A stretch of 64,000 bases of DNA from Mobula hypostoma. Taxonomy: Eukaryota. Made by a program: the position numbers and the translations under genes. This document shows, one piece after another, positions 1 through 64,000 of this stretch. Under the pieces are notes generated by a model that was not told where the DNA came from, did no database searches, and worked only from the letters and a program-made list of their open reading frames with translations. Every line of letters starts with the position of its first letter. Positions within the stretch are counted from its first letter, which is position 1. The DNA is taken from positions 131,814,001 through 131,878,000 of the forward strand of contig NC_086097.1 of the NCBI RefSeq assembly GCF_963921235.1. Direction: 5' to 3'.

Positions 1-230
1 ATTAACCTACCAACAACCATGCCTTTGGAAAATGGTAAAAAAACACTTACCCAGGAGAATTTATAGTGACCAATTAACCAACCGATCAGCATGTAATTTG
101 GAAGTAAGATGAAATCCATCTGCTCTGAGAAAGAAAGTGCAAACTCCAAGCATGCAACGCTGGAGTCAGGATGGAACCCAGGTCTCTGAAGCTGTAGGGC
201 ACCAAAACCACCTGCTGTACCCACTGTGGA
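1..230 (-). mobile_element. Degenerate tRNA-derived V-SINE (HE1-like) fragments
   Basis: attaacctacc...gtgcaaactcca...ggatggaacccaggtctctgaagctgt is the reverse complement of a V-SINE core plus a B-box-like head. Similar copies occur near 2050-2220, 16930-17100, 25350-25610, 27530-27830 and 41330-41490. Confidence 0.55.
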
Positions 231-629
231 ATCTTCTGACATTTCAGGTCAATAACCTTTCATTGATTCAGATGTTCTGATAGAAGGATGCAGACCTAAA
301 ATGTTAAAGTCACTATATCAATACAAATTGTGGCTGATTTCCCTGTCAGTGTACCTGCAATGTTACTTTGAAATTATGGCAGCAGTCATTGAATTTTTGG
401 CCAGTTACAGAAAGCACATTTTTTTTATTTGAGGAGAAACATAATAAATAATAGATAGTCAACTACAATATATTTTAGAGAAATCACATTCATTAAAGGA
501 AATTTGTTGAGCCTAGCCTCACTTTTATCTCCTCCTCCATGTTACATGCGTGAATGGTTAATTGGATTTGAGTTTACCTCACAAACTCCCAGAAAATTGA
601 AATCCTACAAAGGTGCAATGGTCATCTTC

Positions 630-1300
630 AGCTCCAGAATGCTAGTCATTTCAACTTCCTTCCTCTTTTCCACATTGACCTGCCTGTCGTCAGTCTCCTC
701 CACTGACAGGGTGAGGTCAAATACCTCAAATACTGCCTTGATAGTCTACAACTCCACAGAGTTGACAATGAATTCTCCAACTTCATGTAACCTACTGCCC
801 CTCTGCTGATTTTTCTCTTCTAATTATTCCAGCTCCTCTCACACAGCACCTTCTTTCAAACTCTTATCATCCTGTCTCCCAGTTTCTTTCTCCCCTCCCT
901 ACCCCACCTGCTTCCACCTATCATCACCCTCACATTCTGCCCAGTCAGTCCCCATCCACTTCCCTTCACCCACTGTTCCCATTTTACACAATATTCCTCC
1001 CTTATCTGTTTCCACTCACACCTCTTTTCCAAACAGATTCCATAATTTTCAGCCCTCAGCTTACCTCCAACAATCGCCTCTTGGCTTCTGTCACGATCTC
1101 CACCCCACCTTCCCCCACTAGCCTCACCTTCATTTGCCTTTCACTTGTCCACTCTCGCCTCACCCATCCCCCTCACCTTTTTATACTGGCAATCTCTCCT
1201 CTACACTCTCAGTCCTGATGCAGGATCTGGACCTGAAACATCAAATATCCCTTTGTCTCCACAGATGCTGCCTGTCCCACCAACAGCTCATAGTTTTTTT
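630..1300 (+). mobile_element. Penelope-like retroelement, 3' fragment
   Basis: Remnant of a Penelope-type ORF C-terminus (CLDSLQLHRVDNEFSNFM*), then a pyrimidine-rich UTR, a cagtcCTGATG...GAAAC hammerhead-like motif at about 1210-1247, and the cagatgctgcctg tail. Confidence 0.65.
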
Positions 1301-1559
1301 GCTAGAAATAATACATATGTGAAGAAATTAGCTGTGTGTTCACTGACAACAGTCAATGGCCCCTGGTTTTTATCTTCCCATAACAACACAGAAATAAACC
1401 ATTCAGCCCACCCTATACATACCAATCCCAGGGTGAAATCTCATTACTCTTATTTTCGTCTTACTTTCAATGTAGAGCTAGCACTCATTCCCCTGCATAG
1501 AAAACCCAATAACTCCTCTTTGATCCACTTTACCATTAACTTTACGAGATTAGTGGTAA

Positions 1560-2030
1560 AGTGAGAGTTACAAGGATGCAGCCAGACTTGAGGGACTTGG
1601 AGAGAGGTTGCGTGGAATGAGACTTTTTTCAGTAGAACGTAGGAGAACGAGTGGTGATCTTATAGTGGTGTATAAAATTATGATGGGCATAGACAGGATG
1701 AATACACACCGACGATTTTCCCAGGCTTGGGGAATCAAGAACTACAGGGAAAGGTTTTTATGTGAAGGGAAGAGATTTAATAGGAACCTGAGGAGCATAT
1801 TTATAATCCAGAGGCTGGTCCGTATATGAAATGATCTGCCTGAAGAAGTGATTGAGGCAGGTACAAAAAAACCTTCTGAAATACATTTGGACAGGTACAG
1901 GGATAGGAAAAGTCTAGAGGGATATGGTTCAAATGTGGGCAATTAGGACTAGCTTAGATGGGAATCTTGGTTGGCATTGACCAGTTGGGCCCAAAGGTCT
2001 GTTTTCATAATATATGACTCTATGTCTTTA
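1560..2030 (+). mobile_element. CR1-type LINE, 3' fragment
   Basis: ORF2 C-terminal motif LFSVERRRTSGDLIVVYKIM followed by a CR1-type 3' tail (gggcccaaaggtctgtt...atgactctatg). Confidence 0.85.
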
Positions 2031-4209
2031 TAACCTATATAAAGTGGTGATTTATGACAGCCAGTTAACCTCAAGCACCTCTTTGGGATGCAAGAGAAAG
2101 CTGGAGTAACATGGAGAGAACATACAAACTCCATGCAGACAATTCCGGAGATCAGGATCGAACCTGGGTCGCTGGGGCAGGGAGGCAGCTGCAATGATTG
2201 CTGCATCACCACGCCACTTACCATTTATTCCAAAGACTTTTATTGAATTCTCACAACCATTTAGCCATGGCAATGAAGATAACTTTCTCGCCCCAGGGAG
2301 TGTTGTTGAAGTGTGAATGAATTCTGTTAAATTAAAAAATGACAACAGGGAACTCATATTTAAGATTTTATCTCAGTAATGTGATTGTCATCCTTTTAAT
2401 GTGTGAGTGCAGTTCAGGTTAATCTCCTGGTTTCATTTAGTTTACACAGTTATGCTTGAGCTTTCTCAGTGGCTCTGTAGGAATGAGAGAGAGGGTTAGG
2501 ATTACAGCCTTTATAGTTTTAAGGAAAGAAGCTCATACTAAGAGTAGAGCAGATTTTTTAAAAGTAATTCTTGAAATGTGGCCATTGTTGACAAGGTTGG
2601 AATTTAGTCCTCATCTCTATGTGCCCTTGAGAAGTAAACTGAATCACAGTACTCATTAAGGTGTAGTTAGCAAAGTAACTCAAAAGATGATCCTCCTTCA
2701 CTTGAAGTATCTCCAGTGATCTAACCACCACAACTTTTCAGGGTAGCGAATTCCAGATACTCACCACTCCCTCATCTGCCCCAGGATTATCCTGTACTAT
2801 TTCTCCATCGACCTCAATTCTCAGAGTCTTTCAAACACTTATGTACCTCCTCTTTATCTGCAGTGACCTAGCTCCCACAACCTTCTGGGTAAAGAATTCC
2901 AGAGGTGCACCAACCTCTGTGAAAAGAAATTCCTTTGCACCTCAGTTTTAAATGACTGTTCCCTTACCTTTTTATGCCTCCTCGTTCAAATCTCTCTAAC
3001 CTCCTTCTATGTTGTAAGAAAATGTGTTATGATATAAACTGTTTCAGTGTTGTTGTATAAGGAATATTGTTCAGGTCATAGGAAGAACATGTAAACTCCA
3101 CACAGACAGCACTCAAGGTCAGGACTGAACCGGGTCTGTATCTGTGAGGAGAAACATTTTTATGGAAAAAAAGATCTTAAATAGCAGTTCAGATACAACA
3201 TAATACCTTCCATGTTTAACTGTGATGGAAAATATTAACTAGGCACATTTCAGGCACTCTTTCCCTATAATTATACTTTATATTGCTGCTTAATTACTCT
3301 GGCACTTGCTGCAACTGGCAACATCGAAAATATACTGAAACATGTGGGTGGGTAGTAAACCCACCAAAATTTAGGTTAACGCTTGAAATCCTATTTGAAG
3401 TTTTGTTTCTAGTTTATGCTTACATAGGGAGTGTTCAAAAAGAACACTTCGTCCCCAATTCCTGTTGCCGCACTGATTTCTGGTGAATCAAATTGATTGT
3501 CAGACCTGGGAGCCGTTGACAGTCTCATCAGCTGGAGAGTGAGTCAGTCTTCAGAGTGATTGATACTGATGCTTTGCCTCCTGGACTGCATAGGCTGAGG
3601 CTGTTTTCCCTGGGGTGAAGGAGGCTGTGGGATGACCTTATAAAAGTTTATAATATCGTGAGAGGCATAGAGAGTCACAGCCCTTTTCCCAAAATATCAA
3701 CAATCCATTTCCCTCCATAGATGTGCCTGACCTGCTGAGTTTCTCCAGCTTGCTCTGTGTTGGTCCAGGTTCCAGCATTTGCACTCTCCTGTGTTTCCTT
3801 GTTATTAAATGCTCTGCCCAGAAAAAAATATCTTTCCACTTACCTTGTCTAATTTTCATCCACTTTGATTAAATCTCTCCTCATTCTTCTAAATTTTAAC
3901 AAAAACAACACCAGCCAGTCTGAAATTTCCCCGCAATTTCTGTTCGCCTGAGCAAATCACAGGTGATATTCTTTAAGCTGGTGGCCTTACAAGAAGTGTG
4001 TCAGAGAAGGACCAAGGAAGGTAGCCTACTATCTCTTAGCCCATTAAACTGTCCCATGATTCAATATCATCTGGGTTGATCTGTCCCAGGCCTCACCTCT
4101 TCTTCTGTGCTAATGACTTACAGCTCGCAATTCCTTGATCTTTCATAAAATTATTAACTTCCTCTTTAATTTCCCCCAGTGATCCAGCTTCCACAACACT
4201 CCATGTAGG

Positions 4210-4737
4210 CTCAGTGTCTGCTTTATTAGGTACTTCTTCTACCTAAAAAAGTGGCCACTGATTGTATGTTTGCAGTCTTCTGCTGCTGAAGCCCATCCAT
4301 TTCAAGGTTTGACATGTTCTGCATTCAGAGATGATCTTCTGCACACCACTGTCGTAACACATGGGCCTTCCCATGGGCATTTTTCTCTGACCTCTCACAT
4401 TAACAAGTGTTTCACGCATAAAACTGCTGTTCTCTGGATATTTCTCATTTTCACACCATTCTCTGTAATCTCAAGCGACTGTTGTGTGTGAAAATCCCCG
4501 GAGATCAGCAGTTTCCAAGATACTCAAACCACCCCTTCTGGCACCAATAATCAGTCCACGGTCAAAGTCACTTAGATCGCATTTCTTCCCCATTCTGATG
4601 TTTGGTCTGAACAAAAACTGAAGTTCTTGACCATGTCTGCATGCTTTTATGCATTGAGTTGCTGCCATACGATTGGCTGAATAAATATTTACATTAACAA
4701 GGTGCATAGGTGTACCTAATGAAGTGGCCACTGAGTT
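4210..4737 (-). mobile_element. Non-autonomous Tc1-like DNA transposon
   Basis: Imperfect terminal inverted repeats (ctcagtgtctgctttattaggtac / gtacctaatgaagtggccactgag) and a transposase N-terminal HTH remnant, MGKKCDLSDFDRGLIIGARRGGLSILETADL. Confidence 0.8.
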
Positions 4738-5904
4738 TATGTTATATAGAATTTATGTTAACTTAAGCTGACTTAAGCTAAAGTTTGCCATGTTTGTAAT
4801 ATACAGTCTTGCTGCTGCAAAAATTAGTTATACCTTGTGCATTTATGCTCATGACAATAAACTGAGAATTCCACACACTCACCACCAATTGCGTGATGAA
4901 CTTGCTACATTTTAAGTGACTGTTCAACTAATCTTGTAACTATGTCTTTTCTCCCTAGTTTCTCCCACTCGTGGAAGTATCTCAACGTCAGGGTATATTT
5001 CAATTCTTTATCTCAGCGGGCCATCGAGACTGGATCACTAGGGGTACTTAGAGGCAGGAGAAATATTTTCAAAGGATCAGGGAATTGAGGGGTATGGGGA
5101 ACTGGCACAGAAGAAGAGATGAATTCTGGAGATATTCTACTGACTTTGGCACTTCAGACCAAGTGTGAGTAAGTGAGATTGGTATAACTAAGTACAATAG
5201 CAGGCATGTACATCACGGGCCAAAGGGCCTGTTTCAGTGTTGTATGACATAATTGCTCTTTAATCAAAGTAAACATTTTATTCTTGCACAGCTTGCTGTA
5301 AGTGGCACAGGATCCTTCCATTACTCTGGGGGGTTGAACATGTCTGTGTAATGGGCAGCAAACAGTGGATGCAACCTAGAGTATCTGTCTCAAGTGTCTC
5401 TAAACTTTAAACCATCGTTACAAGTGTGTCCCACACAAAGCCTGCTGACAGAAAAACAAATTCAATCTTTTATTCCAAAATGCTTTCAAGCATTTATAGT
5501 GCATTGTAAAATGGCTAATTAAGTGTTACTCTCCAATGAACTTGGGGTACTTCCACCCTTAAAACTGATCAAATTATATAAGTCGCTAGCTGTTTACTAG
5601 AAGTAGAATTCCTGTTACTTTCTCTCCTGTACCACTTGCTATTCATCTCATTAAAGTTAGTAACTTAAAAATGCTAGATCTCAAGGGTAAATCAGTCTCA
5701 AAGCCTCTTACTGAATTACCATGGTGAAGTCCCATCTACTCTTTCAAGTGAATGTTGGGGGCATAGTTCCAAAGGATAGTTTGATAATGTTCTGTACTCA
5801 ATCGTCATCATGTTTAAAAATCAGATGATCAGGTAGGTCATTTTCACTTAGCTGTGTGTTGGATCTTACTGTGCACTGATAGGTCTGCTGGTGTTTCTGT
5901 ATCT

Positions 5905-6310
5905 CCCATTCTCCCTCACACACATACAAACACACATTCTCTCCTTCTCTCTTTCTCTCTCCCTCTCCATCGCCTCTCTTCCTCTTTCTCTCTCCCTCTC
6001 CATCCTCTCTTCCTCTTTCTCTCTCCTTCTCCATCCCCTCTTTCTTTTTCTCTACTCTCTCTTCCCTCATACATTTCTCTCTTTCTATCTCTTTCTCTCT
6101 CCTTCTCCCCTCTGACCTGTCCCTCTCTCATTTCTAGCATTGTCTCCCTCCCTCTCTCTCACTCTTCTCCTCTCTCTCACTTCCCCCTTCTTCTCCCATC
6201 TCTGTCTCTTTCCTCTCATCCCTTTCTCTCCTTCTATCGCTCTTTCTTTCTCTCTCTCTCTTCCCTCCCTCTCTCTCCCTCTCCCTCCTCCCCCTCTCTC
6301 TCTCTCTCTG
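5905..6310. repeat. CT-rich degenerate microsatellite (polypyrimidine tract)
   Basis: About 400 bp of (CT)n/(CTT)n/(CCT)n; the ORFs here are low-complexity artefacts. Confidence 0.95.
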
Positions 6311-6699
6311 CTCAGAAGCACTGAGCCCCTATGACATATTCACAGTTGTCTGAAGGATGATTGCTGCTGGAGGTGGAGCAATAATTGGTGTGAGATAATG
6401 TTATAGACAGCTGAAAAGTAGGAACCTAAGTGGGATCAGTGACATAGCTTCTTGTTTTCCAGTCTGTCAGCTTTTCCCTACGCTATGGATTTGTTGTCAT
6501 CGGTTCTGAAGAACCCACTGACATATTTGTCACAAAATTAATTTTTCGCTCCTCACTTGATTGACTCCATTTGTCGGATGTAACTTACAAAGTCACAAAA
6601 AAATGATTTGCTGCACCACCCCTCTCCCGTTGAAATTCCCCTAACCCGTCACTTCGCAGTCTGATGTTTATGGACTATGAGCTTGATTAAGTTAACAAT

Positions 6700-7200
6700 A
6701 AAGAGCTTATAGCAAAATATCTGCTGGAGGAGCTCAGCACTATTGAAGGCAAAGGGATGGACAATGCTTCGGTTCGAAACCCCGCATCTGGACTAAGAGT
6801 GCAGAGGGGAGGTAGCCAGTATAAAGAAGAAAGAGGGAGGGGTGAGAGAGGCTTGGGGGGGTGATACGTAGAACCAGATAAGTGAAGGATGATGGGCAGA
6901 TGAAATCAGGTGGAGCAGGGGACAGGAAGATGAACAAAGGGGGAAGAAACCCAGGTGGCTAGCTCAGTGAGTGATGGGCAGACAGAACTAGGTGGGAGAG
7001 GGAAATGAGTCTTGGATGGGATGGAAAACATAAGAGGCAACGTGGGTGGAGAGATGGGAGTGAGTGGTCTGAAAATGGAAAATAGAATTTCTATATTATT
7101 GGGCTGTAGGTTACCCATATAGAATATGAAGTGCTGTTCTTCTAACTTGTGTTTGGCTTCACCTTAGATATGGAGAAGGTGAGGACAGACAATTTGGTGT
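6700..7200 (-). mobile_element. Penelope-like retroelement, 3' fragment
   Basis: The minus strand reads EEQHFIFYMGNLQPNNIEILFSIF (Penelope-type ORF end), followed by a UTR and a decayed hammerhead-like/ctgagctcctccagc tail. Confidence 0.65.
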
Positions 7201-7949
7201 GTGCTTATATTTTCTTCTAGACTTTTTAATACTTTGGGATGTCCTAAAGAGGCTTAGAGCCAATGAAATAATCCCTAAAGTTCAGTAATCACAGAGGAAA
7301 CACAGTAACCAATCTGTGCACAACTTCCCAAAAGTAACAATATCTACATTATCTAAATTATAGTAATGATGTTTAAGGAATAAACATTGCCCAGAATGTC
7401 TTCTTTTCATCAAAATACTGATTCATCCAGAAGAGAGCATCTTTGTCAGTGATGCACTCCCTCGGAAATGCACATAAGCATCAAACCCGCTGTGTCGACC
7501 CGGTTAAAGAAGACATAGCAAGGAATTTTGTAACTAACTTTACCCACTGTAGCAGTTTGATAGGACAGAATACACTGTGTAATTACTTATACTGCATTTC
7601 AATCAAGATGGTTAAAAGTATTATTATTATATGCAGTTAATGAAAATATGAAAAAAGAGTTAAATTTAACTGAAGTACAATAAGAACTAAGGGACCAAAG
7701 CTACATTTTAGATTGATTTCTTGAGAGATCGCTGCAGATGCTCGAATAGCTGCTCGGTTATTTGCCTCAGTTGATCCGTAAGTTTCTGTTTTCCATGTCT
7801 TTGATCATAAAATTTCTCTTGACTCCATGAACCATCCAAGCTATTGAAGTTGCATCAATCTTTCAAACACATCATAGCACTGCTCATCTTACTGAATAAA
7901 ATTATTCATTCTTAATGAGTTGTCTCATTAATGGGAGTCACAAAGTGAC

Positions 7950-8270
7950 CACAGGTCAGAAGGGCGAGGCTTAAAAGGGGCTCAAGGGCCAAAGTTTTCC
8001 GTGCAGAGGGTAGTGAGTATACAGAACGAGTTGTCAGAGGAAGTGGTTGAGGCAGGTACAATTGTATCAAAGCATTTTAGTTATGTGTGGTACCTTTACT
8101 CATTGGTAATACCGTTACTTCAGAAAGGATAGATAGGGTACATGGATAAGAGGGGTTTGCAGGGATATGGTCTGGATGCAGGTAGATGGAACCAGGCAGA
8201 TCAGGTCGGCATTGACTGGAAGGAATGAAGGACCTTTTTTCTGTGTTGTAGTACTCTCTGATTCTAATAT
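7950..8270 (+). mobile_element. Old CR1 3' fragment
   Basis: gcagagggtagtgagt...gaggaagtggttgaggcaggtacaatt...ctgtgttgtagtactctctg matches the other CR1 tails in the window. Confidence 0.7.
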
Positions 8271-9315
8271 TTGAAGCCCTGTAGATAATTACAGAGAAAT
8301 TGCTGGGAAGGGTATAAAGTATGTTCACAATCCTAATGCAAGGCTCTCAGCCCGGAACTCTGAACAACTCCCTGCTCCCACAGATGCTGCCTGACCCATT
8401 GTGTTCCTCCAGCAGCTTGTTTTCTGCTCCAGATCCAAGCAACTGCAGCCTTTTAGCGGTATAGAGAAGTACAGTACAGAAAGAGATTGTTCATCCTGCT
8501 GAGCCATGCTGACCACCAACCACCCATTTACAGTAATCCTACATCAATTTTATTTTGTATTCCCAGCAACTTCTCCCAAGTTCTACCAAGTTCATTTGCC
8601 AGTTTAATTCTGCAGATTTCCAATCCCAAACAATAATTTCACTGACACTTGCATCCTCCCCAAGTCTTTGGGGCAGAGAGCTCTGGGTTACCATGATCCA
8701 ACTCAGACTTCCTTTGTCGTTGATAGATATTCCCCAGCCTAAGTAATATAATATAAAGCTTCTTTGCTGCAATATTTGATGCCACACTCGCAACAGACAT
8801 ATTGAAAGGACTTCACTCAAGAAGTGAATTATGATATGAATGTTGCTATATAACTGCAGGTTCTAATTGTAGGTTTATTATTAAAAGACTAGACTTACAC
8901 TACAATGATCATGTTGTTGAACACAATATACAAGAAAATAGGAGCAAGAGTAGGCCACGTGGCCACTCAAGCCTCCCCCACCCAATATAATCATGGTTGA
9001 TTTCCCCCTAGATTCATCTCTTCTTCTGCACTTGTTCTCCATTGTCCTTAATTCCTTGATCTTCCTAAAAATTTTTGACCTCCGCTTTAAGTACTTTTGA
9101 TGGATTAGTTTGGATGAGACAAGAAAGGAACAAAGAACAGTACAGCACTGGAAGACCATATGACCATAAGGCATACAAGCAGCATTAGGCCATTCAGCCC
9201 ATTGAGTCTGCTCCACCATCTGATCATGACTGAATTATTTTCCTTCTCAACCCCTGTTTCCTGCCTTCTCCCCGATGCCCTTACTTATCAAGAATCTTCA
9301 AATTCTGCTTCAAAT

Positions 9316-10975
9316 GCTACCGGACCTGGTGGCATCGAGATCCATCATCACCGAGGAGGACGTTAGAAGGGGCTTCCTGAAGATAAATCCAAGGAAGGCG
9401 ACGGGCCCAGATGGTGTCCCAAGAGGGGTTCTCCGGGCCTGTGCAAGTGAGCTAGCTGGAGTGTTTGCTGACATCTTCAACTGATCCTTGCTTCAGACTA
9501 AGATCCCTCAAGTTTTAAGAAGGCAACGATAATCCCGGTGCCGAAGAAGAGCAAGGTGGCACGCCGGAATGACTATGGACCTGTGGCTCTGACATCAATT
9601 GCTATGAAGTGCTTCGAGAGATTGGTTATGGCACACATCAACCACAGCCTATTGGTCAACCTTGATGCTTTGCAATTCACCTACCGGAGCAACAGGTCAA
9701 CGTCAGATGCCATCTCTCTGGCCCTACATTCCTCCTCAGAACATCTGGAGAATAAAGATGCATACGTAAGGCTCCTTTTCATTGACTACAGCTCAGCCTT
9801 TAATACCATCATTCCAAATAAACTGATTCCTAAGCTCCGGAACCTGGGCCTTAGCACTCAGATCTGCAGCTGGATCTTCAACTTCCTCACAGACAGGACC
9901 AAGGCTGTAAAAATAGGGGACAAGCTCTCCTCTACAATCACTCTGAGCACTGGTGCCCCACAAGGCTGTGTACTCAGCCCCCTGCTGTACTCACTGTACA
10001 CCCATGATTGTGTAGCCAAGTTTCCATCAAACTGAATATATAAGTTTGCTGATGACACAACAATTGTAGACCGTATCTCGGGTAATGTTGAGTTTGAGTA
10101 CAGAGAGGAAATTAAGAACCTGGTGGCATGGTGCGAAGACAATAACCTATCCCTCAACGTCAGCAAGACGAAGGAATTGGTTGTTGACTTCAGAAGGAGT
10201 AGTGGACTGCACGACCCAATTTACATCGGTGGTGCACAAGTGGAACAGGTCAAAAGTTTTAAGTTCCTCGGGGTCAATATCACAAATGACCTGACTTGGT
10301 CCAACCAAGCAGAGTTCACTGCCAAGAAGGCCCACCAGCGCCTTTACTCCCTGAGAAAACTAAAGAAATTTGGCCTGTCCCCTAAAACCCTCACTAATTT
10401 TTATAGATGCACCGTAGAAAGCATTCTTCTGGGGTGCATCACAACCTGGTATGGAAGTTGTCCTGTCCAAGACCGAAAGAAGCTGCAGAAGATCGTGAAC
10501 ACGGCGCAGCACATCACACAAACCAATCTTCGTCCGTAGACTCACATTACACCGCACGCTGTCGAAGCAGTGCTGCCAGGATAATCAAGGACACGACCCA
10601 CCCAGCCAAAACACTTTTCATCCCTCTTCCCTCCGGGAGAAGGCTCAGGAGCTTGAAGACCCATAGGGCCAGATTTCAGAACAGCTCCTTTCTAACTGTG
10701 ATAAGACTGCTGAACGGATCCTGACCCGGATCTGGGCCGTACCCTCCAAATATCCGGACCTGCCTCTCATTTTTTTGCACTACCTTACTTTCTATTTTTC
10801 TATTTTCTATTTATGATTTATAATTTAAATTTTTAATATTTACTAATTTTTTCTATTTTTAATATTTAATATTTGTAATCCAGGGAGTGGGAAGCGCAAA
10901 ATCAAATATCGCTGTGATGATTGTATGTCCTAGTACTAATTGTTTGGCGACAATGAAGTATAAAGTATGAAGTAT
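9316..10975 (+). mobile_element. 5'-truncated Rex1/Babar-type LINE, relatively young (RT pseudogene)
   Basis: RT motifs [59 protein letters not shown] and KFADD with few stops; (AAGTAT)n tail; possible AAAT TSD. Confidence 0.9.
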
Positions 10976-11699
10976 AAATATACACAATAACTTGGCCTGC
11001 ACAGCTGTATGTGACAATGAACTCCACAGATTCACCACGCTCTCTCTAAATAAATTCTTCCTCATCTTTGTTCTCTCCGTTGTCCCCAGAAACCCCAGCC
11101 TTTGCTGTTCTGTCATTATCCCTGCTAGAGTCCCAATCCAATCAATTTTGGCCAGCTCTTCTCTCATGCCTCTATGATTTCCTTCACTCCACCACAATAC
11201 TGATACATCTAACTTCATATTCTCTCTCTCAAACTAAAGGGTGAATTCTTTCATATTAGGATTATGGTCTCCTAATGGTTCCTTTACCTTAAACTCTCTA
11301 ATCAAATCTGGCTCATTACACAACACCCTGTTTAAAATTGCCTGTCCCCTTGCAGGCTCAACCAGAAGCTGCTGTAAAAAGCCATCTCATAGGCATTCCT
11401 CAAATTCCTTCTCTTTGGATCCAGCACCAACCTGATTTTCCCAATCTATCTGCAAATTGAAATCCTCTGTGACTATTCTAACATTGCCCTTATTATATCC
11501 CTTTTCTTTTCCCATTGAAATTTATATCCTACATCCTGGCTACTGTCCAGTGGCCTATATATATCTCCCATCAGGGTCTTTTTTAGCCTGGAAGCTTTTT
11601 AACACTGCTTTCAAGGATTGTACATCTTCCGATCCTATGTCACCCCTTTCTAGGAATTTGATTTCATTTTTTTCCCAACAGAGCCACCACACCCACATA

Positions 11700-12193
11700 C
11701 GAGGGGTGATTGATAAATTCGTGGCCTAGGGTAGAAGGAGTCAACTTTAGAAAATCTAGCACATTTATTTTTCAACATAGTCCCCTCCTATATGTACACT
11801 CTTAGTCCAGCAGTCGTGAGGCATGGAGCATACGGATCCTTTCTTTGTAGAAGTGGTCCACAGCAGGGTTGATTGATAAGTTCGTGGCCTAAGGTAGAAG
11901 GAGATGAGTTATACTGCTCTCGTTACATGCACGTGCAGTTCAACTCTTTGAGTGAAAATGCAGAAAGCTTGAATTTAATAACTGATGTCCTTCTACCTTA
12001 GGCCACGAACTTATCAATCACCCCTGCTGTGGACCACTGTCTGGAGGTCCAAGACGCTGACTTCTACAAAGAAGGGATCCGTATGCTCCACGACTGCTGG
12101 ACTAAGTGTGTAAATGTAGGAAAAATAAATGTGCTAGGTTTTCTAAGATTGACTCCTTCTACCTTAGGCCACAAATTTATCAATCACCCCTCG
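11700..12193 (+). mobile_element. Mariner-derived non-autonomous element (MITE) with TA target-site duplication
   Basis: TA|cgaggggtgattgataaattcgtggcctag...ccttaggccacaaatttatcaatcacccctcg|TA, with roughly 70-bp TIRs and a mariner C-terminal remnant, DFYKEGIRMLHDCWTKCVNVG. Confidence 0.9.
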
Positions 12194-13629
12194 TACCTAC
12201 CTGCCTGTACTTTTGATAGAATGTTTATCCTTGGATGTTAAGCTGCCAACTATGATCTTCTTTTAATTAGGTCTCAGTGATGCCCACAACATCATACAGG
12301 CAAAACTTTAATTGCTCTACAAGATTATCTACTTTATTCTGTACACTGTGTCCATTCAAATATGACATCTCCAATTCTGTATTCATCACCCTTTTTAATT
12401 TTGTCCCCATATTACACTACAACTCATGACACCGACTGGAATTTTTCCCTATCATCTACCTGTCCTTCCTCACACTCACTACAGACTGCATCGACTTGTA
12501 TACGAACTGCCTCATCTTCAGCCCTATCACTTTGATTCCCATCCCCCTGCCAGCTTAGTTTAAACCCTCTTCAACAGCTCTAGCAAACCAGCCTACAGGG
12601 ATATTGGTCCCTCTTGGATTCAGGTGTAACCCATCCTTTCTGTACAGGTCATGCCTTCCCCAGAAGAGACCCCAATGATCCAGAAACCCTGCCCCCTGCA
12701 CCACTTCCTGAGCCACTCATTCACCTGTACCATCATCCTATTCCTTCCCTGACTAGCATGTGGTACTGGAAGTAATCCAGAGATTACTACTTTGGAGGTC
12801 CTGTTCTTCAGCCTTCTCCCTAATTCTCTATACTCACAGTGCAGGACCGTTTCCTCCTATCTACCTATGTCATTGGTGCCAAAGTGCACCACGACCTCAG
12901 GCTGCTCATTCACCCACTTGAGAATCTTTTGCAGCTGCTCTGAATCATCCTGGATCATCGCACCTGGGAAGCAACACACCATCCTGGCTTCCCTTTCAAG
13001 GCCACAGAATCTCCTGTCCGTCCCCCTAACTATTGAATCTCCTATCACTTCCCCTCTGCGTGACTTTACCCTTCCCTGTTGAGCCTCAGAACCAGCCACA
13101 GTGACACTGGCCTGTCTGATGCTGCTGTGCTCTGATAGGTCATCCCCCTCAGTAGTATCCAAAGGGGTATACTTGTTGCTGAGCGGAATGGCCACAGGGG
13201 AACTCTGCACTGACTGCCTACTTCCCTTTCTTCTCCTGGTGGCCACCCGTCTACTATCTGAAGCCTGTAGTCCGGGTGTGACCACCTCTAACAAAAGACT
13301 CATCTATGAAGTTTTCAGTCTCCTGAATGGTTCTGAGTACATTCAGCTCCAGCTCAAGTTCCTTAACCTTGCCAATCAGAACCTGAAGCTGGGTGCCCTG
13401 CCTGCAGATGTAGTCATCAGGGAGACCATTAGTTACCCTGAAATCCTATATCTCAGAAGATGAGCATTCCACTGCCTGAACTACCATCCTGCCTACACAT
13501 AATGCCTCCAACTTCTCAAATTTAAGCTCTAGCCTGCACCCGTTCTTGCCTAAGCCTGTTGATCCAAATCCTGACCACTCTAACACAAACTCTACATTTC
13601 ACTACATCAACCTTTTAATTCCAAGGATC

Positions 13630-14270
13630 TTTTTGTAAACCTCCTCTGAACCCTCTCCTATGCCAGCACATCCTTTCTTAGAGATGGGGCCCAAACTGCT
13701 CATAATATTCCAAATATGGAATGGTCAATGCCTTATAAATCATCAGAGTTACATCCTTTATATTCTAGTCCTCTTAAAATGAATGCCAAGGTTGTGTTTG
13801 CCTCATTACCACCAACTCAAACTGCAAGTTAACCTTTAGAGAATCCTGCACTTGGATTCTCAAATCCCTTTGCACTATCAATTTCTGAATTTGTTCCTTG
13901 TTTAGAAAATAGACTACACCTTTATGTCTTCTATGAAAGTGCATGACCATTTGCTTCCCTACACTATATTCCATCTGCCACTTCTTTGCCCATTCTTCCA
14001 ATCTGTCCAAGTCCTTCTGCAAAGTTCCTGCTTCCTCAACACTACTTGCCTGTCCACCTACCTTTGAATCATCCAGAAACTTGGCCACAAAGCCATCAAT
14101 TCCATCATCTAGGTCATTAACATATGAGGTGAAAAGTAGTGGACTGCTGTGGAACACCACTAGTCAGTGTCAGCCAACTAGAAAAGACCCCTTCTATTCC
14201 GATTCTTTGCCTTCTCCCAGACAGCCAATCTTCTGTCCATGCTGGTATATTTCCTGTAATTACATGGGCT
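13630..14270 (-). mobile_element. CR1 ORF2 reverse-transcriptase fragment
   Basis: YVNDLDDGIDGFVAKFLDDSKVGG...LQKDLDRLEEWAKKWQMEY. Confidence 0.88.
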
Positions 14271-14394
14271 CTTACTGGAACAGGTCCTTCAGCCCAACAA
14301 ATCTGTGATGAAAACGACGCCAATTTAAGTTTATATAGTCAGGCTGCACATGGTCTATATCCTTCCATTCTCTGACTTCGTGCATCCCTACTTT

Positions 14395-15125
14395 CTTAGA
14401 AGTTTGTGAAGAGTCAGCATGTCATTTAAAACTTTAACAAACTTCTATAGATGTGTGTTGGAAAGAACATTGACTGGTGGCATCAGGGCCTAGTCAGGAA
14501 ACACCAGTTAGCTTGATCAAAAGAGCCTACAAAAAGCAGTGGATACAGCCCAGTCCATCCCGGGTAAAGCCTTTCCCACTACTGAGCACACCTACATGGA
14601 GTGTTGTCACAGGAATGCAACATCCATCATCAAGGACCTCTACCATCCAGGCCATGCTCTCTTCTCATTGCAAAGGTACAGGAGCCTCAGGACCCACATA
14701 AGTTCAGGAACAGTTATTACCCCTCAACCATCAGGCTGTTGAACCAAAGGAGATAACTTCAATCAGCTTCACTTGCCCATTTTTGAACTGTTCCCACAAA
14801 CTATGGACTCACTTTCAATGGCCCTTCATCTCATGCTCTTGGTATTTATTTATTTGTTTATTTATCTATTCATTCATTCATTCATTTATTTATTTATGTA
14901 TGTATGTATGTATGTATGTATGTATGTATGTATTTATCTTTTTTTTTCTTTCTTTTTGTATTTGCATAGTTTATTGTATTTTGGTTGTTTGTCTGTCCTG
15001 AGAGGGGTAGTCTTTCATTGATTCTATTGTGTTTCTTGTATTTGCTGTAAGTGCCCTCAAGAAAATGAACCACAGCTTTATATAGTGACATATAGGCACT
15101 TTTATAATAAATTTACTTTGAATTT
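14395..15125 (+). mobile_element. Rex1/Babar-type LINE 3' fragment with compound (ATTT)(ATTC)(ATGT)n microsatellite
   Basis: IIKDLYHPGHALFSL C-terminal motif, aataaatttactttgaattttgaa tail, and a microsatellite at about 14845-14935. Confidence 0.8.
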
Positions 15126-15959
15126 TGAATGTTGAACTTTTGTCTAAAAACTTCTTAAGTGTTGCTATCATATCTGCTTCCACCACTTCCCCTAAATGCT
15201 TGTTCCAGGTACATATCACTCTTTATTTGTATCCCAGAATCAAACAGCACATCAGTGACTTCAGCCCCTGTGTCCGAGCTCCAAATTTGTTGGAAGTTTT
15301 GCATTTGTTGAGTTTGCGTTGTGCCTCTTGTCTTTTAGCAAGTATAGTTTGATGATAGTAGTAGAAGATAGTCCGGAGAGATTAATTAGATCGTTGGCCG
15401 CAAGACCATAAGACATGGGAGCAGAATTAGGTCATTCAGCCCTATGGGTCTGCTCCCCCATTCCATCATAGCTGATTAATTATCCCTCTCAACCCCATTC
15501 TCATGCCTTCTCCCTGTAACCTTTGAAGCCCTGATCAATCTCTAAGACAACCTATATTACAGATCACATTTAGCTAGGTTATGTTGTATTTCTGAAAGTA
15601 TTGAAAATGAATTTAATACAAATAACACATTGCAGCAGGGTAAAACTTCTGATATCAATTATTAAACTGCTAAATAAAAATTCAGAATCAGATGTATTAT
15701 CACTGAATTATAGGATATGAAATTTGTTGTTTTGTGACAGCCGTACAGTGTAAATACTGAAAATTACTATAAATTACAACAATAAATAATTAGTGCAAAA
15801 CAAAAGGGAATAGTGAGGTCGTGTTCATGGGTGCATGGACCATTCAGACATCTGATGGCGGAGAGGAAGAAGCTGTTTCTGAACTACTGAGTGTGGGCCT
15901 TCAGGGCCCCCTACCTCCTCCCTGACATTGTGTGCAATAATTTTCCCTTAAAACAAGCA

Positions 15960-16460
15960 TAGATGTTTCAAGCAGCCTACGGAAAGTTAATGAGGATAAT
16001 GTGCAGGGTGGGCCTGAGAGTGTTCTGTAGCCTAAGAGGCTCTGGCAAGAAAGCTTTCTTGTGCTGCTATTACAATGATTCATATGCGCGCATTCGTTGC
16101 AGGGAGAAATTAAATTTACAGTTACAGAGTATTAATCAGCAAGCATCTGTCTTTCAGTTTGATTTTTTTTTGCAAAAACAGAACTATTTCTGTCACTTGT
16201 AAATAACTAGATGCTCTTACAGCTTCATTACAGATAGATTACTGCTCAAAAGATAAGCTTCTGCCTCTCAGCCTACATGTTAATGCCATCTGAAAGCACT
16301 ACAAGTAAATACTTCAAAAAGCTGCTACTTTCGGGACATCTGTCTTCAATCAAAAAACAGCTGATCACTGCTTTATGATGGCATTCTTAATCTATGAGGG
16401 TTTCACTGGCTGTGCTGAGCAACATATATCAATCCAGCTTCTGTGGAAACCTGAGTTGGA
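15960..16460. promoter_or_regulatory. Candidate conserved non-coding element / enhancer
   Basis: Non-repetitive island with clustered TAAT/ATTA, E-boxes (CATCTG three times, CAGCTG), forkhead-like GTAAATA twice, and TTTATGA. Inference only. Confidence 0.3.
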
Positions 16461-19400
16461 TTTTACAAGCTTGATCTAGTGAAGGAGCAAGTACTTACCA
16501 TACTTTCTGCACTTGAGATATATTTAGTCCACTTGCCCCTCACTCTGGTGGCATCAGGGGATGTTGGGGTCATATTGTCTTTATGTAACCTGTTTCATTA
16601 AGGATCCAGAGCTAATAAAATATGGATGTTTTTCTTAAAATGAAAGATCTGTTGAGTGGCATTACTAGCTCTGGATGGTCTGAGTAATTTGTCTTCCAAC
16701 TATTCCTAGAGACGGCAGTGTTAGAATCTGAATCTGAATCCGAGATTTTACGTGTGTGATTATGAGCTATCCTCACTCCCTACACCTATAGAGTCATTCA
16801 GCCATAGAGGAGAGACAGCACAGAAACAAACCCTTCCTTTACATAAATTCTATCCTAACCTACTCTCTTTTCCCTCTCCAATTCCCATCAGTTCCCCACA
16901 GATTCTACCTCACCTCTTGAGGCACTTTGCAGAGGCCAATTAACCTCCCAATCTGCATGCCTTTGGAGGTTTGGGAGAACTGGAATACCCGGAAGAAATC
17001 CACTCATCACAGGGAAAACATGCAAACTCCACAAAGATAGATCCCGAGGTCAGATTTACTCCTGGGTTGCTGAGCTATGAGGCAACAGATCCACAGAGCT
17101 GCCCTTGATGGAGAGATTATCTCCCCGTCATTGTGGAAGCATGTTCAATTCATGACACTTGAGTTGAAATAGATACTGTTAACAGTTTACTGAACAAATG
17201 GATTCTAGTTTTTGCAAGACTGCCTTGGTATGAACTAATTGATACAATAGTGTGATAGCACCCTTAAACCCTTTAACTAATTAATAAGCTATCAACATCA
17301 CATCCAAGCCTGGTGTTAATACCCAATTTTAACAATCTGAGTAGCTGTTACCAACAATGTGGGTTTTGATGACGCACTTCAGAGAGTGTTAGGTTTACCA
17401 TATAGCTATACGTCTGGAGTCTACAGTCTACAGCCAAGTCTGCAAAAAATGATGCCAGACTTCCTTCCTCAATGGACATCAGTTGACTAGATGAGACTTC
17501 AATGCTTAACATAAAGCTTCAAGTGCATTCCTTTGAAACTGATTTCAAACCTTAAGTTGTTGTGGAAATAGACTTGTGTTCCCTACCTAGACTGTAAGTA
17601 ATGTGGCCAAACTTCCAAATATTAACCCAATGTACTGTAATTCATCAAAATGCAAATCTATGTCATATTTAGCAAAAGAGAGAGAGAGAGAGACTAATTA
17701 TTCAAATGAATGCATTTTTACATTCTGTTTTGTGACCTGGCATAATAAGAGACCCATCAGCTTCATGTCAGCTCTCAACAGAGTAATCCCATTCCTCTGT
17801 TCTTATTCTCTCTCAAACACACCCACCAATTCTCCTTTGATACACTTTTGCCAACAACAATCAACACTGCTCATTTACAGTGGTCACTTTGCCTACCAGC
17901 TCATCTTGGTGATGTGGGAGGAGGTTAGGCGCCCAGAGAAATTGCATGTGGTCACTCGGGAGAATGTGCAAAAACCCCACACTGCCACACCCAGATCTCT
18001 GAGGAAGCAGCACTGCAAACTGAAAATGTGCTGGAAACACATAGCAAGTTGGACAGTATCTATGGAAACAGAAATGTGAGTTAATACTTCAAGTCAGAGA
18101 TCCTTCAATAGATCCTTCAAGCTGGAAACCGAGATTTAAAAGGACAGTCTTAAGTGATGGTAAAAATTGGTGGGAGGGATGGTTAGGTCAAAGGATTTTG
18201 TTTGTATATCAAGCTTAGCTCATGGTGGAGTGGCGGAGCAGACTCAACGGGCTGAATGGCCTACTTCTGCTCCTTTGTCTTGTGATCTTGTGAAGTCATA
18301 TGGGACAATAAAAGGGTGAATTCATAAACTCCATTCACAACTTGCAGCACCACTCTGTCACCCATAATGTTTTCTCACATTTTTTCATTAGTATTTCAAT
18401 GGTAATAGATGTTAAGAATCTCTGAACACCAAGAATGATTAAAGACTATTTAAGAATCACTCACAGCTTTCACAGCTGGCAATGCTTGGGTAGGTGGTTC
18501 CTCAGTGGTGTTCCAGGAGCATTGTCACTACTTAAACCAACAAATTTGGACCTCCTCATCAAGACAAGGTATGCATGGGCTTAAGGAAAAAATAATTCCA
18601 GAACAGGGGAACAAAATGTTTTGACAGCAGAAGCAATTAGTAACTCGATGTAGATCCAACCCAATGGAAATCGAAGCCACACCATTACATTGGGAAGAAA
18701 AAAACTACCTGGATGTGATTTTAATTACCTATATTTTTCTGCCATTATCCTCTGTATCAGTCTAAGGTGACTTTGCAAGCAACACCATCTATCACTAGTC
18801 TCACTGAAGCTCTGAATATACTAATTGTACAATTCCTCAGGAGGCAGGAAGGAAATCATCAGTTCACCATCCTTCTGCACCTCCCACACCTAAGATGTCC
18901 TTTTAAATTTGGACATGGAAATCAGATACAGCCTCTTGTAGTTCAGGATGGTCCCAGAACTAATTGCATTGTAGAAGAAAAAAAAAGAACTCGAGTTATA
19001 GCAGCATTTCAATGTGCTCTACAGCAGCTGGAGTATGGTCACTGCAGTAGAATAGGAAACACAACAACCGATTTGTACAGAGGAAGCTCCCACACACAGC
19101 AATGTGAAAACTGATACTTTGCTATAGTAATGTAGACTGAGGGACAAATACTAACCAAGAATACAATACCCTGTTTTTGATAAAGTTACAGTCATAAAAC
19201 TTTTACATTCACTTGAACAAACATTTTAGCATCAATTTAGATAGTTGTAGTCTTTTACCCAGAGTGGAAAGACAAGCCTTAGAGGACATAGCTTTAAGGT
19301 GAGTTGGGTAAGGTTTAAAGATTTATGAGGTGTGTTTTTGACACAGATGGATACGTAAGTGCCTGGATGTGCATTGAGGGAAGTGGTGGAAACAGACATA

Positions 19401-21289
19401 GCAGAGGCATTTACGATTCTCTTAGGCACGGGGACACGCGAAGAATGGAGAGACATGGACCATGTGCACGCAAAAGGGATTATCTTGAATGGATGTCATT
19501 CAACTAATTAGTTAATTATGGGCCAAAAACCCTGTTTCTGTGCTGTAATTTTCTATGTTCTATGTATACAGAGAGTGGTAGTAGGTGCTCAGAATGTGCT
19601 GCCAAGGAGGTTATAGGACTGAATAAAAAAAAGCAATTTTTAAGAGGCATTTTGATATGCAGGGAATGGAATGATATAGACCTTGTGCAGGCAGATGGGA
19701 TTATTTGAAACAGGCATTGTTCTTGGTGCAGACATGATGGGCCAGAAGGCCTGTACTCGTGCTGTATGGTCTATAGAGAATCTTATTGGAATCAAGGGAG
19801 TCCGTGTGGTCCAGGCAGAGGGATATCCTGACGAGGATGGTAAGGTTATGAATGAGCTTGATAAGATAACTGTAGAATAGATGTTTCCAGATCTTTAAGG
19901 GTAACCACATGAGGGAGCAATCCTTTGATTTAAAAGTGCTCGATTTATAAGTTTTGTAATAGAACCATCGGCTCTTTGCAAAACATAACTTCGTTGTATG
20001 AAGCTACTTTTTACCGTATCAAATAGCACATGACCCTCTTTACATTGGAATACACGATACTGAAATACCCATAACGTGTTTACTCACCCTTTTTTCATGA
20101 ACAAACTTTTGCTACTGAAATGATTTTCAGGAAGACAACTTCTTCATAAGATGAAGAACGGCTGTGGATGCAGTCTGTTAGGTTATGTAATGAGGGCTCA
20201 TGAGAGGTTAAATGCAGTCATAAACCACTTGAGCTGCAGGGCCTATGTCCCCAGCTAAAGTATCGGCTGTGGATTCCCCCCCCCCCCCCGCCACAGATGC
20301 TGCTCGATCTGCTGAGTTCCTTCAGTGCTGTGTTTGCTGTTCCAGACTGCAGCATCTGCAGTCTCTTGCATCTCTATTCTCTATTGTCCAACTGGGGTGA
20401 CTCGGGTCCGTTCCCTGTCTAACTGAGCAGGTGAATTTATTCATGAGAGCATGAATCTGTTGATCCCTCATCCTGTAGAACAGTGGTGTCTACACCCAGG
20501 AATGTGCAGATGGACCTGGAGCATTCAGAAAGGAGTAAGTAGCTTTACACAGGTTAATAAAAAACAGAATGTGGCTGACTATCTTTGAATCTTGGTAAAT
20601 GGCAGCTTCAGCTTGGACTTAACCATGTGTTTCTGTTTGTAATTTAACTTAAAACCCACTATAACATAATGACCATTAAAAGGGACGACTTTGTTTTATT
20701 CTGCAGCAGCTGTGATCCATACAAAAGCCAAAAGCAGCTGATGCCAAAGTCTGCCATGTGGCTTCAGTGAGCTTAGTTTTTGTGGTAACATACATGTCAC
20801 ATATGATTCTCACTGTCAGCAGAGGCTAGAGAGCATTTCAGTAACAATATGCAATATACCTAAATTCAGATTTTAAGTTGATGGATAGACATTAGCATTT
20901 TAACCAGCAGATAGTATTGATACTGAAAGGAGCATGAAATTTGTTGAAAGAATTGTTAATATAGGAATACAATGTCCTTGTATTGACCAAGAAGGTTGTT
21001 GTGTCTGTGTGCTGATGCTGCTCAGTTTCTGAATGTTAAAGCAGTGGCAGGTGACATAAAGCTTAAGTGGGAATAGGATATTGCTGCCTCCTGCCTATTC
21101 CACCATTCAGCAATATCTTGTCTGATCTTTTACTCCAGTGCCACTTCCCTGCCCTAATCCCTTCCTAGTCAAGATGCAGTCAATGGATGCTTGATTCCTC
21201 CAATATCCATAAGTCTTTGCTTTGAGTGACTAAACCTTCACAGCTCTCTTACGTTAGTCTAGAATGACCTACTTTAAGACTGTTTCTCA

Positions 21290-21690
21290 ATATTTCAGCT
21301 GGGGTAAACAGCTTCCGGTGTGCCTGAGTGAGGACTGGCATGTGCAGACCAACTGGATGGTGTATTCAAGAACATCTTCGACCTCTTGCTTCTGTAGTCC
21401 AAGGTTTCCATTATCTTCAAAAAAACATCTAGAGTGCTGGTGTTCAAGAAGAGCATGGTGATCTGCCTCAGCCACTGTCTGGTAACACTTACGTCCACCA
21501 TAATGAAGTGCTTCAAAAGGGCGGTTATGGCACGAATCAACTCCAATCTCAGAAGTGACTTGGATCCTCTTCAGTATGCCTGTTGCCACAATAGGTCATC
21601 AGTAACTGTTATTTCACTGGCTCTCCACTCTGTTCTGGATTGTCTGGATAACAGAAATGAATGCACCAGGCTATTGTTCATCAACCTCAT
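21290..21690 (+). mobile_element. Degenerate Rex1/Babar-type RT fragment
   Basis: LTSTIMKCFKRAVMARI...DLDPLQYA...RLLFI. Confidence 0.8.
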
Positions 21691-24519
21691 TTTGACCATG
21701 AAAGGTCTCAACCCGAATTGTCGATTGTGCATTTTTTTCCAAAGATACTGCCCAGTCTGCTGAGTTCCTCCAGCTCGTTGTGTGCGTTCCTTGCAACTTC
21801 CAGCATCTGCAGAATTATTTGTGTTTATACACAGTCTCTTGGGTCTCCATGAAACTTGAAGCACTGGCTTGAAATTTGTACCCAAATTTCTGGAATGCAA
21901 AAGTGCTATTGGTCTGTATTGTGCAGTCATTGGTTCTCTAGAGAATTGCTGCTTCCTTACTGGGAAGGTGTTACTGTAATCTCGATGAGATGGCCGTGGA
22001 AGGTAATTCATCTGACCTCTTGCTCTGCCCTGGAACTTGGGTTAAAGGGGGTTCAGTAAGCTATTGAGCTGAGTGTGAGGATGCAATTCACATTTAACCA
22101 TTGCTCCACCACTAGCATTGTTCCCTTCATTGAAGGATGTCATTAACGTTCGTTAAAAAGATACTGTAGCTGTGCAACTTCTTCACTTTTTTTCTTTAAC
22201 TATCTAAATATTTTTTCATTTTTATTAAATAACTTACACCGAAGGCTGTTGATATCTGAAATGTGCTGCCAGAGGATGTAATGGAATCAATTACTGTGTC
22301 TGGTTTAAACAGACAAGCACACAGTCCCAATCAGCATGGCGGTAATGGGCCGAAGGTTTTGTTTCTGTGCTTCACAGCATTATGACTAACTACAGTTTAG
22401 TGCATTCTAAATAAATATGATTTTAAAATATTTTCAACTATGTTACTATTATCTTTTCTGTAATTTCTAAATATTAATTTATTTATGTTTTTTGGTTTAT
22501 TTTGTGTTATATGATGGGATATTTATGTTTGTAATTAATTAACTGCAGGTAACTGTGCTTTTAAATAAATGTGCAGTTGTTTAATGTCTCTTCAGTTTTT
22601 AATTGCCTTAATTATTTAATTCTTTTCAACTGCTTCCAAACATCTTTGATTATCAGAGACAATTGGAAAGAATGAAAAGTCCGCAGGTTTGCACTGCTCC
22701 GGGCCTAGTGACTTTGCTTTGTGGAACAATTGCTTTGGTGCGGTCCCAAGCTTCTTTGAGAGCCAAGGGGCCATTGAAGTTTGTGTGGCTTTGGGGCTAG
22801 CACAAGGGCTTTGGCACGAACTGTGAGGCACAGGCCGGATACAGTATAACTGAACCAGTATCTCAGAAACTCAATATTGAATTGTTGCAGATACTGCAGC
22901 AATCTCACGGTAGGTTTGTCTGCTCCAGATGTTCTTTTACACAGCCACTTGTCTGGTAACACTTTCTTCATAGAGACTTGCACAGACTGGAGAAAATCAT
23001 CAGTCATTTTCTGAGTATTCCCCAAGGAATGCCCACTGCACAGTTGATCGAAACCAAACCACCAACGTGCCAATCACTTTCATTGCATGAATTAGTCATG
23101 TATATTAGAGAAGGAATTGAATGAAAAATTATTGAACAGAAGTATGGATTTTCGTAATCAAATCTTCATGACAGGAATAGCACAAATTGTGGTTTTTATA
23201 ATTTGATTCAATGCAGTGGGAAAATAAATATTTTGATAATTACATTATTAAGCTAATTTTGCTCCTTTAAGGCCAGCAAACCTTTGGCAACAAATAAGGA
23301 GAGAATTCCTCTACGCTCTATTACTAGAATCAGTTAACACGTTCAATTCCATTTCAAGGGTACAGTAATTTAATGAAGTAGTTAATATTTTTCTTTTTAA
23401 ACAGATTATAACTTTTGCATATTCAAGAAGTATATGTACCATTGTGCTAACATTAAATTTGGAGAGGCATTTAACATGAATGGTTATTTGGTAGGTAATT
23501 TCCAATTTTCAGATTTTAATAAAATTGAATTTCTGTCAATATTTCGTTAAATGGATTAATGAATATTGAAGAGTTTAAAACCTCAAGGATCTTTGGTAAT
23601 GGGTGTGAGTACTGTTAAGTCGCTAATTACTGAAGTAAGATGGTGTGCCACACATGCACTGTAGCACAAGCTATGCTTCTGCATATTAAGCAGACAGGAA
23701 TATACAGTAGGCATCGACGGGAAAATCCTTAATTCTGATCCACAAGGAAAGAAAGCTTGCTTTATTCCTCAAGGATAGATGGTCAGGATCACATATTAGT
23801 CTTAAAAGCAAAATTTTTAGAGTCAGTAATATAAAAGTGAAGAAAAATCAGTATTAGCAGTGACACTGATATCCTAATATTGTGATGCTGGAGAGCATCT
23901 AATTGTCTTTAATTTCAATTTTAATAACACAGTTGAGGAACTGTATATTTTTCCTATATTTGCTGCTCCAAAGCTTATTAATTTAGTCCCACACTTTAAT
24001 TTCCCATTTTCTGGAATTTCTCTTCTAAAACTTTCCTCTGCTATCTTCTACTCTGTTTAGAAGCATCTTAAACCCAAGGTTAAATATTTTTTGTTATAAC
24101 TCTGAGACACATATTAATTTTCTAAGCGTTCTCCTTTAAAAAAAAGTGAGTTAAGTTTTGAGAGACATTTTGTGCAGAGTAAAAATAATCAGAGAATTTT
24201 GGCCATTGTTTTAAAGCCAATGAGCAGCTATGACCTGTGAAATTAATTGAAGAAACAGAACTTCAGATTTTAGAAATCCAAAAATTTTTGAAACATTCAG
24301 CAGTTCTAGCAGCATCTGAGGAAAGAGAAATAGTTACCTTATCTGTTCTGAGACTCTTCAACATAAATTGCAAAAAGAAGGAACTTTGCTTCTCTCCATA
24401 GATGCTACCTGACCTGCCGTAACTTTAGTACTTTTTGTGTTTATTTCCTTTGTTGTATTAATAGTTAATATCAGTGCAGAATTAACCTCATCTCTATATA
24501 CCTGTTTCACTCGTTAAAG

Positions 24520-25225
24520 GAAGCACACATAGTCCACATCTATAAATCCCTTAAAGTTGTCACGCAAGTTGATAGGTTTGTTGAGAAGGCATATGCATGT
24601 TGGCCTTCAATAGTCAGGGGACTGAGTTCAAGAGTCGCGAGGTAATGTTGCAGCTCTATAAAACGCTAGTTAGATCACACTTGGAGTAGTGTGTTCATTT
24701 CTGCTCACCTCATTATTGGAAGGATGTGGATGATTTAGAAAGGGTGCAGAGAATATTTACCAAGATTCTGTCTGCATTAGAGAGCATGACTCATGAGGAT
24801 AAGTTGAGTGAACTAGGGCTTTTCTCTTTGGAGAGCAGGAGGATGAGAGGTGACTTGATAGAGGTGTACAAGATGATCAGAGGCAGAACCTGAATGTATA
24901 GCCAGAGAATTTTCCCCAGGACAAAAATGGATAATATGAAAGGGCATCATTTCAAAGTGATTGGAGGAAAGTTTGGTGGGATGTGAGGTAAGCTTTTTTT
25001 ACACTGAGAGTGGTCAGTGTATGGAGAGTGATGTCAGGGGTGGAAGAGATAGATATATTAGGGACATTTATGAAACTCTTGGATAGGTACGTGGTTAACA
25101 GAAAAATGGAAGGCTATGTAGGATGGAACGGTTAGATTGATCTTGAAGTAGGTTAGAAGTTTGACACAACATCATGGGCTAAAGAACCTGGACTGGGCTA
25201 TGATGTTCTGTGTTTTGTATTCTGT
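24520..25225 (+). mobile_element. CR1 3' fragment
   Basis: CR1 ORF2 end (...ctagttagatcacacttggagtagtgtg...ggatgagaggtgacttgatagaggtgtacaag) followed by the tail. Confidence 0.85.
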
Positions 25226-27239
25226 ATTCTAATCCCACATCTCCAGGCCATGGCCATCATCTCCAGTTAGCTTCCTTGCTGTATGACCCTCTGGGGTGGG
25301 GCAGGGGGTAGATCTTGGAAGGAGACTGATATTGATGTATTATATTTTTGTTTATTTATTCAGAGATACAGTACTGAACAGGCCCTTTGAGCCATGCTAT
25401 CCAGCAACCTCCAATTTAAACCAAGCCTAATCAAGTGACAATCTATAATTACCTACTAACCGGTACGTCTTTGGGAGGAAATAGAATGGAAACACACACA
25501 TATACACACACACACACACACACGAAGGAACATACAAGCTTGCTTACAGAGGATACTGGAATTGATGTCCTGAGCTATAATAGCATTCCACTAACCGCTA
25601 CACCACCTTGACACCTCCATGGGGACTTTAGGAGTGGGACATAATATAACATAATATTTGGGATGTGCGTGTTCACGATACTCAGGCCAGGGATTTGAGG
25701 GAATGTAGTGGTGGGAGTGAGGATGTTAGGGCCTGAAGGGATCATGGAAATCGAGAGCAATGAGGATGAAGGGACTTATGCTGGTCAAGGCCTGATAAAT
25801 CCAAGGTAAATGATCAACTTAACTGACAGGTTCAGCTCATTTTAGGGAATGTCCATCAATGGACAATTTCCCTGAAGCATGTAGAACAGGGTACAGTTAA
25901 CAACTTCCTCCACTGCCTTGGGGGTGCGATGATGACCCAGACTTGAGTGCGAACATTTGGTATGATATAAAACAACACAGGAATGGGGATCTGAAGAAAA
26001 GTTTGGTTGGAATCGAGAACAGATTTCCTGAGTGCAGAAGGTAGGTACTCACTGCCTCAGCAAAGCAGCTGACCCTTCCCATTTTCCCATATGTTCTCAA
26101 ATCAAAGACCCACCCCATTCCCATATTCTCCCCACTCTCATCAGGAAGAAGGTACAAAAACCTGAAGGCTTGTACCACTAGACTCAAGGACCTCTTCATT
26201 CTTGCTATTATAATGTTATCGGATCATCCCCTTGATGGACACCAGGTCAAAGGACAGCTTCCATCCCACTGTTATAAAACTACTGAGTGGACTCTTAAAA
26301 TCACAATTTCTCTCTTAATGGCCTTGCCTCTTATTTCCTGCCTGTACTGCACCTTCTCTGTAACCATATTCTGCATTCTGTTATTGCTTTTCTCTTGTAC
26401 AGTCTCTATACAATGATCTGATGAAATGATCTACATGGACGGTATACAAAACCAAAATTTTCACACTACCTTGGGACATGTGGCAATCATAAATCAACTC
26501 ACCAAATTTACCAGTTGCACTCACAACATTTAACAAATGTCAGGATGAGCCCAGGCAAGGACCAGCTGCTGCTGAATGAAATCAGGATAGATAGGCATTT
26601 GATGATTGGCATGGGTATTGAAGGTGCTGTATGATACTGTGGCTCTGAAAGTTTGTTAACCTGCTTAACAGTGGATAGAAAATCAAATTCTTTTTGCATA
26701 CTGCTGAATGCTAAAGCAAGATTCCAATCAAGTTTCTGATCCTCCTTTATATGTTCACCATGCCCCCTTTATAGATTTGAGCTTGCGCCATCAAAAATGT
26801 TCACTCCACATTTGCACCTCTTTATAGTTAGTGGAACTACATCTTTCCTGGCAAAGCTCAAACAGACCACCGCTGAGATTAACTCAGACTGCCAAACACC
26901 TCTGGGTTGATTCCACCAGCTTTGAGATCCTGTCGCCAAGGTGGAATGTAACTTGTTGATTTTCATTCAAAGTTCATACAAAACACACACTCGTACAGAA
27001 TTCTTAAGGGGTGTGGCGGGTTGGATGGAAGGTTCCCTGGTTAAGGAATTTAGGAGGCACAGTTTCAGAATAAGGAGAGTGAGATCAAAAGAAACTTTCT
27101 TCAAGCATAGAATGGTGAAACTTTGCAGTTCCCTGTCCTACAGATCTGCAGGGGCTCAATAAAGACAGTGTTTGATAGATTTATGGATGTTAAAAGAATC
27201 AAGGGATATGGGGATCAAGCAGGGAAATAGTATTGAGAT

Positions 27240-28600
27240 AGATCAGTCATAGAATCACTGAGTCACAGAGCACAGAAACAGGCCTTTTGACTCAACTTGT
27301 TCATGTCAACCATCTATATTAGTCCCATTTGCCTTTGTTTGATCCATAATCTGATAAAGCTTTCCTAACCCTGCACTTGTGCAAATATCTTTAAAATGTT
27401 GTATTGTACCTGCCTCAACCACTTCCTCTGACAACTCATTCCATAAACCTACCATCCCCTGTGTGTAAATTTGCCCCTTCAGTTCCTATTAAGTCTTTCC
27501 CTCTGACTTTAAAGCAATGACCTCAAGTTTATTTCATTTATTTACTTAGCAATATAGCGCAGTGTAGGCCCTTCTGGTCCTCCAAACAACACCATCCCAG
27601 CAAACCTCCAACCCGATTAACCCTTAACCTAATCAAGGGACAATTTACAATGATCAATTAACCTACCCAGTATGTCTTTGGACCATGGGAGGAAACTGGA
27701 GCGCCCGGGGAAAACCTACACATTCCACGGGGAGGACATACAGAGACTCCTTACAGAACAGTGCCAGAATTGAACTCTAAACTTCCAGATGCCCCAAGCT
27801 GTAATAGCATTGAACTAACCACAATGCCCAGTTCTTGATTCACCAACTCTGGGTTGTGGAGGGAAGAAGACTCTGTGTATTCACTCTTTCTATGCCCCTT
27901 GCAATTTTATACACCTCTAAAAAGCCACCCCTCAGTCTTATGTGCTTCAAGGAATAAAGTCTAGCCTCTCTCTATCACCCAGTTCCTCGAGTCCTGGTAG
28001 CATCTACGTAATCTTCTCTGCACTCTTTCCAACTTTTCAAACTTCCTTTAGCAGGGTGAGCAAACTGAACACATAATTTCCAGTTGAAAGGTCGCAACTT
28101 GAAATGGAGACTATCCATTATCCTCCATAGATGCTGCCTGGCTTGCTAAGTTCCACCAGTGCTTTGTGTATTGCTCCAGATTCCAGCATCTGCAGTACCT
28201 TGCATCTCCACAAGGTTCCAAATGTGGCCTCACAAACATCTCTTATAACCGCACCAGATCCCAACTTCTGTCCTCAGTGATATCTTAACTGATGAAGGCC
28301 AGGGTGTGAACACATTTCTTCACTACCCTGTCAATCTGTAGTATCACTTTCAGGGAACAATGTACTTGTATTCCAAGGTCTGTCTGTTCTGCAATGCTCC
28401 CCAGGGTCCTAATGTTTATGGTGAAAATCCTACCCTGGTGTCATTCCCCAAAATCCAACACTGTGCACTTATCTGAATTAAACTCCATTTGCCATTCCTC
28501 AACGCACTTTCCCAGGTCACCAAGATCCCACTATAATTCCCAATAACCTTCTCTCCCTGTCCCCGATACCTCTTATCTTGATGTCATCTGCAAATCGTGA
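27240..28600 (-). mobile_element. CR1 3' fragment with nested V-SINE (about 27530-27830) and Penelope-type tail (about 28085-28210)
   Basis: The CR1 sequence resumes colinearly on either side of each insert. Confidence 0.75.
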
Positions 28601-28859
28601 TATTCATAAATAATGAGGAACTAAATTACTTTGTCCTGTTCCCTTTCTATGTTATTAATTCAAATATTTCAATCTTTTTTTTTCTGTTATTTCCTCTCTC
28701 CACATTCCATCATTGTTTTTAAGAAGCTTGTAGGTCTGGTCACTAATGAGGCCATTTTGTTTTAGGCAAACAAGGTAGTAAACCTCATGGAAAGCTCACC
28801 ACAATTCAATGCAATTTAGAAACTGGATTGAATAAATATTTAAATCAAAGTTGAGTTTA

Positions 28860-29885
28860 CTGATGTTTTAGCTGCCGTGTCTGGGAGAATGGTCTGTTAG
28901 TTTCTGTGCGAGGGTGAGATTCTGGGGGTTTGGGGTTTGATGTTTTAGCTGCCTTTCCGAGTGGGTGATCTGTCAGTTTTTGAGCAATGGAGAGGTTGGA
29001 AGGGTTAGGGGTTTGGTGTTTTAGCTGCTGTGTCCTGGTGAGCAGTTAGTTTTTGTGCAAGGGAGAGTTTGGGGGTTTGGGGTTTGTGAAATTTGTTTCC
29101 TTTTCTTTTCCATGCGGAGGAGGGACTCAATGACTTAGATTAGATTAGATTATGAGGACCCACAGTCCTCTCTTATTGTCATTTAGTAATGCATGCATTA
29201 AGAAATGATACAATGCTTTTCCAGAAAAATATCACGAAAACACATGACAAACCGACTTAAAAACTAACAAAAACCACATAATTATAACATATAGTTACAA
29301 CAGTGCAAAGCAATACCGTAATTTGATAAGAACAGACTATGGCACGGTAAAAGTCTCAAAGTCTCTTGAAAGTCCCATCATCTCACGCAGACGGTGAACC
29401 TCCAGCGCCGCCAACTAGCTGATGCAGCATACTGGAAGCTTCTGACCACAGTCCGACTCCGAGTCCGTCGGAAAACTCTGAGGCTCCGACCAGCTCTCCA
29501 ACACCGAGCACCGAGCACCATCTCTGCTGAGTGTTTCGACCCCGGCCCTGGTGACAGGCAATAGGCAAAGCCGAGGATTTAGGGCCTTCGTCTCCGGAGA
29601 TTCTCGATCGCACAGTAGCAGTGGCAGCGAAGCAGGCATTTCAGAAGTTACTCCAGGTGTTCCTCCGTGCTTCTCACAGCTGTCTCCATCAAATCCGGAT
29701 TGTGCATGGCCCCATACGATATTCATTCGGAACGGCTGCACACGCTGTGTCGCGCCACCATCTTCTTCTCCCTCCTCCTCCAACTTCCATGGTTTTTCTG
29801 TATTTTACAGCTATCTGGAAAAGATGAATCTCAAAGTTGTGTTCTGCATACATATTCTGATAATAAAATGAACCTTTGAACCTTA
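28860..29885 (+). mobile_element. Non-coding retroposon with about three 75-bp tandem units and a Rex1-like tail, split by a nested element
   Basis: tgttttagctgc...ggggtttg units at 28860-29090; gaatctcaaagttgt...aataaaatgaacctttgaacc tail at about 29825-29882. Confidence 0.55.
29137..29782 (-). mobile_element. Non-autonomous LINE derivative (5' UTR fused to a Rex1-like (TCTAA)n tail)
   Basis: The minus-strand 5' end carries AAGATGGTGGCG, the body is CpG-rich, the 3' end has a (TCTAA)n tail like the Rex1 copy at 57815, and there is a possible ACTT TSD. Confidence 0.6.
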
Positions 29886-31424
29886 TAAAGCACACTCTGT
29901 TGTATACAGATGTAAGTGTAGACAGGTGACGATGCAGATCCTGGAACTTCTGATACCCATTTGTTGGCCCTACGAGTATTTAGTTTCTACTTTCTATTGC
30001 TGCCATGGACCATTGGCTAATAGCTGAGCTGTGGATGTCACCAGCATTTATTGACCATCCCTAATCACCCTTGAGTTAACTGCTTGCTCAAGAGTAAGTG
30101 TAACGTTGTTCCAGAGGCACTTGTAGGTTATAGCAGGTAAAGACATCATATTTCCATTCTGAAGGAGCATAGATGTACCAGATGGATCTTCACAGCATTC
30201 AGTAGTTTCATGGGAACTATTACTGGGACTAGCCTTAATAATCTGGATTTATTTCCTTTACTGAGTTTACACTCCCCACGGCAATGTGGCAGGCTTTGGA
30301 CTCAGATCCATAATCTTAGATCTCAAGTTAACCACTAGGCTATCTCCATTACACTCCTTTTTTTGCAAGTGTTGGTTACCCCAGTGGGACTGGTATAAAA
30401 GTCCTATTAAAATTGAAAATGATCAGTTATTTTTTGCCTTGATTTATGAAGAACAAATTATAACTTCAAATATATTAAGTACATTTTATATTCGGCACAC
30501 AATTCAACTGGAAGCAAAAATACCTCCATGGAATCTTTCACAAACTCAGAATGTTTTTGGTTATCGCAACCAGTGAAGTAGTTTTGAAATGTTGCCACGT
30601 GGAAAATGTGCTCAGTTAAGTTGTACACAGAAAGATCCCACAAGCTTCATGTGTGATAATGACTGGACAATCTTATTAACATCTTGGTTGAGAGCTAAAG
30701 ATTGATCAGAATTCTGGGTTAATGGTCCTGCTTGTCTTTGGTCTGGCACTAGTGGATCTTAGTGTAACACCTAACTCAAAAGGCCAGCATTTGCAACAAA
30801 GCAGCACTCCCTCAGTACTGAATGTTGCTCTTTGTAGAACTAAAGAAAGTAGCTCAACACTTGCACTTATGCAAAGACATGTTACTAATATGAGCAACGC
30901 ACACGAAGTGCTGGAGAAACACAGAAAGTCAGGCAGCAACTTCGTTGGGGAATAAACACTGCCCAGCAGAGTGAGAAGAAAGATACTGAGCCAGTGTGGC
31001 AGATGGATGCCCTACAACAGAAATAACTTACTTAAATAAAAACAGAGAAGGTAAGGTCCCTGAATTGCTGAGTATTTCCAGCACCTTGGTCTTTATTTCA
31101 GCTTTCCATCATCTGCATTTACCTTTCAGAAAGCACATTGTACAAGTAGAAACTTTGACATAATACTTGTACAAAATAGAAAAGATAACTATGTTCCAGA
31201 ACTGATATAACTCATTCAGTACCCAACAGCTTATTCAATGTGTTCCTGGCGTAGAGAATGAAAACTTCTGTCTGTTCCAACCTTATGCAAGTCTTGATCT
31301 GAAATATTGACAGTTCCTTTCTCCCCCATGAATGTTGCCAACTCCTTGAGGCCCTTCAGCAGACAGATACAAGAGCACTGAAATAGAGGAAATTTTCAGT
31401 CTGTCTACTTTGGTACGTGGTTCA

Positions 31425-31975
31425 ATTAGAACATAAGACATAGAGAGCAGAATTAGGCCATTCGGTCCATCAGTCTTTGTTGCCATTCAATCATGGTTAA
31501 TTTAGTTTCCCTCTTAACCCCATTCTCCTGACTTCTTCCCATAACCTTTGACACCATTGTTAATCAAGAACCTATCAACCTCCACTTTAAATATACCCAA
31601 TGACTTGGTCTCCACAACCATCTGTGGTAATTAATTCCACAGATTCACCATCCTCTGGCTAAAGAAATTCCTCCTCATCTCTGTTCTAAAGGGATGTCCT
31701 TCTATTCTGAGGGTGTGCCCTCTGGTCTTAGACTCTCCCATTATTGGATGTGTCTTCTGCATGTCCACTGTATCTAGACCTTTCAATATTCAATGGGTTT
31801 CAATGAGATCCCCCACGTTCTTCTAAACTCCAGCGAGTACAGGTCCAGAGCCAACAAATGCTCCTCATACCTTAATCCTTTCATTCCCACATAATTCTTG
31901 TGAAACTCCTCTGAACCCTCTCCAATAGCAGCATTTCAGTTCCTAGATAGTGGGGCCCAAATCTGCTCACAATAC
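31425..31975 (-). mobile_element. CR1 3' fragment
   Basis: cataagacatagagagcagaattaggccattcgg tail plus the ORF2 end. Confidence 0.85.
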
Positions 31976-32484
31976 TACATTCATAACAATAATTAAATCA
32001 TGGTAAGTTGTCATATTTGTTGAATACAAGCTACTTCACAGATAATCCCATTACCCTGTTACCTTTCCCCGATTCCTATTCTCCCCACACTCCCATCAAC
32101 TTGAGGGCTTGCTTTATATGGAGAGTTTGGACAGGCTAGTACTTTATTCCATGGAGCACAGTTCACTGAGAGACGGCCTTACAGAGGTGTACAGCATCAT
32201 ATAAGCATATATAGACAGACAGAAACACACAAACACACACACTTGGGACTTCCATTAAGTCCCTGTTAGCTTGCTGCAAAACCAGATCCCTGTTGAATGT
32301 AATTTTAAGTGTAATAAATGAAGAAAGACAGGGCTGAAAACATAGAAATTGAGCAAAATATTGACTTTTCAACCAGTCTGCTGTCAATCAGATTTTTAAA
32401 TGATTTCCAATTCTCAAGTCAAACAGTTGGCAGTTTGCGGTTTTCTGATCGGTTTGTGTCAATACAGGTATCTGAAAAGTGTCA

Positions 32485-32850
32485 TCTTGGTCTCACCCTC
32501 TCAGTCAGAAGGTAGTGGCTTTAACCCTCAGTCCACAACACAATCGTACCTGCTGAGGGAATGCTGTACTGTGTGTGATACCGCCTTTCATGGGAGACCC
32601 TAAACCTGTCTGCTCTCACGAGTAGATGTAAAAGATCTTATGGAGTTATGATGAAGAGTTGAGAACCAAGTCAAAGCTATTATAATAGATAGTTTTTTGC
32701 TATTGTAGAAGCTTGCCTCATTGGATACTGTGGAAGCTGCCTCACTTCTTTGAAGCGACAACATTTGAAAAAATTTCTTTAAGTCTCACTTGCCTTGGGA
32801 TATCCTGAAGTTCAGATAGGTTCTATATAAATGCATATCTTTTCTTTATC
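32485..32850 (+). mobile_element. Old DeuSINE-like (SacSINE1/AmnSINE1-like) SINE
   Basis: tcagaaggtagtgg head, ctgagggaatgctg...gtagatgtaaaagatc core and ctatataaatgca...tctttcttt tail. Related copies occur at about 53165-53480 and 63740-63990. Family assignment is from memory of the consensus. Confidence 0.5.
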
Positions 32851-32884
32851 AAATGGATTAAAAGGTTGTTATATTACATTGCAA

Positions 32885-33200
32885 GACACACAAAATCCTG
32901 GAGGAACTCAGCAGGTCAGGCAGCATCTATGAAAATGAATAGGTAGTTGATGTTTTGGGCTGAGACTCTTCTTCAGGACTGAGAAGGAGGGAAAGATGCC
33001 AGAACCAAAAAGGTGGGGAGAAGGGCTTTTTATTTTTTATTCGTTTTATTCTGGCATCTTTCCCCTTCCTTCTCAGTCCGGAAGAAGGGTCTCGGCCCAA
33101 AACATCAGCTATCTACTCATTTCCATAGATGCTGACTGCCCCCAGCATCTTGTGCGTGTTGCTTTAGATTTCCAGCATCTGCAGACTTTCTTGTGTTTAT
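32885..33200. mobile_element. Palindromic element made of two inverted Penelope-type 3' ends
   Basis: cagcatctatgaaaatga...tgttttgggctgagactcttcttcaggactgagaaggagggaaagatgccagaa is mirrored by ttctggcatctttccccttccttctcagtccggaagaagggtctcggcccaaaaca...tcatttccatagatgctg. Confidence 0.75.
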
Positions 33201-33819
33201 GTTATATCATAGAATATCGGGCATAGAAACAGTCTACTTATTGCCCACACAAACCTTCTCTCCCAGGTTGCTGGGATTATCTTGCTTCAATGTAAATCTT
33301 TTAATACAGCTTGCACTCACCACCACCTTCAATGTTACTTGCCTATGCTGTTCCCTGTAGTTGTGAGATCACATTCCAACCCCTTTCTGAGTAAAAATGT
33401 TTCTCCTGAAATCCATTACTTCCTTTGAACTCTGTCTGCTCAGTGGCTTCATTGTTTAAATCCCAGAACTCTCTCCCTAGTAACACCTTGGGAGCATCTT
33501 AACCAGAAAGGCTGCATTGGTTCAAGACAGCTGTTCCCCATCACCTTACCAGGGGTAATCGGGGATGGGCAATATATTCTGGCTTTACCGCATGCTGACA
33601 AAGAAACTAAAACACCATCCTTCATTGAAGAATTAAACTACTCGCTGTATAGATACATTAAACATAATTTTTGAGGAAAATATCACTCTGACGGCAATTG
33701 AATTACTTATTTCTCCTTAAAACCTCCCTTCCTCTATTTCAATCTTACTTACTTTTAAAACACCATTGCTTCCATTAATATAAGAAACAAGTAATAGCAT
33801 ATACTGGAAAATGATAGTA

Positions 33820-34040
33820 CAGTGGTGTGTCAGGTAGTCCTACAATCTCACAGCTCCAGTGACCCTAGTGTTATTTGTATGTAGTTTGTATATCCTCTCT
33901 GGGACTGCAACAATTTTCTCTGGGTGCTCCAATTTCTTCCCACATCCCAGAGATGTGCTGGTATGTGAATTGCCCTTTGTAAGTTTTCCCTGGAGCGGAT
34001 GTGTGGTAGGGAAATCAACTAGGCTTGGTGGGCACGTGTT
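33820..34040 (+). mobile_element. V-SINE (HE1-like)
   Basis: gtagtttgtatatcctctctg...ctgggtgctccaatttcttcccacatcccagagatgtgc V-domain-like core. Confidence 0.6.
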
Positions 34041-34395
34041 ACAGTACAGGTTGTGAGGAATTAAGCTGTGGAAATGGCTGTAATGGGACTGGCCTACACT
34101 TGATCGTTTGAATTGTCTCCATCTACGTTGTAAGAAAATATGAAAAATCATTTAAAAAAAACATCAATCCATCACTATTGGCAGCAAGTCCTGCTGGCCC
34201 CAACCTCAGAGAAGTGTGTGAAACTGGTGTGGATGGGGCTGACAGGGATACAGTTCCTGCTGTCGTGAAAGACGGATAAATGTGTCAAAGTCCAACAAAA
34301 CAACAGATTTCACGACCTGTCAGTGATATTAAACATGATTCTGTACATGTCTGCACAGGTGCAATGAAAAGCTTACTTGCAGCAGCATCATAGCA

Positions 34396-35115
34396 AAAAC
34401 AAAGGAGCTGGTTGTGGATTACAGGAGGAATGGAGGGAGGCTAGCTCCTATTGACATCAATGGATCTGGGGTTGAGAGGGTGACCAGCTTTAAGTTCCTG
34501 GGCATAAACATCACCGAGCATCATATGTGATCTGTACATACTGGCTGTGTGGTGAAAAAGGTACAACAGTGACCCTTTCACCTCAGACGGTTGAAGAAGC
34601 TTGGTGTGGGGGCCCCCAAACCCCAAGAAGCTTTTTTAGGGGCACGATTGAGAGCATCCTGACTGGCCGCATCACTGCCTGGTATGGGAACTGTGCTTCC
34701 TTCAATCGCAAGACTCTGCAGTGTGTGATGCAGATAGCCCTGCACATCTTTAGATGTGACCTTCCCACTATTCAGGACACTCAGGACACTGACAAAGTCA
34801 GGTGTATAAAAAGGGTTTGAAGGATCATTGGGGACCCGAGTCACCCCAACCGTAAACTGTTCTAGTTGCTACCATCCAGGAAACGGTACCGCAGCATAAA
34901 AGCCAGGGCCAACAGGCTCCGGGACAGTTTCTTCCACCAGACCATCAGACTGCTTAACTCATGCTGACTCAACTGTATTTCTATGTTATATTGACTATCC
35001 CGTTGTATGTAATGCTTACTATAAATTACTATAAATCGCACATTGCACATTCAGACGGAGACATAATGTAAAGATTTTTACTCTTTGTGTATATGAAGGA
35101 TGTAAGAAATAAATC
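34396..35115 (+). mobile_element. Rex1/Babar-type LINE 3' fragment
   Basis: KELVVDYRR...FKFLG...IESILTGRITAWYGNC; same family as 45735-46710. Confidence 0.85.
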
Positions 35116-35439
35116 AATAGCAATAGTACAAGAAGAACACAAATTGAAAATAAATTAAACACAATTTTTGCAAGAAAGAACACAATTAGTACATAGCAAA
35201 GTCCATTTCAGTGCAAAGTGATTAAAGTGATCATAGTATTACTAAACTCTAGTGATTATGGTTACGCTGGTTGATTCAGGAGCAATTGGTTGGAGCAAAG
35301 GAGCTGTTCTTGAATCTAGTGTTATGGGACTTTGGATTTCTGTACCAAGGACTGCGTGAAGTTCTTTTGTTTGGCATCCCACTCCAAAACTGGACAAATT
35401 GCCTTCTCGGCTTCAACTGTTCTTCTCTTCCCTTGTCAG

Positions 35440-38400
35440 CATAGAAACAGGCTATTCGGCCCACGTGGATGTAAGGAAGATGGAGGGATCTGGACATGGT
35501 GTAGGTAGGAGGGATTTGTGTTTGAGTGTTTTTGGTTTGCTTTTTAGCTGGTGTGGCACAACATGGTGGGCCAACTGGCCTGTTCCTGTGCTATACTCTT
35601 CTATCTAAGGACGATCAGACAAGGGAAGAGAAGAATAGTTGAGGCCAGGAAGACAATCCAAACATCTTTTAAAAGCCTTTAATTTATTTGCCTCTACCAC
35701 CATACCAGGCAGTGCATTCCAGGCATCCACTGCTTTCTGAGTAAAAAAACTCCTTGAATCTATCACCCCTCTCCTTCAATGCATGCCCACTTGTATTAGA
35801 CATTTCAAATCTGGGAAACAGACACCCACTGTCCACTCTATCTATGCCTTTCATAATCTTGTAAACTTCTATCAGATCTCCCCTCAGCCTCCAGTGATCC
35901 AGAGAAAAGAAACCAAGTTTATCTAGCCTCTTATGATAGCACGTGCCCTTTAAACTAGGCAATATCCCAGTAAACTTCTTCGGGAACCTCTCCAAAGCCT
36001 CAATATCCTTCCTATAATGAGGTGAGCAGAACTGTGCATAACACTCCAGATGTGGCCTAAGCAGATTTTTATAAAGTTACAACATAACCTCCTCACTTTT
36101 GAACTCAGTGCCTCAACTAATAAAAGCAAGCATTCCATAACCTTCTTAACCACCTTATCAACTTGTGTAGATACTTTCAAGGAGCTATGAACTTGGATTC
36201 CAAGATCTGTCTGCTCAGCAAAATTATTAAGGACCTTGTCCTTAACGGTGTACTATCTCCTTGCATTTCCCCTGCTGAGGTGCAACACCTCACATTTATC
36301 TGGGTTAAATTCCATCTGCCATTTCTCAGCCCATATCTGCAACTGATCTATATTGTGCTGTATTCTTAGTCAGTCTTTTACACTATCCACAGCTCCACCA
36401 ATCTTGGTATCATCTGCAAAATTATAAACCCACGGATCTACACTTGCCTCTGGGTCATTTATATACCCGACAAACTGCAGAGGTCTTAGCACAGATCCTT
36501 GTGGATCACTGCTAATTATAGACCTCCAGCTCGAATAAGTCCCTTCAACTACTGTACCCTGTCTTCTATGCGCATGCTAGTTCTGAATCAAAGCAGGCAA
36601 TTCGCCGTGAACCCCATGCATCTTAATCTTCTAAATTAGCCTCCCATGAGGGGCTTTGTCAATCACCTTACTAAAATCCATGCAGACAACATCCACTGCC
36701 ATACCCTCCCTCATCAATTTCTCTCGTCACATTGTCAAAAAACTCAATCAAATTGAAAGGCACGATCTGCCACGCACAAAGCCCTGCTGGGTCTCCCTAA
36801 TTAGGCCATGGGTTTCCAAATGCTCATATATCTTATCCCTAAGAACTTTCTCCAGCAATTTCCCTACCACTGATGTGAGACCACTGATCTATAGTTTCCA
36901 GGATTTTCCCTTGTTTCCTCCTTAAATAGAGGTACAACATTAGCCACTCGCCAGTCCTCTGGGACTTTGCCTGTGGCTAGAGAGGACACAAAAATACTGG
37001 TCAAGGGCCAAGCAATCTCCTCACTTGCCTCCTTCAATAACCTGGGGTAAAGCCCATCAAGTTCTGGGGACTTATCCACCTTAATACTCAATAAGAGGAC
37101 CAGCACTTCCGCCTCTTGACCTTTAAATGCCCTCACAAATTTATACACTCAGCGCTGATATCCTGCCTATCCATATCCTTATCCTTGATAAATACTGAAG
37201 CAAAGTACTCATTAGGTGCCTCACTCACATTCTTCTCACCCAAGCAAATGTTCGCCTCCTCCCCCCCCTTATCTTTGAGTAGCACCCTCACCCTATTTAT
37301 CCTTTCACTGTTGATGTATGTATAGAATGCCTTGGCACTTACCTTAATCCTACTTGCCAAGGAACTTTCATGGACCCTCCTGCCTCTCCTTACTCCCTAT
37401 TTTAGTTCTTTCTAGCTTCTTTATACTCCTCATGTGCTTCATTTGATCCTGACTTCTGAAGATTTACATACTTTTCCTTTTTCTTCTTGAATAAATTCAT
37501 CACCTCTCTGGACATCCAAGGTTCTCTTATGTTTCCATTCCTGTCCATCCTTCCAGCAAGGACAACCCTTTCCTGTACTCTGGGCAATTGATCTTTAAAC
37601 ACCCTCCATGTGTCTGATGTGGACTTGCCAGAAAAAGGGTGTTCCCAATGAACACTTTTTAGTTCCTGCCTAATGCCCTTGTAATTTACCCTACTGCAAT
37701 TGAAAACTTCCCCACAGGATCATACATATCCTCATTTATAGCTATCCTGAAAGTTAAGGAATTGTGGTCACTTCTCCCAACTGTTCGGCCACTGAAAGGT
37801 CAGTCATCTGGCCAGGCTCGTTACCCTACACCAGGTCCAGTACAGCCCCTCCTTTTGTTGGATGATCCACATATTGATTTAAGAAACTTTCCTGGACAAA
37901 TTCACCCCTTACACTAAGAAGGCCCCCAGTTTATATGAGGGAAGTTGAAATCCCCCATGACATCAACTCTATTATTTCTACGTATTTCCTTAATCAGATT
38001 ACATATCCATTCATCAATGTCCAGATGCTACTGGGGGTCAGTGGTACAATCCCATCAGTGTGATTGCACCCTTCCTATTCCTGAGTTAACCCAAATGGAC
38101 TCACTGTCTGACCACTCCATTATGTCTGCTCTGAGTGCAGCTGTGATATTGTCCCTGATTAGTAGTGCAACTCCCCCACCCTTACCGCATCCTCTATCTT
38201 TTCTAAAACTTCAAAAACCTGGTACGTTAATCACCCATTCCTGCCCCTCTCTCAGCCAAGTTTCAGTGATGGCTACAACATCGTAGTTCCATGTACTGAT
38301 CCATGTCCTAAGTTCATCATCATTCATAACACTGCTAACTAACTAACTAACTAATGGCTGTGTCTGTCTAAGTAAACAATGGATGCGTCCAGTTTTCCGG

Positions 38401-39800
38401 GGTGCAGACCTGGGTGATGAATACAGAGATCCTGGGCTGCCCAGACATCAAGATCCCCCTCTTGGCCTCGCGGATGTGGTCCAAAGGAATGCCAAGCAGT
38501 ACATTTGGCATCACCTTGGCTGCAGGAGCTGCTGGGAGGTGACGTGATACGTCATCCAACCACCTTAGGTGCTTCACTCTGGATTTGTGTAGGGTTTACT
38601 CCTTAGCCTTCTCTTCTCCTGAAGATACACACAAGGCAGAAGGATCTGTAACTTTGGACAGGGGCCCATACGGGATATTGTCAGCCGGAGCCAGCTGAGC
38701 CCGGGACTCATGTAAGGCAGGGTCATCACGCCCTGAAGTAGTGACGTATGGAGCCACTACCCAGTACCTTTATAATACTGCTAGCATTAAAATATACATA
38801 CTGTACTTCAAACTGTCTGACCCATCATACCTCTTATTTCAAATTTGCCTTTCAATATTTTCCATGACATCTACCTTCCAGCCTGATCTTCCCTTACTGA
38901 CTTGGGTCTCGGGTTCCCAGCCCCCTGCACAACTAGTTTAAACACTCCCAAGTTGCATCAGCAAACATCGTGGCCAGGATATTGGTTCCCCTCCAGTTCA
39001 GGTGCAACCCTTCCCTCTTGTACAGGTCACCCCTTCCCCAGAAAAGGTTCCAGTGATCCAAGAACTTGAAACCCTGGCCCCTGCACCATCTCCGCAGCCA
39101 CTTACTAACCCATGACCCAGGAGTAATCCAGAGATCATAAAATTGGAGGTCCTTCTCTTCAGCCTCTTTCCTAACTCTAGATACTCACTAGATGGAACCT
39201 CTTCCCCTTTCCCGCCTATGTCATTAGTGCCAATATGCTCCATGACCTCTGGCTGCTCCCCCTTCCCTTTGAGAATATACTACAGCCATTCAGATACATC
39301 ATGGACCCTAACACCCGTCAGGCAACATACCATCCTAGTTTCTCTTTTGTAGCCTCAGAATCTCCTTTCTGTCCCTCTAGCTGTCAAGTCCACTATAACT
39401 ACCACATAACTTGACTTTATCCTTCCCTATCGAGCCTCAGAGCTGACCCCACAGTGCCACCAGCCTGGTCATTTCCCCCCAGCAGTACCTAAAGGGATAT
39501 ACCTGCTGCTGAGGGGAATAGTCACAGGGTAACCCTGCGTTGGCTTATTAATCCCCTTCCCTCTCCTGGTGGTCACCCATCTACTGTCCGAAGGCTGTAC
39601 TCTGGGTGTGACCAGCTCTTCAAAAGTCTTCTCCATAACATTTTCAGCCTACTGAATGATCCTGAGTACATCCAACTCCAGCTCCAACTCCTTGACCCAG
39701 TCAGTCAGGAGCTGAATTTAGGTGCACTAGCCGTAGATGTAGTCGTCAGGGAAACCATCAGGTATTCCAAATTCCCACATCTGACAGAAGGAGCATTCCA
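35440..39800 (-). mobile_element. Near full-length decayed CR1 LINE (ORF1 esterase, AP endonuclease, RT)
   Basis: Colinear fragments HIGTNDIGG (38998-39243), KVDKSPELDGLYPRLLKE...NPGNYR (36864-37148) and RLRGDLIEVYKIMKG (35684-35995). The 5' UTR may extend to about 40100. Confidence 0.88.
38338..38771 (-). mobile_element. RTE-derived non-autonomous retroposon with (TTAG)n tail
   Basis: 12-bp TSD ATAACACTGCTA / ATAATACTGCTA, a simple-repeat tail, and motifs shared with 57104-57677. Confidence 0.65.
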
Positions 39801-41569
39801 TCCTGACTACTCTATATCAAAAAAGAAAAAAAGCTTGCCTCTTCTTCTCTGCCTGAGCCTGTTCACATTGAACTCTGTTAAGCCACTCTATCACTGGCAC
39901 ACACTGACAACGTCTGCTCCAACAATGGCCTCTCTACTTGAGCGTACCTTTCTTTATTTGCAGCTGAGATTAGGCCTCTGATGCCAACACTTTGCGTGCT
40001 TGTGTAGCCCAAAAGAGACCGGTCTTGCCGAATTTGCTCCTTTAATCCTCGCTCTCCTGACTTCTGGAGGGTTCTGACACCGACACACATTCCTCTTCCC
40101 TGAGCTGCTGAAAAAAATACTTACTCATTGAATCATAGAACATGGACAGGTGGATACTGTCTGGATACAGGCTCTTCATCCCAACGGGTCCATGCTGATC
40201 ATGGTACCCACGCAGCTAATTCCAATTTCCTGTGTTTGTCCATATCTCTTCAAGCCCCTTCCTTCCATGTACATTCAAAGCGTTGGTTAAATAATACCTT
40301 TGTACTTATCTCAACTATTTCCACTGGTAGTTCACTCACCAGTGGTACTCACCACATTCTGCATGGAAAAGTTACACCTCAGACCTATTTTAAATCTTGC
40401 CCCCCCCCCCGAACTTATGCACCTGAATTTTGGACACCCCTACCCTGTGGAAATAACTATTACCATTCACCTTATCTATGCTCCTCATAATTTCAAACCG
40501 TTCTATAATGTCACACTTATTCCAGGGAGTATAGACCCTAGTTTGGTCAATCAAACTGTATTATCTAGATATCTCTATCTAAGGATGTTACCGGGACAAC
40601 TAAATTACACTCCACTCTACAGTGTGTCAACTGAGATTTAGGCGAAATGCAAATTCTTTCAGTTAAGTGTAAGGTCCTAATTGAGTCCAGTGGCTACTGG
40701 AGTTAAAGGGTTAATACTTAAGATCTGAGCAGGGTTGAAACTTTGTTTTCCTCGGCAGGCTCCCGTCCACGCTTCAAATATTCTGTAGAATGTTCTGTTT
40801 CTAGTGCACTTGTCAGGGTCCATTTGCTGCTAGTGTCCTTGATGGTGACATCAGCGATAGACCTACTCTGCCCTTTGACCCAGGTCGGTAAGACAGAGAG
40901 GCCAAGTAATAAATTCCCATTAATTGTGAAGCAGACATGTCCCAAGAAAGACAAACCCTTTATATTTTAATTCCAGTCATCAACTTTGAAATGGACCTGT
41001 GGGTTGTTATACTCCAGTAATAGACTACCGCTGCTGACCAAACCACTTGGCAAGATGACCAGATTAGTTTACAGAGGACAGGTATGCAGGTGTGCACCTG
41101 TGTCTCTGGCAAAAACAGACATGTGGAAAAATCTCTATTTAACAATAGCAGAATGAGTAATGCAGCATGGGGAAAAAAGACCTTTTAGTCCATTGACATC
41201 ACACCGACCATCAAGCAGCCATTTACAATATTCCAACATTAATCCATATTTAGTTCTCTCCATATTCTCAGCTTCACATCCTCCCCCCCACCCCCCCAAT
41301 CTCCTACTTAGATTCTTCAGATCACCTGCTGTACATGCTAGGGACAATTTATAGCAACACACAGATCTTTGGGATGTGGGAAGAAACAAAAGTACCCAGA
41401 GGAAACCCATGTCGTTACATGTGAACTCCACACAAACAGACCCAGAGATCCAAATTGAATCTAGATCTCTTGTGCTGTAAGATAGTTTACTTTACTAGCT
41501 GCACCCACTGACCAATGCAGGAAATGACATTAAATCAACAACACATTGGTTTCTAGAAATCAACAACAC

Positions 41570-43757
41570 TTTGGTTTTGAGAAAGGACCTAAAAAGCGTG
41601 GATTGGGACAGGTTGTTCTCTGGCAAAGATGTGATTGGTAGGTGGGAAGCCTTCAAAGGAGAAATTTTGAGAGTGCAGTGTTTGTATGTTTCTGTCAGGA
41701 TTAAAGGCAAGGTGAATAGGAATAAGGAACCTTGGTTCTCAAGGGATATTGCAACTCTGATAAAGAAGAAGAGGGAGTTGTATGACATGTATAGGAAGCA
41801 TGGAGTAAATAAAGTGCTTGAAGAGTATAAGAAGTGCAAGAAAATACTAAAGAAAGAAATCAGGAGGGCTAAAAGAAGACATGAGGTTGCCCTGGCAGTC
41901 AAAGTGAAGGATAATCCAAAGAGCTTTTACAGGTATATTAAGAGCAAAAGGATTGTAAGGGATAAAATTGGTCCTCTTGAAGATCAGAGTGGTCGGCTAT
42001 GTGCGGAACCAAAGGAAATGGGGGAGATCTTAAACAGGTTTTTTGCGTCTGTATTTACTAAGGAAACTGGCATGAAGTCTATGGAATTAAGAGAAACAAG
42101 TAGTGAGATCATGGAAACTGTACAGATCGAAAAGGAGGAGGTGCTTGCTGTCTTGAGGAAAATTAAAGTGGATAAATCCCCGGGACCTGACAGGGTGTTC
42201 CCTCGGACCTAGTGGACCTAGTGTTGAAATTGCAGGGGCCCTGGCAGAAATATTTAAAATGTCGCTGTCTACAGGTGAGGTGCTGGAGGATTGAAGAGCG
42301 GCTCATGTCGTTCCGTTGTTTAAAAAAGGATCGAAAAGTAATCCGGGAAATTATAGGCCGGTAAGTTTAATGTCGGTAGTAGGTAAGTTATTGGAGGGAG
42401 TACTAAGAGACAGAATCTACAAGCATTTGGATAGACAGGGACTTATTAGGGAGAGTCAACATGGCTTTGTGCATGGTAGGTCATGTTTGACCGATCTATT
42501 GGAGTTTTTGGAGGAGGTTACCAGGAAAGTGGATGAAGGGAAGGCAGTGGATATTGTCTACATGGACTTCAGTAAGGCCTTTGACAAGGTCCCGCATGGG
42601 AGGGTTAGTTAGGAAAATTCAGTCGCTAGGTATACATGGAGAGGTGGTAAATTGGATTAGACATTGGCTCAATGGAAGAAGCCAAAGAGTGGTAGTAGAG
42701 AATTGCTTCTCCGAGTGGAGGCCTGTGACTAGTGGTGTGCCACAGGGATCAGTGCTGGGTCCATTGTTATTTGTCATCTCTATCAATGATCTGGATGATA
42801 ATGTGGTAAATTGGATCAGCAAATTTGCTGATGATACAAAGATTGGAGGTGTAGTAGACAGTGAGGAAGGTTTTCAGAGCCTGCAGAGGGACTTGGACCA
42901 GCTGGGAAAATGGGCTGAAAAATGGCAGATGGAGTTTAATACAGACAAGTGTGAGGTATTGCACGTTGGAAGGACAAAACAAGGTAGAACATACAGGGTT
43001 AATGGTAAGGCACTGAGGAGTGCAGTGGAACAGAGGGATCTGGTAATACAGATACAAAATTCCCTAAAAGTGGCGTCACAGGTAGATGGCGTCACAGGTA
43101 GATAGGGTCATAAAGAGAGCTTTTGGTACATTGGCCTTTATTAATCAAAGTATTGAGTATAAGAGTTGAAATGTTATGATGAGGTTGTATAAGGCATTGG
43201 TCAGGCCGAATCTGGAGTATTGTGTTCAGTTTTGGTCACCAAATTACAGGAAGGATATAAATAAGGTTGAAAGAGTGCAGAGAAGGTTTACAAGGATGTT
43301 GCCAGGACTTGAGAAACTCAGTTACAGAGAAAGGTTGAATAGGTTAGGACTTTATTCCCTGGAGCGTAGAAGAATGAGGGGAGATTTGATAGAGGTATAT
43401 AAAATTATGATGGGTATAGATAGAGTGAATGCAAGCAGGCTTTTTCCACTGAAGCAAGGGGAGAAAAAAAACAGAGGACATGGGTTAAGGGTGAGGGGGG
43501 AAAAATTTAAAGGGAACATTAGGGGGGGGCTTCCTCACACAGAGAGTGGTGGGAATATGGAATGAGCTGCCAGACGAGGTGGTAAATACGGGTTCTTTTT
43601 TAACATTTAAGAATAAATTGGACAGATACATGGATGGGAGGTGTATGGAGGGATATGGTCTGTGTGCAGGTCAGTGGGACTAGGCAGAAAATGATTCGGC
43701 ACAGCCAAGGGCCAAAAGGCCTGTTTCTGTGCTGTAGTTTCTATGGTTTTCTATGGT
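41570..43757 (+). mobile_element. Young 5'-truncated CR1 LINE ORF2 (RT) with few lesions
   Basis: Long ORF pieces DKSPGPD, NPGNYRPVSL, SQHGF, DFSKAFDKVPH, GVPQGSVLGP and KFADD; a 16-bp tandem duplication at about 43072-43103 shifts the frame; (TTCTATGG) tail. Confidence 0.93.
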
Positions 43758-43967
43758 TAACATGAAGAACTCATTGTTAACCATTAATATTGTTATGTTG
43801 CAATAATTGTGCAATTCTGCAATGTAGCAATATTCCAATTGTTGTTTCAGCAACAAATAGCATTAAAATAATTAATTCTAATTTGACCACTACAATTTGC
43901 AATGGTACAGCATCTTTAATGTAACCTCTTCAGACACTTTGCAAATGCTGTGTTAGTGGCATAGATA

Positions 43968-44196
43968 CATTTAGTGGCTATTTCATCAGGTACATCTGTA
44001 TAGCTGATCATTAATGCAAATATCTAATCAGCCCATCATGTGCTAGCAACTCAATGTGTAAAAGCATGCAGAGATGGTCAAGAGGTTCAATTATTTTCTG
44101 ACCAAATATCAGAATGGGGGAGAAATCTGGTCTAAGTGCCTTTGACCATGGAATGATTATTGGTGTCAGGTGGGGTGGTTTGAGTATCTCAGAAAC
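43968..44196 (+). mobile_element. Tc1-like transposon left-end fragment
   Basis: Homologous to 4210-4737; MGEKSGLSAFDHGMIIGVRWGGLSISET. Confidence 0.75.
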
Positions 44197-44811
44197 TATA
44201 TGTTTTAAAGTAAGTTGTAGTGAAAACTTTGAATATCATCTTACATGTACCACATTTCACATCTTAGCCTTTGCAGGAACCAGCTTCACCGAATATGTAT
44301 TTTTGATACACTTTTCTACATTTCCTTACAACATAAAATGAGGCCAGTCAATCCATCAGGTTTATGCTGACTCACAGAACAATTCCAACACCCAGCTAAT
44401 TTTCCCCTCGTACTGATACTCCATGCTTTCCTCTCAACTCTCTCCAGATTCTACCACTAAGTTATATAATTAGAATTACGTTCTAATTGATCAGTTTAAA
44501 TTGGCAGACAATATTAAAATCTGAAGCTACCAAGAAGACCCATTGTTATGTGTAGAGGTTTGTGACTGAGATTATTTCCTTTACAATATAAGAGAATCAA
44601 AAGAGATTTGAATGAGGCTGTAGATAATGCAAAGTGGAAAAAACCTATGGCTGTTGCCAGTAATATAGGCATGAAACTTTTGGATTGTTTTCCAACTTTT
44701 CCAGTTCACTGATGTAATTCAGGAATGAGACTCAGCCATCCTTGCCTAGTCTGGCCTAAAAGTGACTTCAGACCCAGCACTATGTAAGTAACTCTTAACT
44801 GCACCTTTATT

Positions 44812-45640
44812 TCAATAGACAATAGACAATAAGTGCAGGAGTAGGCCATTCGGCCCTTCGAGCCAGCACCGCCATTCACTGTGATCATGGCTGATCATCC
44901 ACAATCAGTATCCAGTTCCTGCCTTATCCCCATAACCTTTGATTCCACTATCTTTAAGAGCTCTATCCATCTCTTTTTTGAAAGTATCCAGAGACTTGGC
45001 CTCCACAGCTTTCTGGTGCAGAACATCCCATATATCCCCCGCTCTCTGAGTGAAAAAGTTTTTCCTCAACTCCGTTCTAAATGACCTACCCCTAATTCTT
45101 AAACTGTGGCCTCTGGTTCTGGACTCACCCATCAGCAGGAGCATGCTTCCTGCCTCCAGTGTGTCCAATCCCTTAATAATCTTATATGTTTCAGTAAGAT
45201 CCCCTCTCAGCCTTCTAAATTCCAGAGTATACAAGCCCAGCCACTCCAATCTTTCGACATATGACAGTCCCGCCATCCCGGGAATTAACCTTGTGAACCT
45301 ACGCTGCACTCCCTCAATAGCAAGAATGTCCTTCCTCAAATCTGGAGACCAAAACTGCACACAGTACCCCAGGTGTGGTCTCACCAGGGCCCTGTACAGC
45401 TGCAGAAGGACCTCTTTGCTCTTATACTCAATTCTCCTTGTTATGAAGGCCAGCATGCCATTAGCTTTTTTCACTGCCTGCTGTACTTGCATGCTTGCTT
45501 TCAGTGACAGATGTACAAGAACACCTAGATCTCATTGTGTTTCCCCTTTTCCTAACTTGACTCCATTTAGATAATAATCTGCCTTCCCGTTCTTACCACC
45601 AAAGTGGATAACCTCACATTTATCCACATTAAACTGCATT
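44812..45640 (-). mobile_element. Young CR1 3' fragment
   Basis: Uninterrupted 195-aa ORF2 C-terminus (LYRALVRPHLGYCVQFWSP) and a (CAATAGA)n tail on the plus strand. Confidence 0.93.
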
Positions 45641-45734
45641 TCATGGGGAAATTATAAGTGTACGGTGAATTATTGCCACATGTACTGAGGTACTGTGAAA
45701 AAAATTTACTTGTATGTCACCCAGCCAGGTCATT

Positions 45735-46710
45735 TGAATTGACTTTATTTCTTACATCCTTCACATACATGAGGAGTAAAAATCTTTAAGTTATGTCTCC
45801 ACCTAAATGTGCAATGTGCAATTCATAGTAAATTGTAATAAGTGGTATGTACAACAGGATAGTCAACAGGACACAATAGAAGTACAACTGTGTCAGCATG
45901 AGTTAATCAGTCTGATGATCTGGTGGGAGAAGCTGCCCCAGAGCCTGTTGGTCCTGGCTTTTATGCTGTGGTACCGTTTCCCAGATGGTAGCAGCTGGGA
46001 CAGTTTGAGGTTGGGGTGACTCAGGTCCTCAATGATCCTTTGGGCCCTCTTTACACAATTGTCTCTATAAATGTCCTAAATAGTGGGAAGTTCACGTCTA
46101 CAGATGCGCTGGGCTGTCCGCACCACTCTCTGCAGAGTCCTGCAATTGAGGGAAGTACAGTTCCCATACCAGGCAGTGATGCAGCCAGTCAGGATGCTCT
46201 CAATTGTGCCCCTGTAGCATGTCCTTAGGATTTGAGGACTCATACCAACACTTCTTCAATCAACTGAGGTGAAAGAGGTGAAAAAGTGAGGTGCTTTTTT
46301 CACCACACAGCCGGTATGTACAGACCACATGAAATTCTCTGTGATGTGTATGCCAAGGAACTTAAAGCCATTCATCCTCTTAACCGCAGATCCATTGATG
46401 TCAATAGGGATTAGCCTGTCTCCATTCCTCCTGTAGTCCACAACCAGCTCCTTTGTTTTTGCAACATTGAGGGAGAGGTTGTTTTCTTGACACCACTCTG
46501 TCAGGGTGATGACTTCTCCTCTGTAGGCTGCCTCGTTATTATTTGAGATAAGGTCAATCAATGTAGTATTTTCAGCAAATTTAATTAGCAGATTGGAGCT
46601 GTGGGTGGCAACAGTCATGGGTATAGAGAAGTAAAGGAGAGGGCTTAGGATGCAGTCCTGAGGAGCATCTGTGTTGAGAGTCAGAGGGGCAGAGGTGAAG
46701 GAGCCCACTG
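45735..46710 (-). mobile_element. Rex1/Babar-type LINE 3' fragment
   Basis: APQDCILSPLLY...KFAENTT...WCQENNLSLNVAKTKELVVDYRR. Confidence 0.88.
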
Positions 46711-47254
46711 ATGCCATACTTTATTACATTAAGGTAGTAAAAAGAAAACAATGCAGAATATATGTCATAGTCCGGTCAGTGATGTCTGTATTCCGGTTCA
46801 CAATCCAGTCCATCGACCCTTGCTCCAGGTTTTCCTATCTACCCTGTTTCTGTCCTTGTTGAGCTAAATGAGGCAGCTGATGCTAGTTGGGGCTGGCTGC
46901 ATAATTACCTCCAGAGACCAGGACGTGATTGCTGAATTGTTCTTGTCCCTACTCCTTGTATCCCTTCCTCTGCCTTTTGTTTCCTTGCCTGAAGCCCTGC
47001 CTTGTCTTGCCAGTAACTCTCGCCTCACCTGAAGTTCTTGTCTTGCCTTGCTTTGCCTGTAGCCTTGCCCAGTCTTGCTGTCTGATCCTGGAGCCACCCT
47101 GTACCTAGCTCCCTTCCTGTTCCTTGCCTCCGCCCAGGTAAGCCAGGCTGTCTTACCATTACCTGGGGTTGGTCCTGTCCCTTCCTGTCCCTTGCCTCTG
47201 TCGGGTGGTGATCCATGCCCTGCCCAGGTGATCTGCACCCTGTCCAGGGGGAGC

Positions 47255-49584
47255 CAAGCCTCGCCTCAAGTCTCAAGTCTCCTGCCTCCTGCCAAGCCTC
47301 GCCTCGAGTCTTCTGCCTCCGTCCTCCAGCCTCGCCTCGCCTCGAGTCTCCTGCCTCCTGCCTCCAGCCTCGTCTCCAGTCTCCTGCCTCCAGCCTTTGG
47401 CCTAGCCCCGAGCCTGAGGACTCCAGCCTCTGGCCTTGCCTCGAGTCTCCTGCCTCTGGCCTCCGGCCTCGCCTCGAGTCTCCTGCCTCCATCCTCCGGC
47501 CTCGCCTCGAGTCTCTTGCCTCCGTCCTCCAGCCTCGCCTCGAGTCTCCTGCCTCCATCCTCCGGCCTCGCCTCGAGTCTCTTGCCTCCGTCCTCCAGCC
47601 TCACCTCGAGTCTCCTGCCTCCGTCCTCCAGACTCGCCTCGAGTCTCCTGCCTCCGGCCTCCAGCCGTGAGTCTCCTGCCTCCAGCCTCCTGCCTAGCCC
47701 CAAGCCTGAGGACTCCAGCCTCTGGCCTCGCCGCGAGTCTCCTGCCTCCAGCCTCCGGCCTCGCCTCGAATCTCCTGCCTCCAGCCTCCAGCCTCGCCTC
47801 GAGTCTCCTGCCTCCAGCCTCCTGCCTAGCCCCAAGCCTGAGAATTCCAGCCTCCGGCCTCGCCTCGAGTCTCCTGCCTCCAGCCCCCGGCCTCGCCTCG
47901 AGTCTCCTGCCTCCAGCCCACGACCTCTCCGCGAGTCTCCTGCCTCCAGCCCCCGGCCTCGCGGCGAGTCTCCTGCCTCCAGCCCCCGGCCTCGCGGCGA
48001 GTCTCCTGCCTCCAGCCCCCGGCCTCGCGGCGAGTCTCCTGCCTCCAGCCCCCGGCCTCGCGGCGAGTCTCCTGCCTCCAGCCCCCGGCCTCGCGGCGAG
48101 TCTCCTGCCTCCAGCCCCCGGCCTCGCGGCGAGTCTCCTGCCTCCAGCCCCCGGCCTCGCCTCGAGTCTCCTGCTTCCAGCCTGCTGCCTAGCCCCCAGC
48201 CTGAGGACTCCAGCCTCCGGCCTCCAGCCGCGAGTCTCCTGCCTCCAGCCTCCGGACTTGCCTCGAATCTCCTGCCTCCAGCCTCCAGCGTCGCCTCGAG
48301 TCTCCTGCCTCCAGCCTCCTGCCTAGCCCCAAGCCTGATGATTCCAGCCTCCGGCCTCGCCTCGAGTCTCCTGCCTCCAGCCTCCAGCCTCGCCTCGAGT
48401 CTCCTGCCTCCAGCCTGCTGCCTAGCCCCCAGCCTGAGGACTCCTGCCTCCGGCCTCCAGCCGCGAGTCTCCTGCCTCCGGCCTCCGGCCTCCAGCCGCG
48501 AGACTCCTGCCTCCGGCCTCCGGCCTCCAGCCGCGAGTCTCCTGCCTCCAGCCTCCGGACTTGCCTCGAATCTCCTGCCTCCAGCCTCCAGCGTCGCCTC
48601 GAGTCTCCTGCCTCCAGCCTCCTGCCTAGCCCCAAGCCTGATGATTCCAGCCTCCGGCCTCGCCTCGAGTCTCCTGCCTCCAGCCTCCAGCCTCGCCTCG
48701 AGTCTCCTGCCTCCAGCCTGCTGCCTAGCCCCCAGCCTGAGGACTCCTGCCTCCGGCCTCCAGCCGCGAGTCTCCTGCCTCCGGCCTCCGGCCTCCAGCC
48801 GCGAGACTCCTGCCTCCGGCCTCCGGCCTCCAGCCGCGAGTCTCCTGCCTCCAGCCTCCGGACTTGCCTCGAATCTCCTGCCTCCAGCCTCCAGCGTCGC
48901 CTCGAGTCTCCTGCCTCCAGCCTCCTGCCCAGCCCCAAGCCTGAGGATTCCAGCCTCCGGCCTCGCCTCGAGTCTCCTGCCTCCAGCCTCCGGCCTCGCC
49001 TCGAGTCTCCTGCCTCCAGCCCCCCGGCCTCGCCGCGAGTCTCCTGCCTCCAGCCCCCCGGCCTCGCCGCGAGTCTCCTGCCTCCAGCCCCCCGGCCTCG
49101 CCGCGAGTCTCCTGCCTCCATCCCCCCGGCCTCGCCGCGAGTCTCCTGCCTCCAGCCCCCCGGCCTCGCCGCGAGTCTCCTGCCTCCAGCCCCCCGGCCT
49201 CGCCGCGAGTCTCCTGCCTCCAGCCCCCCGGCCTCGCCGCGAGTCTCCTGCCTCCAGCCCCCCGGCCTCGCCGCGAGTCTCCTGCCTCCAGCCCCCCGGC
49301 CTCGCCGCGAGTCTCCTGCCTCCAGCCCCCCGGCCTCGCCGCGAGTCTCCTGCCTCCAGCCCCCCGGCCTCGCCGCGAGTCTCCTGCCTCCAGCCCCCCG
49401 GCCTCGCCGCGAGTCTCCTGCCTCCAGCCCCCCGGCCTCGCCGCGAGTCTCCTGCCTCCAGCCCCCCGGCCTCGCCGCGAGTCTCCTGCCTCCAGCCCCC
49501 CGGCCTCGCCGCGAGTCTCCTGCCTCCAGCCCCCCGGCCTCGCCGCGAGTCTCCTGCCTCCAGCCTCCGGCCTAGCATCGAGCC
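47255..49584. repeat. GC-rich minisatellite (33/34-bp units with a 303-bp higher-order repeat)
   Basis: Core ggcctcgccNcgagtctcctgcctccagcc; six copies of a 33-mer from 47955; a 303-bp period (marker tccggacttg at 48251, 48554, 48857); sixteen copies of a 34-mer from 49026. Confidence 0.97.
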
Positions 49585-49806
49585 TAAAATAAAAATTCAG
49601 TTGATTAAGTTACATTTGTTGAATTAGCTAATAGGATTTGTCTTGTTAATTTTTTTTGAGAGAGCGCAGGATAAAGAATGGATAGCCATTTTCTAGAGAG
49701 AGTGCAGAGTCCAGGAAGGGGAAAGAAGGAGATTGGAAACAGAGGACAAATATAGTGGAAGAACTTGGTGAAACACTCACAGAACCTAATTTAGAAGGAC
49801 AGGTAG
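49585..49806 (+). repeat. 222-bp direct copy of 51809-52030
   Basis: Identical by eye from taaaataaaaattcag to gaaggacaggtag, with an offset of 2224 bp. Confidence 0.95.
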
Positions 49807-50744
49807 CCTCTAGACTCTTGCCAAGCCAAGTCTCTAGCCTCTAGCCACAAGCTTCAAGCTGGTTGATTTCTGCCTCGTTCTGCCTGCCTGCCAAGCCTCA
49901 TCCTTGCCTAGTTCTGGGGTCCGAGCCAGAGGCAAGACCCAGGTACTGGGTCCCTTTCCAGTCTCTGGCTCGGAGTCCAAGCCTGGGCTCCTAGCTCTTT
50001 TGTCCAGTTCTCTTCCAGGTTCCTGGTTTTCCTGTCCATGTCCTTGCCATCGCCCTGTATCCTAGTCCTGTCCCTAGTACTTCAGTGTCTGTGTCTTGCA
50101 CTTGGGTCCGTTCCCAGCCACCGCCCTTATGACAATATAAGGTTGTAGTTACAGGGAAAGTGCAGTACAGGTAGGCAAATAAAGTACAAGGGGAACAATG
50201 AGGTAGATTGGGAGATCAGGAGTTCAAGGGTTCATCTTTTAGGATATGAGAGGTCCGTTTCAAAGTCTGATAGCAGTAGGATGCAAGCTGTCCATTTGCC
50301 TAGCGGTATGAGCTCTAAAGTTTTTGTATCTTCTGCCTGAGTGGAGGGAGAAGAAGAGAGAATGACTGAGGTGGGAGTGGTTCTTGATTATTTTGTGTGC
50401 TTTCCTGAAGAGGTGGGAAGTGTAGACAGAGTCAGAGGAAGGAGGTTGGTTTAAATGTGAGGAAGGTCTGCATTTCACAAATTAACAAACAAAGTAAAAA
50501 AAAAAATTACTACCATGCGTTGGAATTTGGAGAGCGAAGAGGCATTTGAGGGCGGCAGATGAGCCAGATTCTATCTAAATAAAAACTTGAATCAGAGCTA
50601 TATATTTGGCTGTGAAGCTAGAGAGAGAGCAGGATAGTGGGGAACAAGTAAAATTATTGTCACCTGTGCCCATGTAGTCTATAGAGAAAAGCTTGTCTTG
50701 AATTACATTCATACAGATCCCTTCATTAGAACAATGCCTGAAGT

Positions 50745-50892
50745 TGTTGTTGAGTACCATCAACTCATGGCAATCCTATAGGTTGTCCATAGGTTTTTCG
50801 TCGCCCTTCTTCCACTCAGACCCAACCGGATTCGAACGCTGGACCATCTGCCTCAAAGTCCAATGCCAATGCCACTACACCACCAGCCAGCT
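50745..50892 (-). mobile_element. Short tRNA-derived SINE with RTE-like (CAA)n tail
   Basis: A box TGGTGTAGTGG, B box GTTCGAATCC, a (CAA)n tail, and an imperfect 13-bp TSD caatgcctgaagt / caatgcataaagt. Confidence 0.7.
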
Positions 50893-50899
50893 CAATGCA

Positions 50900-51660
50900 T
50901 AAAGTAATACAAGGTAAAACAATGTGGAGAATAAACCGTTGCAGTTACAGAGAATGAGCAGTACAGCTTGACTGTAAGATGCAAGGTTATAACACGTATT
51001 TTGTGGGAGCAAAAAGAGTCTATCTTATTGTACTAGGGAACTATCCAAGTTTTATACCAGCAGGATAGAAGCTGTTCTTGGGTCTGGTAAAATGCACTTT
51101 CACACTTCTGTCAGTTGGAGGGGGAGAAGCAAGAATATCTGAGGTGGGTGAGTAGTGTAGAGAAAGTTCATGGAGGGGAAGTGGATTTCTGTGATGTACT
51201 GAGCTGTGTCCGCTGCTCTCTGTAGTTTTTGCTGTTGTGGGCAAAACAGATACCATACCAAACGTGATGCATCCAGATCGGACGCTTCCTATAATGCATT
51301 GATAAAATTTGTTGAGGGTCAACGGGAATCCGACAAATTTCTTCAGCCTCCCGATTAAGTAGGGGCACTGGTGAGTTTTCTTGGCCATGACATCAACACA
51401 GTCGGACCAGGACAGGCTATGGGTGATGTTCACTCTGAGGAACTTAGAGCTTTCAACCTCTCAGTCTCAGCACATTGACATAATGAGGGGTATGGGCATT
51501 GCCCCCTTCTTGTAGTCAATGACCAGCTGTTTTGTTTTGCTGACACTGATGATGGATGTTATGACACCAGATCATTAGGCTCAGTATCCGACTCTGTACT
51601 CTGACTTTGTTATTTTAAGTATGGGCCACCACAGTGGTATCATCCACAAACTTGGAGATG
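50900..51660 (-). mobile_element. Old Rex1/Babar-type fragment
   Basis: NITHSLSWSDCVDVMAKKTHQCPYLIGRLKKF. Confidence 0.75.
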
Positions 51661-52631
51661 GAGTGCAATACCCTGATTTGAGACCATGCTTTATTTTATT
51701 TAATATAGTTATCCTGTTAGGCCCCTTGTTTTCTGCAGATCTCCTCAAGATACAAATCTATATAAAAAGTATTCCTTTAATTACATTATACAATCAAGTT
51801 TTGCTGTTTAAAATAAAAATTCAGTTGATTAAGTTACATTTGTTGAATTAGCTAATAGGATTTGTCTTGTTAATTTTTTTTGAGAGAGCGCAGGATAAAG
51901 AATGGATAGCCATTTTCTAGAGAGAGTGCAGAGTCCAGGAAGGGGAAAGAAGGAGATTGGAAACAGAGGACAAATATAGTGGAAGAACTTGGTGAAACAC
52001 TCACAGAACCTAATTTAGAAGGACAGGTAGGGATGTGTGAAAATCCTCATGTAGACTATAGTTTCACGAAGAATGCGCAGATAACTTGTAATTAGCCAGC
52101 TGGCACATGACATTGGAGAAAGTTCAACACCTTATCCTCAGATGTTGCATGGATATTTATTTATGTTTTGCTTGGACTGGTTTTTCTGTGCAGAGCTGTT
52201 TCGGTACTGTGAAAACAAAGTATATTCACAGTTATGGTTAAGACATTTGGAGCCAACAGTGAGAAGATTACAGGAGTTGGAGCAGAATCTGGCCGCAGAG
52301 TTGCGAGTATACAGGGAATAGATTAGGGTGCTGAAGACCCAGCCTTGTTGGGCACAATGTTGAGGATAATGGTGATGGAGGAATTGCTGCCATTTCTTAT
52401 TGAGTGCAATCTGTTGCTCAGGAAATGAAGGATCCAGTTTCAAAAGGGATGTGTTGAGTCCCAGGTTAGGAGTCTGACAATCAGCTTGTAGCCAATTGAC
52501 AGCAGTAAGGTTACAAATTCAATGGTCTTCTTCAGTCCCTTGAACTTTAAGGATTGTGAACGTATTCCTACAATGTGAGAGTACATGCAATAATTGTTCA
52601 AGCTGTATTCTTCAACTGAAAGTTGAAAAAT

Positions 52632-53108
52632 TCATAGAAAGGGTGCAGAGGAGACTTACAAGGATGTTGCCTGGATTGGGGAGCATGCCTTATGAGAATA
52701 TGTTGAGTGAACTCGGCCTTTTCTCCTTGGAGCGACGGAGGATGGGAGGTGACCAGATAGAGGTGTATAAGATGACGAGAGGCATTGATCGTGTGGATAG
52801 TCAGAGGCTTTTTCCCAGGGCTGAAATGGCTAACACGGGAGGGCACAGTTTTAAGGTGCTTGGAAATAGGTACAGAGGAGATGTCTACGGTAGGTTTTTT
52901 ACGCAGAGAGTGGTGAGTGCATGGAATAGGCTTCCAGATGATGGAGGTGGATACGATAGGGTCTTTTAATAGACTCCTAGGTGGGTACATGGAGCTTAGA
53001 AAAATAGAGAGCTACAGGTAACCCTAAGTAATTCCTAAAGTAAGTACATGCTCAGCACAGTATAGTGGGCCGAAGGGCCTGTATTATGCTGTAGGTTTTC
53101 TATGTTTC
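52632..53108 (+). mobile_element. CR1 3' fragment
   Basis: IERVQRRLTRMLPGL...LFSLERRRMGGDQIEVYK followed by the tail. Confidence 0.9.
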
Positions 53109-54989
53109 ATAACACTGCTGTATGCTACAACTCCACCACGGTTACATAATCCAATAAAGTTCTTCAGTGTGGTACTGCGGTCAGAGTGCATGAGCTTTCC
53201 TTTGAGACATGCTAACTGAGATCTTGCTTGTTTGCTCAGGTGGATGCAAATAATCCTGTGATATTATTTGAAGAATTAGATTTTTTTTCTTTATTGTAAA
53301 TAATGTCTCTCCCAAAATCAAAAAGCAACAAAACACCAAACATCTAGACAATCGTTCCTTGATGTGGGACCCTTCTTTGCACAGAACTGGTGCCAGGGTT
53401 TATTTAAGTTACAGTGACTGCCTTTTAAAAGAAATCATTGATGTGAAGTCCTTTGGGATATCTGATAATATGTTAAGAGAAGATACTCTAATCTAAATAG
53501 AAAGGTATTTTTCCTGTAGAGATCTGTTTCCAAGCCACACACCTAAGTTTACAATGGCAAAAGATTAGGAGAAACGGTAAGGAGTTTCTTTTTTGTTCCC
53601 CACTTTGAATTATCAGGATCTGGATTGTTGCCCCTGCAAACCTAGTGAAGCCAGTTTCTCTGTATGGTTTTGAAACATTGGATGGATAAGTGGAAGGAAG
53701 CTCGTATGACCATAATGGGAAGAGTGGCCTACCATGTTATTCAAGGTTCAAAGTACATTTATTATCTAAGTATTTTTAATGCATACAACCTTGAGATACA
53801 TCTTCTTGCAGGCAGTCACAAAACAAAGAAACACATTAGAACTTATTAAAGAGATCCCCTCAGCAAAGGCGGTCAAACACCCAGTGTGTGAAAGAAAGAA
53901 CAAATTGTGCAAACAATAAAGTAAACTAATAACACACAGAACTTTAACTGCAGAATCCCGAATGTGAGTCCACCGGCCACAGAGTCAGTTCAGCACTGAG
54001 GTGAGCATACATTTCTATTGTAGAGAAATTCATATTTGGTTGTGGAGACATGGAAGATCATACAATGAAACGTCAGTCATGTTTCTCCAGACAAAATAAT
54101 TCTAGCTGCCTTAAATAGATTAAACAGAAATGCAACATAGCACTTTAGATGAATAAATGGAAAGCTATATGCATGATCATAATGGATAATGACATTATCT
54201 AAATTCCTTTACTTCACATCTGTCTTCTCATTTACTGAGAGTGGTCCAGTAACCTTTGCAATGTCAGTAGAATTGAAAACAGTCTGTGGTTGAACATAGC
54301 TCCTTAATCTTCACTTTGAAGCAATTTACAGCTGATAGGTATATGGATGTTGGGGGGGATTAACTGAAGGTGTTATGTGCTATTGATAAAAAAAGTCATT
54401 GAGAGGAACAAATGCATATTTTATTGATCTGTGCTTTCACAACATCCATATTCTCAGTTTGTTCATATTATTTTCCAACAAGAGCTCACAAAAGTCAATA
54501 TTTTACTTTTCTTCTGGAGAAGGAACCCAGATTGGAGGTGAATGGAAATTCACTAAGTATCGATGAATATTGTTGACTTCTCCATCAAGCTAAGGGGTAA
54601 GGGTTAATGTCAGGATTTTAAAAAAATAACAAAACTGTTGATTATGCTTTCATGGAGCAGAAGGAGACAATGGAGGCCAGTGAGGTGAGTAATCCAACTC
54701 CATACCTCAACCTTCTCCAGTACACATGGTTCACAAGGACATACCAATCTCTGATCTAAAGTCAATCATCTCTGGTCACATCTACTCTGCTAACATTACC
54801 GCTATCCCTTAGTCCTGCCTTCTTCAGCAACAGGAATAGTTTGCCCTGCCACTCACTCAGTCAGTTCTTTTTAATAGCTTGCTATCTCCAGTCAACTTAC
54901 CAAATTCCAAGGAATGCAAAACTCAACAGAAAAAAATTCTCAAATTTTCTCTGGGAGACCAGGCTTGTGTGTGTGTGTGTGTGTGTACG

Positions 54990-56275
54990 CGTGTGCTCTG
55001 GACCATGGTGCACACACAAAATGTGTATCACACACAACACATAAAACAGACTATTACCATAAGTAAGTTAATAAAACATAATTCAAATCGAATGTAAAGT
55101 GCTGCAGAGGTAAACAGTACAGTAAACAATAAACAGCTCACTGAACTAGTGACGACACCTTGTTGGTGGCACAATATTCATCAATCTCACAGTTGGAGGG
55201 AAGAGGCTGTTACCCAGTCTGGCACTCATTGTCCTAATGCTCCTGTACCTCCTGGAGGTGTAAAAACTTATGAGATTGTTGGTAGGGATCCTCAATAATG
55301 CTTTGGGCACTCTGCCATTCTTCTGGTAACAAATAGGAGGGAGGGAGGCCCCAGTAATTCTCTCAGCGGTTTTTGCTGCCCTCTGTATGGTCTGATGCCT
55401 TGCAGCTTCCGTACCACACATTAATCTAGCCAGACAGGACGTTCCCGATGGTGCTCCTGTAGAAAGTTGTTAAAATGAAGGCAGGGGGCCTTGCACACCT
55501 CATTCTCCTCAGAAAGTGTATGTGCTGCCTTCTTGACTATTACGGAGGTGTATAGGTCCTGGTTATATGGTCTGTTATGTGCACACCATGGAACTTTGTG
55601 CTCTTCGCTCTCTCTGCGGTAGATCCAATGACGTGCAACAGAGAGTGATTGACCTGTGCCTTCCGAAAGTCCACAATCATCTCCTTTGTCTTGTCCATGT
55701 TGAGGCTCAGGTTGTTACTCTTACACCATTTGTCAAGCCTCTCTACCTCCTCTCTGCATGTCAACTTGTCATTGTTGCTGAAGAGGCCAACCATTGTAGG
55801 ATCATCAGTATTGAGTTCCACTGAGGATAATTTACTCATCAACCTCAGGGGGATGATCATGTTAAATGCCAAGCTGAAGTCAATGAATGATATCCAGGCA
55901 TATGAGTCATTGTTTTCTAAGTGGGACAGGACAGAGTGAAGGGCCGAGGCTATGGCATCTTCAATGGATTGGTTTGAACAGTAGGCAAACTGGAATGGAT
56001 CCAATGTAACTGGAAGCTGAAATTTTATATGATCCTTTACCAGCCGCTCAAAGCACTTTGTGATTATTGAAGTTAGTGCCACTGGGTGGTGGTCATTTCG
56101 TCCATTTACCATCGCTCTCTTGGGCACCGGAATGATGGTGGCTACCTTGAAGCCTGCAGGAACAGGGGACTGTTTCAAAGAGATATTAAAGATGTTAGTT
56201 AAGACTACTGTTTGTGAAGCCAGGTATGTTGTCTGGCCCCTCAGCTTTGCGTGGGTTTACCCTGTCTAGGATCCT
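54990..56275 (-). mobile_element. Rex1/Babar-type LINE fragment with a deletion in RT
   Basis: IIPVPK...PVALTSIITKCFERLV...FIDFSLAFNMI; the GxPQG region is missing. Confidence 0.88.
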
Positions 56276-56279
56276 CCTA

Positions 56280-56595
56280 AATAGTATACAGGATTATGAT
56301 GTATTTGTGTATATTCATACATCTGTTCATGAGTATGTGCTCATACAGTTGTGTGCAAATGTGTGTGTATAGGTTTGTGCAAGTGTATAAATGAGATTTT
56401 ACATGCATGTGTGTTGATTTGTGTGTCTGTGTGCACGTGTGTATGTTCATGCATGTCTGTATATTTGATGTACACAGTATGTCTATGTACGTGTGCATGT
56501 AGTCATACATATGTGTGACAGTATGTGTGCATACAATATGTGTGTTTGCATGCACAAGTGCACATATCTGTAATTTTGCATGTGTGTGTATGTGA
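56280..56595. repeat. Degenerate TG/CA alternating purine-pyrimidine tract
   Basis: (TG)(TA)(CA) mosaic of about 310 bp. Confidence 0.85.
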
Positions 56596-57103
56596 GATCT
56601 GCAAGAAGTTACAGAATGCAAGGATTTTTTTTTCCATGAATAATGGCCTCTCACATTTTTATTTCTCTTGCAATCTTTTCTCCTGCAATGAAATTGCCAA
56701 AGCCCACGTGTTTATACTAGCTTCTGAGCATCATTTTATTTTGGATCAGATGGTGTTGGAGATTCTGAGGAGCCTGTGCATCTGTGAGATATTATTGCAA
56801 TTACAATGTGATTTGATTGTATGGGACATATGGTTCAATCATGCTGCATTAAAGCCCTTTTCTATCTGCTTAAGAATTAAATGCTTTTCATTTGAGAGAC
56901 TGGTCATGCTGAGCCAAAGCTTGGACAAAATAAAAATTTAATCACAAGTTTGGTCAACATTGGTCATGCAAACTTTGCAGTATCTTAACCCTTTAAATCT
57001 TTATAATTTATTTTAAAATATAAAGAAAGGGGGTTAATGGAATAGTTAGCATGGGTAGTAAGTTTGTAGATGATACTAAAATAGGTAGTCTTATAGATAG
57101 TAT

Positions 57104-57677
57104 GGTTCCTTAAGGTTATTATAGCCGGGGGAGGTAGTATGGATAAGCTCCCACTACCTATTAAATGCTCCCAATGGTGTATCCCTTAAATATTTTCTGA
57201 CAAACAAGTCTTGCTCCCAGCCTACATGTGTGGCTTAGCTATTAAACCTGGTGGAGCCACTTCTACTGACAGTAGAAGGGGAAAAGGCAGGAAACTGGCA
57301 TCAAAAAATGAATTGCTTCAGGCAGATAGGACTCATCCATCGGTCATGGCTGGCAGCTCATCTAGGAGAAAGAAAACTCTAATCTCAAAGCTCCACTGTC
57401 AAGGCTCCATTAAGAAGGCTTTAGCCGTAAACCTGAAGGAAAAATCTGGAGGTGGAGTCCCTAAGGTAGTCCTATGTTGAGTTCAACTGGGATTGGCAAC
57501 TGGTGCCAAGTACTATCAATCTCTGCCATTCCTTTGGATTCATCAGCTTTATGGAGAGGGGGAGCCTGCTGCATGGGCAACAGCTTGCTATACATATCAC
57601 AGTGCCCTGGCTTGCCTATTATGTAGCCAACTAGGATACAATATCCATAGTTTACCCTACCCACGGAGGGCCTCATG
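57104..57677 (+). mobile_element. RTE-derived non-autonomous retroposon
   Basis: RTE-type 5' UTR motifs (ggataagctcccactacc, ggcagctcatctaggaga...aaaactct, gtaaacc...aaatctgga); near-TSD agatagtat / agatcgtat. Confidence 0.65.
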
Positions 57678-57814
57678 AGATCGTATAGAAGATTATGAAA
57701 AATTACAGGGAAATCTTAATGTGTGGTAAAAATTGACAAATGCCTTTTAATCCAGATGATTGTGAGGTGTTTCATTTTTGGAGATCTAACCAGGATTGGA
57801 CTTGTACAGTGAAT

Positions 57815-58459
57815 TTTTTTATAAGATTAGATTAGATTCAACTTTATTGTCATTGTGCCGAGTACAGATACAAAGCCAATGAAATGCAGTTAGCATCTGA
57901 CCAGAAATGCAAAGAATAATGTTATTTACAAAATAACTGTGAATAAAAAAAGTGCTACAGCACACAAATATTGAAGTACTGAGACAGTACAATATGGGTG
58001 CAATACTGCTTAGTGCTGTGATGAGAGGTTCAACAGTGTCGCAGCCTCAGGGAAGAAGCTCTTCCTGTGCCTGCTGGTGCGGGAGCAGAGGCTCCTGTAG
58101 TGCCTACCAGATGGGAGGAGAGTAAAAAGTCCATGGTTAGGGTGGGATGCATCCCTGATAATGCTTTTCGCCCTGCCCAGGCAACGTTTATGGTAAATGT
58201 TCTCAATGGTGGGCAATTGGGTGCCGATAATCCCAGGGCAGTTTTCACCACACGCTGGAGTGATTTGCAGTTCGATACGGGACAATTGCCATACTACACT
58301 GAGATGCGGTTGGTGAATATGCTCTCAATGGTACAGTGGTAAAAGTCCGTCAGTATCCTGGGACAGAAGTGAGCTTTCTTCATGCTCTGCAGGAAATAAA
58401 GGCGCTGTTGTGCCTTTTTGATCAGGATGGAGGAGTTCAGAGACCAGGTGAGATCCTCG
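57815..58459 (-). mobile_element. Rex1/Babar-type 3' fragment
   Basis: IIRDASHPNHGLFTLLPSGR; (TCTAA)n tail; GAAT TSD. Confidence 0.88.
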
Positions 58460-60408
58460 GAATGGTAGGGCCCTTGGGAGTGTTATGGAACAGATGGACC
58501 TGGGAATACAAGTGCATAGTTCACCGAAAGCAGTGAGATAGGTTGATAAGTTAATGAAGAAGTTGTTTGTACACAGGCCTTCATTAGTCAGGGCACTGAG
58601 TATAGAAGTTGGGAACGTATATATTGTATATAAAGCATTGTTGAGGCTGCACTTGGAGTACAGTATAGTTTATTTCACACACAATGATATAGGAAAGATG
58701 TTGTTATACTAGAAAGAGTGCAGCAAAGATTTACTAGGATATTGCCTGGACGTGGTGGTACCTGATTTTCAAAGAGGGTTTGGGTGGACTAGGGTTTTAT
58801 TCCCTGGAATGTAGGAGATTGAGTGGTGATTTGATAGGGGTGTAAATAAAGGTAAGCATAAAGTCTTTTTTTCCAATAAGAGGACGTTAAAATCAAGGGG
58901 CAGAGGCGAGGGACTTAAAAGGGATATGAGGGGCAGCCTCTTCTTGCGAAGGGTGATGCATATTTGAAATGAGCTGCCTGAAATAGTGTTTGAGGAAGAT
59001 GCATCAAAAGCACTTAAAAGCCACCTAGATAATTACATGGATAGGAGATGCTTACAGAGTGATATGCCAAACATGGGTTAATGGGGCTAGCATTTGTCAA
59101 CATAGTTGGCTTGGATGAGCTGGGCCAAACGTTCGGCTTCCATGCTCTATGACTCTATCACTCTATGACTGGTACATACAAATAAAAGAAAAATGTGTAA
59201 AAGATATTTTCTCAGTTCATTTCCTTGATAATGCTTATTTGCACAAAGGATACTGGGGTGTAGTTCTTTCTTAAGATGGAATATCTAATTTTAAGTGAAA
59301 TTTTCTCTCTCTCTGCAGGTTTAATTTAAGTCTGGTATCATAATTTAGTCAATTAGCTATTCAACAATTACCGTAGACATTCCAAATGTAAATTCTTTAT
59401 CAGCTCCTATTGTGAAACCCACTGATATTGCCTTAAAAACAGGTGAAATATTTCACCTTATGTGTCTACTTGCACAATACTTCCTCTCTAACTGGAAAAC
59501 TGTATTAAACGTTATTGCTTTTGCTTTTGTACTACCTCAATATACCATGTTTGAAACGATCTATATGGATGACATGTAAAACAAAGCTATTCACCAGATC
59601 TTCTTGCAAGTGATGAAAATAAGTACATTGGCAATTACCAGTTACCCATTACTATAAAGTTTTAAGGTCTGATTTTGAATTAATGGGACAACGAGTTTAA
59701 ACTTGACCACTAGACTGTCTGACCATTGGGGCTAGTGGAACACTCATAGACAATTTTAAAGCGGTCATTACCAGGTAAAGTGCTATTTGTAAGCATTCCA
59801 ATGACACAGCCAAGATTTTGATTATAATGTTCAGAAATAAATAATTCAACTGCTCTTTGTAAGTGCCTCACAGTTTTATCTTGGGAATCATCAGTTTTCT
59901 GGATGGCTGGGAATCCTTAAAACATCTGTATCGGTATTGGTGTTGGTTTTCGTTTCTTTGTGACAGTATGTGAAATATTCTTCCAGAGTATGAATAAATA
60001 TTAGTAGTTTCCCCGGTTTTCATTCATCCATTTCTCTGTTTTCACCTTCATGTCACACAACATCTCTCCATCTTCTTTTTCTTTCTTCCTTCTGACAGCT
60101 ATTTAGCCATCCCTCTCATATTCTTCTAAACCCTTCTCTCCTGTTCCTGTTTGTCCCTTCATGCATCCTATCTATCCTCCTTTTCTGCATACCAGTCTAG
60201 ATCCAATTATTTCCCCTTGAACTATTATCCTTTCATATTTATACAGCACAAAGGAGACCATTTGACCCATTTGGTCTCTGGATGCTCTCGCAGAATATAT
60301 ATCAAGACCATTCCTTCACTTATTTTCTTGCAACCTATTTTTACTCACATGTCCATCACCTACCTGCTCCCAACCCCCAGTCCCTCTAGACAGACAGACA
60401 GACAGACA

Positions 60409-60444
<36 letters not shown>

Positions 60445-60782
60445 CCCTCACCCAAGGTATATAAAGAGTGTTTTCCAGTGGTCAGTTAACTTACCAACAA
60501 GCACCAAAGACAAAAACCATTTGATTATATGGAGAACTCACAAATACTTCATGGACGGGACTAAACTCAGCTCAATGGAGCTGTGAGTCAGCAGTATGAC
60601 TTATTACACAACCGTGCCACCCTGTCTAACCTGAATGCATATCAGAGACACCACAGGGGTAATTCCGAGTTTGATTATCAACATAAAATTAGATAAAAAT
60701 TTATTAGAGATATCCAACTTTCCTTTTGCTTCCTACAATTATTGAGCATGATTAGTAACACACAACGGGAGAACAAAAATAC

Positions 60783-60977
60783 CTTGAGAATAATTGCCTT
60801 GACACCAATAGGACCTGTGAAGCCAATGGAAGTGAACTTCAGAAGTGGAGCAGAATGCACATGTAGTGCTAATACGTCGACAACATCTGACCAAGGACCA
60901 ACTCTTTCCCCACTTCCATCTCTTACATATTGAAATGCTTGAAGTGTGGCTGACATCACCCACATTACTGGGGCCTT
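60783..60977 (-). CDS. Candidate internal coding exon of an unidentified host gene (65 codons, phase 0-0)
   Basis: aataattttcAG|AAGGCC acceptor and CAAG|GTattt donor; 195 nt open frame KAPVMWVMSATLQAFQYVRDGSGERVGPWSDVVDVLALHVHSAPLLKFTSIGFTGPIGVKAIILK in non-repeat DNA. Confidence 0.4.
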
Positions 60978-63009
60978 CTGAAAATTATTGTAGTCCCTGG
61001 AAATAAAAGTAGAGGGAGTCTAATCAAATCTAGTTTTCCCAAATTTAATCTAGTTCCTACATGTGCAAAACCACTGGAAATAGCAGGCAATGCAAATCAA
61101 TCTGTCCATTGACAGAGATTGGCATATGTGTGGCAATATCTTTCATTCTCTGCTTAGTCCTCCATTAGATATTTTATACCCCAGAGAGGAAGATAATCCA
61201 AACCCTATCTCAACACCTCCAAAGCCACTGTCTCACTCTCTCAAGAGGCCACCACCCAACTGTCTGAAAATTGGAAGTGATTTGTGATTATTCAAAAACC
61301 ATGAACATTGCCATCTTCTCCAGTGAGGATTCAAACGGCAAGTGTAGCACACTCTTGTCCATAATCTTACCTGAATAGTATAATGGTGATACTTACAGCC
61401 ACATGAAACCTTTGTTCCTAGCAATACAGGGCTTAGAGATAGGAAGAAGCCATTCAGTCTTTTGAGATTAAGATTGATCAGTGACCTAATTATATTCACC
61501 TGCCATTTTCCAATCCTCTGTGATATCTTTGCTAATAACAACCTGTCATTCTCAGATGTAGAGTGAGGAACTGACGGAACATCAATTGCAGTGTGCAGAA
61601 GAGACTTACAAACTTCCACCGCACTCCACATATAGGAGGGTTTCCCAATTTTACTTCCTAACTATTGAGACTATGTCCAATCAGCTCTTGACATCCAACC
61701 AGTGGGAAGAGTTTATTTCTATCTACCTTTTAGGTACCTCAATATTTTAAAAACTCAAAAAAAAATTAGCTTTTTAAATTCTAGGGAATGCAGTAATAAT
61801 TTTTTTTATCTCCCTTACTAATTTTGTCCCAGAAACAATAATTTCAGTGGTGCAAGATCAAATTTATTACCATAGACATACATACACTAGGTATAAATGC
61901 AATAAAATACTTTCTTCCAGCAGCAGCAGAGTGTATTACACATATGACAAACTAAGTTAACATAAATTATAAATAATTTACATGAGAAAATAAAGCATTA
62001 GAGCAAGCCGAGTGAAATATAGTCCGAGTTAGAATTAGGATTTTTCAGGTTGGTTCATGAAACTGATGGTAGTGGGGAGGGAGCTGTCATTGGACCTTGC
62101 GGAGCAGGTCTCAGGCTCCTGCCTGATGATAGCATTGAGAACAAACAGGGTATGGCCCGATGGCAGGGGTTTATTTCAATGGATGTCACCTTTCAGAGAT
62201 ATTGCCTCATCCAAATATCTTCAATGGTGAGGAGAGTTGTACTTGTGATGGGACTGGCAGAGTACATCATCCTCTAGCCTTCTGTGTTCCTGTAGATAGG
62301 AACCTACACAATTGATTTCGCTCAAACCCATGAGATTGGATACCCAGTGGCGTTATTATCACCCTCTGACCCAAGGAGGACACTAGTGTGTATTTTGATT
62401 CACCTTTGTCTATATGGCAAAAACCTCGACTTTTTTTAGTAACTGACTAAGAAATTAAAATTATCCTCTGTATTTACTATATTCAGCACCAAACATCATG
62501 TTAATTAGGAAATCTTTATTAATTGAAGGCATTAACTTTGAAAAATATCACTTGGCAACTCATTGTTAATTTTTATATGCCAGATAAAACTAAAGAGAAA
62601 TTGTAGAACTGTTTCATCAAACTCTTTTGACAGCTCTGCACCAGATACCACTAGAGTTGGGGGCAGTGGACATATGTCTGGGAATCCACCAAACACTCAG
62701 TTGTAGATCTAACGTTGCCAATTCTGTATAAAAGTAGTTTATATAGAGAGTTGAATTAGCAAAACTCATATAAGATGCCATGGCAACTTCTTCCAATCCA
62801 AGCAGGTGCATTTCTCTCAGTTATTCAGTAAGTGGAAGACGTGCGGATAAGAATTTGATTCCGTCTCTGTCACTTAAATCAACTAGATCAGCAGCCTTGA
62901 CTGATTGTAGAACTTATCCATGGGAGTTGTCCTCACTCCCATGAGAACTCAGTTTAGCATTTTATCCAAATTTGCAGCATTTCCTCAGTCCAGGAATTCT
63001 GTGAATGAT

Positions 63010-63575
63010 GAATGAGTAAGATGAATGACCAAAGCTTTTTTCCCCAGGGTAGGTGAGTCCAAAACTAGAGAGCATAAATTTACAGTGGAAGGGACCTGCA
63101 GAGCAACATTTTCACCTGGAAGGTAGTGAGTATAGAAGCATAGAAACATAGAAAACCTACAGCACAATACAGGCCCTTCAGCCCGCAAAGCTGTGCCCAA
63201 CATGTTCTTATCTTAGAACTACCTAGGCTTACTCATAGCCTTCTATTTTTCTAAGCTCCATGTACCTACCCAGGAGTATCTTAAAAGACCCTATCGTTTC
63301 CACCGCCGGCAGCTCATTCCATGCCACTTACCACTCTCTGCCTAAAAAAACTTACCCTTGACATCTCCTCTGTACTTATGTGGGAGAAGCTGCCTGGAGA
63401 TGTGGTTGAGGTAGGTAAAATTAAACCACTTAAAGAGAATTTGGACAGTTACATCTATAGGATACACTTAGAGGAAGTACAGGGAAATTGGCCTAGATCA
63501 GTTGGGCAACTTGGTCAGCATGGAAGAGTTGGGAGGAAGTGTCTGCTTCTGTGCTGTATAGCTCTATGACTCTAT
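63010..63575. mobile_element. Plus-strand CR1 tail with a minus-strand CR1 tail nested at about 63135-63377
   Basis: catagaaacatagaaaacctacagc...acatctcctctgtac interrupts a colinear CR1 3' end. Confidence 0.75.
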
Positions 63576-64000
63576 AATTTTATCAGATGATGAAAGTCAC
63601 TGCCCTTACTTTAGCCAAAGATTGCAAGGAGTTAAAGTTGTGATCCTCCCCAAAGCATGTCATTTATGCAGGGATGTAAACCCACTTAGAAAGTGTCAAC
63701 AATGGGACAGTGAGTTAGATGGATGTGCGTTTAAGTCCGGAACCTTTAGTTCAAAACTTCAGTGCAGTGCCATGAAGTTGCTACACTGTCAAAGGTGTGG
63801 TCTTTTGGATGAGCTGTTAAAAATGAAATTGTTCCTGACCTCTCAACTGGATGCATCAGAAATCATAACTTTACTTTTGGAGACCAGCGGCATTCCCTCA
63901 GCTTAGTACTTATACTCCGACTAGCATTCCTGTTATGGGACTTTGCTGTTCACGGCATGACTGGCACATTTTCTGCATTACATTAGTAACTGTGAAAAAC

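Follow-up and report, generated by a model that had tools for sequence, protein, structure and literature searches.

An exact 222-bp copy of neighbouring DNA inside a solo-LTR-like element of Mobula hypostoma: a probable repair-mediated proximal duplication

How did a piece of low-copy DNA come to stand a second time, base for base, inside a repeat element some 2 kb away from it? The question is raised by one locus in the window, by which we mean the whole 64,000-nucleotide stretch of Mobula hypostoma contig NC_086097.1 that was analysed (assembly GCF_963921235.1, positions 131,814,001 to 131,878,000). An earlier note on this DNA had claimed an exact, same-orientation 222-bp copy of downstream sequence, and a comparison of the window with itself bears this out: positions 49585-49806 (the acceptor, + strand) are identical to 51809-52030 (the donor, + strand) at 222/222 bases, and the match cannot be extended by even one base to the left or to the right. 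The two copies are offset by 2,224 bases, and 2,002 bases separate them. As the self-BLAST E value of the pair is 5e-112, chance is excluded as the source of the match. In a scan of the 64-kb window for exact repeated 30-mers outside the tandem array described below, this pair was the sole non-tandem direct match; the remaining repeated 30-mers were two within a TATT microsatellite and two in inverted relation. Insertion of a circular DNA was considered and rejected, the copy being colinear with the donor and not permuted.

The surroundings are mostly what we take to be decayed LINE fragments, recognised from their translated frames, and include presumably a long CR1-like LINE ORF2 remnant in several frames of the + strand (41499-43562). 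Further features were observed elsewhere in the window. Three short near-identical pieces lie close together, 11702-11739 and 12154-12191 each matching 11988-12025 at 94.7% with two of the three in inverted relation, and an exact inverted 30-mer is found at 11870 and 11991; the region 11702-12191 may be a further local rearrangement of small size. A unit of 73-77 bp is present in about three diverged copies at 28861-29086, and a GC-richer stretch at 29386-29870, where open frames of 85-129 aa overlap on both strands and were not recognised as LINE-derived, is a possible exon or other element.

The acceptor lies within a solo-LTR-like element at 46763-50134, a unit of 3,372 bp (array and insert included) which is bounded by the 7-bp inverted ends TGTCATA...TATGACA and flanked by the pentamer ATATA on the left (46758-46762) and on the right (50135-50139). 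Against one other repeat copy in the window the two flanks align in direct continuation of each other (reference 64-95 and 96-139), and the element is therefore a single insertion which duplicated 5 bp of its target. Between its left and right unique parts no match exceeds 17 bp, and they are not direct repeats of each other; it is thus a lone LTR-like unit, in the simplest view a solo LTR, and a two-LTR element was rejected on the same ground. Solo LTRs are recognised by TG...CA ends, short inverted repeats, a target-site duplication of 4-6 bp, many copies and the lack of a second LTR. Here the 7-bp inverted ends, ATATA on both sides, a very high read depth and no second LTR were found. In a literature search on solo LTRs with minisatellites, the element was not recognised by title or opening of abstract among the matches listed.

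The read depth also establishes that the insert does not belong to the element family. Over the right part of the element (49807-50134) the summed depth of read-derived contigs is approximately 1e5-1e6, against 7-44 for single-copy DNA, whilst at the centre of the insert it is 7-35; the insert is therefore not family sequence. The earlier note had asked whether the 222-bp segment might be a normal part of other copies of the element, and this is answered in the negative by the low depth of its centre and its absence from the family. The family is very high-copy in both of the organisms compared below, the summed contig depth over 49807-50134 exceeding that of single-copy DNA by about four orders of magnitude.

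Much of the element is taken up by a C-rich, CpG-rich minisatellite (47258-49585), resolved by lag comparison into units of 25, 27, 33, 35 and 41 bp. Within it a higher-order repeat of 303 bp (48205-48960) shows 5 mismatches in 453 at lag 303, and a run of 16 nearly identical units of 34 bp (49003-49546) shows 2 in 524 at lag 34. Its CpG observed/expected ratio is 0.75, against 0.29 for the window. The history of the array looks layered, with mixed units, a higher-order repeat and two runs that are homogeneous and young (units of 33 bp at 47933-48160 and of 34 bp at 49003-49546). Where the element resumes to the right of the insert, at about 49804-49850, there are degenerate array-like units of TAGCCTC type, which the contigs of other copies indicate to be native to them; in other family copies array-type letters stand immediately before 49804, and the array units vary there. 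Because array-like units continue at about 49804-49850, the insert interrupts the repeat region and does not lie at its natural end. The statement that the copy begins exactly where the array ends thus stands as regards the position of the left junction, GAGCC|T, but fails in that array-like units resume to the right of the insert.

The first matter to be settled is whether the second copy is real. The public runs that carry the stretch include four from organism A (one sample, word share 0.89-0.94), which is the best-matching organism and whose sample is possibly the source of the assembly, and four from organism B (one sample, word share 0.59-0.60). Four of these eight main runs were compared, X1 and X3 from organism A and X5 and X8 from organism B, all in the form of read-derived contigs; runs X9-X13, with a word share of <0.1, were left out of the comparison. 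In organism A the donor contig has a mean word depth of 28.9 (X1) and 12.7 (X3), compared with length-weighted neighbours at 18.9 and 8.05, giving ratios of 1.53 and 1.58, which are still 1.43 and 1.37 when the deepest neighbour is used. The ratios expected for X1 and X3 are 1.57 and 1.51 if the copy is present on both haplotypes, 1.28 and 1.20 if it is present on one, and 1.0 if there is none. Expressed in words, the excess is 178 and 217 against the 192 expected for exactly one extra copy on both haplotypes, and therefore fits two copies in all. In organism B the corresponding ratios are 0.97 and 0.98 (X5, X8). Short paralogous bits overlap about 51781-51880 among the contig matches.

A second line of evidence comes from the edge of the match. 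In record 15 of X3 the fit begins exactly at 51809 with 41 unplaced letters ahead of it, and the number of unbranched letters expected to the left of 49585 from a 31-mer graph walk of the window, up to the ambiguous array, is likewise exactly 41; the left junction is thus indicated in the reads by the length of this overhang (41) alone and not by its letters. Among the contig matches listed, the left junction was not seen in the X1 donor contig, the right junction (49806|49807) was not seen, and no single contig piece spanned the stretch. The latter two observations, together with the placement of the join at a minisatellite and the identity of the copies, are what an artefact of assembly or consensus would give where a difficult tandem array ends; this is the join error that had been offered as the alternative to a real insertion. 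However, an assembler misjoin would neither raise the word depth of read contigs, which is 1.5x in 2/2 organism-A runs and 1.0x in 2/2 organism-B runs, nor produce a 41-letter overhang equal to the prediction, and misassembly is accordingly held to be highly improbable. One small variation was noticed in the same contigs: at the T8 run (49649 in the acceptor, 51873 in the donor) a contig with one extra T is found at depth 9.24 and 7.2 in the two organism-A runs, with none in organism B among the matches listed. The extra T may be a haplotype or copy difference, or else a homopolymer error in the reads or the assembly.

The junctions of the insert carry very little homology. On the left the sequence reads GAGCC|T AAAAT, and since all nine earlier units of the same type continue AGCCTGA, the T is common to array and donor and the microhomology is 1 nt. 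On the right it reads GG TAG|CCTCTAG. Contigs from other copies of the element begin to fit at 49804, with loose ends before that position in at least 17 contigs of X1, at least 18 of X3 and at least 9 of X5, and the TAG is therefore native to the element and shared with the last three bases of the donor, which gives a microhomology of 2-3 nt. Both the shared T and the shared TAG are included in the acceptor as delimited here, and neither junction contains filler bases. The microhomology of 1-3 nt and the rejoining at TAG that had been described for the locus are therefore both upheld. A search for longer junction homology, with flanks of 20-40 nt and four scoring schemes, gave nothing above background, 12-96% of approximately 8,640 background windows scoring as high; a CCTC/TAGACT likeness 14 nt past the right end of the donor was likewise rejected, as 12-48% of random windows match at 30-40 nt.

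The 5-mer AGCCT is found at either side of the insert and might represent a short duplication of the target. This would suit an RNA-templated insertion, a retrocopy made by a LINE enzyme with AGCCT as its target-site duplication, in a window which is full of LINE remnants. However, AGCCT is common in this region, with 48 occurrences in 2,422 bases; there is no intron loss, and every base of the insert, its A-rich start included, is found in the donor, so that no poly(A) or poly(T) tail has been added. The added 3' tail together with a target-site duplication, by which LINE-mediated retrocopy (TPRT) is recognised, is thus lacking. Moreover, the donor is merely 2 kb off, whereas all 17 tailed cases described in the available text of the survey by Pace et al. 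are distant (Pace et al., 2009; PMC2671141). We give a retrocopy very little credence.

The direction and age of the event can be judged from organism B, in which the donor occurs once and runs on without a break into its right flank (X5 record 24, X8 record 32). The donor itself is low-copy, A+G-rich DNA of 36% GC. Organism B differs from the window at 36 positions in 2,360 bases, or 1.5%, as measured over the four long pieces of X5. In X5 record 20, which is at single-copy depth, 30 letters of the element end are joined to the same flank, one letter short of the 31-letter bridging rule, and this suggests that the element predates the split between A and B. No contig piece of organism B lay on the acceptor among the matches listed, nor was the empty junction seen among them. 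Were the copy as old as the split, the probability of finding no substitution in it would be 0.034. It is likely, then, that the copy is younger than both the LTR insertion and the A-B split, organism B being single-copy for the donor and seeming to share the LTR; the likely order of events is insertion of the element, species split and capture. A recent capture which post-dates the LTR insertion had been proposed earlier, and the single copy of the donor in organism B agrees with it.

This short interval also bears on a history of two events, in which a tandem duplication of about 49804-52030 through TAG was followed by a deletion from the array end to position 51809 of the first copy, leaving 222 bp. 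Such a history would give the identical sequence and would assign to each junction a microhomology of its own, and in its favour it may be counted that tandem arrays often contract. It would demand, however, two rare events at one spot within a time shorter than that since the A-B split (36 of 2,360 bases differing), and the deletion would have had to stop near the start of the duplication. We regard it as improbable.

A second exact copy inside a solo-LTR-like element is the observed product, from which we infer the break, the priming end and the pathway. The probable origin, in our judgement, is a repair-mediated proximal duplication through a germline break in the repeat region of the element. 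A germline double-strand break would have fallen in that region. After resection one 3' end, in the simplest case the right one as it has the longer match (TAG), would have primed synthesis on the donor, either in cis or with the sister or the homologue as template. About 220 nt would then have been copied by a polymerase before the new strand came away and was connected to the opposite end via approximately 1 nt of homology, that is, an abortive SDSA-type synthesis completed by end joining. Had the same synthesis run the full 2.2 kb, a plain tandem duplication would have resulted instead. The exactness of the copy, its depth in organism A and the single-copy donor in organism B all accord with the recent templated insertion from nearby DNA that the earlier note had envisaged.

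A replication-based double template switch (FoSTeS/MMBIR, a local two-jump event) would yield an identical product without a frank two-ended break. A fork would stall in the C-rich array, jump 2.2 kb forward at a 1-nt match, copy 222 nt and return at TAG. The direct orientation, the short distance, the 1-3 nt microhomology and the exact copy are all compatible with such a route, and copy-and-paste local jumps and templated insertions figure in the available text of a survey of cancer genomes (PMC7025897). Against it, the first jump would start from a weak 1-nt primer, additional mutations and jumps are not visible near the junctions in the window, and the array contains 0 canonical G3 quadruplex motifs, though 70 weaker G2 motifs. 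We consider template switching rather unlikely, with the caution that break repair and replication template switching would be indistinguishable by sequence alone.

Returning to repair of a germline break, the question is whether the array itself was to blame, as the earlier note had supposed. As the array accounts for about three quarters of the element, chance alone would be expected to place a break in or beside it; canonical G-quadruplex fragility was rejected, there being no motif of four G3 tracts in the array. A fragile array as the cause of the break thus finds no support. A broader idea is that germline breaks or stalls recur at the minisatellite of this very high-copy LTR family, so that thousands of scattered arrays act as traps for nearby DNA far above other repeats. 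This seems to us quite doubtful. If it were true, the comparison of two close genomes would provide a natural genome-wide assay of templated repair in an unmeasured lineage, and the present event would be weightier only if captures cluster at the arrays of this LTR family.

Nothing points to a function of the insert. The donor contains a putative exon-like stretch at 51921-52026 on the + strand, recognised by its sequence pattern (ttttctag| ... CAG|gtaggg; 106 bp, one open frame), and duplication of a small exon with its splice sites may be entertained as a lesser possibility. A phmmer search of 1.84 billion protein representatives, which perhaps include few fish proteins, returned 0 relatives of its 61-aa frame at E 0.001; the CAG|GTAGGG donor-site pattern occurs 25 times in the window, the splice-like site is altered to GTAGCC in the inserted copy, and the stretch was carried by no RNA run among the 13 matching runs (0/13) of a DNA-kind search. 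On these four counts exon duplication is unsupported. The product is most likely a neutral scar. A lone LTR-like unit is without the second LTR and the internal signals needed for movement. The capture is therefore most likely a dead end, and the suggestion that events of this kind let an LTR-like element acquire host sequence finds no support in any lasting sense, this being a single LTR-like unit with an insert that the family lacks. The two identical direct copies could, by inference, later delete the intervening 2.2 kb through recombination.

The closest known counterpart is the repair-mediated duplication described by Pace et al. (2009; PMC2671141), who surveyed transposable elements interrupted by at least 50 bp of sequence found once elsewhere, and to whose text, as far as it was available, the following comparison refers. 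In their survey of primates, mouse, rat, dog, cow, chicken and zebrafish, the human donor lay within 5 kb in 824/1,136 cases and zebrafish contributed 80 cases; the inserts were 50-619 bp long with a mean of 162, the junctions had 2-9 nt of microhomology, with or without deletion, filler or target-site duplication, poly(A/T) was absent from 39/39 proximal cases examined, and seven human-specific pairs had a donor identical to the acceptor. The frequency of such captures in their survey ranged from 0.08 to 0.65 per Mb of TE. The present case is alike in that an insert of at least 50 bp, here 222 bp in the 46763-50134 element, interrupts a transposable element which is marked by high-copy flanks around a low-copy centre, in that the donor is 2,002 bp away (>50 bp and <5 kb) and the length falls within 50-619 bp, and in that it lacks a poly(A/T) tail, is lineage-specific and has identical donor and acceptor. 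The right microhomology of 2-3 nt is inside their range of 2-9 nt and the left one of 1 nt is below it. Altogether, four of the seven features of repair-mediated duplication were found and none of the seven was contradicted (PMC2671141). The remaining three features of the class are a single further genomic place for the insert, a family consensus in which the two element fragments lie within 30 bp of each other, and an outgroup with an empty orthologous site. The case differs in that the host species is outside those surveyed and that the acceptor is in a minisatellite inside the element, a term which occurs 0 times in the main text of that paper (PMC2671141). A literature search on minisatellites and the capture of flanking DNA found no paper. 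The earlier reading is supported as to a templated insertion, but had missed that vertebrate mutations of this class already have a name and have been counted (PMC2671141).

Other classes are less close. The ‘doublets’ of Thomas et al. (2004, as cited in PMC2671141) are similarly short, close, non-tandem and near-exact, with break repair proposed, but the surveyed duplicons are, according to that citation, <100 bp. The templated insertions and local n-jumps of cancer genomes (Li et al., 2020; PMC7025897) share a copied template, two junctions and a return to the host chromosome; as there described they are somatic and in tumours, whereas the present event is inherited, apparently on both haplotypes. 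Pol-theta (MMEJ/TMEJ) insertions, in the available text of PMC12426944, likewise have synthesis primed by minimal base pairing and a microhomology scar, yet are generally <25 bp and copied from the break flanks, unlike the 222 bp from 2 kb away seen here, which places the event outside TMEJ (PMC12426944). Since a literature search on repair-mediated duplication returned no paper on cartilaginous fishes by title, and neither templated insertion nor microhomology turned up in the papers listed by a second search, the event may extend the known range of the process, as would be expected. Its significance is modest, that of a clean and young case of repair-mediated local duplication: an ordinary member of a known vertebrate mutation class, of which it is a real, recent and well-preserved example.
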